Positions 1 through 64,000 of a DNA stretch of 64,000 nt are shown piece after piece (the first letter of the stretch is position 1; every line of letters starts with the position of its first letter). The stretch lies in assembly GCF_024521635.1 (NCBI RefSeq), contig NW_026250422.1, positions 248,001-312,000 of the forward strand. The letters run 5' to 3'. The position numbers and the translations under genes were made by a program. This stretch comes from Tricharina praecox. Lineage: Eukaryota. The notes beneath the pieces are model-generated. The model was not told where the DNA came from and did not search any database. It was given only the letters and a program-made list of their open reading frames with translations.

Positions 1-766
1 CCCCCCTCCCCCGTCAGGTACGATACAATACGATACACGATATACACAAGACAGAAATCGAGGCCCTCCAAGGAGTCCTCTGCTGCCCTCTACTAGCACT
101 GTACTCCACTCTACTCTCTCTTCGTAGCACAGCATACAAGTGCAGTCGGCTGTGCGAGCACTATTTATCGCTGGTGTAGTGAAAGGTGTGTGGCGCGGTG
201 AATATATATTGGTACACGGCATCAGCATCACCATTCATGTAAGTACATGCTTGGGTTGAATTCAGTTATATTTTGTTTCGGAAGAACTGCCCCCCTCTCT
301 CTTTCTCCCCCCTCACCCTCGACTACGTTATCGCCCGTCTGCCTGTCATCACACGACGTACACCCGCACAGATTCAGCACTTTACTTTGCTATGCGGATG
401 GCCTGCTAAAAAAGGATTTCGGTCGAGTAGAATAGCACGTTAAGAAGCGCCCGCCGCCAGGAGAGTCCAAGACCCATATACATCACCTGCCCCGACCCGC
501 GTCCGGGCCCCCAACTGCTTTTTTTTTTCCCTTCCCTCCGCTCCACCCAACAGACGAAACGGAAAAGAAAAGAAGGAAAAAAACCCCCCATCCCAGCTCC
601 TCAGCCCAGGAGATTCGGTTAGATTCGTTCATCTACCGCGGGATCTTGCCAACCAACCAATCCATCCATACCGCCTAGGAAGGGAAGGGAAAGGTCGGAA
701 GCCAGTAGTTTCACCCGCATATACCCATAGATATATATACGGATATCATCCCACACGCGGACCGAG

Positions 767-3006
767 ATGGCGAACTTCCTGAGGAGATCGAAAAGCACTC
801 GTGATACAAGGAGCACCTCGAGGCCCGCATTCCATAGAGACCAACATCAGGACGATCCGCTTGCGTTTCCGTTTCCGTTTCCGCTTCCGCCTAAGACTAC
901 GACTGGTTCGAAGGATACTACTACTACCGCTACTACCGCTACTACCGCTACTACTAGCACTTCCACTACAGCAGCTACAACGAGGACTCCTGCTGAGGTT
1001 CTACTCTCGCCGTCGATACTGCGCCGTTCCCCATCGGGCTTTGGAAGAAGAAAGGCTGGTACCGAACGATTATATGGTGAAGGAGGAGGAGGAGAGGAGG
1101 AAACAACATCGACTGGAACGTCGAATCTATTCCGGCTGAGCCGCAGAAAGAGCATCTCCAGCACGCGGGAATCCATGATGGCACTCGGTCTACCGGAGAC
1201 GTGGAACCCACCCTCATCCGCGAACCCAATGGAGCGGAAGAAGAGGACCTCGATATTCTTCGGACTCGCATCGCCACTTCTACCAGCGTCCTCAACGCAG
1301 CCGAAGAAGGCGCCACACTCGCACCCGCCGCAGCCGGTAAAGCTCTCCGCTTTCCCGCCGCGGCTGAGACAGCAGCAGACGTCACCACCGCCGCCTCCGG
1401 TGGAGGATGCAACTGTGGGCGTGGCTATCGGAGAGGAGAGTTATATCGGGATGGCCCTCGGGAGCCCGTCGGAGGGATTGATCGCGCAGCGGAAGGAGGC
1501 ATTCCGGAGCATGGAGGCGCTCGGGCAGGCCGGGAGCCCGGCATTCGTGCTTCCGGCCGAGGCATTCGTTGTTGCGTCGCCGTCCGTGCCACGGCCGGCA
1601 ACATCACGATCGAGGAAGGGGAGCAATGGGTCCCATGGGTCCAGCTCAAGGGAGAAGCTCGAGGAGCCACCCAAGACGGCTGGGTGGAAACGGGTGTTTG
1701 GACGTGGGTTGTTTGGCAGCAGGAAGGGCAAGTCGCAGAAAGAGCCGGTACCGGAACTTCCGGTTCATATCCCCGAACCACCGAAAACGCCGGCGTCGAA
1801 ATTGAAGAAATGGAAGTCTGCCAGGGACCCTAAGACGCCGTGCTTGGATGTAAATATCCCATGCGTCGAGATGGAGAGGTACTCGGTCATGTTTGGAAAC
1901 CTTCTCCCGCCGAGTGAGAAGTCGTCGCTGTTTGCGAGACGAAGATCGAGGGATGTGTATGGTGCCCACTCGGCGAGTGGGCAGAGTAGCAGTGATGAGC
2001 AGATTGAGGTTTGTCTCCAAACTCTGGCCCGAATATAGCCCAATACTGACCTTGCTCTAGAACCAAGATGACGCGCTGTCGAAACTTCAGGGAACATATC
2101 AGGCTCCACCCGAAGTCCCACAGATTTCCATTCAGGCCTTGAAACGTAACGCCACAACCAGTGCCATATCACCCCGGTCACCGCTCTCCCGCCTAGGCGA
2201 CGATCTCCGTCGCATCAGCCAGGAAAGCCGCCGCTCCACTTCCTCCTCCCCCTCCCTCTCCTCCTCCCCCCACCCGCACACGCTCAGTCCTCAGCCCTCG
2301 CCGCGCATGCCTTCCCCGCGCATCCCCTCCCCGCGCCTTATGCGCTCCAAAACCACCGGCAGCATACCCTCACCGCGCGCATACGCCTTCACCGTGAACG
2401 ACATGCTCTCGCCGCCGCCACCACTAACCCACACACCACTGCCCAACGAGTATCCCTTCGCCGCACACGACCAACAGGACAGCGACGAGCGCAGCACCAG
2501 CCGCTGCTCCAAAATCTCCGAGGAGTCCGTCTCCAGCATTTCCACGCCGCCCGGCAGCTACGACGAAGGCGACGACGGCGCATGGATGGCGCGCAGCGCC
2601 TGCGACGACGCCGAGCCCGCGTGGGAAATGGTCACCCGGCCCTCGACCGCCGGGCCTCCTTACCGGGACGATGGTGTGTACCCCCTCTTCCCCTCCCTTC
2701 CTTTTTTTCCCTCACCACCAAACTAATATATCGGTTGCACCAGACGAAATCTCAGTAGCAGCCCAAATCAGCATCGCGCGGCAGATCAGCCTCAGCCAGC
2801 GGCAGCTACTACTGCCGATCGTGCCGAAATCCCAGATGCTCGTCAGCAGAAGGAGCATTAAGGATCCCAGCTGCATCATGAAGCCCCGTCTCGTCGAGCA
2901 CAGGACTAGTACTGCTGCGGCGAAGCGGCCGCCGGAGAGGGCGGTTATTGAGGGCTTGAGATCGGTCGATGAGTTGGGAGAGGCGGGAAGCGTGGTGAGG
3001 ATCTGA
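767..3006 (+). CDS. Ser/Pro-rich, largely disordered fungal hypothetical protein (3 exons: 767-2008, 2061-2673, 2744-3006)
   Basis: ORFs 767-2038, 2139-2726 and 2671-3006 join in frame across GT-AG introns 2009-2060 (branch ACTGAC) and 2674-2743 (branch ACTAAT). Short ordered-looking motifs LDVNIPCVEMERYSVMFG and EISVAAQISIARQISLS sit within low-complexity sequence. Confidence 0.8.
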
Positions 3007-4852
3007 GGGGGGGGGGGGGGGGGTATTCGGCACAGACATGCGACATCTAGAACGGACGGGAGTTTTTACTTTGTTTTCACCAGTCATCTGATTTCACCTG
3101 ATTTCATTCCATTTTCTTTTGTTTTTTTGTTTGAACTTTGGAGGCTCGCGGGGGGGGGGGGGAAGGGGGGTTTCTGGACGTTTGGTTTGTCTTTTTTTGT
3201 ATTGGCGCTCACACAGGGGGATCGGGTACTGGATACCTACTACTGGATGTAGGTAGGTGGGGAGAGAACGGGGTGGATGGGATGGGATAGCACGGCACGG
3301 CACCGGGGGGAATCTTTGGAGTTTTTTGGTTCTTGGTTTCTGCGTTCTGCATATCATCTTTGCAAGATTTTTTAAGATTTTGACTTGACATTTGTTTTCC
3401 TTTGTTGGGTTTGTATATTGGCGTATGAGGGGGAAGGGAAGGAGGGAGGAGGGAGGAGGAAGGAGGGGGAGGAGGGGGAGGAGGAATGTTTGTACCTAGG
3501 TGGAAAAGGAGCCGGGCGAATACCATCATCATCTAAGCAAAAACTTCGAGTCCTGCGATCATAGTATGTACCTACCCAGGTACATACCAGTCAGTGAACT
3601 CGGTGAACTCGCAATCAAAGCCTATGCCAATCTCCCGGGCTACATAGATATCCAGCCCCTTGTAGCCAAAGGTTAGGATGGAGCCGAAGAGAATGAAAGA
3701 GAGGTGGGCGATAGGTATCTAGCGGAGTTGTTCGGCGACGAGCGGTACGGTGTGGCGAGGCAATCCTAGAGTTTCTATGCATAGGAACGACGGATGTGGG
3801 GGAGGAAAGCCCCAGCAGACCTGGAGGAGGAGGATCGGGGCAGAGCAAGAGTGCCCACTGCCCAGCAGGGTAGGTATGCATACTGTGTCTGCGCGCGGCC
3901 GGTGCGGGGAAGAAAAGGACCTAGGAAATGAGGATATGCGGTGATGTTTTCTTGGTGCGATTACTTTTGTTAGGTATTTGTTTGGCAGGCCGCAAGCAGG
4001 CAGCGGCGCCACTTCATGCTGGCTGGTAACGGCCATAGTGCGTAGGAAAGGAGTGACGGTTCGCTATAGTCAGGAATCTAGATACCGGTAGGCTGCGTGC
4101 GAAATAAACTGAAGATCTCTCTATCTCTCCCGGGCTGGATGTCCAGCGTATGTACCTAATGTATCTACCGAATGTTGAAAGTTGAATCCACCCGGTAACT
4201 CAACCCCGAAGAGACGGTAGATACGAGTGCAGCATACCGGTAATGCAAAACATCGGGACGGCCCGCCACCCACCCGTCAGCCATCCATCCACCCGTCCGT
4301 CCGCATACAAGCGTACCGGTACGGCGGTACGGCAATACTCTGCATGCACGGGATAGGGGGATACATAGGGCGCAGATTGCTGCCATCTCCGGACTCCGGA
4401 CTCCGTCGGTGGGGGGCGGTGCTTGGATTGGAATTGGATTGGATTGTATGCGGGGTGGCTGGTGGCGGGCCGATGTGCGGGATATCATGGAGGAGCTCCG
4501 TCGCTCCGCCGCTGCAATCCCGTACACCCTGCGGCCCTAGGGGTGTGCATCCATCGGTTGGAAATCTACCCACTATATACCATGAGCTCGAGACTAACGT
4601 ACGTCGAGTGAGTGAGTAAGAAACTAACAGTTCCCAACTTCCTCCTCCTCCTCGAGACAGTTCACCGGCGATATCACTCGAAACCCCATGACCACCACGC
4701 CAGGGGAGAATTAAAAAGTATACTATGGTATATTGTACATACACTGATCATATCGAGGCAAGCCACCGCTTCCGAAACGCCAGAAACCCCCAAAAGAAAC
4801 TCGTACACAATCTAGAATGCGGGATGGATGTGGGTGGAGAAGGGAGCGCGAG

Positions 4853-6137
4853 CTACTTGTCGTCATCTTCCTGCTGTTCTGCCGCCTCTTCCTCCTCCTC
4901 CTCCGCTTCCTCCGCTTCCTCAGCCTCCTCCTCGTCGTCATGAGGCGCCGGCGTACTCTCCTCGGACCTCGCCCTCGCACCAGCAACCTTCCTCCTCTTA
5001 CTCGAGCTCGGGCCAGCAGCGTCACCCGTCCTCTTCGCGGGGGCGCCTATACGGATCTTCTTCCTAAGCTGACCCGCGGCGGCCTCACCGACTTTCTGCT
5101 TTCCGGACCACGGTTTCTTACATTTCGGACAGCTCTTGCTCCGTCCGAGGGTAAAGAACTGCGTAGCGCACGGGTTATGCATGCGGACCTCGCAGTGCAG
5201 GTCGTCGCAGCGCTGGCCGATCGTCAGGATGTCGGAGCACGCTTCGCACTTCTTGATTGCGCGGCGGTGCTGGGGCGCGTCCGCGCCGGCCTCGTTGTCG
5301 GATGTAGGCTGGTGCTCGTATGTCTGTGTCAGGTACACCGATAGCTCGATCAAAGCCCGCGTCGCTAGCGTGTACCAGTTGTTGCTGCTGCTGTGAGTAT
5401 CGCATAACCCCTCTGGATAGATAGTAGGCGGGAAGGTGGGAAGGTGACCTACGAGGATTTATCCAGCCACCCGTCCTCCACGAATGTCGCCAGCGCTTCC
5501 TCCGCGCCCTTGAGCGTGAGCCCCCCGCTCTTCGCCGGCGTAGATTTCCCGGCAGGAGTGCCCTGCGTGGCCCCAGCCCCGCCCTCCGCGGCTAAGTTCT
5601 TGTTGAGGTGGATCGCGTCGTGGTGGCTGATCGCCAGCACCTCGGCGTGCAGCGTGTTGTTCGTCTCGAAGATGGCGTCCAGCAGCCGGCGGAAAAACGC
5701 AATCTCGTCGGGCGTGTGCTGTGTCGCGCCCTCGATTATCAGGTCGGGGGTGTTGTTCACCTTCGTGGGTCAGCGATCCCCCAACCACTTCCAAGTATGT
5801 ACACGGGAGGGAGGGGACAGACAAATGCGTAAATGGTACTCCGATCCGTCTGATCCCGTCCACTGCGAACCTCGAAATCGAACTGCAACAGTTTCCGATT
5901 GATTTCCTCGATCGCGCCTTTTACCATGTTGCTTGTGATACTTGTCGGGCTCACCTCCTGTCCACCTATCGCCCGTCGCCCTGTCAGCTCTTTCTTCCCC
6001 TTCCCCCGTGAATGAAAGTAAAACGTACTCTCGACGGCTTGAATCATGGCGATGGCAGCCTTCGCCTCATCGACCGTCATGACCCGGCGCGAAAGAAACG
6101 CCTGCACCAGCGCGCGGTGAAAGTCGCCGTACACCAT
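4853..6137 (-). CDS. NSE1: Smc5/6 complex non-SMC element 1 (Nse1), RING-like C-terminus, 4 exons
   Basis: N-terminus YGDFHRALVQAFLSRRVMT, middle ATQHTPDEIAFFRRLLDAIF and EEALATFVEDGWL, C-terminal CEAC...C...C..H..C...CPKC..W zinc finger. The three ORF pieces are linked by GT-AG introns. Confidence 0.92.
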
Positions 6138-6273
6138 CTGCGCTTCGCTTCGCTTTGTCGATGGATGGCAATTGTGGTGGGTATTTGTGGGTGGATGTTG
6201 CGGGGTATGGTAGTATATCTAAAATATCTATAGGCGAGGCGAGGCGAAACCACGAAGTGCGAACCGCGTTGGT

Positions 6274-6297
6274 ACGCGTAAAGTTCGCTGGACGCGT
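6274..6297. promoter_or_regulatory. Two MluI cell-cycle boxes (ACGCGT) in the NSE1/GOT1 divergent promoter
   Basis: ACGCGT at 6274-6279 and 6292-6297, about 140-160 bp upstream of the NSE1 ATG. MCB sites are typical of G1/S and DNA-maintenance genes in ascomycetes. Confidence 0.55.
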
Positions 6298-6565
6298 GAC
6301 TGCAGCCTGCGGGCCAGGAACTACCCGTGCGTGGCGTGGCCCCGGTCACAACACCTTCCCGTTTGAACATTCCGTGGCCTGCATGTGCAGCAAATCTGAT
6401 TTCGAACGCTCCCTGTGGCCCGTATCAACTGCTCCCTTTTCCTTCCTACCGTACATACCGTACTTATCGCTGCTCACGACACTCACGATTCTACACAATT
6501 GAACCCCTTTCCCGACCCTCCCCCGACGCAGCGACAGCGACAGCACTCACACTCCCACTCCCACG

Positions 6566-7086
6566 ATGTGGCTCTCAGACACGCAAAGTGTGTTCCCCAT
6601 CCATCGTACCATAGTTCCATCGTTCCATCCAGGCGCTAACCCCCACCAGAATTCGGCGCAGCCTTCCTCGGCGCGTCCCTGCTCTTCTTCATTCTGGGAC
6701 TGACACTATTCTTCGACCGGGCGTGCCTGTCTATGGCGAACCTGCTACTTTTGTGCGGAATAACGCTGTTGATGACGCCGCGGCGCACGCTGTCCTTCTT
6801 CGTGCGGAAGGAGAAGTACCAGGGCAGCGCGTTCTTCTTCCTTGGCATCGCCGCGATCTTGATGCGTTGGACTATCACCGGCTTCGTGCTCGAGCTCTAC
6901 GGTATCTTTAAACTGTTTGCGGACTTCTTTGGCGTCATTGTGGGCTTTGTCGCTGCCGTCCCCGTTGTCGGGCCGTATCTCGAGGGCCCGTTGAGGAGGG
7001 TTACAGGTGAGTGAGCTGTGAGGGTGTGTTAAGAGAGCAGGAGCTGATGGAAAGGTGTAGGCGCGGCGCAGCAGTTGCCCGTGTAA
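6566..7086 (+). CDS. GOT1: Got1/Sft2-family Golgi transport membrane protein (exons 6566-6587, 6650-7006, 7061-7086)
   Basis: Spliced product MWLSDTQKFGAAF...LFFDRACLSMANLL...GFVLELYGIFKLFADFF...GAAQQLPV*. Four hydrophobic segments, and both introns are canonical. Confidence 0.92.
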
Positions 7087-7691
7087 ACTGTGCGGGTGTA
7101 GGGGTGTATCATAGATTTCTTTCGGATCTGGATGGTGAGGAATGGGGGATATGGACGCGGCGGGATAGTGTACGGATACATACCAACGGCGTACGCTGGG
7201 ACGGGATATACGACGATAATGTTTAATAAACGCAATAGAATACAAACTTACTTGAGCACTTCCTTCCACGGACAGTTCGATATGGCAGCGGAGGAGGCAG
7301 GCGGGTAAGGCTGGAGCGGGTATCTTAACTGTGACGGTGCACATTAGGCAAGCATGACTGGAGATGGAGCCCTTCACGGAAGTATCTACCCACGAGGTGG
7401 CCGACTCGCTCATCTATTGATCACCGCATTCCGCAACACGACACAAAGACAAGGAAAGGAAAGAAAGAAGAAAACCGCAGCTAGGTTATCATCCAACGGC
7501 TATCCATCGATATCGACACCCCCGCTACGACTACCACTACCACTGCCCTTCTCGCCCCTCCCTCCAAACGAAAAAGAACGAAACTACAAGGCTACTTATT
7601 GAGGTCGGACGGGGTGGGTGCGGGCATGTGTGAGATTCAAGGAAAGAAGAAGGAAGGGTATGGCGGAACAAGCGGCCGGATGGAGAGCCGT

Positions 7692-8421
7692 CTAGTACCC
7701 AACACCGATCAGGTAGTCCGCCAGAGCCTCGACGATCTTTGTCGCCTCACCGGCCTGGACGTTCTCGGGGTAGTGGGCGATGAGCACCGCCTGTTTCGTC
7801 TTGACACAGATGATACCCTCTTTGTTCTATCACCGCCCATCGTCAGCTGTGTCCTGCGTGAATGGAAGGAAGGAGAAGGCCGAACCCTCTTTGCGTAGAT
7901 GCTCCGGTCCTCGATGTTTCGGAGGAAGACGTATTTCTCTCCCTGCGCGTGAAGTCCGTTCGCCTGGAGACCACTGGGGTCTACGAAGCCGTTGACCACC
8001 TTCTTGACCTCCTCCGGTAACAGCTATTCCCCCACGCCGCCGTCAGTCCAAAGCTCGCCCGCTCGATGATAGATGTGGTGGTGGTAGCCATACAGTGAAT
8101 CCAGCGGAAGCAGCCCATACACTGTCGCCGGCAGCGCTGAAGATAGCCGCCTTATCAATTTTGCCGGAGCCGAGAAGACTGCAATAGTCAGTCATCCAGT
8201 TCCCTTCCCTTGTCGACTCAACCCGGTCGGGCTCCGCAGCGTGGGCTTTCGTTTCCATCGCTCCGTCCCTCACCGTGCGGCGGGGTGGTTGACATACCTC
8301 GAATCAACGTATGCTGTGGGCGGGGGCGGGGATCATCAGCTTCCGTTTCGTACGACACGATAGGGGGGAGACGGTTCTGTTCCAGAGGGAGGGAAAGCTC
8401 TGTCTTACCTTGCCACGACAT
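7692..8421 (-). CDS. PFY1: Profilin (multi-exon)
   Basis: Spliced [32 protein letters not shown]...[13 protein letters not shown]...RSIYAK...DYLIGVGY*. Confidence 0.95.
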
Positions 8422-10696
8422 TTTGGATTAAGTGTGTATGTGTGATGGGAAACACGAAAGGATTTGGAGATGTGGTTGCGAGTGGGTGGTTGCGGGTGGT
8501 GGAGATGGAAGTGGTGATGATGATGATGATGATGATGGGAGGGGGAAGGGAAAGGCGATGTGGAATTTTGGAGGGGTCGTTTGGGTGATATGCGGGATAT
8601 CGGGACGAGCCTAACGAGTTGGGAAATCACAACACACTTGCTTGCTCGCTGCTTTGCACAGACCAACAATAACAACACCAATAACAACACAGCAGCTGCT
8701 GCTCAGAGCATGCATAACTACACCGAGACCTCGCATGCATTGAAGCTTAAGATTCTCTGGCGGCTTGACACACCTCCAACCACTGCTCTCTACTCTGACA
8801 TCGCGGACCGAAGCCTGGAGACGTGAAGAAAAAAGAGATGCATCTATGACCCAACTACCTACCGTACCTAGTCCATCACGCTGCGCTGTGTTCACCCGCG
8901 CTTTAACCGACCCAGTCCCGCTGTGACATCCCGCTCTCGACTTAAACTTCCAAGATACACCCCCAACCATGAGATGGGACAGGAGAGAGAGAAAGAAGGA
9001 GAGTCTCAGGAGCTATGCAGCTCAGTCTTGTCCCCAAGCATCATGCGAGTCTCGGTCCTCGTGACGAATGAGGGTAGACGCTGACAACTCGTCGGGATCG
9101 AATCGCATGTTTGCGGCTAGTCTTTGCAGATACTCTAAGGGTACAGCTACCCTAGCTGCAGCGCCGAGGAGTTACAAAGCTCAAGCTCCATTCCTTTCGC
9201 GAACGGAACCAAAGGTTGGAACAAAAAGACAGCACCTCGAGTCCCACGCAGCTTGGAAGTAACTGCAACCGTCCAGCGAGTGTCCACGTGGGATACAATA
9301 CCTACCGACTGTGGAGTGAAGACCCGGGAAACTTTCGCTGTGGCGACAGTTACATAACATACCTACCATCCGGGGGACGACAACATTTCTAGCATCCAGT
9401 CATGTCTCGGCGGATTCAGATCTCGTTCATCGTGCATTCGAAGAATTCCTGCAGCTTCGTTACATACTCTACTATACATACATACAGCTGCATTCCCCCA
9501 TCCTCCAGAGGCTAGACAGGTTTGAGATTCACGGTCCTTCTTGACGCAGTCTTGGAGAAAAAATCCGGCTGACGGTTAGTTATAGTTTACCAAATAGCTA
9601 CTTATGTACGGTTCTGGAGTCGGAGTCGGGATGGATGCTGAAAACTCAATATCTACAAGACCCCATCTCGCGTCAACTACCTGGCGGAAGCTTGGGAAGC
9701 TTCAGGAAAGTTGACGGAATCGAGTGCTGGTTTGTGGCCAATGGACCAGCCCCGCTTCTGTCGGACGCAGCTTTGCTCTCGAGTCTCGGGCACCGAGGCG
9801 GCTTCTGACGTCTGGACTCTGAACTCTGGATTCCAAGGGGGTGGAGTACGGGTTGTTTACCCAGCGTCTACCGGTATGGGCTGCTCAGTTAAGTACTCGT
9901 GGTGATAGCTTCGTCACATGCTGGGTACCTGGGTAGGTAGATACTCTACTCAGCGATCGGCGGCAGCGGCGGGCACGAGGGGTCCCCAAGTTCATGAATG
10001 GGAGGTTGGAGGTGTCATTAGAAATGCAAAATGCCGAGTGAGCACTGAGTGCAAGAGCTCGGGTTGTCAATCCTGACGTTGAGATGCGCATGTACGAATG
10101 GCTCCCGGAGTGACTGCCTATTCTTCCTCCATCTCGACTCCCGACTCTTGAGGTACCTACCCTACCTCCTCATCTCACCCATCACCAGTAATCACCCCGT
10201 CCACTCATGTCACCATTTGTATCTTCACCACATCTCACGCACCGGCAAATGCTCACATGCCATGCCATGCCGTTCCTGCCGGCCGGCTGAGAAAAACCTC
10301 ATGCACCTACTCTAGTTCCCGCGTGCATCCGCCATCCATCCGCCATCCATCCATCATTGTCGTCGTAACCATCTGCAGTGTGCACCCTTCACGCCAACAA
10401 TGGCGACACCTGCGTATGTAAAAACAGACGAAATATCTCATTTACTTCTCTCTCTTAAAACATAACAATGCTATATGCTACAAAAAAAAACACCAAAGCT
10501 CCCGAGAAAGAAAAAGAGTCACGAAAAAAAAACGGTGAATCACACCACGTCACATCCCGACATACCACAAATTAATATCCGTTCAGTCTACACCCCACCC
10601 ACCCCTCACCCTCCTATCGATCCCGCCAGTTCCATGATGCATTTGAAGATGAAGAAAGAAAAAAAAAGGTCACAAACAAGACTTCACATTAGCTGA

Positions 10697-11619
10697 TTAC
10701 AGTCGGAATCCGGCCAAGAACCACGTGAACGATGCCACGGCGAGGAAGCCCATGCCGATTGACATCTTAAGGGCGTAGGCATTCAGTCTACTAGCGTCGT
10801 TGGGATCGCAAGTCGGGCAGACAAAGTCTGCGGCATTGGTGGTTAGTTATGTATGGCAATGGTGGGGTATAGGTGGGTGAGTGAGTGGGTGAATGGGGTA
10901 CCTTTGAGAGCAACGGCTGCCTTGGGCGAGTACATTCCGAATTGGTAACCTTGGAAAGTCGTGAGGTATCCAGCCGTGGGCGCGGCGGTTTTGGCCTTTG
11001 AGGCGTCGAAAATGTTGAGCGTGTACGTCGCGCTGTGTCATCCCGTCAGTCTCGTGCTCTCGTGATGGAGGGGAAGGGGGACCTACAGCAGCAGCTTAAC
11101 AGTAGCAGTGCTCTGGTACTCGCCGGTATCCCAGAGGACCTTCGTCTGCCCCGCGCTGACATTCCCGGTGATGGTGAAATCGTGCTGATTGTCCTGGCAG
11201 TACGCGACGACGTTGATAGCTGTGGGCGTGACCATGACATCGGTGTAGTTCCAGGCGAACGTGATTGTCTCGCCGATCTTGTAGATCTGGTATCCGTCAT
11301 ACACACCGGGCGTAACCATCGACACTCGCCCGACTTGTGCCGTCGCGGGGATCGACACTTTTTTCGTCGAGGTGGCCTTCTTGGACGACCCGGAGCCGGA
11401 CCCTTTGGCCGTCGTGCCGGATTCCGAGGCAGCATCGGGGTCGGCCGCTTCGGACCCGCGCACACCGGTGCCGCTGCCGGCTGTGGGACGCCCCGTCGCG
11501 GATGAGGCTTGTCGTGGGAGAACGTGGGCGGGCACGGGGGTTGGTGTTGGTTCTGGCGACGAGGCGACGAGGGTTGACAGCGCGAGAGCTATCGCGACTA
11601 GAAATTTGGTGCTCCTCAT
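10697..11619 (-). CDS. Conserved fungal secreted/membrane protein with signal peptide, S/T linker, beta-rich domain and C-terminal hydrophobic segment (3 exons)
   Basis: Signal peptide MRSTKFLVAIALALSTLVAS, then YKIGETITFAWNYT and VLWDT. After the intron: ATYTLNIFD...AGYL...FGMYSP. Last exon FVCPTC...MGFLAVASFTWFLAGFRL*. Confidence 0.85.
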
Positions 11620-12411
11620 TGTGATTGTAGATGTGTGGTTGGTTGGCTGGTGTTTTGTTTGTTGATATGGAGGGAGAAGGAGGTGGAGGGTGGAGTGAAC
11701 GATTAAGGGTCAGTTGCAGTGGTTGCAATTCCTTAAGACCCTTGGGCCTTTCGTTCCCGTGTAGATCCGGGCCTGCGTCGAAAAACAAACACCCCCCTGA
11801 CAAGAGTGAACGAGCGCGTGTACGAGATCGAGAGACGGACGGGCCGCGGACGCGCGAGTGAGTCGGTATGATAATCAAATGTCGGGCGTACTGGTATAAA
11901 GATGGCGATGGTTAGGACCGTTTGATTGTTTTCGTTGTTTGTGAAGAGACGAGATCTTGAGCTGCAAGCGGACAGAGAAAGGAAGAAACAGAACTGGCCG
12001 GGATCATCGCTCTCCTGATAGGGGGTGGTCATGTAGGACCAAGACGGATGGCTATTTTTGGCAACACGCGAAAATCATCATAACAATTGCAACCACCAGT
12101 GTAAACATTAACATTACGCACGGTGAGTGGCTACCTGCACATGAAGTACTCTATTTATCCATCTACAAGCAACAGCCATCTATGTATGTATTTCCGTCAA
12201 CAGATCGGACAAAGTACCTAACATCTACATCTATCTACACCTTCGCCACTCCTCCCTCTACGTATGATAACGCCTAGAAAATGCTCAGAAATGCCGAAAG
12301 AAAAGAAACCCGAATGAACAATGAAAAAACGCCATCCCTTGCCGCTATGAGATTTGGGGGGGGGAAGTAAATTCGTAAAGAAAAAGAAAGAAAAAGAAAA
12401 AAAAGAAGAAT

Positions 12412-15400
12412 CTACTTCTTCAGACTCCACACGTGAGTCTCCTTGTCCAGCCTGGCGATATCTTTCAATATCGCCCGCATCTCCTTCGCCTTCTCCGGGG
12501 CCCTATTGTCGATGCCCACATCGCGGCACCACTTCTTCAGCTCGCCCGTAGGCAGCTTCCCTGCGTTCTTCTCGAAGAGACCGAGCATCTGGGTGCGCAA
12601 GGGCACAACAGGACCAGCTCTTCTCCCCGTAGGAGTAGCACGGCCCTGCTGCCCCTTCATCGTTTGCAGCAATCCCGAAGCAGTGGCGCGCGGTGGGTCT
12701 CTGCCCGCGGATCCGTTTCGGCCCGTCCAGGTGACCGTTCCGACGGCTGCCCCCGAAGTCGCCGCGACGGATTCCTGCAGGCGTTTCGCTGCCTCCTCGG
12801 CGATCTTCCTGGCGTAGGCATCGGTCGGGGTCCGGTCGTTGATCCCGGCATTGACGACGTGGTCGTGCTCGAGACTGCTGATAACGCCATTGTGGCTGAA
12901 GATTTCTTCGATGAACTTTCGTTCACCGGAACCTTCAGCCGACTGGTCGTTTATCGCACTAGATTCTGGAATTAGCATGCGCATTGGATTATTTTCTCGG
13001 AGTGCATACTATTTCTCGAGACCGGCTACACCATTGATGCCCTGAAGGGCAGAATCCTCCGCCGAAGCTGACGACTTCGAGTTCACCGTCTCTGCGCCCT
13101 GGAACATGGCACCGGTAGATGTGCCGCCGCCTGTTTTACCGTATGTAAACAGGTCTCGGATATTCTCCATCTGTGTACACATCAGCAACTACTTCATCGC
13201 AGCGAACGTAGGACTGTTAGTTACCTCGAAGAATCGCCGCTGCTCCGGGTTATTCAGCACTTTCTGCGAAAGATGCTGCTTGAAAAGCTGGCGATTGTAC
13301 ATCTTCTCCTCGATCGTTCCAGCGGCAATCAAACGGAAGACGTGAACTGGCTTGGTCTGGCCAATTCGCCAGGACCGTTCCCGGGCCTATTTTATTGATG
13401 TTAATCAATTGCAGAATATCCCATCGTATGCATCCAATACTCACCTGGAGATCTGTCGAAGGATTCCAATCAGGATCAAAAATGATGACCCGATCCGCGC
13501 CGGTCAAATTCAGCCCAAGCCCACCGACACGAGTCGTCAAGAGGAAGACGTCGATACTAGTATCCGTGTTGAATTCGTTCACCAGCTGCTGTCGCCTATC
13601 GATTGGTGTGCCTCCATCCATACGACTGTACTTGAAGTCTTTGTAGCTATCGAGATTTTTCTGGATGATATTGAGGACCTGCACGCTCTGGGAGAAGAGT
13701 AGGACTCGGTGGCCTTGTTCCCTCCAATGAAAGAGCATCTGTGTTCAAGTCAGTACCGTATTGCGAAAATCCATGGAGTACCCATACCTTCTTCATAACT
13801 TGCATCTTTCCTGAGTAGATGTCTCTGCCGTACTCCTGTTCTGTATGAAACTTTTGCTCATTAGCAGCGAGGTCGGGATGACAGCATATCTTCCTCAAGA
13901 CCGAGATGCCGGAGAATGATTCCCTCTTTCCATTCAATATGGCTATGACCTCGGGACTCCTTAGGTATTCAAGATACATGTTTTGTTGTCCCTTTGTGAG
14001 CTTGCAGAACAGAACCTTCTCCTCTTTAGGTGGGAGGTCCTTCGCAACATCGGTCTTCATCCGACGCAGAAGATAGGGTCCAATCAAATCACGTAGGACC
14101 GTCGCACACGATGTTGCCGTCTGTACCTGTACGTTGTTGGCGTTCTTGAATCCTCCGAGGCGAATGGGGACCTCGAATTGCTCCTTGAAGACTGGCAAAG
14201 TGCCCAGCCGTCCAGGAAACACGAAGTCGAAGAGACTCCACAACTCGACCAGATTATTCTGGATTGGGGTGCCGGAGAGAATAATGCGATGTTGAGTCTG
14301 AAGGGTCGGTTGTTAATTAATGCACAGAACTGTACAGATCCAGAAAAATCCAACCTTCAGTTGCTTGCAATTAAGGGAAACTCTGGCATCGGGATTGCGA
14401 ATGCGATGTCCCTCGTCCAAGACTGCATATCCCCATTCTGCGAATCCTGTTAGCCTGCCACCAATTATCATCACCACTCCTCTTGCTCACCTTTCTCCAC
14501 TAAAAGGTCACCATAGGTGTTTAATCCTTCGTAGGTCGTGATGAGAACATGGCCGTGCTTGAAGACTCGGTCGACAATCTTCTTTGCCGCAAACTTTGCA
14601 ACTTTGGATGGCTTGGGCGGTTTATCGTCATCGGAATCTATCTCGCCGTCCCTACTAAGAAGCATGCCGCTTCCGCTCTTGTGCAAGATCGCCACTCGCA
14701 TAGCAGGCCACCAGACATGAAATTCAGAGGCCCATTGACCCAGGACGGCGCCAGGCGCCACTACGATGATCGGTTTGTCCAACAACCCGCTATAATGGAG
14801 GCCGGCGAGGAAGGCTATCATTTCTAGAAGATTTTAGCAACGAGTCTGTGCTCGTGGAGGAAATATACACTCACGAATGGTCTTGCCAGTTCCCATCTCA
14901 TCTCCTAGGATGCCTCCAACATTTTGACAATGCAGTTCCCAGAACCACTGGACAGCAACTTTCTGATAAGAAAACAGAGAAGCATGGATGTCTCCCGGAA
15001 GCCGTAATGCTTCAACACCGCTCGAGAAGCCTTCGTCAGGTATAGTTGGATGAGGCTTATTCCATTCCTCCCGTTTGTCATCCTCGGCATCTGCGCCATT
15101 ATCATGCTCCCGAGTACTTCTACGAGACTCTACCCATTCATGTATCCTCTTCTGAAACAGCTTCTCGTCGCCGTCGTCCAGTCGGACCGCTTTCGCCTTG
15201 CCTGCAGCATTTCCGGGGGATTTCTTGCGCTTCCGCCGTCCGACAACAGTGTGTTCGTCATCGCTATCCTCTTCTTCCGAGGACTCAGTTTCTGTATCAC
15301 GGACTGCCGATTTCCGGACGACTTTCCGTCGAGTAGTTTTCTTCTCTTTTCCGTCGGGTGTGTAATCGTCGTCATCGTCATCGGTGACTTTGCGTCTCTT

Positions 15401-16478
15401 GGTGCCACGGCCTACATCACCATTCTCTGCTTCTTCATCATCTTCTTCTCTGTCGTCTTCTTCGGGATTGCTGCTCTCGGCACTCGAAAGTCCGGACGAG
15501 GATACATGAACCGGTTTTGTGCGATCCATAGCAGCTGCGAACCCAGGTCTACGAAGGTTTTGCGCACTGAGTACATTATGCGGTAACTCATCGGCGGCGT
15601 CTTCCTGACTGGCACCCGGCTGTCCCAATCCGGGGATATTATCGAAGGGGGTGATCTTTCCGGTTCCTAAAATTGCACCGCCCATAAGAAAATGTACTCT
15701 CACTCCACATCATGACATGACGGGTACGCACGGATGAGGAATTCGCGATCTGATTCGTTTGGCAATCGGTGGTCAGAAACGCTCTTCTTGGTTTTTTGTT
15801 GAGATAGCAATGCCATCGCCTGTGCTTCTCGCGCTGCCATGCGAGACGTGATATCTTTGATATCGCCATTGAGTTGTGTGAGCTTTTCCTTGAGCTCTTT
15901 GATCTGGATCTCAAGAGACGTCTTATTCAGTTTAGTAGTCTGTGGGAGAAAATATCGCTCTTCGGCGACACTGAGCATGTAGTCGATTTTTCTAAGCAAC
16001 CAGGGGAGGATGTTCAGCATATTAAAAATTAGGAATTAAACTCAAATGTGACTGGAGAGCCATACGCCTTCTCGGTGACTGTTTTATCTAATCTTCGTTG
16101 GTCGTCTTCATTTGCACCTTCGAGCATCGCCTGATCGGCCTGTACACGAGCGAGAAAATTATGAGCATCGAAAAAGACGAGTGGAGTCGAGAAAGGCTAA
16201 TTCCTGGTAACCCGTACCTTGGTAGCGACTTCCCTCTCTAGTTCCGCCTGGTCGACTGCTCTTGCGCCGAAGACACCGAACGCCTCGGAGTCGTCCCCAG
16301 AAGCAGAATCTATTGGAGAAACAAGGTTGTCCATGGTGGTGGGGGTGGTGGGTGCGGTGGTGGTGGTAGCTGTGTCAAGGGGAGTAGGTTGGGGCTTGGT
16401 GGGGGTGTGGAGTGAATCGTGGAAGCTTAGCTCGATGACTTTCTGTGAGGGTGAAGGAGGATCCTTCGGGGTGTTCAT
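12412..16478 (-). CDS. RAD26: SNF2-family ATPase Rad26/Rhp26 (CSB/ERCC6), transcription-coupled repair; start may be 16478 or 16334
   Basis: [87 protein letters not shown], and C-terminal SSLEHD and GTVTWTG motifs characteristic of CSB orthologs. Many short introns. Confidence 0.93.
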
Positions 16479-18484
16479 TTTGTCGGGGTTGCGTCTGAAT
16501 AGTTGTAGGCAGTTGTAGTAGGAAGGATAGAAGAAATTCGAAAGATACCGACGAGTGCTATTAGGAACGTTGTTTGCTAGGTGAGTTTAAAGTTGTGTGT
16601 TGAAGGTAGAAGTTGGGGAAACGCGATGAGATGACTCGGGAACCCGCGTAAAGTTAGGGTAGCGTGCACTAGTCTAGGCTCCCTTTAGCTGTGTAACGTC
16701 ATAATTACACAAGGTCTCACTCGATTAGCGGAATTAACCAGCTTTCAAACGCTAGTGCACGTGCATAATACGGCGCAGAAACGAACAGGCGGTGACAGAG
16801 CTTCGTCTCTACTGCCGCGGGGCTAGCAGGAAAGGTCGGGAAGGCGGGTCGCCATAGTATAGAAAGGCCGTTTGCGGCAATAAATTGAAGGTCTCTCTCT
16901 CACGTACATGATAAGATTAAAACCACTTTGTCTCGGAGAGTGGAGTTATTCCATGCTAAGGCAAAAAGTACTACATGTGCTAAAGTAGAAATCCGAGTCG
17001 CATCATAGGTATGGCCTTACAGGTTGCTGCAGACTCACGATGGTGATCTCTGCGATCAAGCCCCTACCTACTTTACTCCGCCTGAGCGGCACATCCTCCG
17101 GCACGTGCTTCATAGACTAATGTTCCTATATGGTGCCCGTACGCTTTAAACCTAGGCTTCCGTGGAGAGGGTGTTACCGAATAAAATATGGGGGTCAACT
17201 ATTGTATCTCACAAGAGTGCGCGCGCTGTGAAGCTCCAATCGCTGGAGGATCATGGCTACTCACTCGCTTCTGTTCGAGTAACCGTCTAGGCTTAAAGCT
17301 GATTCACTCTAATGCTGGAGATGAGGGGGATGGAGGAGAGCGAGGCAGCGGACGCGAGAGTGGGGAATGGAAGGGATTAGGCCAATAGTTTAATTTCCTA
17401 ATCCTTGCGTCTGAATGTCCTTGGTGTGTTCAAGGGGGAGGCCGGGCGGAGAGCAGCAAGCAAACCCACATCGGCCGAAAGGCAGTGGGGAGGACACGGA
17501 TTTGTACACAGCCATGACCAACCAAGGTCGAATGCAATGACGATTAAACAAGATCCAGGCTTAGAGCGCACGGCAGCATACATAGTGTGAATGCTCATAT
17601 CATACATAATTTTGAGCCATATCGTCTCAGCAGAGAAGCATTGCGTTAACTCCTAGGTATCCGCCGCCCCAAGACCACGTGATACATCCACTGACATCAC
17701 CAATGGCTCGAATCTTCTCATCCTGCTTCGAGATACGACCCTTGGCCTTGACCACCAAGTCGCCATTCTCATTCCTAGTATGCTGGCACACTTCAAAGAC
17801 CCCATATAAAAGTCAGCTCCAAGTAAAAGTAGTTCACACTGGCCCCAAGCATTTCTGCCCAGAACGAGTCCTTCTTGCAACTCGAGCTTGGGGAAGGGTT
17901 CACGCCGATCGCCAAACATCCGAGCAAACTCCGCGCGGAAGGCGGGATTGGATCAATTTCATTTGAATGTGTGAGAACTCGGCGAGCGCCGCCTGGAAAA
18001 CTTCGAGCTGTGTGTTAAGCTTATCGACGTATGAGCGTTGCAGTCACTCGCCATGGGAGGCATACTAGAACTGTGCGTGTTTGGAATCGCGGCTCAACGT
18101 GCGGAGACCACCGCAGTGGTAGTTACATACGATGAGCCATGTGGAAAGTTGCATGTGGGGAAGTTGTAGGTTGCTCTAACCTTTGAGATGCCGCTCTGAA
18201 GTAAAGCTCATAGAATGTGAGTAGTGTGTGCGCTAAATGAGGCTCCGCTTACTTCACTGATCCTGTGCACTTATAGTTTAGCGCAGCTCCCAGCGGCTAA
18301 TCCATCCACAGACTCACATTTTGTGTGTGTGTGTGCCCTAAAAAACAGTCCCCAGTGGAAAAAACCCCCCACAACAGCCTGCCTTAGAGTTCGCCAAAAG
18401 TTCTGCGTAGGATTTCTGCAACCGACTTTCGCCAACAACACCAATCGCCCAGCAATACCCGGTCGCCTATCGCCCATCAGCAAA

Positions 18485-19987
18485 ATGTCTTCGTATGTAT
18501 CCTCGCTACAATCCTCGGATTCTCCTCGGCGTCAATGAACGAGGTCACTCCCGCTCAGCTGCGCTCGCGAGCCAGCTCGATCAATTATTCTTGGACTTCT
18601 TCCGATGAAGAGTCTGGGGTTTTGAGAATGGAATCGCTCGTTTCGCGTTTCCTTCTTTAAATACAAACTGCCGCGCGTATCCACTCCGTGCCTTCGGGCA
18701 TAGGATGTGGATTGCATGTGCAAGTCTCTCTTGAAGTTGTCTTCGAGGTCTTGTCGGATGAATCTGCCGTTGCTCGAACAGTTTGATCCGACTTCGGTCG
18801 TGACCTGCCTAGTAGAACACAGCCAGTTACACCGATTAAATCCATTCGTCGAGTGGTTTTAGCTACAGAGCAGAAGAGGCTTCCTCTTCATACTCGACGC
18901 TATCACTTTACTTAACTGCGGGACTGACAAGTGACACAGCACCACCCCCACCACTGAGCAGGTCTTGGTCCCCGAGACCCTCCTCAAGAAGCGCAAGACT
19001 TCCGAGAAGACCATTGAGGAGCGCAAGGCTGCCGCTGTTGAGCGCAAGAAGGTTAGCATCCACCAATCTCTCCCCATATTGCAATTGCAAGCACGTCGAA
19101 TCTACATGATGCATAACAACCCAACGCGACTAGCCCTACAAGGCGATGCTGTCGTAGTTAACCATCTTTCGGGTCTGACAAAATTCGACGTGCTTCTTTT
19201 GCAATCGAACTGTTACTATAGTGAGCAGAAATACTGACTTTGATAAACAGGTCAACAAGGAGAAGCGTCAGACTATCTTCAAGCGTGCCGAGAAGTACGT
19301 CAAGGAGTACCGCGATGCCGAGCGTGAGCAGATCCGTCTGTCCCGCGACGCCAAGAAGGAGGGCTCCTACTACGTTCCTGCTGAGGCCAAGGTTGTCTTT
19401 GTTGTCCGTATCAAGGGGTATGTTGTTTTGTGCAAATGACCAGTGATTCATGTACTAACAACGCGCAATAGTATCAACAAGATCGCTCCCAAGCCCCGCA
19501 AGATCCTCCAGTTGCTCCGTCTCCTCCAGATCAACAACGGTGTCTTCGTCAAGCTCTCCAAGGCCACCACTGAGATGCTCCGCATTGTCGAGCCCTGGGT
19601 CGCCTACGGAGAGCCCAACCTCAAGTCCGTCCGCGAGCTGATCTACAAGCGTGGTTACGGAAAGATCGAGCGTCAGCGCATCCCCCTGGTATGTTTCCAT
19701 ATTATTACACTTTCTGCTTGCGCCCAATCTAATAATTTCTTCAGACCGACAACTCCCTCATTGAGGCCAACCTTGGACAGTACGGTATCATCTCCATTGA
19801 GGATTTGATCCACGAGATCTTCACCGTCGGCCCCAACTTCAAGCAGGCCGCCAACTTCCTGTGGCCGTTCAAGCTGTCCTCCCCTACCGGAGGTTTCCGC
19901 ACCCGCAAGTTCAAGCACTTCATCGAGGGTGGTGACCTTGGTGACCGTGAGCAGTTTATCAACAACCTCATCCGCAAGATGAACTAA
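18485..19987 (+). CDS. RPL7: 60S ribosomal protein L7 (uL30); exons 18485-18492, 18940-19051, 19251-19417, 19472-19688, 19745-19987
   Basis: [76 protein letters not shown]. Strong ribosomal-protein codon bias. Confidence 0.97.
19102..19182 (+). ncRNA. Intronic box C/D snoRNA (snR39B/snR39-like guide for 25S rRNA) in RPL7 intron 2
   Basis: Box C ATGATGC at 19106-19112 and box D CTGA at 19175-19178. Guide ACCATCTTTCGGGT (19161-19174) is complementary to the conserved 25S ACCCGAAAGAUGGU (rRNA sequence recalled, not in window). Flanked by a perfect 13-bp inverted repeat at 19089-19101 / 19183-19195. Confidence 0.88.
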
Positions 19988-20430
19988 GTTGGTAATTTGG
20001 GATTGTAATTGGTGTTAGGTAGCCGAAGAAAATTTCTGATGGGCATTTTCTGGGAACAATAAAAGTTCGGCTTGGCGTTATCCGGAGTTGGTAGCGATTG
20101 TTTTTTACCATTCAAACTGTGTTGCCATCGTGATTCATGAAGTGACTGCCTTGCATTCCTGTTGGAAGAGCGTACCGTAAATATGAGAAGTAGTAAGAAA
20201 CGGCACTCCTACGCGGCTTCAACTGTCAAATTGTCGCGCCCGTTAGGATTCTACGTAGATTTACCATTACATACGGCCAACGGCAATCATGTGCTCTGAG
20301 AATTTCCCGAACCGTCCCTAGCGGCCCAAGACGTGTGATTTCAGTCCGTGCTCGAGTGGGGCGTAGCGCTGAATTTAGTGGAACTGTGGATTGGAGCCAA
20401 AACGCGGGCTTGATTGGTTAGGTGACCGAC

Positions 20431-20436
20431 ACGCGT
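20431..20436. promoter_or_regulatory. MCB element (ACGCGT) upstream of POL1
   Basis: ACGCGT about 160 bp upstream of the ATG, plus a near-match ACGCGG at 20402. POL1 is a classic MBF target. Confidence 0.5.
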
Positions 20437-20593
20437 AAATTATTTGAGCAGCGTGTCACGGAAACCACAACCCTTCCCTCAACACACCCTGTTCGTGCCT
20501 GCGATCCATACATCTCACTACAACATAACGCGACTCTCACCTTCTCCTTCTCACACACTCTCTCTTTTCAGCACACCACCATCCATACCTGCC

Positions 20594-23500
20594 ATGTCCA
20601 GTCGTCGCAAAGCAAACGCAAAAGTCGGCTTCGCGGAGCTCCGCCGATTGCGCGAAGAAGGTAAGACGCGCCTGTCCACGTACGAGGTCGAGGAGGGCGA
20701 AAAGCTATACGAAGAAGTCGACGAGGACGAATACAAAAAGGTCGTGCGGAAACGGCTGGACGAGGATGATTTCGTTGTCGACGATGGCGGCGAGGGGTAT
20801 GTCGACAATGGCATGGACGATTGGGGGGATGAGGGGAGGTACTATTCTGACGAGGAAGGGGAGGAGGGTGATGAGAAGTTGTCGAAGAAGGAATTGAAGA
20901 GGAAGAGGGAGGAGGAGAAGGAACGACGGGATCGGCAGGAGGGTGCCATTACGAAATACTTTCATAAGTCTGGTGCCGCCTCGGCGAAGCCGAAGACCGT
21001 GAAGGCTACCGTACAGGACCAGGAGTTCTTGGAGGATATTTTGGGGGAGTTCGATACCAGCGCGGGAAGGACGGGGCAACCGATGAAGAAGGTTAAGACG
21101 GAGCTGGCGTCTTCGAGGAAGGTGCGGAAGTTGTCGCCGCCGAGGAAGGGGGCGAAGAGGTTCGCTATGGCGGATTTGGCGGCGGCAATGCGAAGTTCCC
21201 CTCCGCTCGCCGCTGATGTGGATAACGAATCGGATTATGGCGACGATATCACGTTCCCACTCACCGGAGGCGACGACGATATCTCGATGAGCGATGCGCC
21301 GGTCGCCCCGTCCTCACCCGCCGCGAAAGCCGCCCTAAGAAAGGCCCCAGACAATCAGAACTTCGAAGACGATGCCGACGACGACGATGAGTTCTTGGTG
21401 GCTGAAATCAAAGGCAATAAGAATATACGTACCTCAAAAGTCAACATCACTTCCTCTCGCCCCACGAAGCCTGCACTAGCTTCTACCAGCATGCCCAAGA
21501 AAGCCGCCCAAATAATGGATTCTTCAGCATGGACAGATGTCAGCGGAGGGTTGAATGTCGTTCCGAGCTCGCCTGCCACGGACAGAGTGTCGGTTGGCAA
21601 GACGTCGTTACAAGACGCCGTCGAACCAGACGGGAGTATTCGGATGTTCTGGATGGATTACACCGAGGCTGCTGGAAATCTGATTCTCTTCGGAAAGGTG
21701 AAGGATAATCGTACTGGGAAATACGTGAGTACATTTTTGAAGGTTGAGGGAATTATGAGGAATTTGTTCTTTTTGCCACGGGAACACAAGATGCGCAAAA
21801 AGGTGGAAACAGACGAAGAGGTCCAGATTGAGGACGTGCACCAGGAAATCAGCGATTTGATGGAGAGGAACAGGATCACTGGGTTCAAGTCGAAGCCTAC
21901 CTCGAGAAAGTATGCTTTTGAGCTGTCGAATATTCCCCGAGAAGGCGACTATTTGAAAGTTCTGTACCCGTACACGAGTCAGTAATCCATTTGATATTAG
22001 CATTTAGCCATTTCGCTTACTAGTAACAGAGGACCCTTTGCCCATGGAGTTGCAAGGCGAGACTTTTTCGACCGTTTTCGGAACGCACACTGCTCTATTC
22101 GAGCAATTTGTGCTCTGCAGGAACGTTATGGGTCCGTGCTGGCTCAAAATCGATGGTGCTAGCTCATCTAGTGTTCAAAATGTGAGTTCCCGTTATCATG
22201 CTCATCGTGCTCCGGCGTGTTCTAATCCAGTCTCTAGGCATCATGGTGCAAACTTGAGATGAGAGTCGATAAACCACAACAGATCACTCCCATTGGAGAT
22301 GCCGACTCATCGGAGGCGCCGCCCTTGACACTCATGAGCATTGCCCTACGAACGGTCCACAATGTCAAACTCAACAAACAAGAGATCATTGCCATCAGTG
22401 CCAGAATCTACGAGAATGTATCTCTTGCCGATGCCACCACAGATATCGAGAAGATGCCACATCAAGTATTTACCGTTGCAAGACCGGTTGAATCTCTCTT
22501 CCCAGCGGGATTTGAAAAGCTTGCAGAGCAGCATCCCGGAAACTTGAAGCTCGAGAAAACCGAAAACCTGCTTCTCTCGTCGTTCCTGGCAAAGCTGCAA
22601 CAGGTAGATCCGGACGTCTGCATGGGACATTCATTGGACAATGTGGACTGGCCTGTACTCCTGCATAGGTTAAAGGACAAGAATGTTCCACTCTGGAGCA
22701 GGGTGGGGCGCCTGAAGAGATCTGCGTGGCCTAAAGGTGGAAATTTTGCGGGCAGCTTCTTTATGGAGCGTCAGATGGCGGCTGGACGGTTGCTCTGTGA
22801 TCTCGCGAACGATCTGGGGAAATCGCTGATGACCAAGTGCCAGTCGTGGAGCTTGACAGAAATGTGCGAGCTTATTCTTGGGAAGAAGCGGCAGGAACTC
22901 GACAATGACGAGGCTCTCAAGAGTTGGGCTAGCACGGCGAAGGGATACCTGGATTACTTGACCCACTGCGAGGTCGACACACACTTCATTGCAGCGGTCG
23001 CCCTCAAGATTCAGATGTTGCCTCTCACCAAGATTTTGACCAACCTTGCTGGTAATTCTTGGGCCAGGACGTTGAGTGGTACTAGAGCAGAACGGAATGA
23101 ATATATTCTGCTTCACGAGTTCTACCGGAATAAGTACATCTGTCCGGATAAATTATCTGGAAAACAGCTCGATGCCATGCGCAAAGCCGAAGAGGAAAAC
23201 CCCGACGATGACGACGATGCCGCGGCTGGGGGCAAGAAGAAGGATAAGTTCAAGGGTGGTCTTGTGTTTGATCCCGAGAAAGGTCTATACGACAAGCACA
23301 TCGTGGTTATGGACTTCAATTCTCTTTACCCTAGTATCATCCAGGAGTATAACATCTGCTTCACAACTGTGGATAGGAGTTCTTCGGATAGGGATAAAGT
23401 CCCAGATGTCCCAGAGGAACAAACTCTCGGAGTTCTTCCTCGCTTGATTTCGAAATTGGTCCAGAGGCGACGGCAAGTGAAGGGACTGATGAAGGACAAG

Positions 23501-25119
23501 AACGCCACGTCTGTGCAAAAGACGCAATGGGACATCAAGCAACAAGCTCTGAAGCTCACCGCCAATTCTATGTACGGTTGTCTGGGTTATACGCGATCGA
23601 GATTCTACGCCCGGCCGCTAGCCATGCTCACCACCTTCAAAGGCCGTGAGATTCTGCAGAGCACAAAGAATCTAGCCGAGTCGATGTCGCTGCAGGTTAT
23701 CTACGGTGACACCGATTCTGTCATGATCAATACACTTGCCGATAACTACGCGGATGCAATCAAGATCGGTAATGACTTCAAGAAACAGGTCAATGAGCGC
23801 TACCGGCTGCTCGAGATCGATATCGATAACGTATTCCAACGGTTGCTATTACATGCTAAAAAGAAGTACGCGGCAATAAACTGTATCCTGATCAACGGAA
23901 AATTGGACGTGAAGATGGAGGTCAAGGGGTTGGATATGAGGCGAAGGGAGTACTGCCAGCTATCGAAGGAGGCGTCCTCGAACATCCTCAACGAAGTCTT
24001 TACGGGCGAAGATACCGAGGTTGTAGTGGAAAAAATACACGATTACCTCCGAGACTTCGCCGAGAAGATGCGGGCTGGTCAGTTTCCTCTGGTCAAGTAT
24101 ACTATCTATACCCGGCTCGGAAAGGACCCGAAGGACTATCCAAACGGCCAAACAATGCCGCAAGTTCAGGTCGCCCTGAAGAAACGCGCCCGCGGTGATG
24201 TTGTCAAGTCGGGCGATGTCATCTCCTATATCGTCACAGGCGACGGCGATTCCCACGCAGCCGAGCGAGCGCATGCCACACAGGACGTGATCAAGCCCGA
24301 CTCCGGCCTCAAGCCCGACGCAGAATGGTACCTCGCCAAACAAATCTTCCCACCAATCGAGCGGTTATGCGCACCAATCGAAGGCACCGACTCCCTGCGG
24401 CTCGCCGAATGTCTCGGCCTCGACCTCCGCAAATATCAGCTTTCAACCACCGCCCGCCAGGAAGACCGCGAGATCCACCCACTCGAGTCCACAATCCCGG
24501 ACGAAGAGCGCTTCAAAGAAACCACCAAACTCTCGCTCCGTTGCCGCCACTGCAAACAGTCCTTCGACTTCGCCGGCCTCTCGCAGTGCAATCCGCACGG
24601 GATCGTCTGTGCCAACCCCACTTGCGGCAAAACTCTCGCCATCCCCTCCGTCGTTGCGCAGATAGAACAGCAGATCCGCTCGGCGGTGGCCAAATACTAC
24701 GATGCATGGCTGGTCTGCGACCTCTGCGGAAATCGCACGCGGCAGATGAGTGTATACGGCAAATGTTGTCTCGGCCCACATGGTCTGGCAAAAGGGTGTA
24801 AGGAAGGGAAGATGGCGTACGAGTATACGGACAAAATGCTGTACAACCAGCTGCTGTACTTCCGTAGTTTGTTTGATGTCGATAAGGCGAAGACTAAAGC
24901 CAAGGGTGCTGATAAAGGTTTGTCTCTCTTGCCCGCACTCGCTTTCACACTTTTAATAAGATACTAACGGAGGAGATAGATACGATCAACACACTGGCTA
25001 TACAGAATCAGCAGCGTTTTGCGATCGTTGGGGGGTGCGTCGGGAAGTATCTGGACAAGTGTGGTCGCCAGTGGGTTAGCATGCAGAACATTTTTGGGTT
25101 TGCGGCTGTGACGGTGTAG
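20594..25119 (+). CDS. POL1: DNA polymerase alpha catalytic subunit (4 exons)
   Basis: N-terminal [17 protein letters not shown]-family motifs [23 protein letters not shown] and [18 protein letters not shown], and C-terminal zinc fingers. Introns begin near 21978, 22182 and 24918. Confidence 0.97.
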
Positions 25120-25603
25120 GGTCTGGAGTTTTGGCATTAGATGGATGGAACAGATGATTCCCTGGTTTGATTTTGGGGGTTTCTTGCTTAAGGCGGACGT
25201 GTAATTGCATGTATGAATGAATGATGAACGGGGGGTTTTGGATCATGTGCAGTCACTCAAGTTTCAAAGGACAACGAAAAAAACCTTTTTTTATTCCGCC
25301 TACAATATGCCCCTCCCCAACATACACGAGCACCCAATCCAAACCCGCATGCAAGAAGAAAGAGAAAAAAAGAATACCGAAAGAGAAGAAAAATGGACGG
25401 AAAAAAAAACCAGACGGTAAGAACGCATTCATGATCCCGCCACCAGGCTTTAGAATTCGTTCCACCACCTAAAACGCCCTACTCGGCCTCTCCCAAACCA
25501 ATCGACTTCCCTCACCGCGAGTCACCCCAGTCATTCCAGTCACCTCGGTCCCTGGCTTCCCCTTCCAAGGATCCTGGTGTAGCTTTTCCGATCGGATGTG
25601 CAC

Positions 25604-27240
25604 CTAATACGCCCTCTGCAGATTCCTGAGGTACCAGTCCACGAGTCTTCTTCCGACCTTTGCCTCAGAGACGTGCACGATATCGCCCTGGAGGGCGAAG
25701 TCGAGGTCACTGGTATGCGTCATTTCACCCTCGAGCAGGCTGCCCTCGGTCCATCGGAGCTGTCGGTTCTTCTGCTTGTAGACAACAAGCTGCTTCCTCA
25801 GCGTCTCGGCATCAGTCTCGACGAACTTGGCGAGCTTGTTGATGTCCATGGTGGTGTACAGCTTGAGGTAGCTCTTGAGGACGGGCGTGGAGATGGTGTT
25901 CTTGACGTCGTTCATGAACACCTTCAGGTGGTGCTGCGACGGGTCCACGTTGTTCTCGGGGTTGTCGAAATCCGGGGGAATCGGGGAGATGAATTTGGGG
26001 CACGCAGAGAGGAAGAGCTCTTCGAAGATCGGGAGGGACTCGGCTCCGCCACGCTGCATCCGGGTGAACTGGTCACCGTACTTCTCACGGAGAGTGGCGT
26101 GGATAGTGTCGTCGAGGCGGACGGGGCAGAGGGCTACACAGATCGCCATGAGCGCATACATCTGGTCGTTCTTCTTGGTGATCTGTAAGGTGTAAGTAAG
26201 GAGAGGGGGGATCTAGGAAGCAATGGGGATTACCGAGTCGAACTGGGAGTTCTTCTGGAAGTTCTTTGTCCTTGAGACGTAGACCAGGATGTGGGAGAAG
26301 GTCCGGATGGCATCCGCGTAACGGCGGAGCATCATGTAGGAGAAACCGACATAGTAGTATCTATGATTGCATGTTAGCTTGCTTCCTCCGTCGGGTAGAG
26401 AGCCGATAACTTACGTGGTGAAGTGGGCGGCCATGACCTTAGCAAATACGGCCTTCTTGTTGAGCTCAATGTCATCGAGTGTCTTCAATGCCAGTGTGAA
26501 GTCTCCCAACAGGCAGTGTACTCGGAGGAGTCCGATGATACTGAAGTAACCCAGCATCCGGTACAACGGCCGGGAACCATATTCTCCCGCAACAGAGCTG
26601 CAGCACCCTATTAACACCGTGTTTCCTATAGGGTTGGTGGCTTCTGGTTGCTTACTTGGGGTCCTCACTCCGCTTGATGGCAGCAAGCTGCTCGTTCATC
26701 TGCGAGCGCTGGATGAGCGAGTACAGAACGTTCAGGACGCTGTAGCAACCCCAAGTCTGGGGGTTATCCCTAAGCGCCTGGATCTCCTCCTCGTTCTGGG
26801 CCTTCTTCGCTACGCGCTGACGGTAGGTGCAGAAGCTGTTGAACTGGTAGATGAACTCATCGATGACATCCCATGCCCAGTAGTACTAAAGCCCATCACA
26901 TCAGTCCCACTCCAGTTCCCAACCAACCGACAATCCAACTCACGGTAGGAAGCTCCAGATCCACAGGCCCATCCGAGTTCAGGATGAAATGGAAGAGACT
27001 GCAGTAGTTGTCGTAGCTCAGGAAGCGAGCGGGCAATCCAGCCTGGAACTCGAGCGGCGTGGCAGCAGCTGTTAACCGCGCCTGCAGGTCATCGCCTGTA
27101 ACTTGTATTCCGCCCGAGGCGCTTCCAGCGTCATCGAAGTCTCCATCGTCCTCCTGCATCGCCTCGACAAGCGTGGTGGCCAGAACTTCGTCATCACTGT
27201 CGTCCTCGTGCGTGAGGCGCGCAACACCTCCGTTCATCAT
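25604..27240 (-). CDS. eIF3l: Translation initiation factor eIF3 subunit L
   Basis: [82 protein letters not shown]. Confidence 0.95.
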
Positions 27241-27705
27241 CTTGGCGGGCGGATGTGTTTATGAAAATCGATTCGAAGGAATTCGGTAGGTGGTGGAGGT
27301 CGAGCGGGCGGGGTGAATCGTTTCGTTTTCGTTGGCCGTTCGTTCGTTAGACCAACGTTGTGGAGATGGTGGGGCACTTTTTCGTGATAGGGTAAACGGC
27401 GGCTGGCTGTTAAAGTTGGAGTGAAAATCTTGGCCTCCGCTAACGAACGACGAGGGTTTTGCCCTTGCGATTGAAGGTAAAGAGCAACAAGTCTCGTCGA
27501 TTCCAATAGAAATTATCGAAAGAGAGTCTCAATTCAATTCTAGTGTGCCAACCGTCATTCTCCGGGACGTTTCTTTGCTGTCCAAATTGTGTCTCGTCCG
27601 CAGCTATGCGAGTGACCGTCTATGATCAATAATTAAACTCTGCTTTACCCTGCCGCTTCACGACACCCCACCAGGACCCAATCGCAACCCCACCAAACCA
27701 GCACC

Positions 27706-30407
27706 ATGCCCCCCAAAGCCGCCAGTTTAAACCCGCGCAATTCACAAAACGGCGATATTTTCACAGTGTATTCTCATACTCCTCTCCGCTTTTTTTTTGT
27801 GCCGTTCTTTGGAGCTGATGGTGCAACAAACCAAAAAGCCGTCCCCTACCAAGCCCCGTCAACCATAAATCCTTCCTGCGCGCAAATGTGCACCGCAGTG
27901 TCCTCGCGCCGCTGGAGCTGAAGTCCGGCGAGATATGCCAGATCTCGGCGCAGGGCAGCGACCATGAGGATGGTGCAGCGAAGTGGTGGCCCGCCGTGAT
28001 CTGGCTGGCCGCTGATCCGCATTTGCAGCGACATGCCGTGCTGGTGTCGGAGACTGTGCGCGCGCTGGTCGGTGTGGGTTTTGAGAACAAGGTCGTGTTG
28101 CGACGGTATCAGGGCAATATCGGAGTCGCTGAAAAGGTGACCGTGCGGGAGGTGCCGGGCGACGCTGATGTGGATGTCGAGGGTGGTGGCGCATTGATGA
28201 GGGCGGCTGACAGAGATGGTTGGAGGTTTTTTTTGGAGCATACCTTGAGTAAGATGCACCCCCGCAGACTATGGCGGCCCGGCACTGATACCAGGTGTAT
28301 AGTGGAGACCAAGACTGTCTTTGAGGGCCTGACGTTTACGGATATCGAGTTCAAGGGGCGCAAAAGGTGTTTCCGAGTGGAAAAGATCATAGCGGCGGCC
28401 GATGCGCCAAACACAGTTTTCGCGGCGGACAAGAAGTCCAGTCCCACAGTACCCGCGTTCACAATGAGCGAATCGACGACGATAAAGCTCCTCACCGAGA
28501 CCATTACGGAGCCCACCAAAAAGAAGCCTGCAGCAAAACCCGCAGCGGCGGCCATAGAACCCACCAAAACCCCCATCCCCGCCAAAGCCACAAAATCCTC
28601 AGTACCGCCAACAGTAGTCAGCGCCGCGACGCCCTCGAACGTAACCTTCAGCTCGATCGGCGGTCTCTCGACGCAAATCGACCGGCTGCGCACGCTCCTC
28701 GTCTCGGTGCTCGAAGACGCTGACGAGTTTTCGCGCAAGGGGCTCATTCCGCCGCGGGGAATCCTTCTCTACGGCCCACCCGGCACCGGAAAAACCATGA
28801 TGCTCAAGGCGGCGGCCAGCGAGATCAAGGCGAACGCCTACGTGATCGATGGCAAGGTGATGGGCAAGTACCTCGGCGAGTCGGAAGCGGCCATCCGCAA
28901 GATCTTTGCCGAGGCGCGGAAAAACCAGCCATCGATCATCTTCATGGACGAAGTGGACAGTCTTGCGCCCAAGCGGTCGCACGGAGAGGGCAGCGAGGGA
29001 AGAGTGGTGGCCACGCTGCTGACGGAAATGGACGGAATGGAGTCGGCGGCGGAGGACGGGAGCATGCGGGTTGCCATAGTTGCCGCTACGAATAGGCCCA
29101 ATGCTATCGACGAGGCCCTCAGGCGAGCCGGTCGGTTCGAGAAGGAGCTGGAGATCGGAATCCCCGATGTCGATGCCCGCCGGGAAATTTTGACTCTTCT
29201 GACACGGAAACTGGACTTCGAGAGCGATTCTGAAACAACCAAGGCCGAGTTTGTGGCCGCCCTGGCTGCACGAACCCACGGATACGTGGGTGCCGATCTT
29301 GAAGCCGTTATACGTGGCGGGTTTACATTAGCGCTGAACCGCCGACGACGAGATGCTGCCGCCGCTGCTGCCGCCATCGCCGTCGCCATCGCCGCCCCAC
29401 CTCCAGACGAACCAACCGCCACCCCCTCCTCCCCGCTGCCGCCACCGAAGAAAGACGTAACCCTGATCCCCGCCGACCTCGAAGCGGCACTGAAAGAAGT
29501 CAAGCCCACAGCCATGCGGGAAATCTTCATCGAGCCGCCCAAAGTCCGATGGAGCGACATCGGCGGACAAGAAGAAGTGAAGCAGCGGCTGCGGGAAGCC
29601 GTTGAATGGCCGTTGACACACCCGGAGGTGTTCTCGCGGCTCGGCGGCACGCCCCGCAAGGGGCTGCTTTTGTACGGCCCACCCGGCTGCTCCAAAACGC
29701 TGACTGCCAAAGCGCTCGCGACGGAAGCCGGCCTGAACTTTATGGCCGTCAAGGGCCCAGAGCTGTTCAGCATGTACGTCGGCGAGTCGGAGCGCGCAGT
29801 GCGCGAGGTGTTCCGTAAGGCCCGCGCCGCAAGCCCGAGTATCATCTTCTTTGATGAGATCGATGCGCTCACCGCGTCACGTGAGGGCTCTAGAGGTGGC
29901 GGCGCGAACGTGCTTACCGCCCTGCTTAACGAAATGGACGGTATCGAGACATTGAAGAATGTTGTCATCCTGGCGGCTACTAATAGGCCGGAGATCATCG
30001 TGCGTACTCTACCTTCCCGTTCCACCCACCCCACCCACCCATCCAGCTAACCCCGCGCACAGGACCCCGCCCTCATGCGCCCCGGCCGACTGGACACGAT
30101 CCTGTACGTCGGGCCGCCGGACCTCGCCGCACGTATCGAGATCCTCAAGATCAAGACGCGAAAGATGGCGATCTCCGCTGAGGTGGACATATCATCGCTA
30201 GCGGAGCGACTGGACGGGTTCTCGGGCGCCGAGATTGTCAACATCTGCGACGAGGCGATTCACTACGCGATGCGCGAGAGCTTCGATATCGAAGCCGTCG
30301 GCACTAGCCATTTCGACATGGCTGTGGGAAAAGCGGTCCCACAGATCACGCAGGCGATGAGATGGAAGTATGAACAGTGGAGTGTGGGCGGGGTTAAGAA
30401 AATTTAG
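27706..30407 (+). CDS. AFG2: AAA+ ATPase Afg2/Drg1 (SPATA5-like), two AAA modules, pre-60S maturation
   Basis: D1 GILLYGPPGTGKT, D2 GLLLYGPPGCSKT with KGPELFSMYVGESERAVREVFRKARAASPSIIFFDEID, and PTAMREIFIEPPKVRWSDIGGQ. Introns at 27768-27838, probably 28249-28302, and 30000-30062. Confidence 0.9.
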
Positions 30408-30744
30408 ATATAGATATAGAGGGGTGGAATTGATACCAGACATGGACAAAACAGCAGTGGGGCGCCGTTTATCATTCATCGTTCATCGGTCACCGTGCCA
30501 GTCCTCCCTTCCGCAGTCCAGTCCAGTCTAGCAAATAGTAAACAATAAAACCACCAGGAAAGGAAGCCTCCGAACCAAATAAAATAAAAAATTTGCTCAA
30601 GCGGGTATCATAGTATCATACAAAACAACGATTCCATCCATCCATCCATCCATCCATCCTCTGTCCAGCCATAACGATAAAAACGCCTCCAGCCTCCCAA
30701 ACTAAACGCATAACCCCTCGCCGCAAAACAGCAATGCAAACCCA

Positions 30745-33262
30745 TTAAAAACATTCATCAAGACTATCCTCCTCCACCACCGAAGCATCACCCACACCAT
30801 CACCCGTACCATCCTTCTCCTTCTCCTTCTCGAGCTCCAGCCCTAGCACCTCCTTCCCCCTCGTGCTTTCCTCTCCCACCCCACCCTCCCTTACAACCCC
30901 CTCATCAGCGGCACCATCCATAAAACCAGCGCGCTCCAGCACCCTCTCAGCGGCGGCGCCCTCAGTCCGGAGAGCGATGGAGTGCGTGGGCGAGCTCTCG
31001 ACACTCGCACTCCTGGGCGCAGCCTTACTGAGTTCCTCAAAGAGCTTGATAAGCTTTCCGGAGACGGAGCCGGACGGGGACGGGAGCGGCGAGGTGGTGG
31101 TGGTGATGATGTGGTGGAATTCCTTGTTTGACACGCGGGTGAGGAGCGGCACGAGTGCTGGGCGGTGAGGCGTTTCCGGCGGCTCGGTGGTGTCGGCAGC
31201 GGTGGCGGCGGCGGGGTTGCTACTGGTTTCGGGGGTTGCGTTCTCGCCGTAGGATATTGCCGAGGGGAGGGGAGCTGGGGAGCCGCTGGGAGACACTAGG
31301 CTCCCGAGCGCCGAGTCCGGCGGCGTTGGCTTGCTCGGGATGATCTCTGCAACGGGCGAGGCCGGGTCCTACCACACACACAGCATCAGAAAATCCACCA
31401 CCATGACATTTGGAGAAAAAAACAGCATACCTCATCCCTCCAGCGCACCTCCTTCTTTGACGCCGGCGACCCCTTGATGCTGCTGCCGCTCTCGAAGCTC
31501 TCCTCATTGAGCTGGCCAAGCACACTAACGCCCTTCTCGATCCACTTACCCTTGCTCCTCCACTTCTGCTGCGACGAGTCTTCACCAGGCAGGTTATCGA
31601 ACGACTTGTGGGGGACGTCATAGGCCTCGTCGAAGCCGGTCCAGTAGTCCTGGTCGACGTTTTCCGCGCCGTAGAGGCCATCAGCAGCGGGAGAGGTCTG
31701 TCCCTTCGACAGCGGGCTGAGATCGGGTGGGGGCAAGACAAACTTATTCGCGAGTGGACCAGCGAGGTCACGGAAGCGTGCGCCCACCGCCCTGTTTCTG
31801 GGCACCGCGGAGGGGCGCGGAGGAGGGGTGGCGACGATTGCGACTTGCTCCCTGGCGTACTGCTCTTCCTCGCGCTGGCCAAGCGTAGCCTCCAACTCGG
31901 TAATAACGTGCTTGAACCGCTCGATCAACGCCTGCTTTCTAACATCCGGCATTGATCGGATGAGCTCCAGCTTGGGAATCATCATGTCCAGACTGTCGTC
32001 CTCGGAAGAAAACGACTGGTGTTCTCCACCATCCAGCATGGAACCGGTGACATTCCGCAACTCCCTTGGGAGCTCCGTAGAAAACTCCATCCCCACCTTC
32101 TCCTTTCCCTTTCCCTTTCCCTTCCCCATCCCCTTATCAGCACCCCCCCTCACCGGCGAGCCCAACCCCTCCTCCATCGCCTGCCTCAGCGCGACCTCAA
32201 TCCTGACGGGGCTAAAGCCTTCGTTGGCCACAGTACTAGTAGGACTTGCGCCCCTCCACCTCTCGAGATCCGTAGCGGGCGAGGGCCACAAAGTCGGGCT
32301 CATGGACACGGAAATATCCAGCGGGCTGGGGCTCGGACTCCAGTGGGTGCCGGCCGACCAATGCGGCGAGAACGGCACGGTGGTGAAGTCGAGGTCGAAG
32401 CGTGGCTCGTTCTCTTGCGAGTTGGAGTTGGACACCGTAAGCATCTCGACCTGCGTGTCGATGCGAAGGCGAGTGCTGACTTCGGGCGCGGTGCTGTATA
32501 CCGACTCCCCGTCCTCTCCGTCCTCACCCTCCGCCTCCGACTCCTCCCCATCCTCCACCTCCACATCCCCAAGCCCCTCCCCACCACCGCAGCCAGCAGC
32601 TGCAAAGCCCCCATTCCCAAACTTGATTGCCCCCGTCCTCTGCGGCGTAGTGACATCCGTATGCCCACGTTCACGCTCACGTTCACAATACCTGTGTACA
32701 CACCATCAGCCACCACCAGCACCACCACGCACCAGGGAATAACCCACCCCAACATAGCCTTCTGCAAACCGTCCAAGCCGTCCAGACCAGCCAGCATCCC
32801 CGCCACAGCACCGTCGACAGCACCGTTGCCAGTCCCAACAGTCCCCGTCCCAAACCTGAAGAAGAACCGGAAGAACCGAAAATGCTCGACGCCATGGTAG
32901 TAGATAAGGCCCGCTATCAGGAGGGGCGAGAGTAGAATTCTATTCCCCGTCCCAAGACGTAGTTCGTTAGTTAGGCAGTTCCTTCCTCACACTCCCTCCA
33001 GCCAACCTAGGTACTCAGGTACCCAGGCAGTCACCCCAGCCAGTACCCAGCAACCAGCAACCAGCAACCAAACCCCAAGAGTGCTCACGTACGTAAACAA
33101 CACAACCGACAGCAGCGTAGCCGGCACGAGCAGTATCAGCAGGGCCAGCGAGACAACGAATCTCCAGGCTGCAGAAGCCATGCATTCCATGCTCCTCAAG
33201 CCTCTGCCAAAGCTGCCGCCGAAGTCGAAGCCGAAGCCGAAGGGAGCCATCGCCATTGCCAT
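30745..33262 (-). CDS. Hypothetical protein with N-terminal hydrophobic segments followed by a long acidic/Ser/Pro-rich region (spliced; start uncertain)
   Basis: ORF pieces 32987-33280, 32300-32806, 31386-32564 and 30745-31296 can be joined by GT-AG introns, e.g. AMLG|YCERER across about 32747-32692. Short coiled-coil-like stretch ALIERFKHVITELEATL. No family recognised. Confidence 0.65.
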
Positions 33263-33595
33263 TGCAATTGTGAACCACAAGAAGAAGAAGAAGACTCGCG
33301 AGAAGAGAGAAAAGAGGATGGGATTGGGATTGTTCAGAGTACCGTGGGATCCAAAATAGGTGCGTGGATGGGTGGGTCAGAGGCTCAGAGGCACATCTCG
33401 AGTCTCGAAAGGTTCGAGATGAGATGAGCTGGGCTGGGTGAGGAGGGAATGAATACCTAGTAGTAGTATGTAGTAGTAGTATGTAGTAGTAGTATGTAGT
33501 ACCATAGCAGCAATGGAGCCGGTCCAGGGGGGGGTCCCATAGCTGGGCCGAGTGCGACGTCATGTGTCCAATGTTTACGACGACCTCTTCCCTGC

Positions 33596-33668
33596 TCCCT
33601 CAGCCTCAGCCTCGCCCTCACCCTCACCCTCACCCTCTCCCTCACCCTCACCCTCTCTCCCTCACCCT
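33596..33668. repeat. Imperfect (CCCTCA)n/(CCTCAG)n hexanucleotide microsatellite
   Basis: Direct reading of the sequence. Confidence 0.8.
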
Positions 33669-34400
33669 CTCTCCCCCTTCGATGTATCATACGCACATGA
33701 ACTTAAGTCATAGCAAGCAGTTGCATTCATATCTATTCTTCAGCAAGAGCATCTGACAGAAAAAATTGTCAACAGGCAGAAGAATCCCCATAGGTAAGTG
33801 GTAAGTGATCAATGGCCACCATAATAAAATGGGCCAACAAGAATCGAAAAAAGAAAAAAGAAAGAAAAAAAAAGAAAACGCCATACAAAACAAAAGGATG
33901 AAAAAAGGGACTTTTGATGAAAACCGAAACCCTCCCAATACGCAATGAAGAAAAGAAAGAAAAGAAAGAAGAAACCATTCATGCCCGTGCTGCCTTCCCC
34001 TTGATCCTCCGCGTACCCTCCGTAAGGAGCACTCCCATCATCCCAAATCATCCATCATGACACCATCTTTTCCGTCATCCCATAACCATTTCCCCATCCA
34101 GCCCCTACCAAATCGACCCAATATACCAGAAGGAAAAAAAGAGAAACCAAAGAGAAAAAAAAGATTATCCCCCCCTCCCCCAAAGCGCCCGACGAGAAGA
34201 GAAACAAGAAATTAAGATGCCAGCCCCAACTTTTCATCCAGATACAGCGAGAAATGGAAGACGAATAGTAAGAAATCACAGAACAAAGTGCAATACCCCC
34301 AGACCCGGCAATTAAAAGATGCAAACCCACGGAAAAACACCATTCTAAAAAGATTCTATACCCAGACGCCCTCCCCCAAGAGTAACCAACAACCTACCTT

Positions 34401-37400
34401 TTAAGCCTCTTCGGTGACAGGTTTTGCGTTCGATACCTGTGGCGAGTTGTTGTTCGAGGGAGGGGGAGACGTGGTATCGTTTCCATCTTGTCCGGACAGG
34501 GCACTATGGAAAGGTTAGCAAGCATGAACCCAAAACATCCACCAGGTAAAAAAAAAAAAGACTTACCTGAACATGTTCGGCGACGAAGTCGAAGCGGGAG
34601 CGGGAGGAGTGGCAGTGCGAGATCCAGAGTCTTGCATTCCACGCCTGCTGCTATTGCTGCGGGGGCCCATCAACGACGACTGGGGGAAGAATGACTGGCT
34701 CATGTTTGCTGCCGGCCTAGGCCTGTTTCGCAACTTGCTAAGATCATCAGTGTTCACAGTACCAGAGGTCTTGTGGTCGTGATAACTCTGCTGGAAGCCG
34801 CCCGGATTCTGCCCACGGCTAGGCTGAGGACGGTTCCGATTGGCCCTGGAGATGGCCTCCTTCTCTTGCTGTGCCTTCATGGCCTCCTCACGAACCTCCA
34901 AGATGGTCTTGGGGCCCTTGTCCTGCTCGTTCGATTCCCATTTTCTCCTACGCAGATCTGTCATGTCCTGGAGGAAGAAAAGAAAAATGTTAGTTACGTC
35001 AAACGAAAACAGAGAAAAGGGGAATAAAAAGTTTACCATCAACATGAACCGCATACGGCTGTTCAGCTCCTTATTCTCAACCATGGCTGTGATGCGACCG
35101 AAGTAAGCATCCATCATAGGTCTACTCTTCTCGGAAGAGTCGAGCTGTCCTCCGATGGTACGCAGAAGTTTAGACAAACTCTCAACGGTCTCATCCTCAG
35201 GAAGACCTTCGAAGTCCAGAAGCTTGCGAACACACTCATTCATGATGCGCTCTGTAAGCATACCCAACTTGAAGAGCTCTCCGATGAATTGAACCAGACC
35301 GAGACCACGACGCTTGGCGGCGGCGGCAATGTAGTACTCATCCGACAGCATGAGGACCTCTTCACCGGCACCCTTGGTCTGGTCGGGGAGGTTAACCTTC
35401 CAACCACGCTCGAACTCCTCTTGGCAGCGGTTGAGCAAGTATTTGCGGAAAAGATTTCCACCGGTGACGACAACACCGTTCTTGTCCTTGATGTTCTCGT
35501 CCTTGATACTAGGATCCATAGTCTCCAACATGCGCTTGCAGAACTTTGCGTACATGGAAGCCCAGTGAGCCTCGTCGGTAGCCTTCTCGAAGGTCAACTG
35601 GATAACCTGGCGCAGGGTACGGCCGTCGCTCTCGTGCTTGGACTGCCCGGTGATCTCGAGGATCTGGTCCGAGATCTTGTCGAACTTCTCGGGAGTCATC
35701 TTGTTCAATGCGGCCTTGACCTTACGTTGCACCATCTCGGGCGACATGAGACCATCCGCAACCGCGGTCGCACCCGCACCGGGAGGACCCGCGCCGGGGG
35801 CAGCAGCTGCTACTACCGGAGTGTCGACAGCCTTAAACCTTCCTGGCGTCCATCTGTTGGCCGAAACTGGAAGAGGCTTGACATCAGACAGAGGAATGGT
35901 CGGTTGCGAACCCTGCTGGCGGGAGTCGGATCTCTCCATGGAGGGAGCTGCGCCGGTGTTGCCTCGCTTGCTACTTCCACGAGCAGATCTATTGCTCGTA
36001 CGGGGGCTTTGAGGTAATGCACCAGACGCGGATCCGGACAGAGAAGTGCTCGAGTTTGTGCGGCCCGCCATGTTGCTGTTAGAGCGGCCAAATCCAAGGT
36101 TATTTGCGGCGAGAGGGATGGGAGTCGACTGCTTGAAGCGCTCCATCGAACTCATGCTGGCGGCCTTAGCACCAGCGCCGGGAGGACCGGTAAAGCTTCC
36201 CATCGCACCACCACCGGAGAACATGGAAAGGCCACCGCGAGAGGACGAGGAGCGGGGAGCCAATCCGGAAGGAGTGCGCGTAGGACCATTCGGACGGACG
36301 GGCTCGGAGTCGCCGACAGTGTCCCGCATCCTCTGGTCCCAGTCGGGGGAAGGCTTCTCTGTGAAGACGGTCTGGAATTGCATCAAGAAATCCTTATCGT
36401 ACTTGAACTTGGTAGCCGTGGCCATAGGGTTCAGAGCCGGGTTGGGGGACGCAATTCCCTCGGGATACTGAAGGCCCTTCAGGTTGTCCACTGGTCGAGC
36501 ACTGCGCAGCGCGGTGAGCTGTGGGGTGAGCTGCGCGGATGGCAGGCCCGACTCGTTGGTCTGAATCTGAAGGTTGAGGGGACTTGGCTTGCTACGGGGC
36601 TTCTCGGCAGCCTTGAGCGACGGTGGCGGCATGGACTCGCCATCTGCGGGAGTAGAAACCATGGGGGTTTCCGAAGGAGTCGAGGGTGCTTCCTTCTCGG
36701 CTTCGGCCTTTGCTTCCGCGGCCTTGGCAGCTTCCGCAGCGGCATCGGCTTCAGCCCGGACTTCGGCTTCCTCCTTGGCCTTAGCATCTGCTTCCTCCTT
36801 AGCCTTGGCATCTGCTTCCTCCTTGGCTTTCGCCGCGGTGGCCGCCTCCTCGGCTTCCTTGGCTACCTTCTCCTCGGCTTCTTTGGCTGCCTTCTCCTCG
36901 GCCTCAGCCTTTACCTTCGCCTCCTCAGCCTCCTTGGCCTCCTGTTCCTCCTTTGCCTTGGCTTCCGCTTCGGTCTTGGCCTTGGCCTCGGCTTCGGCCT
37001 TGGCTTCGGCTTCGGCTTCGGCCTCCGCATCGGCCTTAGCCTTGGCCTCTACTTCGGCCTTGACCTTGGCCTCGGCTTCGGCCTTGACCTTGGCCTCGGC
37101 TTCTTCCTTCGCCTTCGCAACAGTGGCGGCAGCTTCCTTGTCCTCTTCGGCCCTCTTATCCGTCAACATGGCCCTGGCCTTGACCTGCTCACGCATCTCG
37201 CGCCTCTTATCCTCGGCAGTCTTGTTGCTGCGACTAGTAGAACGATTGTGAGGAGTCTCGGGACGAGAAGGTGTGCGGCCAGACGCGGGACTCGGCGACT
37301 GAACGATAACCGGATTGGATGCAGCCGCCACCGGCGTAGTGGGTTGGGGAACGATGGGGGCATTGGTGGTTGGGTCCCTGATCGGAATGGCTTTGGATGA

Positions 37401-38979
37401 TTTGGGAACAACCCTATACGCGTTCTGTTGTGGGAGAGGGGCACTCTGCTGGGGAGGGGGGGCCATGTGTTGAGGCGGGGCACCCATCATCATCTGGCCG
37501 TGAGGCCCGTGGGGATGTCCGTGCTGTGCGTGCTGTCCGTGCTGCCCGATGCTAGAGGACGGCCGGATCTCAGGGTTTTGACTCGAGGAGCGAGACATGG
37601 CTGTATTCTGCTGAGGGTACGGGAATCCGCCTCCACCCATCTGGGGAACCAGCTGCGAATAACCGGGCGCCGGGCTGGTCTGTGTGAACTGCTGGTAGCC
37701 CATCGCGTATTGTTGAGGGTAGTAAGCGGGTTCGGAGGGGTACATCGGCTGCATGTATTGCTATCGGACGTTAGCTATGGGGAGACATGGAAGCGAGGAG
37801 TATAGTTACCACTTGCGGGCTGCCCTGGGGAATAAAGGGCTGGCCGTGGGGCTGAGGGTACAGCTGCTGAGTGGTAGGGATAGCGGGTGCCATCGAAGGC
37901 GATTGGTGGGCGGACACGTGCGACAACGCCGGACTTCTCGGGACAACGCGAGGGGAGTTGGAGAATTGCTGTTGCGGGTACGGGCCAGCAGCACCCATGT
38001 TTGCCGGACCGTTGCGTTGCTGGTGCTGGTTCTGTCCCTGGTAACCCCGTCCAGCGCCGTATCCACTCTGGTTTCCACCACCACCTCCGTACTGCTGGTT
38101 CTGGTATGGACCTTGGGTGAAATGAGGGCGGCCTCGACCCGCCGGAGCCATTCCACGTCCGTGAGACATGTTGATGGGAGCCTCGGACTGAGCAGAATCT
38201 TGCCGGTTGTGTCCTCCCACACCGCCACCACCACCACCGCCACCACCACCACGACCCATCGAGCCTGGCCCTTGCGGCGGATTGTGCGAATGAGGCTGTA
38301 CGTGTCTCTGTTGGGGGATAGTATCGCCAAACTGGATAGGCTTGGTAGCTCCGGGGGGAGGTGGGAGACCTCCACTGGCAGAGGGTTGGGTGGCAGCTGG
38401 TGAAGGGGAACTTGCTCTCGGGTTCTGTGCCATGGGTGCAGTCAGGTTGTTGTTGTTTCCTGCTGCGACGGCGGACCCCGATGTTTGCGGTCCGGTTCCG
38501 GACTCGTTGATGGTGCCGAACTTGATGTTCGGAACTCCTCGTGAAGAACCGTTTGGCATTGTGGCAATGGAGGATTTGCGGCTATGGTGTCCTCCACTGA
38601 AAGGTGTAGAAGCGCCGTTGGAATTTCCACTGTTACCGAGTGTAGGAACAGCCGGAGTTATCGATTTGCCATTCACCGGTACTGACGTAGTCGAAGCGGA
38701 CCGGGCATGTTGTCCAGCGGCACCACCAGAGACTTGGGATGGGGCAGTGCTTGAAGAGCTAGCTGCGTTGCCACCGGGTCCAGACGGTACTTTCTTAGAG
38801 CTGAGTACGGCGTTGGCGTACGACGTCGCTCGCGGGGCGGGGGCGCTGGTCTGCACGGCGGCAGATGCAGACTGACCGCTTGTTGAAGGTGAGCGTGCGG
38901 GACCGGTAGACGACGAAGTGGGAGCGTTCGTGGAATTCTGCGGAGCGGCGGAGGAAGAGTTTACGGCGATGCTTGTCAT
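34401..38979 (-). CDS. TIF4631: Translation initiation factor eIF4G (4 exons)
   Basis: eIF4E-binding motif KFKYDKDFLMQF. MIF4G domain VQRKVKAALNKMTPEKF...IFRKYLLNRCQEEFE-like...AKRRGLGLVQFIGELFKL...SRMRFML. A/E/K-rich coiled coil. Last exon SALSGQDG...TEEA* ends at 34401. Confidence 0.95.
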
Positions 38980-40938
38980 TCGATTAGGTGTGTGAATGGT
39001 AATCGTGGGAAAGGGTGGTTAGGTAGGAGGTGAGGGAGGGTGGAAGTGTTGGAGCTTTTGTGAAGGAGGGGGGTTGATGTTTTTCTTTGGCGGACTGGGG
39101 TTGTTGGTTGGTGGGAGGGAGTTGTTGGTTAGGGTTGAGGAGTTAGTGCGGATTGTGGTTATCGGAAGTGGTGGGGTGGGGAGGGGGAAACCAAGGGTTT
39201 CCGATGTGACTTTTTGCTGGCCTTGGTTCTGTGGCGGGTAAATTCGAAGCGAGGCTGCTGCGGGGGGTGTCGTGTGTTGGGAACAGAGCGGAAGACGAGT
39301 TGTCGAGGAAGAAGAGGAGGAGGGGGAAGGAGAAGATAAGGAGGACGAGGGAGAAGGATAGGGTTTTGTCTTGTGGCGGGATTTTGTCTGGATGCCAGAG
39401 GGATTCAAACTGTATCTCGAGAAGATTTTTAGCCTCGTTCGAAATAGGTGCAGAGTGAGAAGTTATGAATGTGATGAAATTAGGAGGAGTAGTTTAGGGT
39501 GTGAGAAGAGGAGAAGGAACGAAGAGGGCGAAGGGAGGAAGGGGGCGGTTATACGAGCAGCAAACACTTGAAGAGTAGGAACAGGAGGAGATTTAGAATG
39601 ATTTCAGGAACAGCTTGAGCGAGGCAGGGCTTTTGAAGTTGAAAGCGTTCGAGTGAGAGTGGGTAAGCTAAGCTAGAGGTGTGGGTGAAAGCCGGGGAAT
39701 TCAAAGCGGAAAGCAAAGAAGTGGCATTCAACTTGTGGGAGAGAGGGGGGGGGGTGGGGAGGGAGGAGGGTCGAGGAACAGGCAAGAGAGGGTTGAAAAG
39801 TAAGAGGGCAAGGGGAGGAGAGACTGAGAGAGTATGCTGTGCGCGATGCATGTAGCTCGGCCACACTCACTCACTCTCATACTTCCCACCCAGCCCGCTC
39901 TCGACCGCTCTCGACCGCTGGTGCGGCTCTGGTCTGGTCTGGTCTGCACCCATGCTTCAGTGCCGTCATCGCCCGCAGGCCGCACCGATCACCGCCGACC
40001 ACACCGGCGGACAGAGCAACCAACCAACCAACCGAAAGACTGAACACGGGGAAAAAGGAAAAAGGAGGATTTTTCATGGTATCAAGCAAGCAAGCAGTGG
40101 AGGCTGGGTATGGTCATGAACGATAGATAAGTAGAATAGAAACTAAGGCGAGAAACATGTGGAGTCCCACGAGAATACAGCGCATATCGACACCGTTCTC
40201 GTTCGCTCGACACATGCAATATATCCACACAGCAAAACAGCATCCTCTTGCTCTCCACTCCTCTCCCCATGTTCTGTTTCTTCCTCTGTGTTTCTCGGTC
40301 TCTCCTCTCCACTCTTCCTTTCTCTCTCTCTCTTTCTTTCTCTTTCTCTTTCTCTTTCTCTCACTCGCTCACTCTCACTCTCACGCACACAACATACATG
40401 CACTCTCAATGCAGCGCAGCGCAGCTCAGCTCACCTTTAATATAGAAAAAAAAAGAATGAAGTCCTTATTCCAGCGAAGGCGAAGCCGTACGTACGGTCT
40501 ATCGGGGTCGTAGGATCGTAGGATCGAGAACGAGATCGGGATGGCGGGGTGGAGTGGTGGAGTGGTCGACGACAATTGTCAGTCTGTTTCTCTCGAGGAA
40601 ACCGCTCGCAGTTGCCGCGAGCTGGCAACGGAAAAAAGGGAAGGGAACGCTTCCGATGTCGAATATCCGAGTCGCGCGTAACTGAGCAGAGATGCTGTGT
40701 ATTCGAACGCGATCACCCTCTAGATTAGTCTAAGGGTCCGCTGGGTAGTGGGGTGGGGTGGGGGAGGGGGGGAGGTGTTCGGTGGGTGGGAGGAGGGGAA
40801 GAGGGAGGAGGAGGAAGGGAAGAGAAAGAAGAAGAGGGAAAAAAAAAAGAAGAGGAAAAAGAAGAGAAGGAAGTGGTGGTGCTGCTGCTGCTGCTGCTGG
40901 TGGTAGGGTAGGTCGGGCCAACAGGCAACAGGGTATGC

Positions 40939-40974
40939 TGTGTGTGTGTGTGTGTGTGTGTGCGTGTGCGTGTG
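40939..40974. repeat. (TG)n dinucleotide microsatellite
   Basis: Direct reading of the sequence. Confidence 0.9.
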
Positions 40975-43349
40975 GAGTGGGGAGTGTGGACGCTGGACTC
41001 TGGTGGTTAGTTAGCGGTGGGCGTGCGATAATAGACTCCCGCCAAGGAACTGTGAATCGAGGCAACACGAAGGCGATGACTGTAGAGAGTACATAGACGC
41101 ATAGAGTACTTGCACATAGCGTTAAACTTCTCCTTCGAAAGGCTGCGCAGAGCAGAGTCTGTCCACTTCGTGTGCTCTACATATCTCCAGACGCCCTCAG
41201 AGTCCACAGCTCTTATGACGGCAGAGCACCTACTTGGATACCGTAGACTCTACATGGAGTATCAGTGTCTACGGTACATGGGGTCCCCAGCAGGGCAGAC
41301 CATCAGCCCCGCAGCCGGCCAGCATGCCAGCGGCCAGCCAAGTGGAGTAGGTATATCATACAAAGGTATACCGCACACGGAGCTGGGGGCTATATCATAG
41401 GTAAGGTAAACGCAGTATACGCAGCGGTGCTCAGTCGGCGGAAGATTGCAATCGCCAGTAACTCATAGCTCTACTCTACCCTCCGTAAAGAAGGCAAGCA
41501 CGAAGCGAAAGTGAAAGAAAGAAGAAAAGGGAAAAAAGAACCACTCGCTGGCTAGCGACCCCGGCCTCGGGCATTCCAACGGCGGGGATAGTTATCCAAG
41601 ACCCCAGCCCAGCCCCCTCGATCGAGAAGAGAAGCTCTCCCGTCCGTCCGCCCGTTCATTGGAGCCCGGCAAAGAGACCAGTCGAACCATTGGAACGACA
41701 GGACACAGGTAGCATAGAAGGGAGGAGGAGGCGGAGCTGTGTTCTGTGTTCTGTCCGCATTCGATTTGCCATCCACATACTCGAGCTCCATTCAAAGCCG
41801 TTGGTTCGCAACTTCGCAGCCCCCATCGACGTCCCAGTGAGAAGCAGAGTAATCATATGTGCCTATGTGGAGTACCATACACGACACCAACGGCCCGTCC
41901 GCAATAGTTCTGGCGGACTGGATGATGTGCCGATAAGACGTGAAGCTAGGTACCGGTAACTGCTGCCTCGCCCGCCAGTCCGTGCACACTCGAGGATACA
42001 TATGGATTTGTCTTGTTCTTTCCTTCTTCTTCGCCTTCTTCTTCCTCGCCTGCTTCTTCGCCAGAAGCAGGCATGTCGACACAGAGCCGCACCCTGCGTC
42101 TCTGCTCTAGTTACTGGTTAGTGATGGTTTCAAGTGACGTGGACTGGCAATGCTTTTGCTCGCATGAAGTATGTAATCTCTCCAGGCGAAGCGAAGGGCG
42201 GGAAGGCCGGACGAACAAACGGCAACGATCGTCTTCTCCGGTAATACACACCGAGACGGAGAAGGGTCGAAATCTACAAGTAAGCACACATCACGCAGCC
42301 ATCTACTCTGCAAAGGTAGGCATGACTGAGTACCGGTAGCGGTACATACTACTCCACCACCACCTCCCTTCATCTCGGGGACAGCCGGACTTAGAGCAAC
42401 TATCCCGTCGCCGTGCGCTCTTACTTCCAGCTCTGGCCGAGCGAGCGATCCGGCATTGCATCAGGGCTTCTAGAGTAAGTCCCCAGCTCCCACCGCCCAC
42501 CGCCTCCATCGCCCCATCGCCCCATCGCAAAAGACAGTCACCGGCGCACCGTGCAGTTCGTGCAGTTCGTGCAGTGCACACCCTTGAGCCTTCGCTTTCG
42601 CTTGCAAACAAAAAACAAAACAGATGGTGGATGCATGGAAGCGGAAGAAGAGGAAGAAAAAAACCGCAAAAATAAATGGAAAATGAACGGGAAAATAGAC
42701 GGGAAAATACCGTAGCTGAGCGGTGTGCATGTCGTCGGATTGAAACGGACGTACAATACTACAATACCTAGGATGGATGTAGAGTGCTCTACAAAGCTAG
42801 CGGGCGCGGGCAAGCGGGCGGGGGTCGAATGTGGACGAGCCGCCGCCAGGGCAAGGGGGGGTAGTCGCTTGCATGTGAAGATTGGGATGTTAGTAGAGGT
42901 GGAGGGGTGAAGTGTCGTGCAGACAGCCACAGCGAAGAAGGTGCAAGCAGGCAAGAGGCAAGAGAGAGGCCGAGACCTGCTGCTGAGAACAGAACACGGA
43001 GCGAGAGCCAAAGTCCGCACGCCAAGCGCTTTGTATGTAGAGTACGATCGAGGCTCCCGCTCGATGGTGAACGCAAATCGTCGGTCTGAACCAAACCCTC
43101 TCTCTCTCGCCTCCGTCCAGACTCCAGACCATGGTCTGCTCCAACATCGTTCGACCATGTCATGTGTGTAGGCCGCTTATCCCCTCTGCGCACTAGTACC
43201 GGTACGTACTTGGGTGTTCTACATACCCTAATACCTTAGAGCCCTCTCGCCATTCATCGTTCCAGAGCATGTAGAGCACACAAGTGCCGTAAGTGAGTAC
43301 GGTACTCTGTTGAGCCTTTCACATCACTTCCACGCACCAGCTCCAACAT

Positions 43350-43434
43350 CATCTCCCCATTGGATTATTGAACCATCTCCCCATTGGATTATTGAACCAT
43401 CTCCCCATTGGATTATTGAACCATCTCCCCATTG
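43350..43434. repeat. 24-bp perfect tandem repeat CATCTCCCCATTGGATTATTGAAC, about 3.5 copies
   Basis: Units at 43350, 43374 and 43398, with a partial unit at 43422. Confidence 0.95.
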
Positions 43435-44941
43435 AATCACCATCCATCGCTGCCCTTACCTTCCTCGCTCCCTCCCATCCTTCCATCCTTCTTTCCATCC
43501 CCTCGCCGCAGCCGTTGCAACAAAAAAAAGTAACCCCCCTCCTCCCGAAAGAAAAAAAAGCAAAAAAGAAGAAGAGCGCCACCCGCTATTGACCGCACCC
43601 AATCGCCGGCGATTAAACCCTCCAGAGCACAAGCAAGAAAGAAAGCAAACCCGTGGTGAGGTCAATGGGGGCATATCGTCATCGAGCATAAAGCTGGAAG
43701 GGTGGGAGGGAGCCTTTTTTTTCTTTGCCACGGAACATTGCCACGGAACGAAAAGAAGTTTCCAAAGTGAAGTGAAGTGATGGCATGGCTAGGCATGCGG
43801 AATTATCTCCGGCTCCTAGAGTGAGCGCATTGAGCGCTGATCCCCAAGGCGAGGTGGAGGTGGGTGGCCAGATCGGTAGGTGGTGGGCGGTGCGTGGTGG
43901 GTGGTACACACAGGCGGAGACGCATCGCATCGCATCGGTGCTCACTCGTAACTCCGAAGACCAGCTCAATGGCACGGTACGGTTGGTCTATCCACCACTG
44001 CTCCGTTCACCTTCCGGGCCGCAAGGGACGCCGGATGGGGCTGCTATCAGCAATAGACTATCTCGCATGTGCTCTACACTGTGTGGGTCACGTGTACCTG
44101 GGCCTTCGACTTCTCTTCTCGGCGGTTGATGCTCACAAATCCATCAGGAATAATAGATCCACTACATATGATAGATTGGATGTGGCTGTTGTGAGGTGCT
44201 CGGTGCTGTCACGTCCGCCAGAGTGGTGTCGTACCCACCGCAGTTCATGAAGACGGGTACATATGAGTACCAATTGCCGTGCACTCCCCAGTGAAGCTGG
44301 AGTCGACAGCTGGACCGCTGGCCGGGTGATCGCACATGAAACAGGCCATTTCGCGTGGGGACAAGACGGCAGCTACTGTAGACCTAGAAATGTCGATGCT
44401 ACTACTGGTAGTACCGGTATACCGACCTGGTCAACGTCTAACAGAGCAGTCTACGCCAGCAAAGACTCGAATTCAACATTCTGCAGTTGCTGTATAGTAG
44501 TGCCTCTCATTCCAGGTACATAGCATAGGTAGAAGCCAAGCTCCAAGAACCCGCTATCTGCAAGTTCACCAGAAATGACTCGCGCATGTAGCATGCACGG
44601 ACCACCTACCTCCTACCGCCAAGCCCACCAAGCCCACCAAGCCCACCAAGCCCACCGGGTAACAAACGACCGGGCACGGCACCCAAGCCAATTAAGCTTC
44701 ATTCACGTCGCACCGGAGTCTCGCGGTGCACATCGCGAACGACAGACACGACAGCATAGACAACATACACCACCTTCGCACCTCCGCTTCACCTTACCAC
44801 GCACCACCTACCACCCTCCGTCGCCCACCCCCTTCGCCCATCGCGCTCCATTCGTCCGCTTCTCACAAACACCCCACCACCGCACACCCTCCAAATCCCA
44901 AATTCCGAACTTCCAACCTTCCAACCTTCCAAACCCCAACC

Positions 44942-46283
44942 ATGCCGAAACCAAAGCAGAAGGAAATTAGCCTCGACGACATCCTGACCAAGAGTACCTC
45001 GCGTCCCCGCCCCATCCTCCCCATCCCCTCCGCCCCCCCTCGCGTCCCCGTCCCCGTCCCGTCACGGAATCTGCACCGTAGTTCGATGACTGACCCTCCT
45101 CCCACCCAGAACGCCGCGCCGAAGCCTCTCGCAGAGCAACGGAGATCATGGGCGCTGCGGCGCGCCGCAGCAGCCACGGCGTCACTCACGCCAACACCCA
45201 CGGCCACGCCAACAGCCACGACATCACCCACCCCAACCCCCACGGCCGCCCCAGCCCCAACCCGCGCGCCGGTTCCGGTGCCGGCTTCATAGGCTCCAGC
45301 GCAGTACGCGTCGGCGACCCGCAGGCCGTCTCCGGCTCCGGCGCTAGAGCTGTATCGACTGTGGCAGCGACAGGCAGGTGGAAACATGATCTCCACTCGC
45401 GTGTGAATCCGGATGCGAGCCGCGTTTCGAAGTCGAAGGGTGTAGGCGTGGGAGTGGGGAAGGGTGTGGGAGTGGGGAAGGGCGTGGGTACCAGGGTTAG
45501 TCCCGCTGTGGCGAAGCAGTTGCAGGGCAACAGGTTGTTTGCGGCGTTGCATGGGGATCAGGTTGAGGTTCGGGGGGGAGGGGGCGCGGGGAGAGGTAGT
45601 GGAGGGGGAGGGGGCGGCGGCGGTGGTGGGGGGGTTAGTATTCTCGGGCAGGGGCAGGGACGGGGTCAAGCGCAGAGACCGAAGGCTGCTGAGCCAGCGG
45701 CGGCGGCGGCGAGCGGCGGCTTCCAGATCCGCGGCGCAGCGGGGCCATCAGTCGTGCAGGCGAGCAATTTCGCGCCGGGGACTACGGCTGAGGATATCCG
45801 ACACGCGATGCAGGCGCTGGGGAAGATCCTCAGCTGCATCATCCTCACCGTGTCGCCCAGCGTCATTGCCGAGATCGTGTTTGAGACTAAGCAGGCGGGT
45901 GATCGGTGCATACAGCTGTATAACGGGCAGAAGGCGGATGGTTTGTCCCCTCTCTCCCCCAACCCACCCCCCCGACGACGAGGAGGATGGCGAGGATGCT
46001 GACGGTAGTAGGCCGCACGCTCCATGTCCAGTTCAAGAACTTCCCGCCCGTCGCCTCGCTGTCGGTTTTCCAGCAGCAGCAGCAGCAACACCAGCAGCAA
46101 CACCAGCAGCAGCAGCAGATGCAGCAGCTGGTGCGGTCTAGGGATCCCTTCGCTGAGCGCGAGGAGGCGGATCGCAAACGCCGTGAGCAGAATATTCACT
46201 TCCAGGATGGCCGCTACGGGCTCAAGCCGCCGCCCATGTACTCTGATGCGCTGCTGCAGAAGGGGAGGGGGTTTGGGCAGTAG
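44942..46283 (+). CDS. Gly-rich protein with a C-terminal RRM-like domain and polyQ tract (exons 44942-44993, 45110-45940, 46012-46283)
   Basis: MPKPKQKEISLDDILTK|KRRAE splices in frame to ORF 45148. GRWKHDLH motif, IRGAAGPSVVQASNFAPGTTAEDI...AEIVFE...CIQLYNGQKADGRTLHV (RRM-like pattern), and C-terminal FQDGRYG. Confidence 0.8.
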
Positions 46284-46868
46284 TGGGGTGCGGGTGAGGT
46301 GGGACGGCGGGGGGAGGGGAGGGGGGAAAACTTACATACACTTGTAGCTGGATGCGGCTTGTGACGGGCTTGTGACGGACTTGTGACGCGGTTTTCGATT
46401 TCAGTTCACCTTCATTACTTGAGCGAAGCCCTCTACTATACTCGCTCAGCTACCTAGGGATCATCTGTTTACTTGTTTTTCGCGTTATCTTTTTATTTTG
46501 TTTTGTCATGTTTTGGTGCTTCTCTGCACGTGTACAGTACCCCACATCTCTAGTTGAAGCGTTGCATTTGTGTTCACTGATGATCCGGTCGATGGTTAAT
46601 GAGGATGAGGAATTGGTGGTTGTTTGGCTGGTTGAACGGTTCGATTGATATCACTCGCGTTCGAGTTCGAGTCTGGGTGATCACTCCTGCCTCTGTAATC
46701 TATTCCTAATATCTTCATCGTAATATACACCCCCACCAAAAATCTTCGAAATATAGCATATGTAGAGTACATGTACATGCAAAATTCAAACGCCTACCTG
46801 AGTACTATACTTATACCGCCGTCTTATGCAAAAGACAAAAAGCAAAACAAAGCAAAACACCAGACCAT

Positions 46869-49272
46869 CTAAATATTCGGGCTCAGCAGATCATACTTGA
46901 CACAGTCCTCGATGATCTCGATGGAGCTAGTGACGAACTGTCTAGTTTCCAGTGCGATCCAGACCTTGAGCAGTGACAGCGCGCCCGGGTTATAGGGCGA
47001 CTCGGCGGATGCGACGGGGCTCATAGCGGCGCCGGCGCCCACAGCCCTCAACATGGGCAGAGAACTGCGTCGAGCAGCTTAGCGGCGGACTCGGCAAACA
47101 TGTCCGAAGCGACATACCTCTTGAGGAGATCCATGTTCGGATCGAGAGCGCGGCCGATGCCCTCGAGCAGCAGCATGGACAGCACGACGTTGACGAAGTC
47201 GCCTTCCATGCGCACGTGGTGCGTCCGCACCATCGATAGCACGTCGCCGAGGATGTCGCCGAAACTAATGTTACCGAGCGCGAGCGTGCGCGATTTGACC
47301 GCGAGCACCAGGTGCTCCATCTTCAGCGCGAATACTTCGCCGTCGAGCACGGTGGACGGCGACCGTGAGCGGGCGATCATTAGGTGCCCTGCGCGGTAGC
47401 CGTCAAATTCGGCGATCGCCCGGAAGAGGTCGAGGAAGTTGCGGCGGTTGGTGCTGTTGAGTTCTGTTACTAGGCCGGCGTCGATGAAGACGAGCTGTGG
47501 CCGGTAGCCTTCTGCGTCGAGCGCGGCGAGCTCGGCTGTCCATGCGGTCGGATTGCTACGGTGGGGAGTGAGGCGGGAGCGGACATCTGCCGTGCCATCT
47601 TCGTGATTGGACTTGGAGGAAGGGGCCGAAGAGAAGAAAGGGATCCGAGAGAATAGAGGTAGCTGTGAGCTAGGTTTTAGGAACCGAATCATGATGTTGC
47701 CCGGGTGGAGGTCCGAGTGGATGAAGTTATCGAGGACCAACATGTGCTACACCAGAAAAATATTCAGCTCCCAGAGAGCGGAGAGAAACAAGAGTGCTGA
47801 GTTTACCAGAAATGCATCGAGGCCCATATTAGCGATTCCTTCCTGGTAGTTTCCGCCGCCGCACTCAAGGAAAGCGCTGAGCGGCATGCCGTGTGCGAAC
47901 TCTTCGATCAAGATATCCCTCGTCGTGTAGTCGCGATATGGGGTGGGGAAAGTCACGGTGGTCCGGCCCTTGAAGTTTGCGCGGAACTTTGCCAGATTTT
48001 CGGCCTCGATCCGTAGATCCATCTGCAACCGCATCATGCCACTGAACACATCCACTTCGTCCGGGAACGACAGCCATTCCAGCGTCGGCACCGCGTTGAT
48101 GAGGGTAGCAAAGAAGCGCATTATCCGGAGATCACGATTCACAATCTTATCCACACGCGGGTGTATCACCTTGATGGCGACATGTGACGACGGCGGTCCC
48201 TCTGGCGGCGAACTCTTTACCAGGCCCTGCACCTTCTCGCGCAGATTCCGCCGAAAGTTCCGTTCTTCCTTCCTCTCGGGCGGCAATAGGTCGGGCTTGA
48301 TCTTTGCTTTGTAGACCTGCGCAATCGCACCGACTCCCAGCGGCGTCTCGTCAAATTCCTCAAAGATGTCTTCGAACTTGCGGCCGCCGAACGCCTGGCT
48401 GACTATCCGCTTGGTAGCCCGCAGGGAGTGCGCCTTCGCGTTGGAGTGGAGCTTCGACAGCATCTCGCACAGCTCGGTCGGGAAGATATCGGTCCTCGAA
48501 GCCGCCCATTGTCCTAGCTATAATATATTTTTCTTTCGCTCAGCAATCCGCAACCTGGACGGGTGATGGTGGTGATGGTGGCAGCAGCAGCAGCAGCAGC
48601 AGCAGCCGCAGCATGATTCCCAACCTTAATAAACGTAGGCCCAGCCCTCTCCAAGCTCCTGAGCAAGAAAGCGTACCACCATAGCGTGCCTGAGCGCTCA
48701 CCACTCCTCTCCTTCCTTCGCTCGCCCACATAGATCAACGGAATCGTCAGGATCAGCGGCGCAAATATCGTGACGAGCGTAATAAACCGAAACCCCGTCG
48801 CGATCGGCTCGATGATGTAGTCGATCAGGAACAGCCGCGTGCGCCGCAGCATCCGGTATACCAGTGGCCGGTCGCGCGGCGTGTGGTGTCGATCCCGCCG
48901 CTCCCGCTCAGATTCCTCCAGCATCAGCTGCTCCGTCGTCTTCTCTGGCGCTGGCGGTGCTGTCTCCGCCGACTCCGCCTCCGCCTTCGCCTCCGCCTCC
49001 GTCAGGAGTACCGGCGCCGTGAGCGCGAGCCCGAGTGCTGTTAAAGCTCCTAAGCCCACGACGCGTAATGTGTAATTGCTACCGCTGCTGCTGCAAGGAG
49101 GAGGAAGCTGCTGCCCTGGTAGCCGCTGCTGAAACGTCGCGGTTCCGAAGGCGCTGCTGCGATGTTGTGTATGACGTATTGCGGAGCTCCATGTTGCAGT
49201 TGTGCGGCGGAGGATGTGCAGGGAAGGGGAGGAGAGAGGTGTTGTACGAGCGCGAAGGAAGACAGCTCGCAT
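46869..49272 (-). CDS. CQD1: ABC1/UbiB atypical kinase, mitochondrial, Cqd1 (YPL109C)/ADCK2-like
   Basis: LERAGPTFIKLGQWAASRTDIFP, PLGVGAIAQVYKA, VAIKVIHP, DNFIHSDLHPGNI, FIDAGLVTEL, LLLEGIGRALDP. R/S/T-rich presequence-like N-terminus. Confidence 0.88.
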
Positions 49273-50650
49273 GTCTGTTGAAGCGGGCGTTGTTTTCGAT
49301 TCGATACAATTCGAGGCGGGGTATGTAGGGAGGGCGCGGCTACAGTTACTACGGTAGCTATCTATTCGAGTCGTGACGGGTAGGATCAAGACAGGAGGAC
49401 AGCCATAGGGGGAGGGGGGTTAGGATAATTACTTCTATGACTCCATGCGGCGTGGTGAAGTTATGCTCGGATGGAGCTTAACCAAGAAACGCTTCGGCGC
49501 AACCAATGACGCCGTGCCCTCCGTAGTTCGCCGGTGCCGGCATGTGCCATCCATCATCCATGGGAGCCAGAGCCGCAGACATCGGGAAGCACTCGTCTTG
49601 CCAAAAGAGGCCATGATCTACTTGGTTACTCTACTCCAACAATATCGAATGCGAATGATGATCTCGCAAAACAAAATATAAACCAGAACACAGCCTGCCT
49701 GCCAGCCAGCCTGCCTCGCAGCCTCGCCCACCAGACCAGCCACATACATACCGGTACGTGGAGGACCCAGCGCCGACTCAGCACCGGACCGCCCGTAGCA
49801 TCATCACCATCCAACCACCCACGATCCGCACAGCGGGGCCACGTACTCGTAGAATAGGCACCTACACATACCGTATTATGTAGAAACGTTTACTCCAGGC
49901 CCCCTCCAGAACCCAAAAGCCCACCGGAACCAAAGATCGCAATTTAAACCACCGAATCCCGATCCGTATCCTAACGCTGCGCACAATGCACATTCCAGCC
50001 AACTACCAACTGCCAAACTAACAAGTTGCTGAAGCTGATGCTATCATCACGACTGCTCACGGCTGCTCACGACTGATCATGTTGTGGCATGCGCAGTCAG
50101 TCACTGCAGTGTGGCGGCGTCACGCGCGGCCCCTCCCCCCTCGACTCCCTCAGGCCCCCGACTCCCGAGTCCAGAGTCCCAAGTCCGAAAATACTCGTAC
50201 ATGGCTGCGCGCGGCCCGTCTTGGGAATCTGGGATTGGTAGGTATCGAACGAGGACGCGCACCACGGAGCACTCGCCACCACCGAGTATGCCAGTGTAGA
50301 GTAATCATTCCCCCCAGACAAACGGACGGACGGACGGACGGGGACGGGTAGGCACTGCTCCAGTGCTCCTTGAGTCCCTGACCTTTGCATTTGCCTTGCG
50401 TCCGTTCCGTTCCCGACTGCACGGCGCAAGCGTGTCTGACCATGCCCATGCTACCCATGCGTCCCGTGCTGCCTCCACTGCACGGTAGCTGGCTGGGTAC
50501 ATACCGCTACATACTGTTACATACCACGAAAACGGTCGTCAGCTGCTGTGTTCTAGTTACACGCCTCGGGCGAAGTTGAAGCTGTGATGTTGGGATACTA
50601 GGATGTTGGGATGTCGCCTCCGTGGCGGTGGCGCGCAGCGGCAGCGGCGA

Positions 50651-50710
50651 CGGTGCTGGTGGTGGTGCTGGTGGTGCTGGTGGTGCTGGTGGTGCTGGTG
50701 GTGCTGGTGG
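50651..50710. repeat. (GGTGCTGGT)n nonanucleotide/trinucleotide repeat
   Basis: Direct reading of the sequence. Confidence 0.85.
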
Positions 50711-51317
50711 TCATGGTGGCTGACTGCAATCGCTATTCCGAGACTGTGTAGCCACCCCCGCTTGGCTGTGCTGTGCTGTGCTGGGCCCAGCCACGGAATG
50801 CTGACGCCGGTACATAACAATAGAGTGCCTGAGTAAGGACTTGCTCGTGGTAGTTGCATTACTCGTCAATGCCAATTACCGCGCATGTAGGTGTATAGTA
50901 GATGTATCTGGATACAGTAGATGTAGATAGATGTAGATGTAGAGAATTCTATTCTATTCTATATGCCGCGACCCCAATATCCTAAGATCCCACGATGCAA
51001 GTGACATAGCGACATGACCCCCCAACAAGTATCGCCCAAAACATATCGCCCAAAACAAAAAACAAATCTAATACGGCGTGCATGCAAAAAGCAGTGATCC
51101 CACTGCCCCAGGTAGTATGTAAAAAGTACCCACCACCAACTCCAGAACCCAGCCCGTGATCAATGTGAACGCAGATAAAACAAAGACCAAAACCAAAAAC
51201 AGAACCAAAAACAGAACCCAGCCAGCCAACCCATGGAAAAAATCAAAACTCCACCCGCTCCGAAGCAAACACAAGCAAAAATAAAAGGAAATCGGATGAA
51301 AAAAAATGAAAAATGAA

Positions 51318-52358
51318 TCAGTCGCGCTCGCCGGCACCCAAGAACTTAGTGTAACTCTTCTTGCGGAAGACGCTCTTCCAACGCCACGAGGAGCAACCCG
51401 CCGGTGGCGGAGACTCAGCCGAGACTCTGACATCGTTACACTTCTCCGCCAGCGAGTCGACGTATCTGATCCACGTATTCTCGAGGACCATCTGTCTCAC
51501 GCTAGCCTCAGCCTTATCGAAGACCTCTAGGGTGATCTCGACGGCCTCCATCCGCACCGGCAGCAGCGTGGGCGACTGCGGCGGCGACATCCACTCGTGC
51601 TCCGACGGCGGCGACGACGAGTGCGCGGGCGCGATCACAGTGATCCCCAGCGTCTCCTTCAGCAGCACCAGTTCCGCTGTGGCCGCGGCGAAATCCGAGT
51701 TCCCTGTTGTCCTGCGGCGGGCGTGGAGCCCCACGCCGCCGCCGCCGCACGTCACGTCGTCCGCGAACGGGACGATGCACGATTTCTCCTCGGCGGAGGA
51801 CGCGGCCACGGAAGACGATGACGATGATGACAAAGAGGTGCACGAAGCTGTGGGCGCGCCGAATACCCGCTCCAGGCTCCGGTACACGGCGTCCTCGATG
51901 TTGAGTGGGAAAGCGGCGGTGTCGCGGTCCACGAGCCGGCGCCAGATCTTCTGTGCCTCCTCGCGGCGCCGCCGTTGCTCGCTCTCGGAGGCGGGGGCCC
52001 CGCCCGCGGCGTGGTGCCGCCACTTGGCCTTCCAGATCTCGACGCTCTTCAGGAATAGGATGTTCTCGCCCGACAGCTCGGTGTTAGCCGCGAACGAGTG
52101 CAGCCGCTCGATGTCGTTGCCGAGAGCGGCTTGCAGCGCCGCAACGGAGTATTTGGTGAATTTCGTGTTGAGGCATGCGGTCGCGGTCGCGCTCGTGCTG
52201 CTGGCTGTAGCCGTGCTTCTGGATCGGGACCTAGCGGTGGAGGGCGCGACGGATGGGCTGGACGTGGTGGCCGAACGGCCCCGACCGCCGCGGGACTTTT
52301 TTGACGCATGGGCGGGTGTTGCTGGTGGTGGTGAGAACGAGAGGTGGTCCGTGGGCAT
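51318..52358 (-). CDS. RGS-domain protein resembling the C-terminal half of fungal GprK-type GPCR-RGS, with no 7TM region seen; start uncertain
   Basis: YSVAALQAAL...IERLHSFAANTELSGENILFLKSVEIWK, AQKIWRRLV...FPLNIEDAVYRSLERVF, VFDKAEASVRQMVLENTWIRYV. High GC3 codon usage. Confidence 0.8.
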   Translation of the reverse strand: MPTDHLSFSPPPATPAHASKKSRGGRGRSATTSSPSVAPSTARSRSRSTATASSTSATATACLNTKFTKYSVAALQAALGNDIERLHSFAANTELSGENILFLKSVEIWKAKWRHHAAGGAPASESEQRRRREEAQKIWRRLVDRDTAAFPLNIEDAVYRSLERVFGAPTASCTSLSSSSSSSVAASSAEEKSCIVPFADDVTCGGGGVGLHARRRTTGNSDFAAATAELVLLKETLGITVIAPAHSSSPPSEHEWMSPPQSPTLLPVRMEAVEITLEVFDKAEASVRQMVLENTWIRYVDSLAEKCNDVRVSAESPPPAGCSSWRWKSVFRKKSYTKFLGAGERD

Positions 52359-54981
52359 CGGTGGTATTCGAAAGATGAGGATGGTGGACGTAGACTCCAT
52401 TATCGACATTCCGCTTGGTCGCTGGGTGGACCCGGGTACATTACATAGGCTTTTTTTTTTCACTGCGAGCGGATCGGAGGTATTATTTAGAGACGCCCTG
52501 CCGAGTCCCCCCTCCCCCCCCCCCCCTCCCCCCCCCCTCCCCCCCCCCTCCCCCCCCGACCCCATTGCCCCAATGATAGTTAGTCCCCATCATCCACCAC
52601 CACCACCACCAGCACCAGCACCTATCAAACCCCCCTCCCCACCCCCCCCCTCCCCCATCCTATCCCCCCCCCTCCCCCCCCAGCTCCCATCCACCTACCG
52701 GGTAGGGCAGCTACCTAGCTCTTGCGTCTGCGTGTAGAGCATGTATGTAGCAGCATGGGTATCAGAAGTATTATTTTCCATCACCCATCACCCATCCCCC
52801 ATCCCCCATCCCCCCATGCGCCGTCCCTCCATCCCCCGTCCCTCCATCCCCCGTCCCTCCATCCCCCCGTCCCATCCCTACCCCGGTCCCGAACCCGCAT
52901 GGAACGTCTCGTTCTGGCCCCCCGGATCGAACCCCCGACGTGTTTCTTCTTTTCTTCCTTCGAGATGGATGTGCGCAACCTGAAATAAGAAATTACTAGT
53001 GGTAAAGAGTCAAGACGGTTCCGTGGGTAGGCGCCAGCTGGAGAGAAAGGGTTTTGTGTCTCGGAGCGTTGGGGGAGGGGAGGGGGGAGGTAGGGGGGGG
53101 TTCGATGTCAGCAGCTGTGGAAGACACTTTGTCACTGCGACGGTACGGTACTGAGATCAGTACCAAAGTACCTAACATCATAGAGTACATACACCCGTAC
53201 ACTACGCACACTATGATGTACACTCCGTAATATGAACGACTATGAACACCATGTATCTATACCATGTACCGTAGTGCACACTGCGGACTCTAGGTACTCG
53301 GGTGTAAGGGTAAGTGCTGCCTCACCAGGTTTTCCCCCATACAACTTAGCGCTTTTCCCCCATAACAACTTAGTCACAACCACTCACTCATTTCATCGTA
53401 TCCGGCTTAGTGCACCTCTATGCTTGACTAGTGCTTATAATCCGTAATGGTGGTGAGGCACCACTTATTGGCAGCTCCTGGTACTCTCCCCTACAAGCGC
53501 TGATGATCCCAGTGGTGGCGGTGGTGTGTCAAACGTACAGTACATATGGGGATACGTAGAGTGTGTATGTGTGTACATACTCTACACATGTAGGTAGAGT
53601 AAGTTACTCCAGGTACTTATGACATTACTTGGGTATGATACTCTACCCCCCAGGACCCATAGCACCTACCCAGTACCTACTGTGGGTTGGAGCCACACCA
53701 CCAGCGACCATCAGCATTCCAAAGTGTTTTTTTCCCTTCATTTATTCCTACATATGTACACAGATACACAGATACACAGGTGGAAAGCTGAAAACGTGCG
53801 CATGGAACGACGGCAGAAGCTGAGGCTGGTGCTACACGACTCTATTCTACATATTCTATATTGCGGTGGTGAACTGGTGGCCAGTGGCCACTGGCCACCG
53901 TAGGCCCATAGACCATAGCTAATCTTGACGTTCGGGTGCCTGGAGCCTGGAGCCTGGTTTTATATACGAGGTAGGTAAGATACCGTTGGGAGCTGCGGAC
54001 TTCTTACTGGCTACTCTACTGGCTACTGGTGTAACTCAGCCCAGAGGCACAAGGCGCCGACCGATAGACCGACCGGTCGGCTCCTGACTCTAGATCAGCT
54101 ACGCCGCTCCGCCGTGTTGCAGCATTCCTTCCCTTCCCTTCCTTCCCTTCCATCCCGCCACAGGCTTCGCGGCCGGTCAGCTGACGGTGTTACTATGCGC
54201 ACCACCAGTACCACAAGTGCTTGGGCTAACCGGGGGGGGGGTGTGAAACATCCAGGTACATACACATCATATCCAGCATCATAGCATCATACTCAGCGCC
54301 ATAGCGAGTCATGAGATATCACCAGTGACCACTCCAGCAACATCCAAGTTCCAAGTTGCCAATGTTAACATCCAATAATACCCCGTTTCTCACATTGCCC
54401 CCGTCACTCCCCCCCCCCCTCCTCCCTCCCCCCTCACGCCACACACACAGTGCACACATACGCAGTGGGGGAGATCTAGAGGACCGGTAGGTAGAGGCCG
54501 AAGGCTGATGGAACACCCGATCCGACCTTCTAGTGCTGAACCCTTGCCCCCCATCACCCCCCGTCACCCCCGTCATCCCCCTTACAGCCGCGCGGGAGTA
54601 CTCTACACTACCAAGCTGCTCATGGTGCTCCCCTGTCCACCAAACGCAGTTACAGACTTGTACCTGGTTAGCCTTGCAGCCTGTGTGTGTGTGTGTGTGC
54701 AGTGGGAGGGGAAGTGTGCACTGTGGTGTGAGTGTCATGTTTGAGATGGGATGGGGTGGGATGGGATGGGAAACAGAAATAAATAAATGAAATGAAATGG
54801 AAATGGAAATGGTTGAGCGGCTCGCTACAATGTATTTACGCATGAGAGGAGCATGGGAAGAGGGGCATGTAACCAAGTATGAGACATGCCGTACTCTGGT
54901 TTGATCGAGTACGGTGCTTGGGTAGGTAAACAAAAAAGAAGCATCGAAATGGAAGAGGAAAAAAGGGATTTCAACCTGACT

Positions 54982-55025
54982 TTGATTTTGATTTTGATTT
55001 TGATTTTGATTTCCGATTTTGATTT
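54982..55025. repeat. (GATTTT)n hexanucleotide microsatellite
   Basis: Direct reading of the sequence. Confidence 0.85.
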
Positions 55026-58000
55026 CAGGCTGATTTTGCTTTCTATCCCCGACCGAACGACAAAGCCCAAAGGAAACGGCCAAAGTTGCGGCACTGAAGC
55101 CACGGCCCACCGGTGACCGGACTCCTCCATGCCGTGTGTAGATATACCTAGTAAACGCAAACGAGATGGTCCATATGTACGATCGTATCATCGGATGTCG
55201 GGGGAATGCTCTATGTGCTAGACTAGATCTACTAGTACGGTATAGTGGACCGTAGTAGGCCCTATCGAAAGTTCGAAACTCCCATCGAATGATATTTCTA
55301 TATATGTAGGAGGTAACTAGGAGGCGGTTAAAACGATAGGAATACATATGAGCATGAACTACCTTACCTTACCTACCAGCCTACCGCCAGCCTACCTACG
55401 CAAGTACCTACGCAAGTACCAATGTATGTATGGTGCTCTCCATGTGTGTAGATAGAGTACCTATCGGGGCTTACAGCGAGATTGTTTCCCCCATGTTTTT
55501 GCTCCAGACCCTGACCCGCCCTCCCGCGCTACTCTACATACTCTACTCTACTCTACTCACTGAACGTCATTCGACCTGGCCCCGGTCGGCCACATTCCCG
55601 ATGACTCGACGAGGCCTTGTGCGGCGGCGGCGCGCGCGTGCGCGGTGCGGTGTGGAGCCGGCAGTCTAGAGTACCTATTGACGGATATATAGTATCAGCG
55701 GTTGGAAGTACACTGGTATGTACCGTAGGTGGGCAGGTAGGTGGGCAAGTAGGGGAGTAGGTAAGCAAGTAGGGAAGTGGATGCGTTTACCGGGCGGTGG
55801 GTACGGCTAGAGCACTAGGTATACCTACGGTAGCTAAGAGCTTACGGCAGCAGTAGCAGTAGGAGTAGCAGCAACGGAGAAGCAGCACCACGTGCGCACA
55901 GAAGTTGATGCTGCAACGTACCGTATTCTGGAGGGATGGGATTGCTCCTGGTGTACCTACACCTACTCTATGATGCCTAGTACCGCTTTGATCAGCCCCG
56001 GGAATTGATGCAGCATTGCAGCTTCGACTCTCGAGCCGTCTGATTGGCCTAGCTAATGGCGTGGCTCGGAGCTCTGCACTTTCCACGCCGACAAGTCGGA
56101 TCGGGTCGGTCATCATTGTGCGGCCCACTTCGGCCACCCTGTCCTCGTGTCCTCTTGCGGAGGGAGTATGGTTCCTATGTATGCACTTACCACATCGTAC
56201 ACATCTCTCGCCGCCATCCTCCTCGCCGCTGGGATGGGGGAGGGCAACCCTGCGATTTGCGGGGGGTTTCCTGCCGGGAAAGATGAGTACCTGTGCATGG
56301 CCGGTGGCCGGTGGGCCTTTCTTCCCTTCTGTTCGGGAGGAAAGGATGACATAAGCCCTTTCATGGTTGCAAATACCGTATTACAATTCTACATACGTTT
56401 GCGTCGGCCCTTCCACGGTCCGGACGTTAGCTTAGGAACGAGCCATCCTCCCGCCACCCCCAACGAGGCTGGTAAGTAAGGCAAAGCGGCGGAAAGTCGA
56501 GGTTCAGAATCTCAGACATGCAAAACGGGCTGCGGCCCAGGCTGATGCGCTAGTTATGTACAGTAGGTACTCCGAGACTCCGGGTGAACACCCCATTCGC
56601 TTCTCGAAACGCGGCTTGCGGAAAAATCACAAAGCCGCTGCGTCAGGACTCACGCCCACCAACCCAACCAACCAGTCGTCCCGGATCCGAATCCGAGTGA
56701 GTGCACCCGGTTGGTTGCCGAAGCCGATGTGAGGGCGGGACTTCGGAAGAGTGATATCTATGCATATTTCAACGAAGGATACACCGAAAAGTAGGTAGGC
56801 TGCACCTATAGCCTCCTACATATGAAGTTGTATCCCCGTGACGATAGGCAGCTCCAACCCTCGACAGGTAGCAATATATTTCTCCAGGAGTCGCTTCTCT
56901 CTGAGCAGTGTGGCTTGTCTCAGAAATGTCTGACTGACAAGGCCGGGCTAGACACGCCTATGTTTCACCGAATACGGTACCTATAGTAAGAAGTAAGTAA
57001 CCAGTCTGAGAGAAGTGTCTGCCTGCCTCTTGAGTGGGGGTTAACTATGGTACCGTAATTATGTAGTACTTGGAGCCAGTAGGTTCCGGTGATCCACACA
57101 CGCTCACTCGACATCCTCTCAATTACGATGTTGGTTATTAGGCGTCTATTTGCCTACTATTCCTGTCAGTGGTTCTTTGCAGTGTTCTTTGACCTTTCAT
57201 ATCGTCGCAGACTCGCCGTAAGCAGCCTTTATCTTTGTAGTTTCAGCCTTCTCAGCATTGTCCCTAGCATCTCACCAGAATCAACCTCTTGAGTCTTTAG
57301 CCCAGTCCGGCATTGTCTAGGTATCGTAGCATCCTCTGTCTGAGATTCTGAGGCTTCATCCATTTGTCTAGAGTACACGTGCTCGTTGTTTCCCTCATTC
57401 ATCTCATCTCACTAATGATTCAAGTCAAGTTCTTCGCTCAGTTTCAACAGACGAGACACGCTGCTAACTAACTACTGGGTATAACTAGTAGATTCTCCAT
57501 GAGACCATACTCTACTATTTACCTAGTAATTATACCTATCCCTACGTCGACATGCACCGCATTCCCCACACCGATTGTCCGTGCCGTGTAGCAGTCCCCG
57601 GTCCCCAGTCCCAAGTTTCGCCAGAAGATCTCTAGATCTCGTATCGATCACGGCGACCACGAACTATTTACCTGGTCTCGTCCGTCCAGAGGTGGGCAAG
57701 TGAGACTGTGAGAGGAACAAGTAATTACCGTAGGGGCAGTCTAGAGTAGAGAAGCTGCCTACGGTACCGTATGTACTCCACATATCGAGTCGAGTCGAGT
57801 AGCTCTCGGATCCAGGACCTACACACATCCGATACAACGTCAGCTCTTGCAACGTCCCTACATACACGCATACATACCGTACAAACCGTACATGCCACCG
57901 ACAAGGCGTTGTCGGATGGTCGGAGACCCCACGCGAATACTAGTATTACTAGTAACTCAGAACTTGTGCTGGAGATTATGTAGGGAGATGCATGAGACAG

Positions 58001-61000
58001 CAACAGGGATAGGTAATAACACCAGCTACAGAGTTGCCCACTGACCATCTGTTTAGCATAGATATATGCAACTACGCAAAAGCTTATACATGATTACCAT
58101 TGAAACCAAGCTTCGTCGCGCGGCCTACTACTACATGAGTAGTTAGCGGAATCTCGGTCGACCGGCACCCCGCAACTGGGCTGAGTTATATGTATATATC
58201 GGACATCTGAGTCCTGGAGAAGATCTCGTGACGCCCGTCTGGGATGTCAGACAGACAGTCAGAGTATCCCTCCGATATGATCCCGATGCTAACTCTCCGG
58301 AGTCCGGTAGGGAGGATCCAGATGCTGAGACTCACATACACATACACACACACACATCACAAGGGGCAGTACCACGTACTACTACTCTAGTATGTAGATA
58401 CAACGTTTTCAATTTCGTTTGTTTCGGAATTTACGAGCTCAGCGGGAACTCAATGCTCCGAGAGCATGGCTACATACGCCGGTTACAAGCGGCAGGAAAA
58501 ACTTCAAAGTATGTACATTGTACCTATTCTATGCCCTATGCCTCCCTACCCTATCAACTCAGCCCTCGACTCGAGCTCGCCGGAACTGCTCACGATGCGG
58601 CGTAGGGCCGGAGGCTGACAAGGTATCGTCAATTTGGTCCGTGAGTATGCATCCGGTACTCATTGGCCGAGGGAGAGTCGAGATATGTTGGTTTCGTACA
58701 TAGATGCACTTGAGGTGGACCCGGACCAGCGGAACGGACAGGAAAGCTTGGTGGGACTGTATGTAAAATGAGGTGATGTTCTCTCCCACTTGAGCCTTGA
58801 GCCTTGAGGTGGGCATTCGCCGTGAGTCGGCCCAATGAACCGAAACGCTACTGTGATGTTGTTTTTGGCGTTTTTGTTCCACATGCTGGATAAGTCTGGC
58901 TTTCTGGTAGGCATCAATGGATGGGACAGCTGAAGGCCTGGAAGAGGAGGAGGAGGTTCACCGCCACCCACGGTGCGAAATACCTATGGACAACGTAGAA
59001 GTCTCGTGTTGTCTGATAATCGTCAGCCAGCAATAATGGAGCGTGATCCCGTTCCTGTCTGTGTTGGGGTTCACGAGAGTGATCCGCAAGATGTCCCCAT
59101 AGATCCAGGGGAAGGGGATCATCCCGTGTCAATCGGATATGAGAGCGATGGCACCAGGGTTGAAGTTATTTCACTCTACGTTGAGGGGAAATAAGTTGGT
59201 TTGCATCGTTAGATTGCATTCTGCTCACTCGCATAACATCACTTGATATAACTATTTCATGGAAGGTTTTTATGGATGGGAAATTTGTTTGTTCCTAGTT
59301 GTACGGTTTACACGGAGGGAAAGCGGCTTGACGGTATTGTAGAACATACCTTTGCTTCCATTTGGACTCAAAGAAACTGGGCCCGTGAGAGATGAGCAAA
59401 GTTTATGAGAGTTGATGTGTAGGTACAGTGTACCAGGTAGAAGGATCTTCCGTTAACATCACCGTGGACCCTGAGTGTCCTTTCCGCCTGCTTATCATCC
59501 GATATACACGCCTTTTAGGTCAATGAAGGCTAGTAGCCTAACGGCAACTCCTATATACAAGGCACTTATATCCTCGAACCAAAGGGGATCTGAACGAGCC
59601 AGCGCTACCAGCCTGTCTTGCTTCTCATCGTCCATGCTTCCGACGTCTTTGGTGCGCCTGATGACCACACCACCCGCCTAACGAGTATCTCGTCTCTACC
59701 GATGAACTTTGGGCCGCCGGCTTTATGGCCGTCCAAGGCCACCCAGGTAGACGTTGGCATTGGTGCCATTTCGGCGGATCAAATCCTCCAGTCCGTTGAT
59801 ACGACGCTCGAAAAGCGGTTGGAGAAAAGGTTATAGCTGGCTGGTTTTGTAAGTGCGAGTCTGGCCGATGTTGGCAACTCCGTGGTCGTAAACTCGGTAT
59901 GGCCTCACTTCCTCGAGCGACTCGCTGTAGCAAGGTGGTCCATAGCCTGTAGGGGGCTCTTCGTCAAGGATGTAACGGATGTCGATGCTGTTTCCGCGCG
60001 TGACTTTGTCGTCGCCGTCGTCATACCGCCTTCTTCTGTGTGCCAGGACTCCTTCATCTAAAGCCTGCTACCTAGATCTCTCGAACGGTGAATTGATGAT
60101 TGTCGTCCATTGGGTAAGAAGAGGATAAAGTGTAACAGCTACGTAGACGACGCCTAAGTTCTAATTCGCACTAAGCCTTGGTATCTCAATGACGCTTCGA
60201 TGAGGGGTTGGCGGATCACTTACATAGCAGTGAATTCCCCACCTCCATACCCCATATGTCATCGATTTCGTACGGATTCGGGCCTTGTCTCGCGGAAGGG
60301 CAATGGCCTCTGCGATTGTGTAATGAGCCACGGGCACCGAGAACCGAAAATGTTACCCTCTTCACGGCGGCACGCCTTCCAATTCCTCAACTAACTACTA
60401 GGCCTTGGCAGACATTTCGGAAACAAGCCGCACTTGAACGGGAAAACGGGACTCTGGGAGAAACATCCCCGCAGAGGGCTGGAATAGGTAGTGCAGTTTT
60501 GTGTCGCAGGCTATTGGAGAGCTGAATGACAACCGTGAGATAAGTGTTCCATGCTTAAGGTCACTCGGCAAGCCATCATCGTCCGTAGTCGAGAATGCTC
60601 TCCATATCACTCGCCTTTCTAGACTTTGTCTAGAATGATTTACAACCCCTAGAGATGCGTATAATTACAGTAGCTAGATAGATACGAGGTGAGAATAATA
60701 CCGGATTAATGCCGCTTCTATATCCAAATTCCGTAATGATTGATCGGTATCCAAGGCTCGGAGCGGCATCGAAGCCATACCGGTAAAAGTACCTCAATAC
60801 CGTCTTATCACGGCATCTTCTGGGAGTGCGGTAAACCATTCCCCCGGCATTTTCTGCCACGGTAGTTAAGTAACTACCGATAGGCGTCCTAACGAAGGGT
60901 CGAGGGTGGAAACAACCGAGCGGGGGATGCCGACGGAAGGAAGTGGTTGATCTCATGTACATACGAAGGGGAATTTAGGCGTTATGATGTTTGGTGGGGA

Positions 61001-61589
61001 GGCCGAAGGAGGAGCTTGGGCATGTTCATATGTACCGTATTCGTGTCCCCTTCTCCACCTGTCAAGATCTCGCTCCCTGTGACATGTATGTAGGAGAGCG
61101 AACTAGGGAGGGAGAGGGAGGAGGATATCCCGCGGCTTTTCCCACCACGCATACGCTCTCCGAGACACGATTGGGGGCATAATGTAACCCTTGATCTATC
61201 AGAAATTTTCTCACCCAAAAAAACACTTGTCACCACCGAGTAATCATACATGACCACGTTCAAAACATCGCCGTATATAAAACAGGAAGATCTCTCTCTC
61301 TCATCGCCGTATACCCAACCCTCCAAGATAATACGAAGTATGTACTCTACATCACCGTTCACCGTGCTTGATCTTCCATAAACGGGCAAAAAGGCCTGAT
61401 TGCACACAGACGAGTATTGAGAACCCAAGTTTCTCACCACCCCCCATGAAAACAATTCTATTCCCGAAATACCATTCACCTCATCGACAAATCCCGCGAC
61501 CAACCAGAAAAAAAAACAGAATGACATAAGAGAGGAAATCGCGTAGGATATGAGTGAACAAGAAAAGAAAAAATGAGAAAAATGTAACA

Positions 61590-64000
61590 CTACAGTTTGA
61601 ACTGCTCAAGGAATTTCCGTGCAGCCTCAAGACCCTCGTCGGCCTTTGTGGGGTCGAGTCCGACTCCCTGAGTGGTGGGACCCTTTCCTCCAGCCTTGCC
61701 ACCGACAATCTTGCTCACTGCGCTGGCCCAGTCTTGCGCGGTGGTTTGCTTGGTGAGTTCCTATGGGTCTAGGTTAGAATTTAGGAAGGTTGGGAGGTTG
61801 GGAAAGGAAACTTACTGGCGAGGCGTAGCATCCGTGGATGATCTTTCCCTCGGACTCGTCGCCAGCGATCAGGTAGACGGCCTTGTTGCTGTTCTTGGTT
61901 TGGGCGAACTTGAGGGCATCACCGATGGCCTTTCCGTTCGCGGAGATGGGGAGGCGTGCAACCATCACGTTGCTATCCTTATTCTTCTCGAAGTACTCGG
62001 TGATGGCGTCCATCGCAGTCTTGGACTCAGCCTTCTGCTTGGTCTTGAGCTCATCCATCATCTTCTTGTGGATGGCCGAGAACTTGTCCTTCAGTTGCGA
62101 CTTGGTGACGGTAGAAATCGACAGGTTGCTGAGGTCCACATTGGTCTTCTTGATCTCGGCTTCCTTAGCGGCACCAGACTCCATCTTCTCAAGGCGATCA
62201 AGCCTCTTAGAAAAGTTGGCGGCGACCTCCTGCACGGCGTAGGCATCCTCTCCGGTAACCGCAACGATACGGCGGATACCCTTGGCGATACCGGACTCCT
62301 CAAGAATGATCAACTCCTTGATGTCGCTGGTTTTTGCCACGTGGGTTCCACCACAGAACTCGATGCTGACTTTGCTCCACTTAGGATTCTTGACATCCCG
62401 AAGCAGGTCCTCGATGGGCACACCAACCGAAACCACACGGACTGGGTCAGGATACGTTTCACCGAAGACAGCACGGACACCTTCGATTTGCCGGGCAGTG
62501 GCGAGTGCGACATCGCTTGCATAAACCTCGAGGTTTTGCCGGATGTACTCGGTAGAGATCTTCTCGATCTCGGCCAATTGCTGTGTTGTAACCTGCGCCT
62601 TGTGTGAAAAGTCGAACCGCAACTTCTCCGCAGCGACCAGAGATCCCTTTTGGTCGATTTCATTGCCGAGCACCTCCTTGAGTGCGTAGTTAAGGATGTG
62701 TGTTCCGGTGTGGTTATTGCGGATAGGCCATCTTCGTAGCTGAATAGGTCAGCTGAAAGTCATTGATAGATCGTGGAACTTGGCTTACCTCGTCGTATTC
62801 GCTGATAACCTTGTCAGAGACTGACAACGATCCGTAGTTCATGAAACCCGTATGAAGGACATAACCTCCGTAAACCTGCACGTTGGTAACATCGAACTCA
62901 GACTTTCCATCAATGACGATCTTTCCTGTGTCGTACTCCTGGCCTCCCTGCTCGGCATAGAAGTTGGTTTTATCCATCAGAATTCCTAACTGAGCGTCCG
63001 CGGGGAGACCTTCGGTAGTGTCGACGAAGACCTTATTGTGGTAGATAGCCACTATTTTACTGCTAATCACACCTCGTCCTGCGATACAGTTAGCAGCAGC
63101 CCCGGGAATCGATACTTGGGGACATACCATATTTGTAGCGGTCGTCCGTTTGGGGAACGTTAGTCATGCCCTCCAGCTTTCCAAGATCGTGAACGTCCAG
63201 CTTGACGAGTTCCACGCCACCAGAAGTCTTCTTGGCTTTGCTAGCTTCTTTGGCATCCGCCTGAGCCTTTGCGAATTCATCCTCGCTGATATCGAGTCCA
63301 GCTTCCTCGGCCATAATCCTAGTCAGATCAACGGGAAAGCCGTAGGTGTCGTACAATCGCCAAACGTCGGCTCCGTTCAATGTTGAAGATCCCTTCTTCT
63401 TCGTCTTCTCGGCATACTCCTGGAAGATCTTCTCGCCACGGTCAAGAGTGCGCGAGAACGACTCCTCTTCCTCGCTCAGAATCTCTTGAATGTCCTTTTC
63501 CCTCCTTGCAAGCTCGGGGAACATGCCACCCTACAAAGATGTTAACTGTCGATCTCAGGGTAGAGCATTTAGCAATCAGAGTACATACCAGTTGCTGGGT
63601 CAGAGTTGGGACCAGTTGGGCGAAGAAGCTACCGATCTCGACATTGAAGTAACGACGAGCATAACGGGCACCACGACGGAGAATTCGTCGGATGACGTAT
63701 CCTCTACCGTCGTTGTTAGGAGCACAGCCGTCTGCAATCGCAAAACTCAAAGTTCTGATATGGTCGGCGACGACACGGTAGGCGGTGTCGACACCATCAT
63801 TATCCTCGTCCCCGAACTTTCCCTCGTAGGGCCGTGCTCCGGTGATTTCACGTATCTTAGCAAAAAGCGGCGTGAAAACATCCGTGTCGTAGTTGGAGCG
63901 CTTGTCCTGAAGGACAGACACCAGGCGCTCAAAGCCCATTCCCGTGTCGACATGCTTGTTGGGCAGCGAGCGGAGTGAGCGGTCAGCCTCCCTGTTGTAT
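61590..64000 (-). CDS. ALA1: Alanyl-tRNA synthetase, 3' part (5' end lies beyond the window)
   Basis: [69 protein letters not shown]...[23 protein letters not shown]. Ends EQFKL*. Confidence 0.97.

Follow-up and report, generated by a model that had tools for sequence, protein, structure and literature searches.

A conserved multi-part RNA structure in the first intron of the RPL7/uL30 gene of Tricharina praecox, a candidate splicing regulator

To our knowledge, ribosomal proteins that control their own expression via the pre-mRNA are well documented for budding yeast, while filamentous fungi offer hardly any documented case. The closest described case is intron 1 of yeast RPL7B, in which a conserved three-stem structure located before the branch point binds Rpl7 and excludes a zipper-stem enhancer (PMC12311795). 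The initial annotation of the DNA studied here had correctly pointed to the autoregulation of RPL7B via structure in its first intron (Granas et al. 2025, PMC12311795). RPL30, RPS14B, RPL22B, RPS9A/B, RPL18B and RPS22B are also autoregulated by splicing inhibition (PMC12311795, PMC13232506). A second line of work concerns the 'rpl7 motif', a candidate found only in introns of fungal L7 genes, including that of Aspergillus nidulans (Li & Breaker 2017, PMC5640933). It is described as a hairpin of ~30 nt with conserved nucleotides round a central loop, proposed to bind L7 and to regulate splicing (PMC5640933). The rpl7 motif is absent from Rfam 15, and the accessible portion of the yeast RPL7B paper cites neither this motif nor filamentous fungi (PMC12311795).

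The window analysed here is a stretch of 64,000 nucleotides of T. praecox that carries the RPL7/uL30 gene on its + strand. Exon 1 (18485-18492) consists of the ATG at 18485 plus 5 nt, and is followed by intron 1 (18493-18939, 447 nt, GT..AG), which starts 8 nt from the ATG and is thus the first intron, directly past the start codon, and by exon 2 (18940-19051). The joint 18492/18940 is supported by spliced RNA contigs in all four runs examined. All four splice joints of the gene are backed by RNA contigs (intron 2 in 4 runs, introns 3 and 4 in 3 runs), and the exons match the Pfam families Ribosomal_L30_N and Ribosomal_L30, exon 2 and later exons giving the matches. Intron 1 had been singled out as much longer than the introns of 50-120 nt elsewhere; its length is confirmed but the range is too narrow, since within this gene intron 2 measures 199 nt, introns 3 and 4 measuring 54 and 56 nt. 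Intron 2 hosts a snoRNA at 19089-19195 (Rfam). When intron 1 is left unspliced, an in-frame TGA (18536-18538) follows after 17 codons. The branch-point box GACUGAC (18922-18928) lies 11 nt upstream of the 3' splice site AG (18938-18939) and agrees with the usual CURAY form. An equivalent box was present in all 20 related introns examined, as CUGAC in 14 of them and as CUGAU, CUAAC or CUAAU in the others. To judge from its sequence, the ACUGAC box of this intron looks canonical, and not weak or non-consensus as the yeast mechanism needs; the UGCUAAC of yeast RPL7B is weak in the published account.

Intron 1 is a conserved multi-domain RNA composed of a 5' arm with a hairpin P0, a hairpin unit (unit 1) and three helices, P1, P2 and P3, upstream of the branch point. 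All features of the element described below are on the + strand. The comparison of its fold with dinucleotide-shuffled sequence, proposed with the initial annotation, came out in its favour: the minimum free energy (MFE) of the + strand is -153.8 kcal/mol against -129.7 +/- 6.2 kcal/mol for 100 shuffles (z -3.91, 0/100 as good). Both the 5' half (z -2.47, 2/200 shuffles as good) and the 3' module (z -2.86, 1/200) contribute folds better than shuffled. As the minus strand does at least equally well, with z -5.70 over the full intron and z -2.14 over the 3' module, the strand is not given by energy alone.

The 5' arm (18528-18554) contains two segments with distinct partners. The first, 18528-18543, can pair with the P3 3' strand at 18884-18901 (pairing Z), and the second, 18544-18554, with the branch-point region at 18918-18928 (pairing Z2, with pair probabilities of 0.8-1.0). 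P0 (18556-18581) is present in the MFE structure and ends with the conserved motif CCAGCUCGAU (18572-18581), which was recovered at about intron nt 79-120 in 16 of 20 introns when up to two mismatches were allowed. It is followed by a hairpin GACUUCUUC-CGAU-GAAGAGUC (18594-18614) that is alignable in the closest relatives only (loci L001-L003). Unit 1 (18616-18667) comprises GGGGUUUUG, a purine/pyrimidine hairpin and then UUUAAAUACA. The ATACAA at 18661, previously read as the ANANNA box of a possible H/ACA RNA, belongs to this conserved closing motif. The unit 1 hairpin refolds in all 10 lineages where it was located and shows compensatory changes at 6 of 9 RNAalifold pairs in an unfitted alignment of 9 sequences. 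Unit 1 looks like a second copy of the unit formed by motifs A and B of the 3' module. The next hairpin (18679-18712) is the first of two cUUCGg hairpins pointed out initially; both sequences are there, but their loops are not kept even in the closest relatives. L001-L003 keep the stem of the first hairpin without its loop, which reads UUUG in L001 and CCCA in L002/L003, and farther relatives have nothing alignable. In the second hairpin the loop is UUCA in L001, and the stem is broken in L002/L003.

The P1-P2-P3 module spans 18729-18899, with some 20 nt between the end of P3 and the branch point. P1 is the hairpin UCUUGAAG-UUGU-CUUCGAGG (18729-18748), with 6 of 8 pairs compensatory in the model-fitted alignment; single-sequence folds predict it in 10 of 13 orthologues, and its pair probability in the window is 0.56-1.0. 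A TTGAAG/CTTCGA stem reported in this region is present, although CTTCGA starts at 18741, 18746 being the end of the stem; in all, 16 of the 16 stems and strings of the initial annotation that were checked in intron 1 were found in place. Motif A, GGUCUUGUCGGAUGA (18747-18761), forms the joint between P1 and P2 and the 5' strand of the P2 base. P2 (18753-18836) has a conserved base in which GUCGG (18753-57) pairs with CCGAU (18832-36), together with 18759-60/18830-31, and an apical part whose length and sequence vary. When the sequences are aligned with MAFFT without fitting, 98.9% of the cells of the P2 base are paired, against 21-44% in slid controls, and compensatory changes affect 3 of 7 pairs. 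The P2 base has a competitor in this lineage, the local stem GUCGGAU/AUCCGAC (18753-59/18786-92): the window's own ensemble gives p~0 for the P2 base and p~1 for the local stem, and forcing P2 costs +11.6 kcal/mol. The competition described initially, between this local stem and CGAC-UUCG-GUCG, is lineage-specific, the conserved partner of GUCGG being CCGAU. A K-turn in the P2 base was ruled out by eye, as there is no GA beside the C-stem on the non-bulged strand. Motif B, CACCGAUUAAAUCCAUUCGUCGAGUG (18830-18856), contributes the 3' strand of P2, the single-stranded UUAAAUCCAU and the 5' strand of P3, and is the most conserved block in both nhmmer and regex scans. P3 (18847-18899) is built of a lower stem CGUCGAGU/ACUCGACG, with 4 of 8 pairs compensatory in the model-fitted alignment, and an inner hairpin GAAGAGG-CUU-CCUCUUC; their respective probabilities in the window ensemble are p~0.5 and p~1. 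The stem noted at the outset as CGTCGAGT/ACTCGACG around this inner hairpin is P3, and it is real and conserved. P3 is the counterpart of a GAGAAUGC...GCAGUUCUC hairpin in other lineages, and its broad core is present in 22 loci; the window lineage has a diverged form, AGAAGAGG-CUU-CCUCUUC.

The conservation of these parts was assessed in 80 related metagenome loci at least 72% identical to the query exon, a set that includes no Saccharomycotina sequence. The whole element or the P3 core was found in 34 of them. An nhmmer profile of the 3' module matched 17 loci, all on the + strand and upstream of exon 2, and a covariance model of the module (R1) matched 19 of 81 sources, always in RPL7 intron 1 and on the + strand, with no match elsewhere in 403,007 bases. 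In the fitted alignment 95.3% of pair cells are paired against 86.7% after shuffling (0/500 as high) and 38-49% in slid controls, and both sides have changed in 14 of 30 pairs against 4.8 after shuffling (0/500). Compensatory changes occur in four helices. The covariation that was to be sought in orthologous introns is accordingly found in the fitted alignment and, for the P2 base and unit 1, in unfitted ones. Invariant G-U and U-G pairs in the fitted alignment are compatible with the + strand only. The hairpin GAGAAUGC/GCA(G)UUCUC is invariant in 18 of 18 distant relatives; the upper hairpin of P3 is so constant in sequence there that it shows no covariation (1 of 10 pairs). The multi-part structure of RPL7 intron 1 is conserved across many filamentous fungi. 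In many other lineages intron 1 is short (43-63 nt) or missing and the element is absent, which indicates that a feedback, if real, is dispensable.

The match of the 5' arm to the end of the intron was assessed with RNAduplex. In 16 of 20 introns the arm pairs with the last 100 nt more strongly than dinucleotide-shuffled sequence does (at most 3% of 200 shuffles as good; mean z -2.89), the window giving z -2.78 with 1/200 as good; close relatives among these 20 introns are not independent of one another. The remaining four (L002, L074, L079 and L018) are not significant. In 14 of 20 introns at most three foreign 3' regions match the strength of the intron's own partner. A wider test with the whole upstream part, in which 14.5% of shuffles did as well as the window (z -1.07, not significant), gave very long interrupted duplexes and was replaced by the narrower one. 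In the thermodynamic model, forcing Z in the window costs 8.7 kcal/mol above the MFE. Z2 is the best-predicted long-range stem of the window, and it coexists with P3 without competing. Z and Z2 cross and would form a pseudoknot, for which a joint forced energy is meaningless.

Transcripts of this species, and of two or more others, keep intron 1 and no other RPL7 intron. Unspliced contigs cross both of its junctions in X1 (18466-18956) and X2 (18486-18968), with depths of 985 against 5897 and 852 against 4034 respectively in the comparison, although contig depth reflects abundance poorly. In X3, a metatranscriptome from soil, contigs extend over 18513-18678 and 18709-18922 without junctions and at mRNA-like depth. 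Introns 2-4 are covered by no contig in the RNA runs examined. Among the relatives, L039 holds intron 1 while the three downstream introns of its genomic counterpart L033 (99.6% identical) are gone, and L040 holds the entire intron 1 while intron 2 of L049 is gone. Slow splicing of a long structured intron would yield such retention too.

Taken as a whole, the intron resembles yeast RPL7B in architecture. As the yeast papers describe it (PMC12311795, PMC4937481), the 'Hooks structure' with its zipper-stem enhancer resides in the same intron, right behind the start codon of the same gene, and the intron lengths are similar (409 nt in yeast, 447 nt here). Both introns have a conserved three-stem-loop module, some 155-170 nt long, that ends shortly before the branch point, and a 5' arm (nt 49-76 in yeast, nt 36-62 here) complementary to the last stem, so that zipper and hairpin would be mutually exclusive; here the zipper is putative, Z being the costly pairing and Z2 compatible with P3. 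The 3' arm of the zipper, here the putative one, ends about 21-26 nt before the branch point in both. Intron 2 harbours snR39/snR59 in either gene, and unspliced RNA accumulates in both. The published range of the yeast element comprises Saccharomycetaceae and Candida only. The present intron has in addition the repeated hairpin unit (unit 1) and P0, and protein binding and repression, which are shown in yeast, would here be presumed by analogy. Excess ribosomal protein binding a structure in its own pre-mRNA and blocking splicing is also the likeness to the RPL30-type genes, which differ in their proteins, in their unrelated RNA structures and, as described, in acting mostly near the 5' splice site and not via zipper competition. 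snR39/snR59 (Lim et al. 2021, PMC8476143) offer a parallel in that they too are conserved structured RNAs within an RPL7 intron; by comparison intron 1 has no snoRNA boxes or Rfam match and is retained in mRNA rather than processed. The description of the rpl7 motif fits the GAGAAUGC...GCAGUUCUC hairpin within P3, a comparison made with the text (PMC5640933). The element thus probably overlaps that candidate, the identity being drawn from the description; the window lineage has the diverged hairpin, and P0, unit 1, P1, P2, the zipper and the selective retention form no part of the description available (PMC5640933).

On balance, these data lead us to favour, with some reserve, the reading that intron 1 of uL30/RPL7 is a cis-acting RNA that sets splicing efficiency, most likely by sensing free uL30 in a feedback loop. 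In analogy to yeast RPL7B, uL30 in excess would bind the hairpin state, that is P3 and perhaps also the two GGUCUUG...UUAAAU units; this would disfavour the zipper and slow splicing. The unspliced RNA, in which translation would stop at the early TGA, would be unproductive. In this lineage the freed arm segment 18544-54 might moreover pair over the branch-point box and act as a second lock, a speculative step. uL30 itself is the putative ligand, on the strength of the yeast comparison. The uL30-responsive splicing element suggested in the initial annotation is in this way supported, though not proven, by the covarying helices, the complementarity of the 5' arm to P3 and the selective retention.

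The same helices and zipper could instead be a constitutive aid to splicing, folding the long intron to bring its 5' splice site to the branch point without any protein sensor or feedback. The significant zipper complementarity in 16 of 20 introns and the high probability of Z2 in the window agree with this, as does the frequent occurrence of zipper stems in yeast ribosomal-protein introns (PMC12350175, PMC12311795). It leaves unexplained why the single-stranded UCUUG and UUAAAUNCAU and the invariant hairpin GAGAAUGC/GCAGUUCUC are kept while the stems vary freely. Lineages with an intron 1 of 43-63 nt manage without such an aid, so the upkeep of the long intron calls for another function, and selective retention suggests splicing that is held back, not optimised; we consider a purely constitutive role unlikely. 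A still less probable source of the conservation is a stable RNA set free from the intron after excision, either snoRNA-like or intronic, that acts in trans. The junction-free contigs of X3 could be taken for such an RNA, RPL7 intron 2 does host a snoRNA, and in yeast RT-PCR has detected the structured portion of RPL7B intron 1 without the full intron, a product called an ncRNA (Hooks et al. 2016, PMC4937481). In X1 and X2, however, the intron contig passes through both exon junctions and is therefore pre-mRNA, L039, L040 and similar loci are intron-retaining mRNAs, and RNA ends are not visible from contigs. The hosted H/ACA or other known RNA raised initially is not supported either: intron 1 of the window and of 13 relatives gave no match to an Rfam family, conserved C/D or H/ACA boxes are absent, there is no conserved hairpin-H-hairpin-ACA layout, and no ACA is conserved downstream of P3.

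Several candidate RNAs were discarded on inspection. A C/D snoRNA built from motif A and the CUGA of the branch point, the only CUGA near motif A and the P1-P3 module, was rejected because its box varies (GGAUGA in motif A becomes GAUUGA, GUUUGA or GGAUAC in relatives) and its candidate terminal stems do not covary. The Rfam matches to MESTIT1_3 at 18601-18721 (16.4 bits, E 0.97) and to mir-208 in L035 are chance. As for an element acting at the DNA level, such as a transcriptional enhancer within the intron or the inverted-repeat relic of a mobile element, both strands outfold their shuffles, the minus strand more so, and a first intron lies near the promoter. We nevertheless regard it as very improbable: pairing is kept by compensatory changes, the invariant G-U and U-G pairs would turn into A-C mismatches if the other strand, or a DNA cruciform, were what folds, and in every case the element lies at one position of RPL7 intron 1 in sense orientation, with no further occurrence in 403 kb. 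Nor was it found as a repeat in the sequences searched.

A bolder version of the uL30 sensor, which we put forward only tentatively, is that a single uL30 riboregulator, ancient and Ascomycota-wide, takes its Pezizomycotina form here and is a homologue of the 'Hooks structure' of yeast RPL7A/B. It would combine two copies of a protein-binding hairpin unit (GGUCUUG-stem-UUAAAU) with the rpl7-motif hairpin in a three-state switch, in which binding of uL30 would both dissolve the splicing-enhancing zipper and free the arm that masks the branch point. Were this true, the element would be among the oldest known eukaryotic ribosomal-protein feedback RNAs and possibly a mimic of the rRNA site of uL30; an Rfam search at E<=10 gave no rRNA-like match in intron 1.

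This locus and its relatives join two lines of work, the 'rpl7 motif' candidate of 2017 and the yeast RPL7B mechanism of 2025, between which we found no earlier link in the literature. The comparative data provide a testable architecture of compensatory helices, conserved single-stranded motifs as candidate contacts for protein, and a zipper that competes, all in an intron whose selective retention is seen both in cultures and in soil. For annotation, a regulatory role would account for the long first intron of the gene and for its abundant 'retained-intron' isoform, which may then be regulatory rather than an error.

The uL30 gene (RPL7) lies on the + strand of the window with five exons (18485-18492, 18940-19051, 19251-19417, 19472-19688 and 19745-19988; 8, 112, 167, 217 and 244 nt), separated by introns of 447 nt (18493-18939), 199 nt (19052-19250), 54 nt (19418-19471) and 56 nt (19689-19744). 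The exons match Pfam Ribosomal_L30_N and Ribosomal_L30, and all four GT..AG joints are present in contigs of public RNA runs, the intron-1 joint in 4 of 4 runs from 3 studies. Contigs of three runs (X1, X2 and X4) begin at 18431-18436 which, with an adapter-like loose end at 18433 in X2, suggests that transcription starts there. A (TG)7 microsatellite (18322-18335) lies about 100 nt upstream of this apparent start. The same contigs end at 20026-20072, directly past an AATAAA at about 20050, suggesting that this is the poly(A) region.

Intron 1 is selectively retained in transcripts. In X1 and X2 a single contig runs from exon 1 through the entire intron 1 into exon 2, with depths, a rough measure, of 985 in X1 and 852 in X2, where the spliced form reaches 5897 and 4034, respectively. 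In the soil metatranscriptome X3 the intron-1 contigs are about as deep as the mRNA (3.5-3.8 versus 3.1-4.7). Introns 2-4 are covered by no contig in any run. Out of 17 cDNA-like relatives, recognized by their lack of introns 2-4, 11 keep intron-1-like sequence upstream of exon 2, 4 have intron 1 spliced out and 2 are ambiguous, as judged by eye. Compared with genomic L033 of the same species (99.6% identity), L039 has three downstream introns removed and intron 1 kept; likewise L040, compared with same-species genomic L049 (99.4-99.9% identity), has intron 2 removed and the whole of intron 1 kept. Read from the sequence, translation of the unspliced RNA would stop after 17 codons, at TGA 18536-38.

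Intron 1 folds better than shuffled sequence on the + strand (MFE -153.8 kcal/mol versus -129.7 +/- 6.2; z -3.91, 0 of 100 as good), and so do its 5' half (z -2.47, 2 of 200) and its 3' part (z -2.86, 1 of 200). Because the minus strand folds at least equally well (z -5.70 over the whole intron, -2.14 over its 3' part), folding energy cannot assign the strand of the RNA, which we assigned from comparative data instead.

For this comparison exon 4 was scanned against metagenome contigs, which gave 424 confirmed relatives, the best 80 of which were used (the loci with L numbers). The closest loci, L001-L003, can be aligned with the window across the whole intron, while L004 and L005, with an intron 1 of 290 nt, have only the 3' 200 nt in common with it. 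Two conserved blocks stand out, motif A (GGUCUUGUCGGAUGA, 18747-61) and motif B (CACCGAUUAAAUCCAUUCGUCGAGUG, 18830-56). Alignments and single-sequence folds of 13 orthologues led to a common layout consisting of hairpin P1 (18729-18748), adjoining motif A on its 5' side, helix P2 (18753-18836), in which a base of GUCGG with CCGAU carries an apical part free in length and sequence between lineages, the conserved single-stranded UUAAAUNCAU, and hairpin P3 (18847-18899). In a model-fitted alignment of 15 distinct rows 95.3% of cells are paired, versus 86.7% in shuffled alignments (0 of 500 as high) and 38-49% in slid controls, and both sides change at 14 of 30 pairs versus 4.8 when shuffled (0 of 500); compensatory pairs number 6 of 8 in P1, 3 of 7 in the P2 base and 4 of 8 in the P3 lower stem. 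Since fitted alignments lean towards their model, a plain MAFFT alignment of 13 sequences was counted as well. The P2 base is there 98.9% paired, with 3 of 7 pairs compensatory, and P2 together with the P3 lower stem is 90.6% paired versus 21-44% when slid. The RNA is identified as the sense strand by invariant U-G and G-U pairs, which would be mismatches on the opposite strand.

The strings listed in the initial annotation were all located correctly (16 of 16), and its UUGAAG/CUUCGA stem and its stem CGUCGAGU/ACUCGACG around GAAGAGG-CUU-CCUCUUC are real and conserved, corresponding to P1 and P3. Its two cUUCGg loops are not a conserved feature, as the loops differ even in L001-L003. The GUCGGAU/AUCCGAC stem that it described does form in the window's thermodynamic ensemble (p~1) but is confined to the closest relatives; across the family GUCGG pairs with CCGAU at 18832-36. 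The conserved P2 base has p~0 in that ensemble, and forcing P2 costs 11.6 kcal/mol. Either the energy model is wrong at P2, or P2 forms only with a partner, for instance a protein. The piece that varies least among more distant lineages is a hairpin inside P3, GAGAAUGC...GCA(G)UUCUC, 55-110 nt upstream of the 3' splice site; none of the 18 sequences compared departs from it, and it consequently lacks covariation (1 of 10 pairs). The GAAGAGG-CUU-CCUCUUC of the window is its diverged counterpart. Directly before the branch point, GACC(A)UUCUGAC is conserved in L012, L013, L018, L025, L033 and L039, and its GACC is complementary to GGUC of motif A, a candidate pairing.

The 5' half is also structured. 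CCAGCUCGAU (18572-81) is found about 79-120 nt into the intron in 16 of 20 cases, often with CUCGCUGGAG upstream, and together they form hairpin P0 (18556-18581). Unit 1 (18616-18667) consists of GGGGUYUUG, a purine and a pyrimidine strand, then YUUAAAU; it was located in 10 lineages with the same fold in all 10, and of the 9 RNAalifold pairs in an unfitted alignment of 9 sequences, 6 have compensatory changes. A pattern of GG(G/U)YUUG followed by a stem and (Y)UUAAAUNCA is shared by 18616-18667 and 18744-18846. Intron 1 seems to contain the same hairpin unit twice (unit 1, and motif A to motif B around P2). The resemblance suggests that the unit was duplicated within the intron or that one factor binds at two sites.

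The 5' arm (18528-18554) is complementary to the 3' end of the intron. Pairing of the arm with the last 100 nt beats dinucleotide shuffles (at most 3% of 200 as good) in 16 of 20 complete introns, several of them from close relatives, with a mean z of -2.89 and -2.78 for the window; it is not significant in L002, L074, L079 and L018. An earlier test over a wider region gave a weak signal for the window (z -1.07). In L049, L056, L063 and like lineages a 17-25-bp duplex takes up the P3 hairpin on both strands. This putative zipper differs in sequence by lineage, yet the own partner is usually stronger than foreign ones. For the window the pairing (Z) would join 18528-43 to the 3' strand of P3 (18884-18901), and a fuller duplex in which P0 also pairs with the 5' side of P3 reaches -44.3 kcal/mol. 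Z ends 21 nt upstream of the branch point, a distance similar to that in yeast RPL7B. It lies 8.7 kcal/mol above the MFE in the window model, which favours an alternative pairing of the arm (18544-54 with 18918-28) predicted to coexist with P3 and to cover the branch-point box.

A profile of the 3' part matched 17 loci, in each case on the + strand and 5' of exon 2. A covariance model of the P1-P2-P3 layout (30 pairs) finds 19 of 81 sources, every match being RPL7 intron 1 on the + strand, with none elsewhere in 403,007 bases. In all, the element or its P3 hairpin core is present in 34 of the best 80 of the 424 relatives. Out of the 46 others, 9 lack exon 2 (L011, L014, L042, L043, L045, L060, L064, L071, L078) and 4 have less than 100 nt upstream of it (L032, L037, L058, L073). 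The rest mostly have an intron 1 of 43-63 nt (L008, L009, L017, L019, L020, L022, L024, L026-L028, L034, L041, L044, L046, L047, L050-L052, L055) or none (L010, L021). These related lineages with a short or absent intron 1 indicate that the element was lost or never gained in whole clades.

We considered whether the intron hosts a known RNA. Rfam 15 gave no match at gathering thresholds in the whole window; in 13 related loci (18,883 bases) intron 1 was likewise without a match. Lowering the threshold to E<=10 over 18300-19300 gave two matches, a weak snR39 in intron 2 and an lncRNA family, which we regard as a chance match. The H/ACA RNA proposed in the initial annotation does not hold up, as its ANANNA box is a piece of the conserved hairpin-closing motif UUUAAAUACA and the hairpin-H-hairpin-ACA layout is not conserved among relatives. 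GGAUGA in motif A might be read as part of a C/D snoRNA; this reading fails because the hexamer differs between lineages. Intron 2 holds a C/D-box snoRNA of the snR39/snR59 type (19089-19195). Its terminal stem of 13 nt (19089-19101 with 19183-19195) is perfect, and it has a C-like box AUGAUGC, a D box CUGA and a guide, ACCAUCUUUCGGG, in agreement with the snR39 consensus of Rfam. It scores 20.1 bits, which is below gathering, and its L035 orthologue 34.5 bits. A snoRNA in this intron is already known across fungi (PMC8476143). In several lineages with a short or absent intron 1, intron 2 is short as well (68-73 nt) and leaves no room for the snoRNA. L033 (911-1698, compared with L039) has no intron at the snoRNA position; its downstream introns are three others, about 50, 114 and 54 nt long, indicating that the positions of RPL7 introns differ from lineage to lineage, with intron 1 and its element persisting.

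Autoregulation of yeast RPL7B through first-intron structure, cited in the initial annotation, is confirmed by Granas et al. 2025 (PMC12311795). In that study, the 409-nt intron 1 is repressed by Rpl7, a conserved, protein-bound three-stem 'Hooks structure' (nt 200-355) is required, and its third stem excludes a zipper (nt 49-76 paired to 331-356) by which a weak branch point is made up for. The range of the Hooks structure is described as Saccharomycetaceae and Candida (PMC4937481) or 'most of Saccharomycetaceae' (PMC8216456). The 'rpl7 motif' of Li & Breaker 2017 (PMC5640933) is a hairpin of about 30 nt, always in L7 introns (22 examples, 17 species). Its authors examined it by RT-PCR in A. 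nidulans and proposed L7 as its ligand; its published description is matched by the GAGAAUGC/GCAGUUCUC hairpin. The yeast paper cites neither this motif nor filamentous fungi. In our literature search the name 'rpl7 motif' occurs in 2 papers; the search found no paper linking the two systems, and nothing further on autoregulation through an RPL7 intron in Pezizomycotina.

The intron-1 feature is real and has its function as RNA, its architecture, covariation, arm complementarity and selective retention being matters of observation. The best reading, which we hold somewhat more probable than otherwise, is splicing control of the uL30-feedback kind; uL30 as the ligand and the direction of the switch are what we infer. 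On this reading the element of T. praecox would belong with the known uL30-feedback kind, with extra parts of its own.
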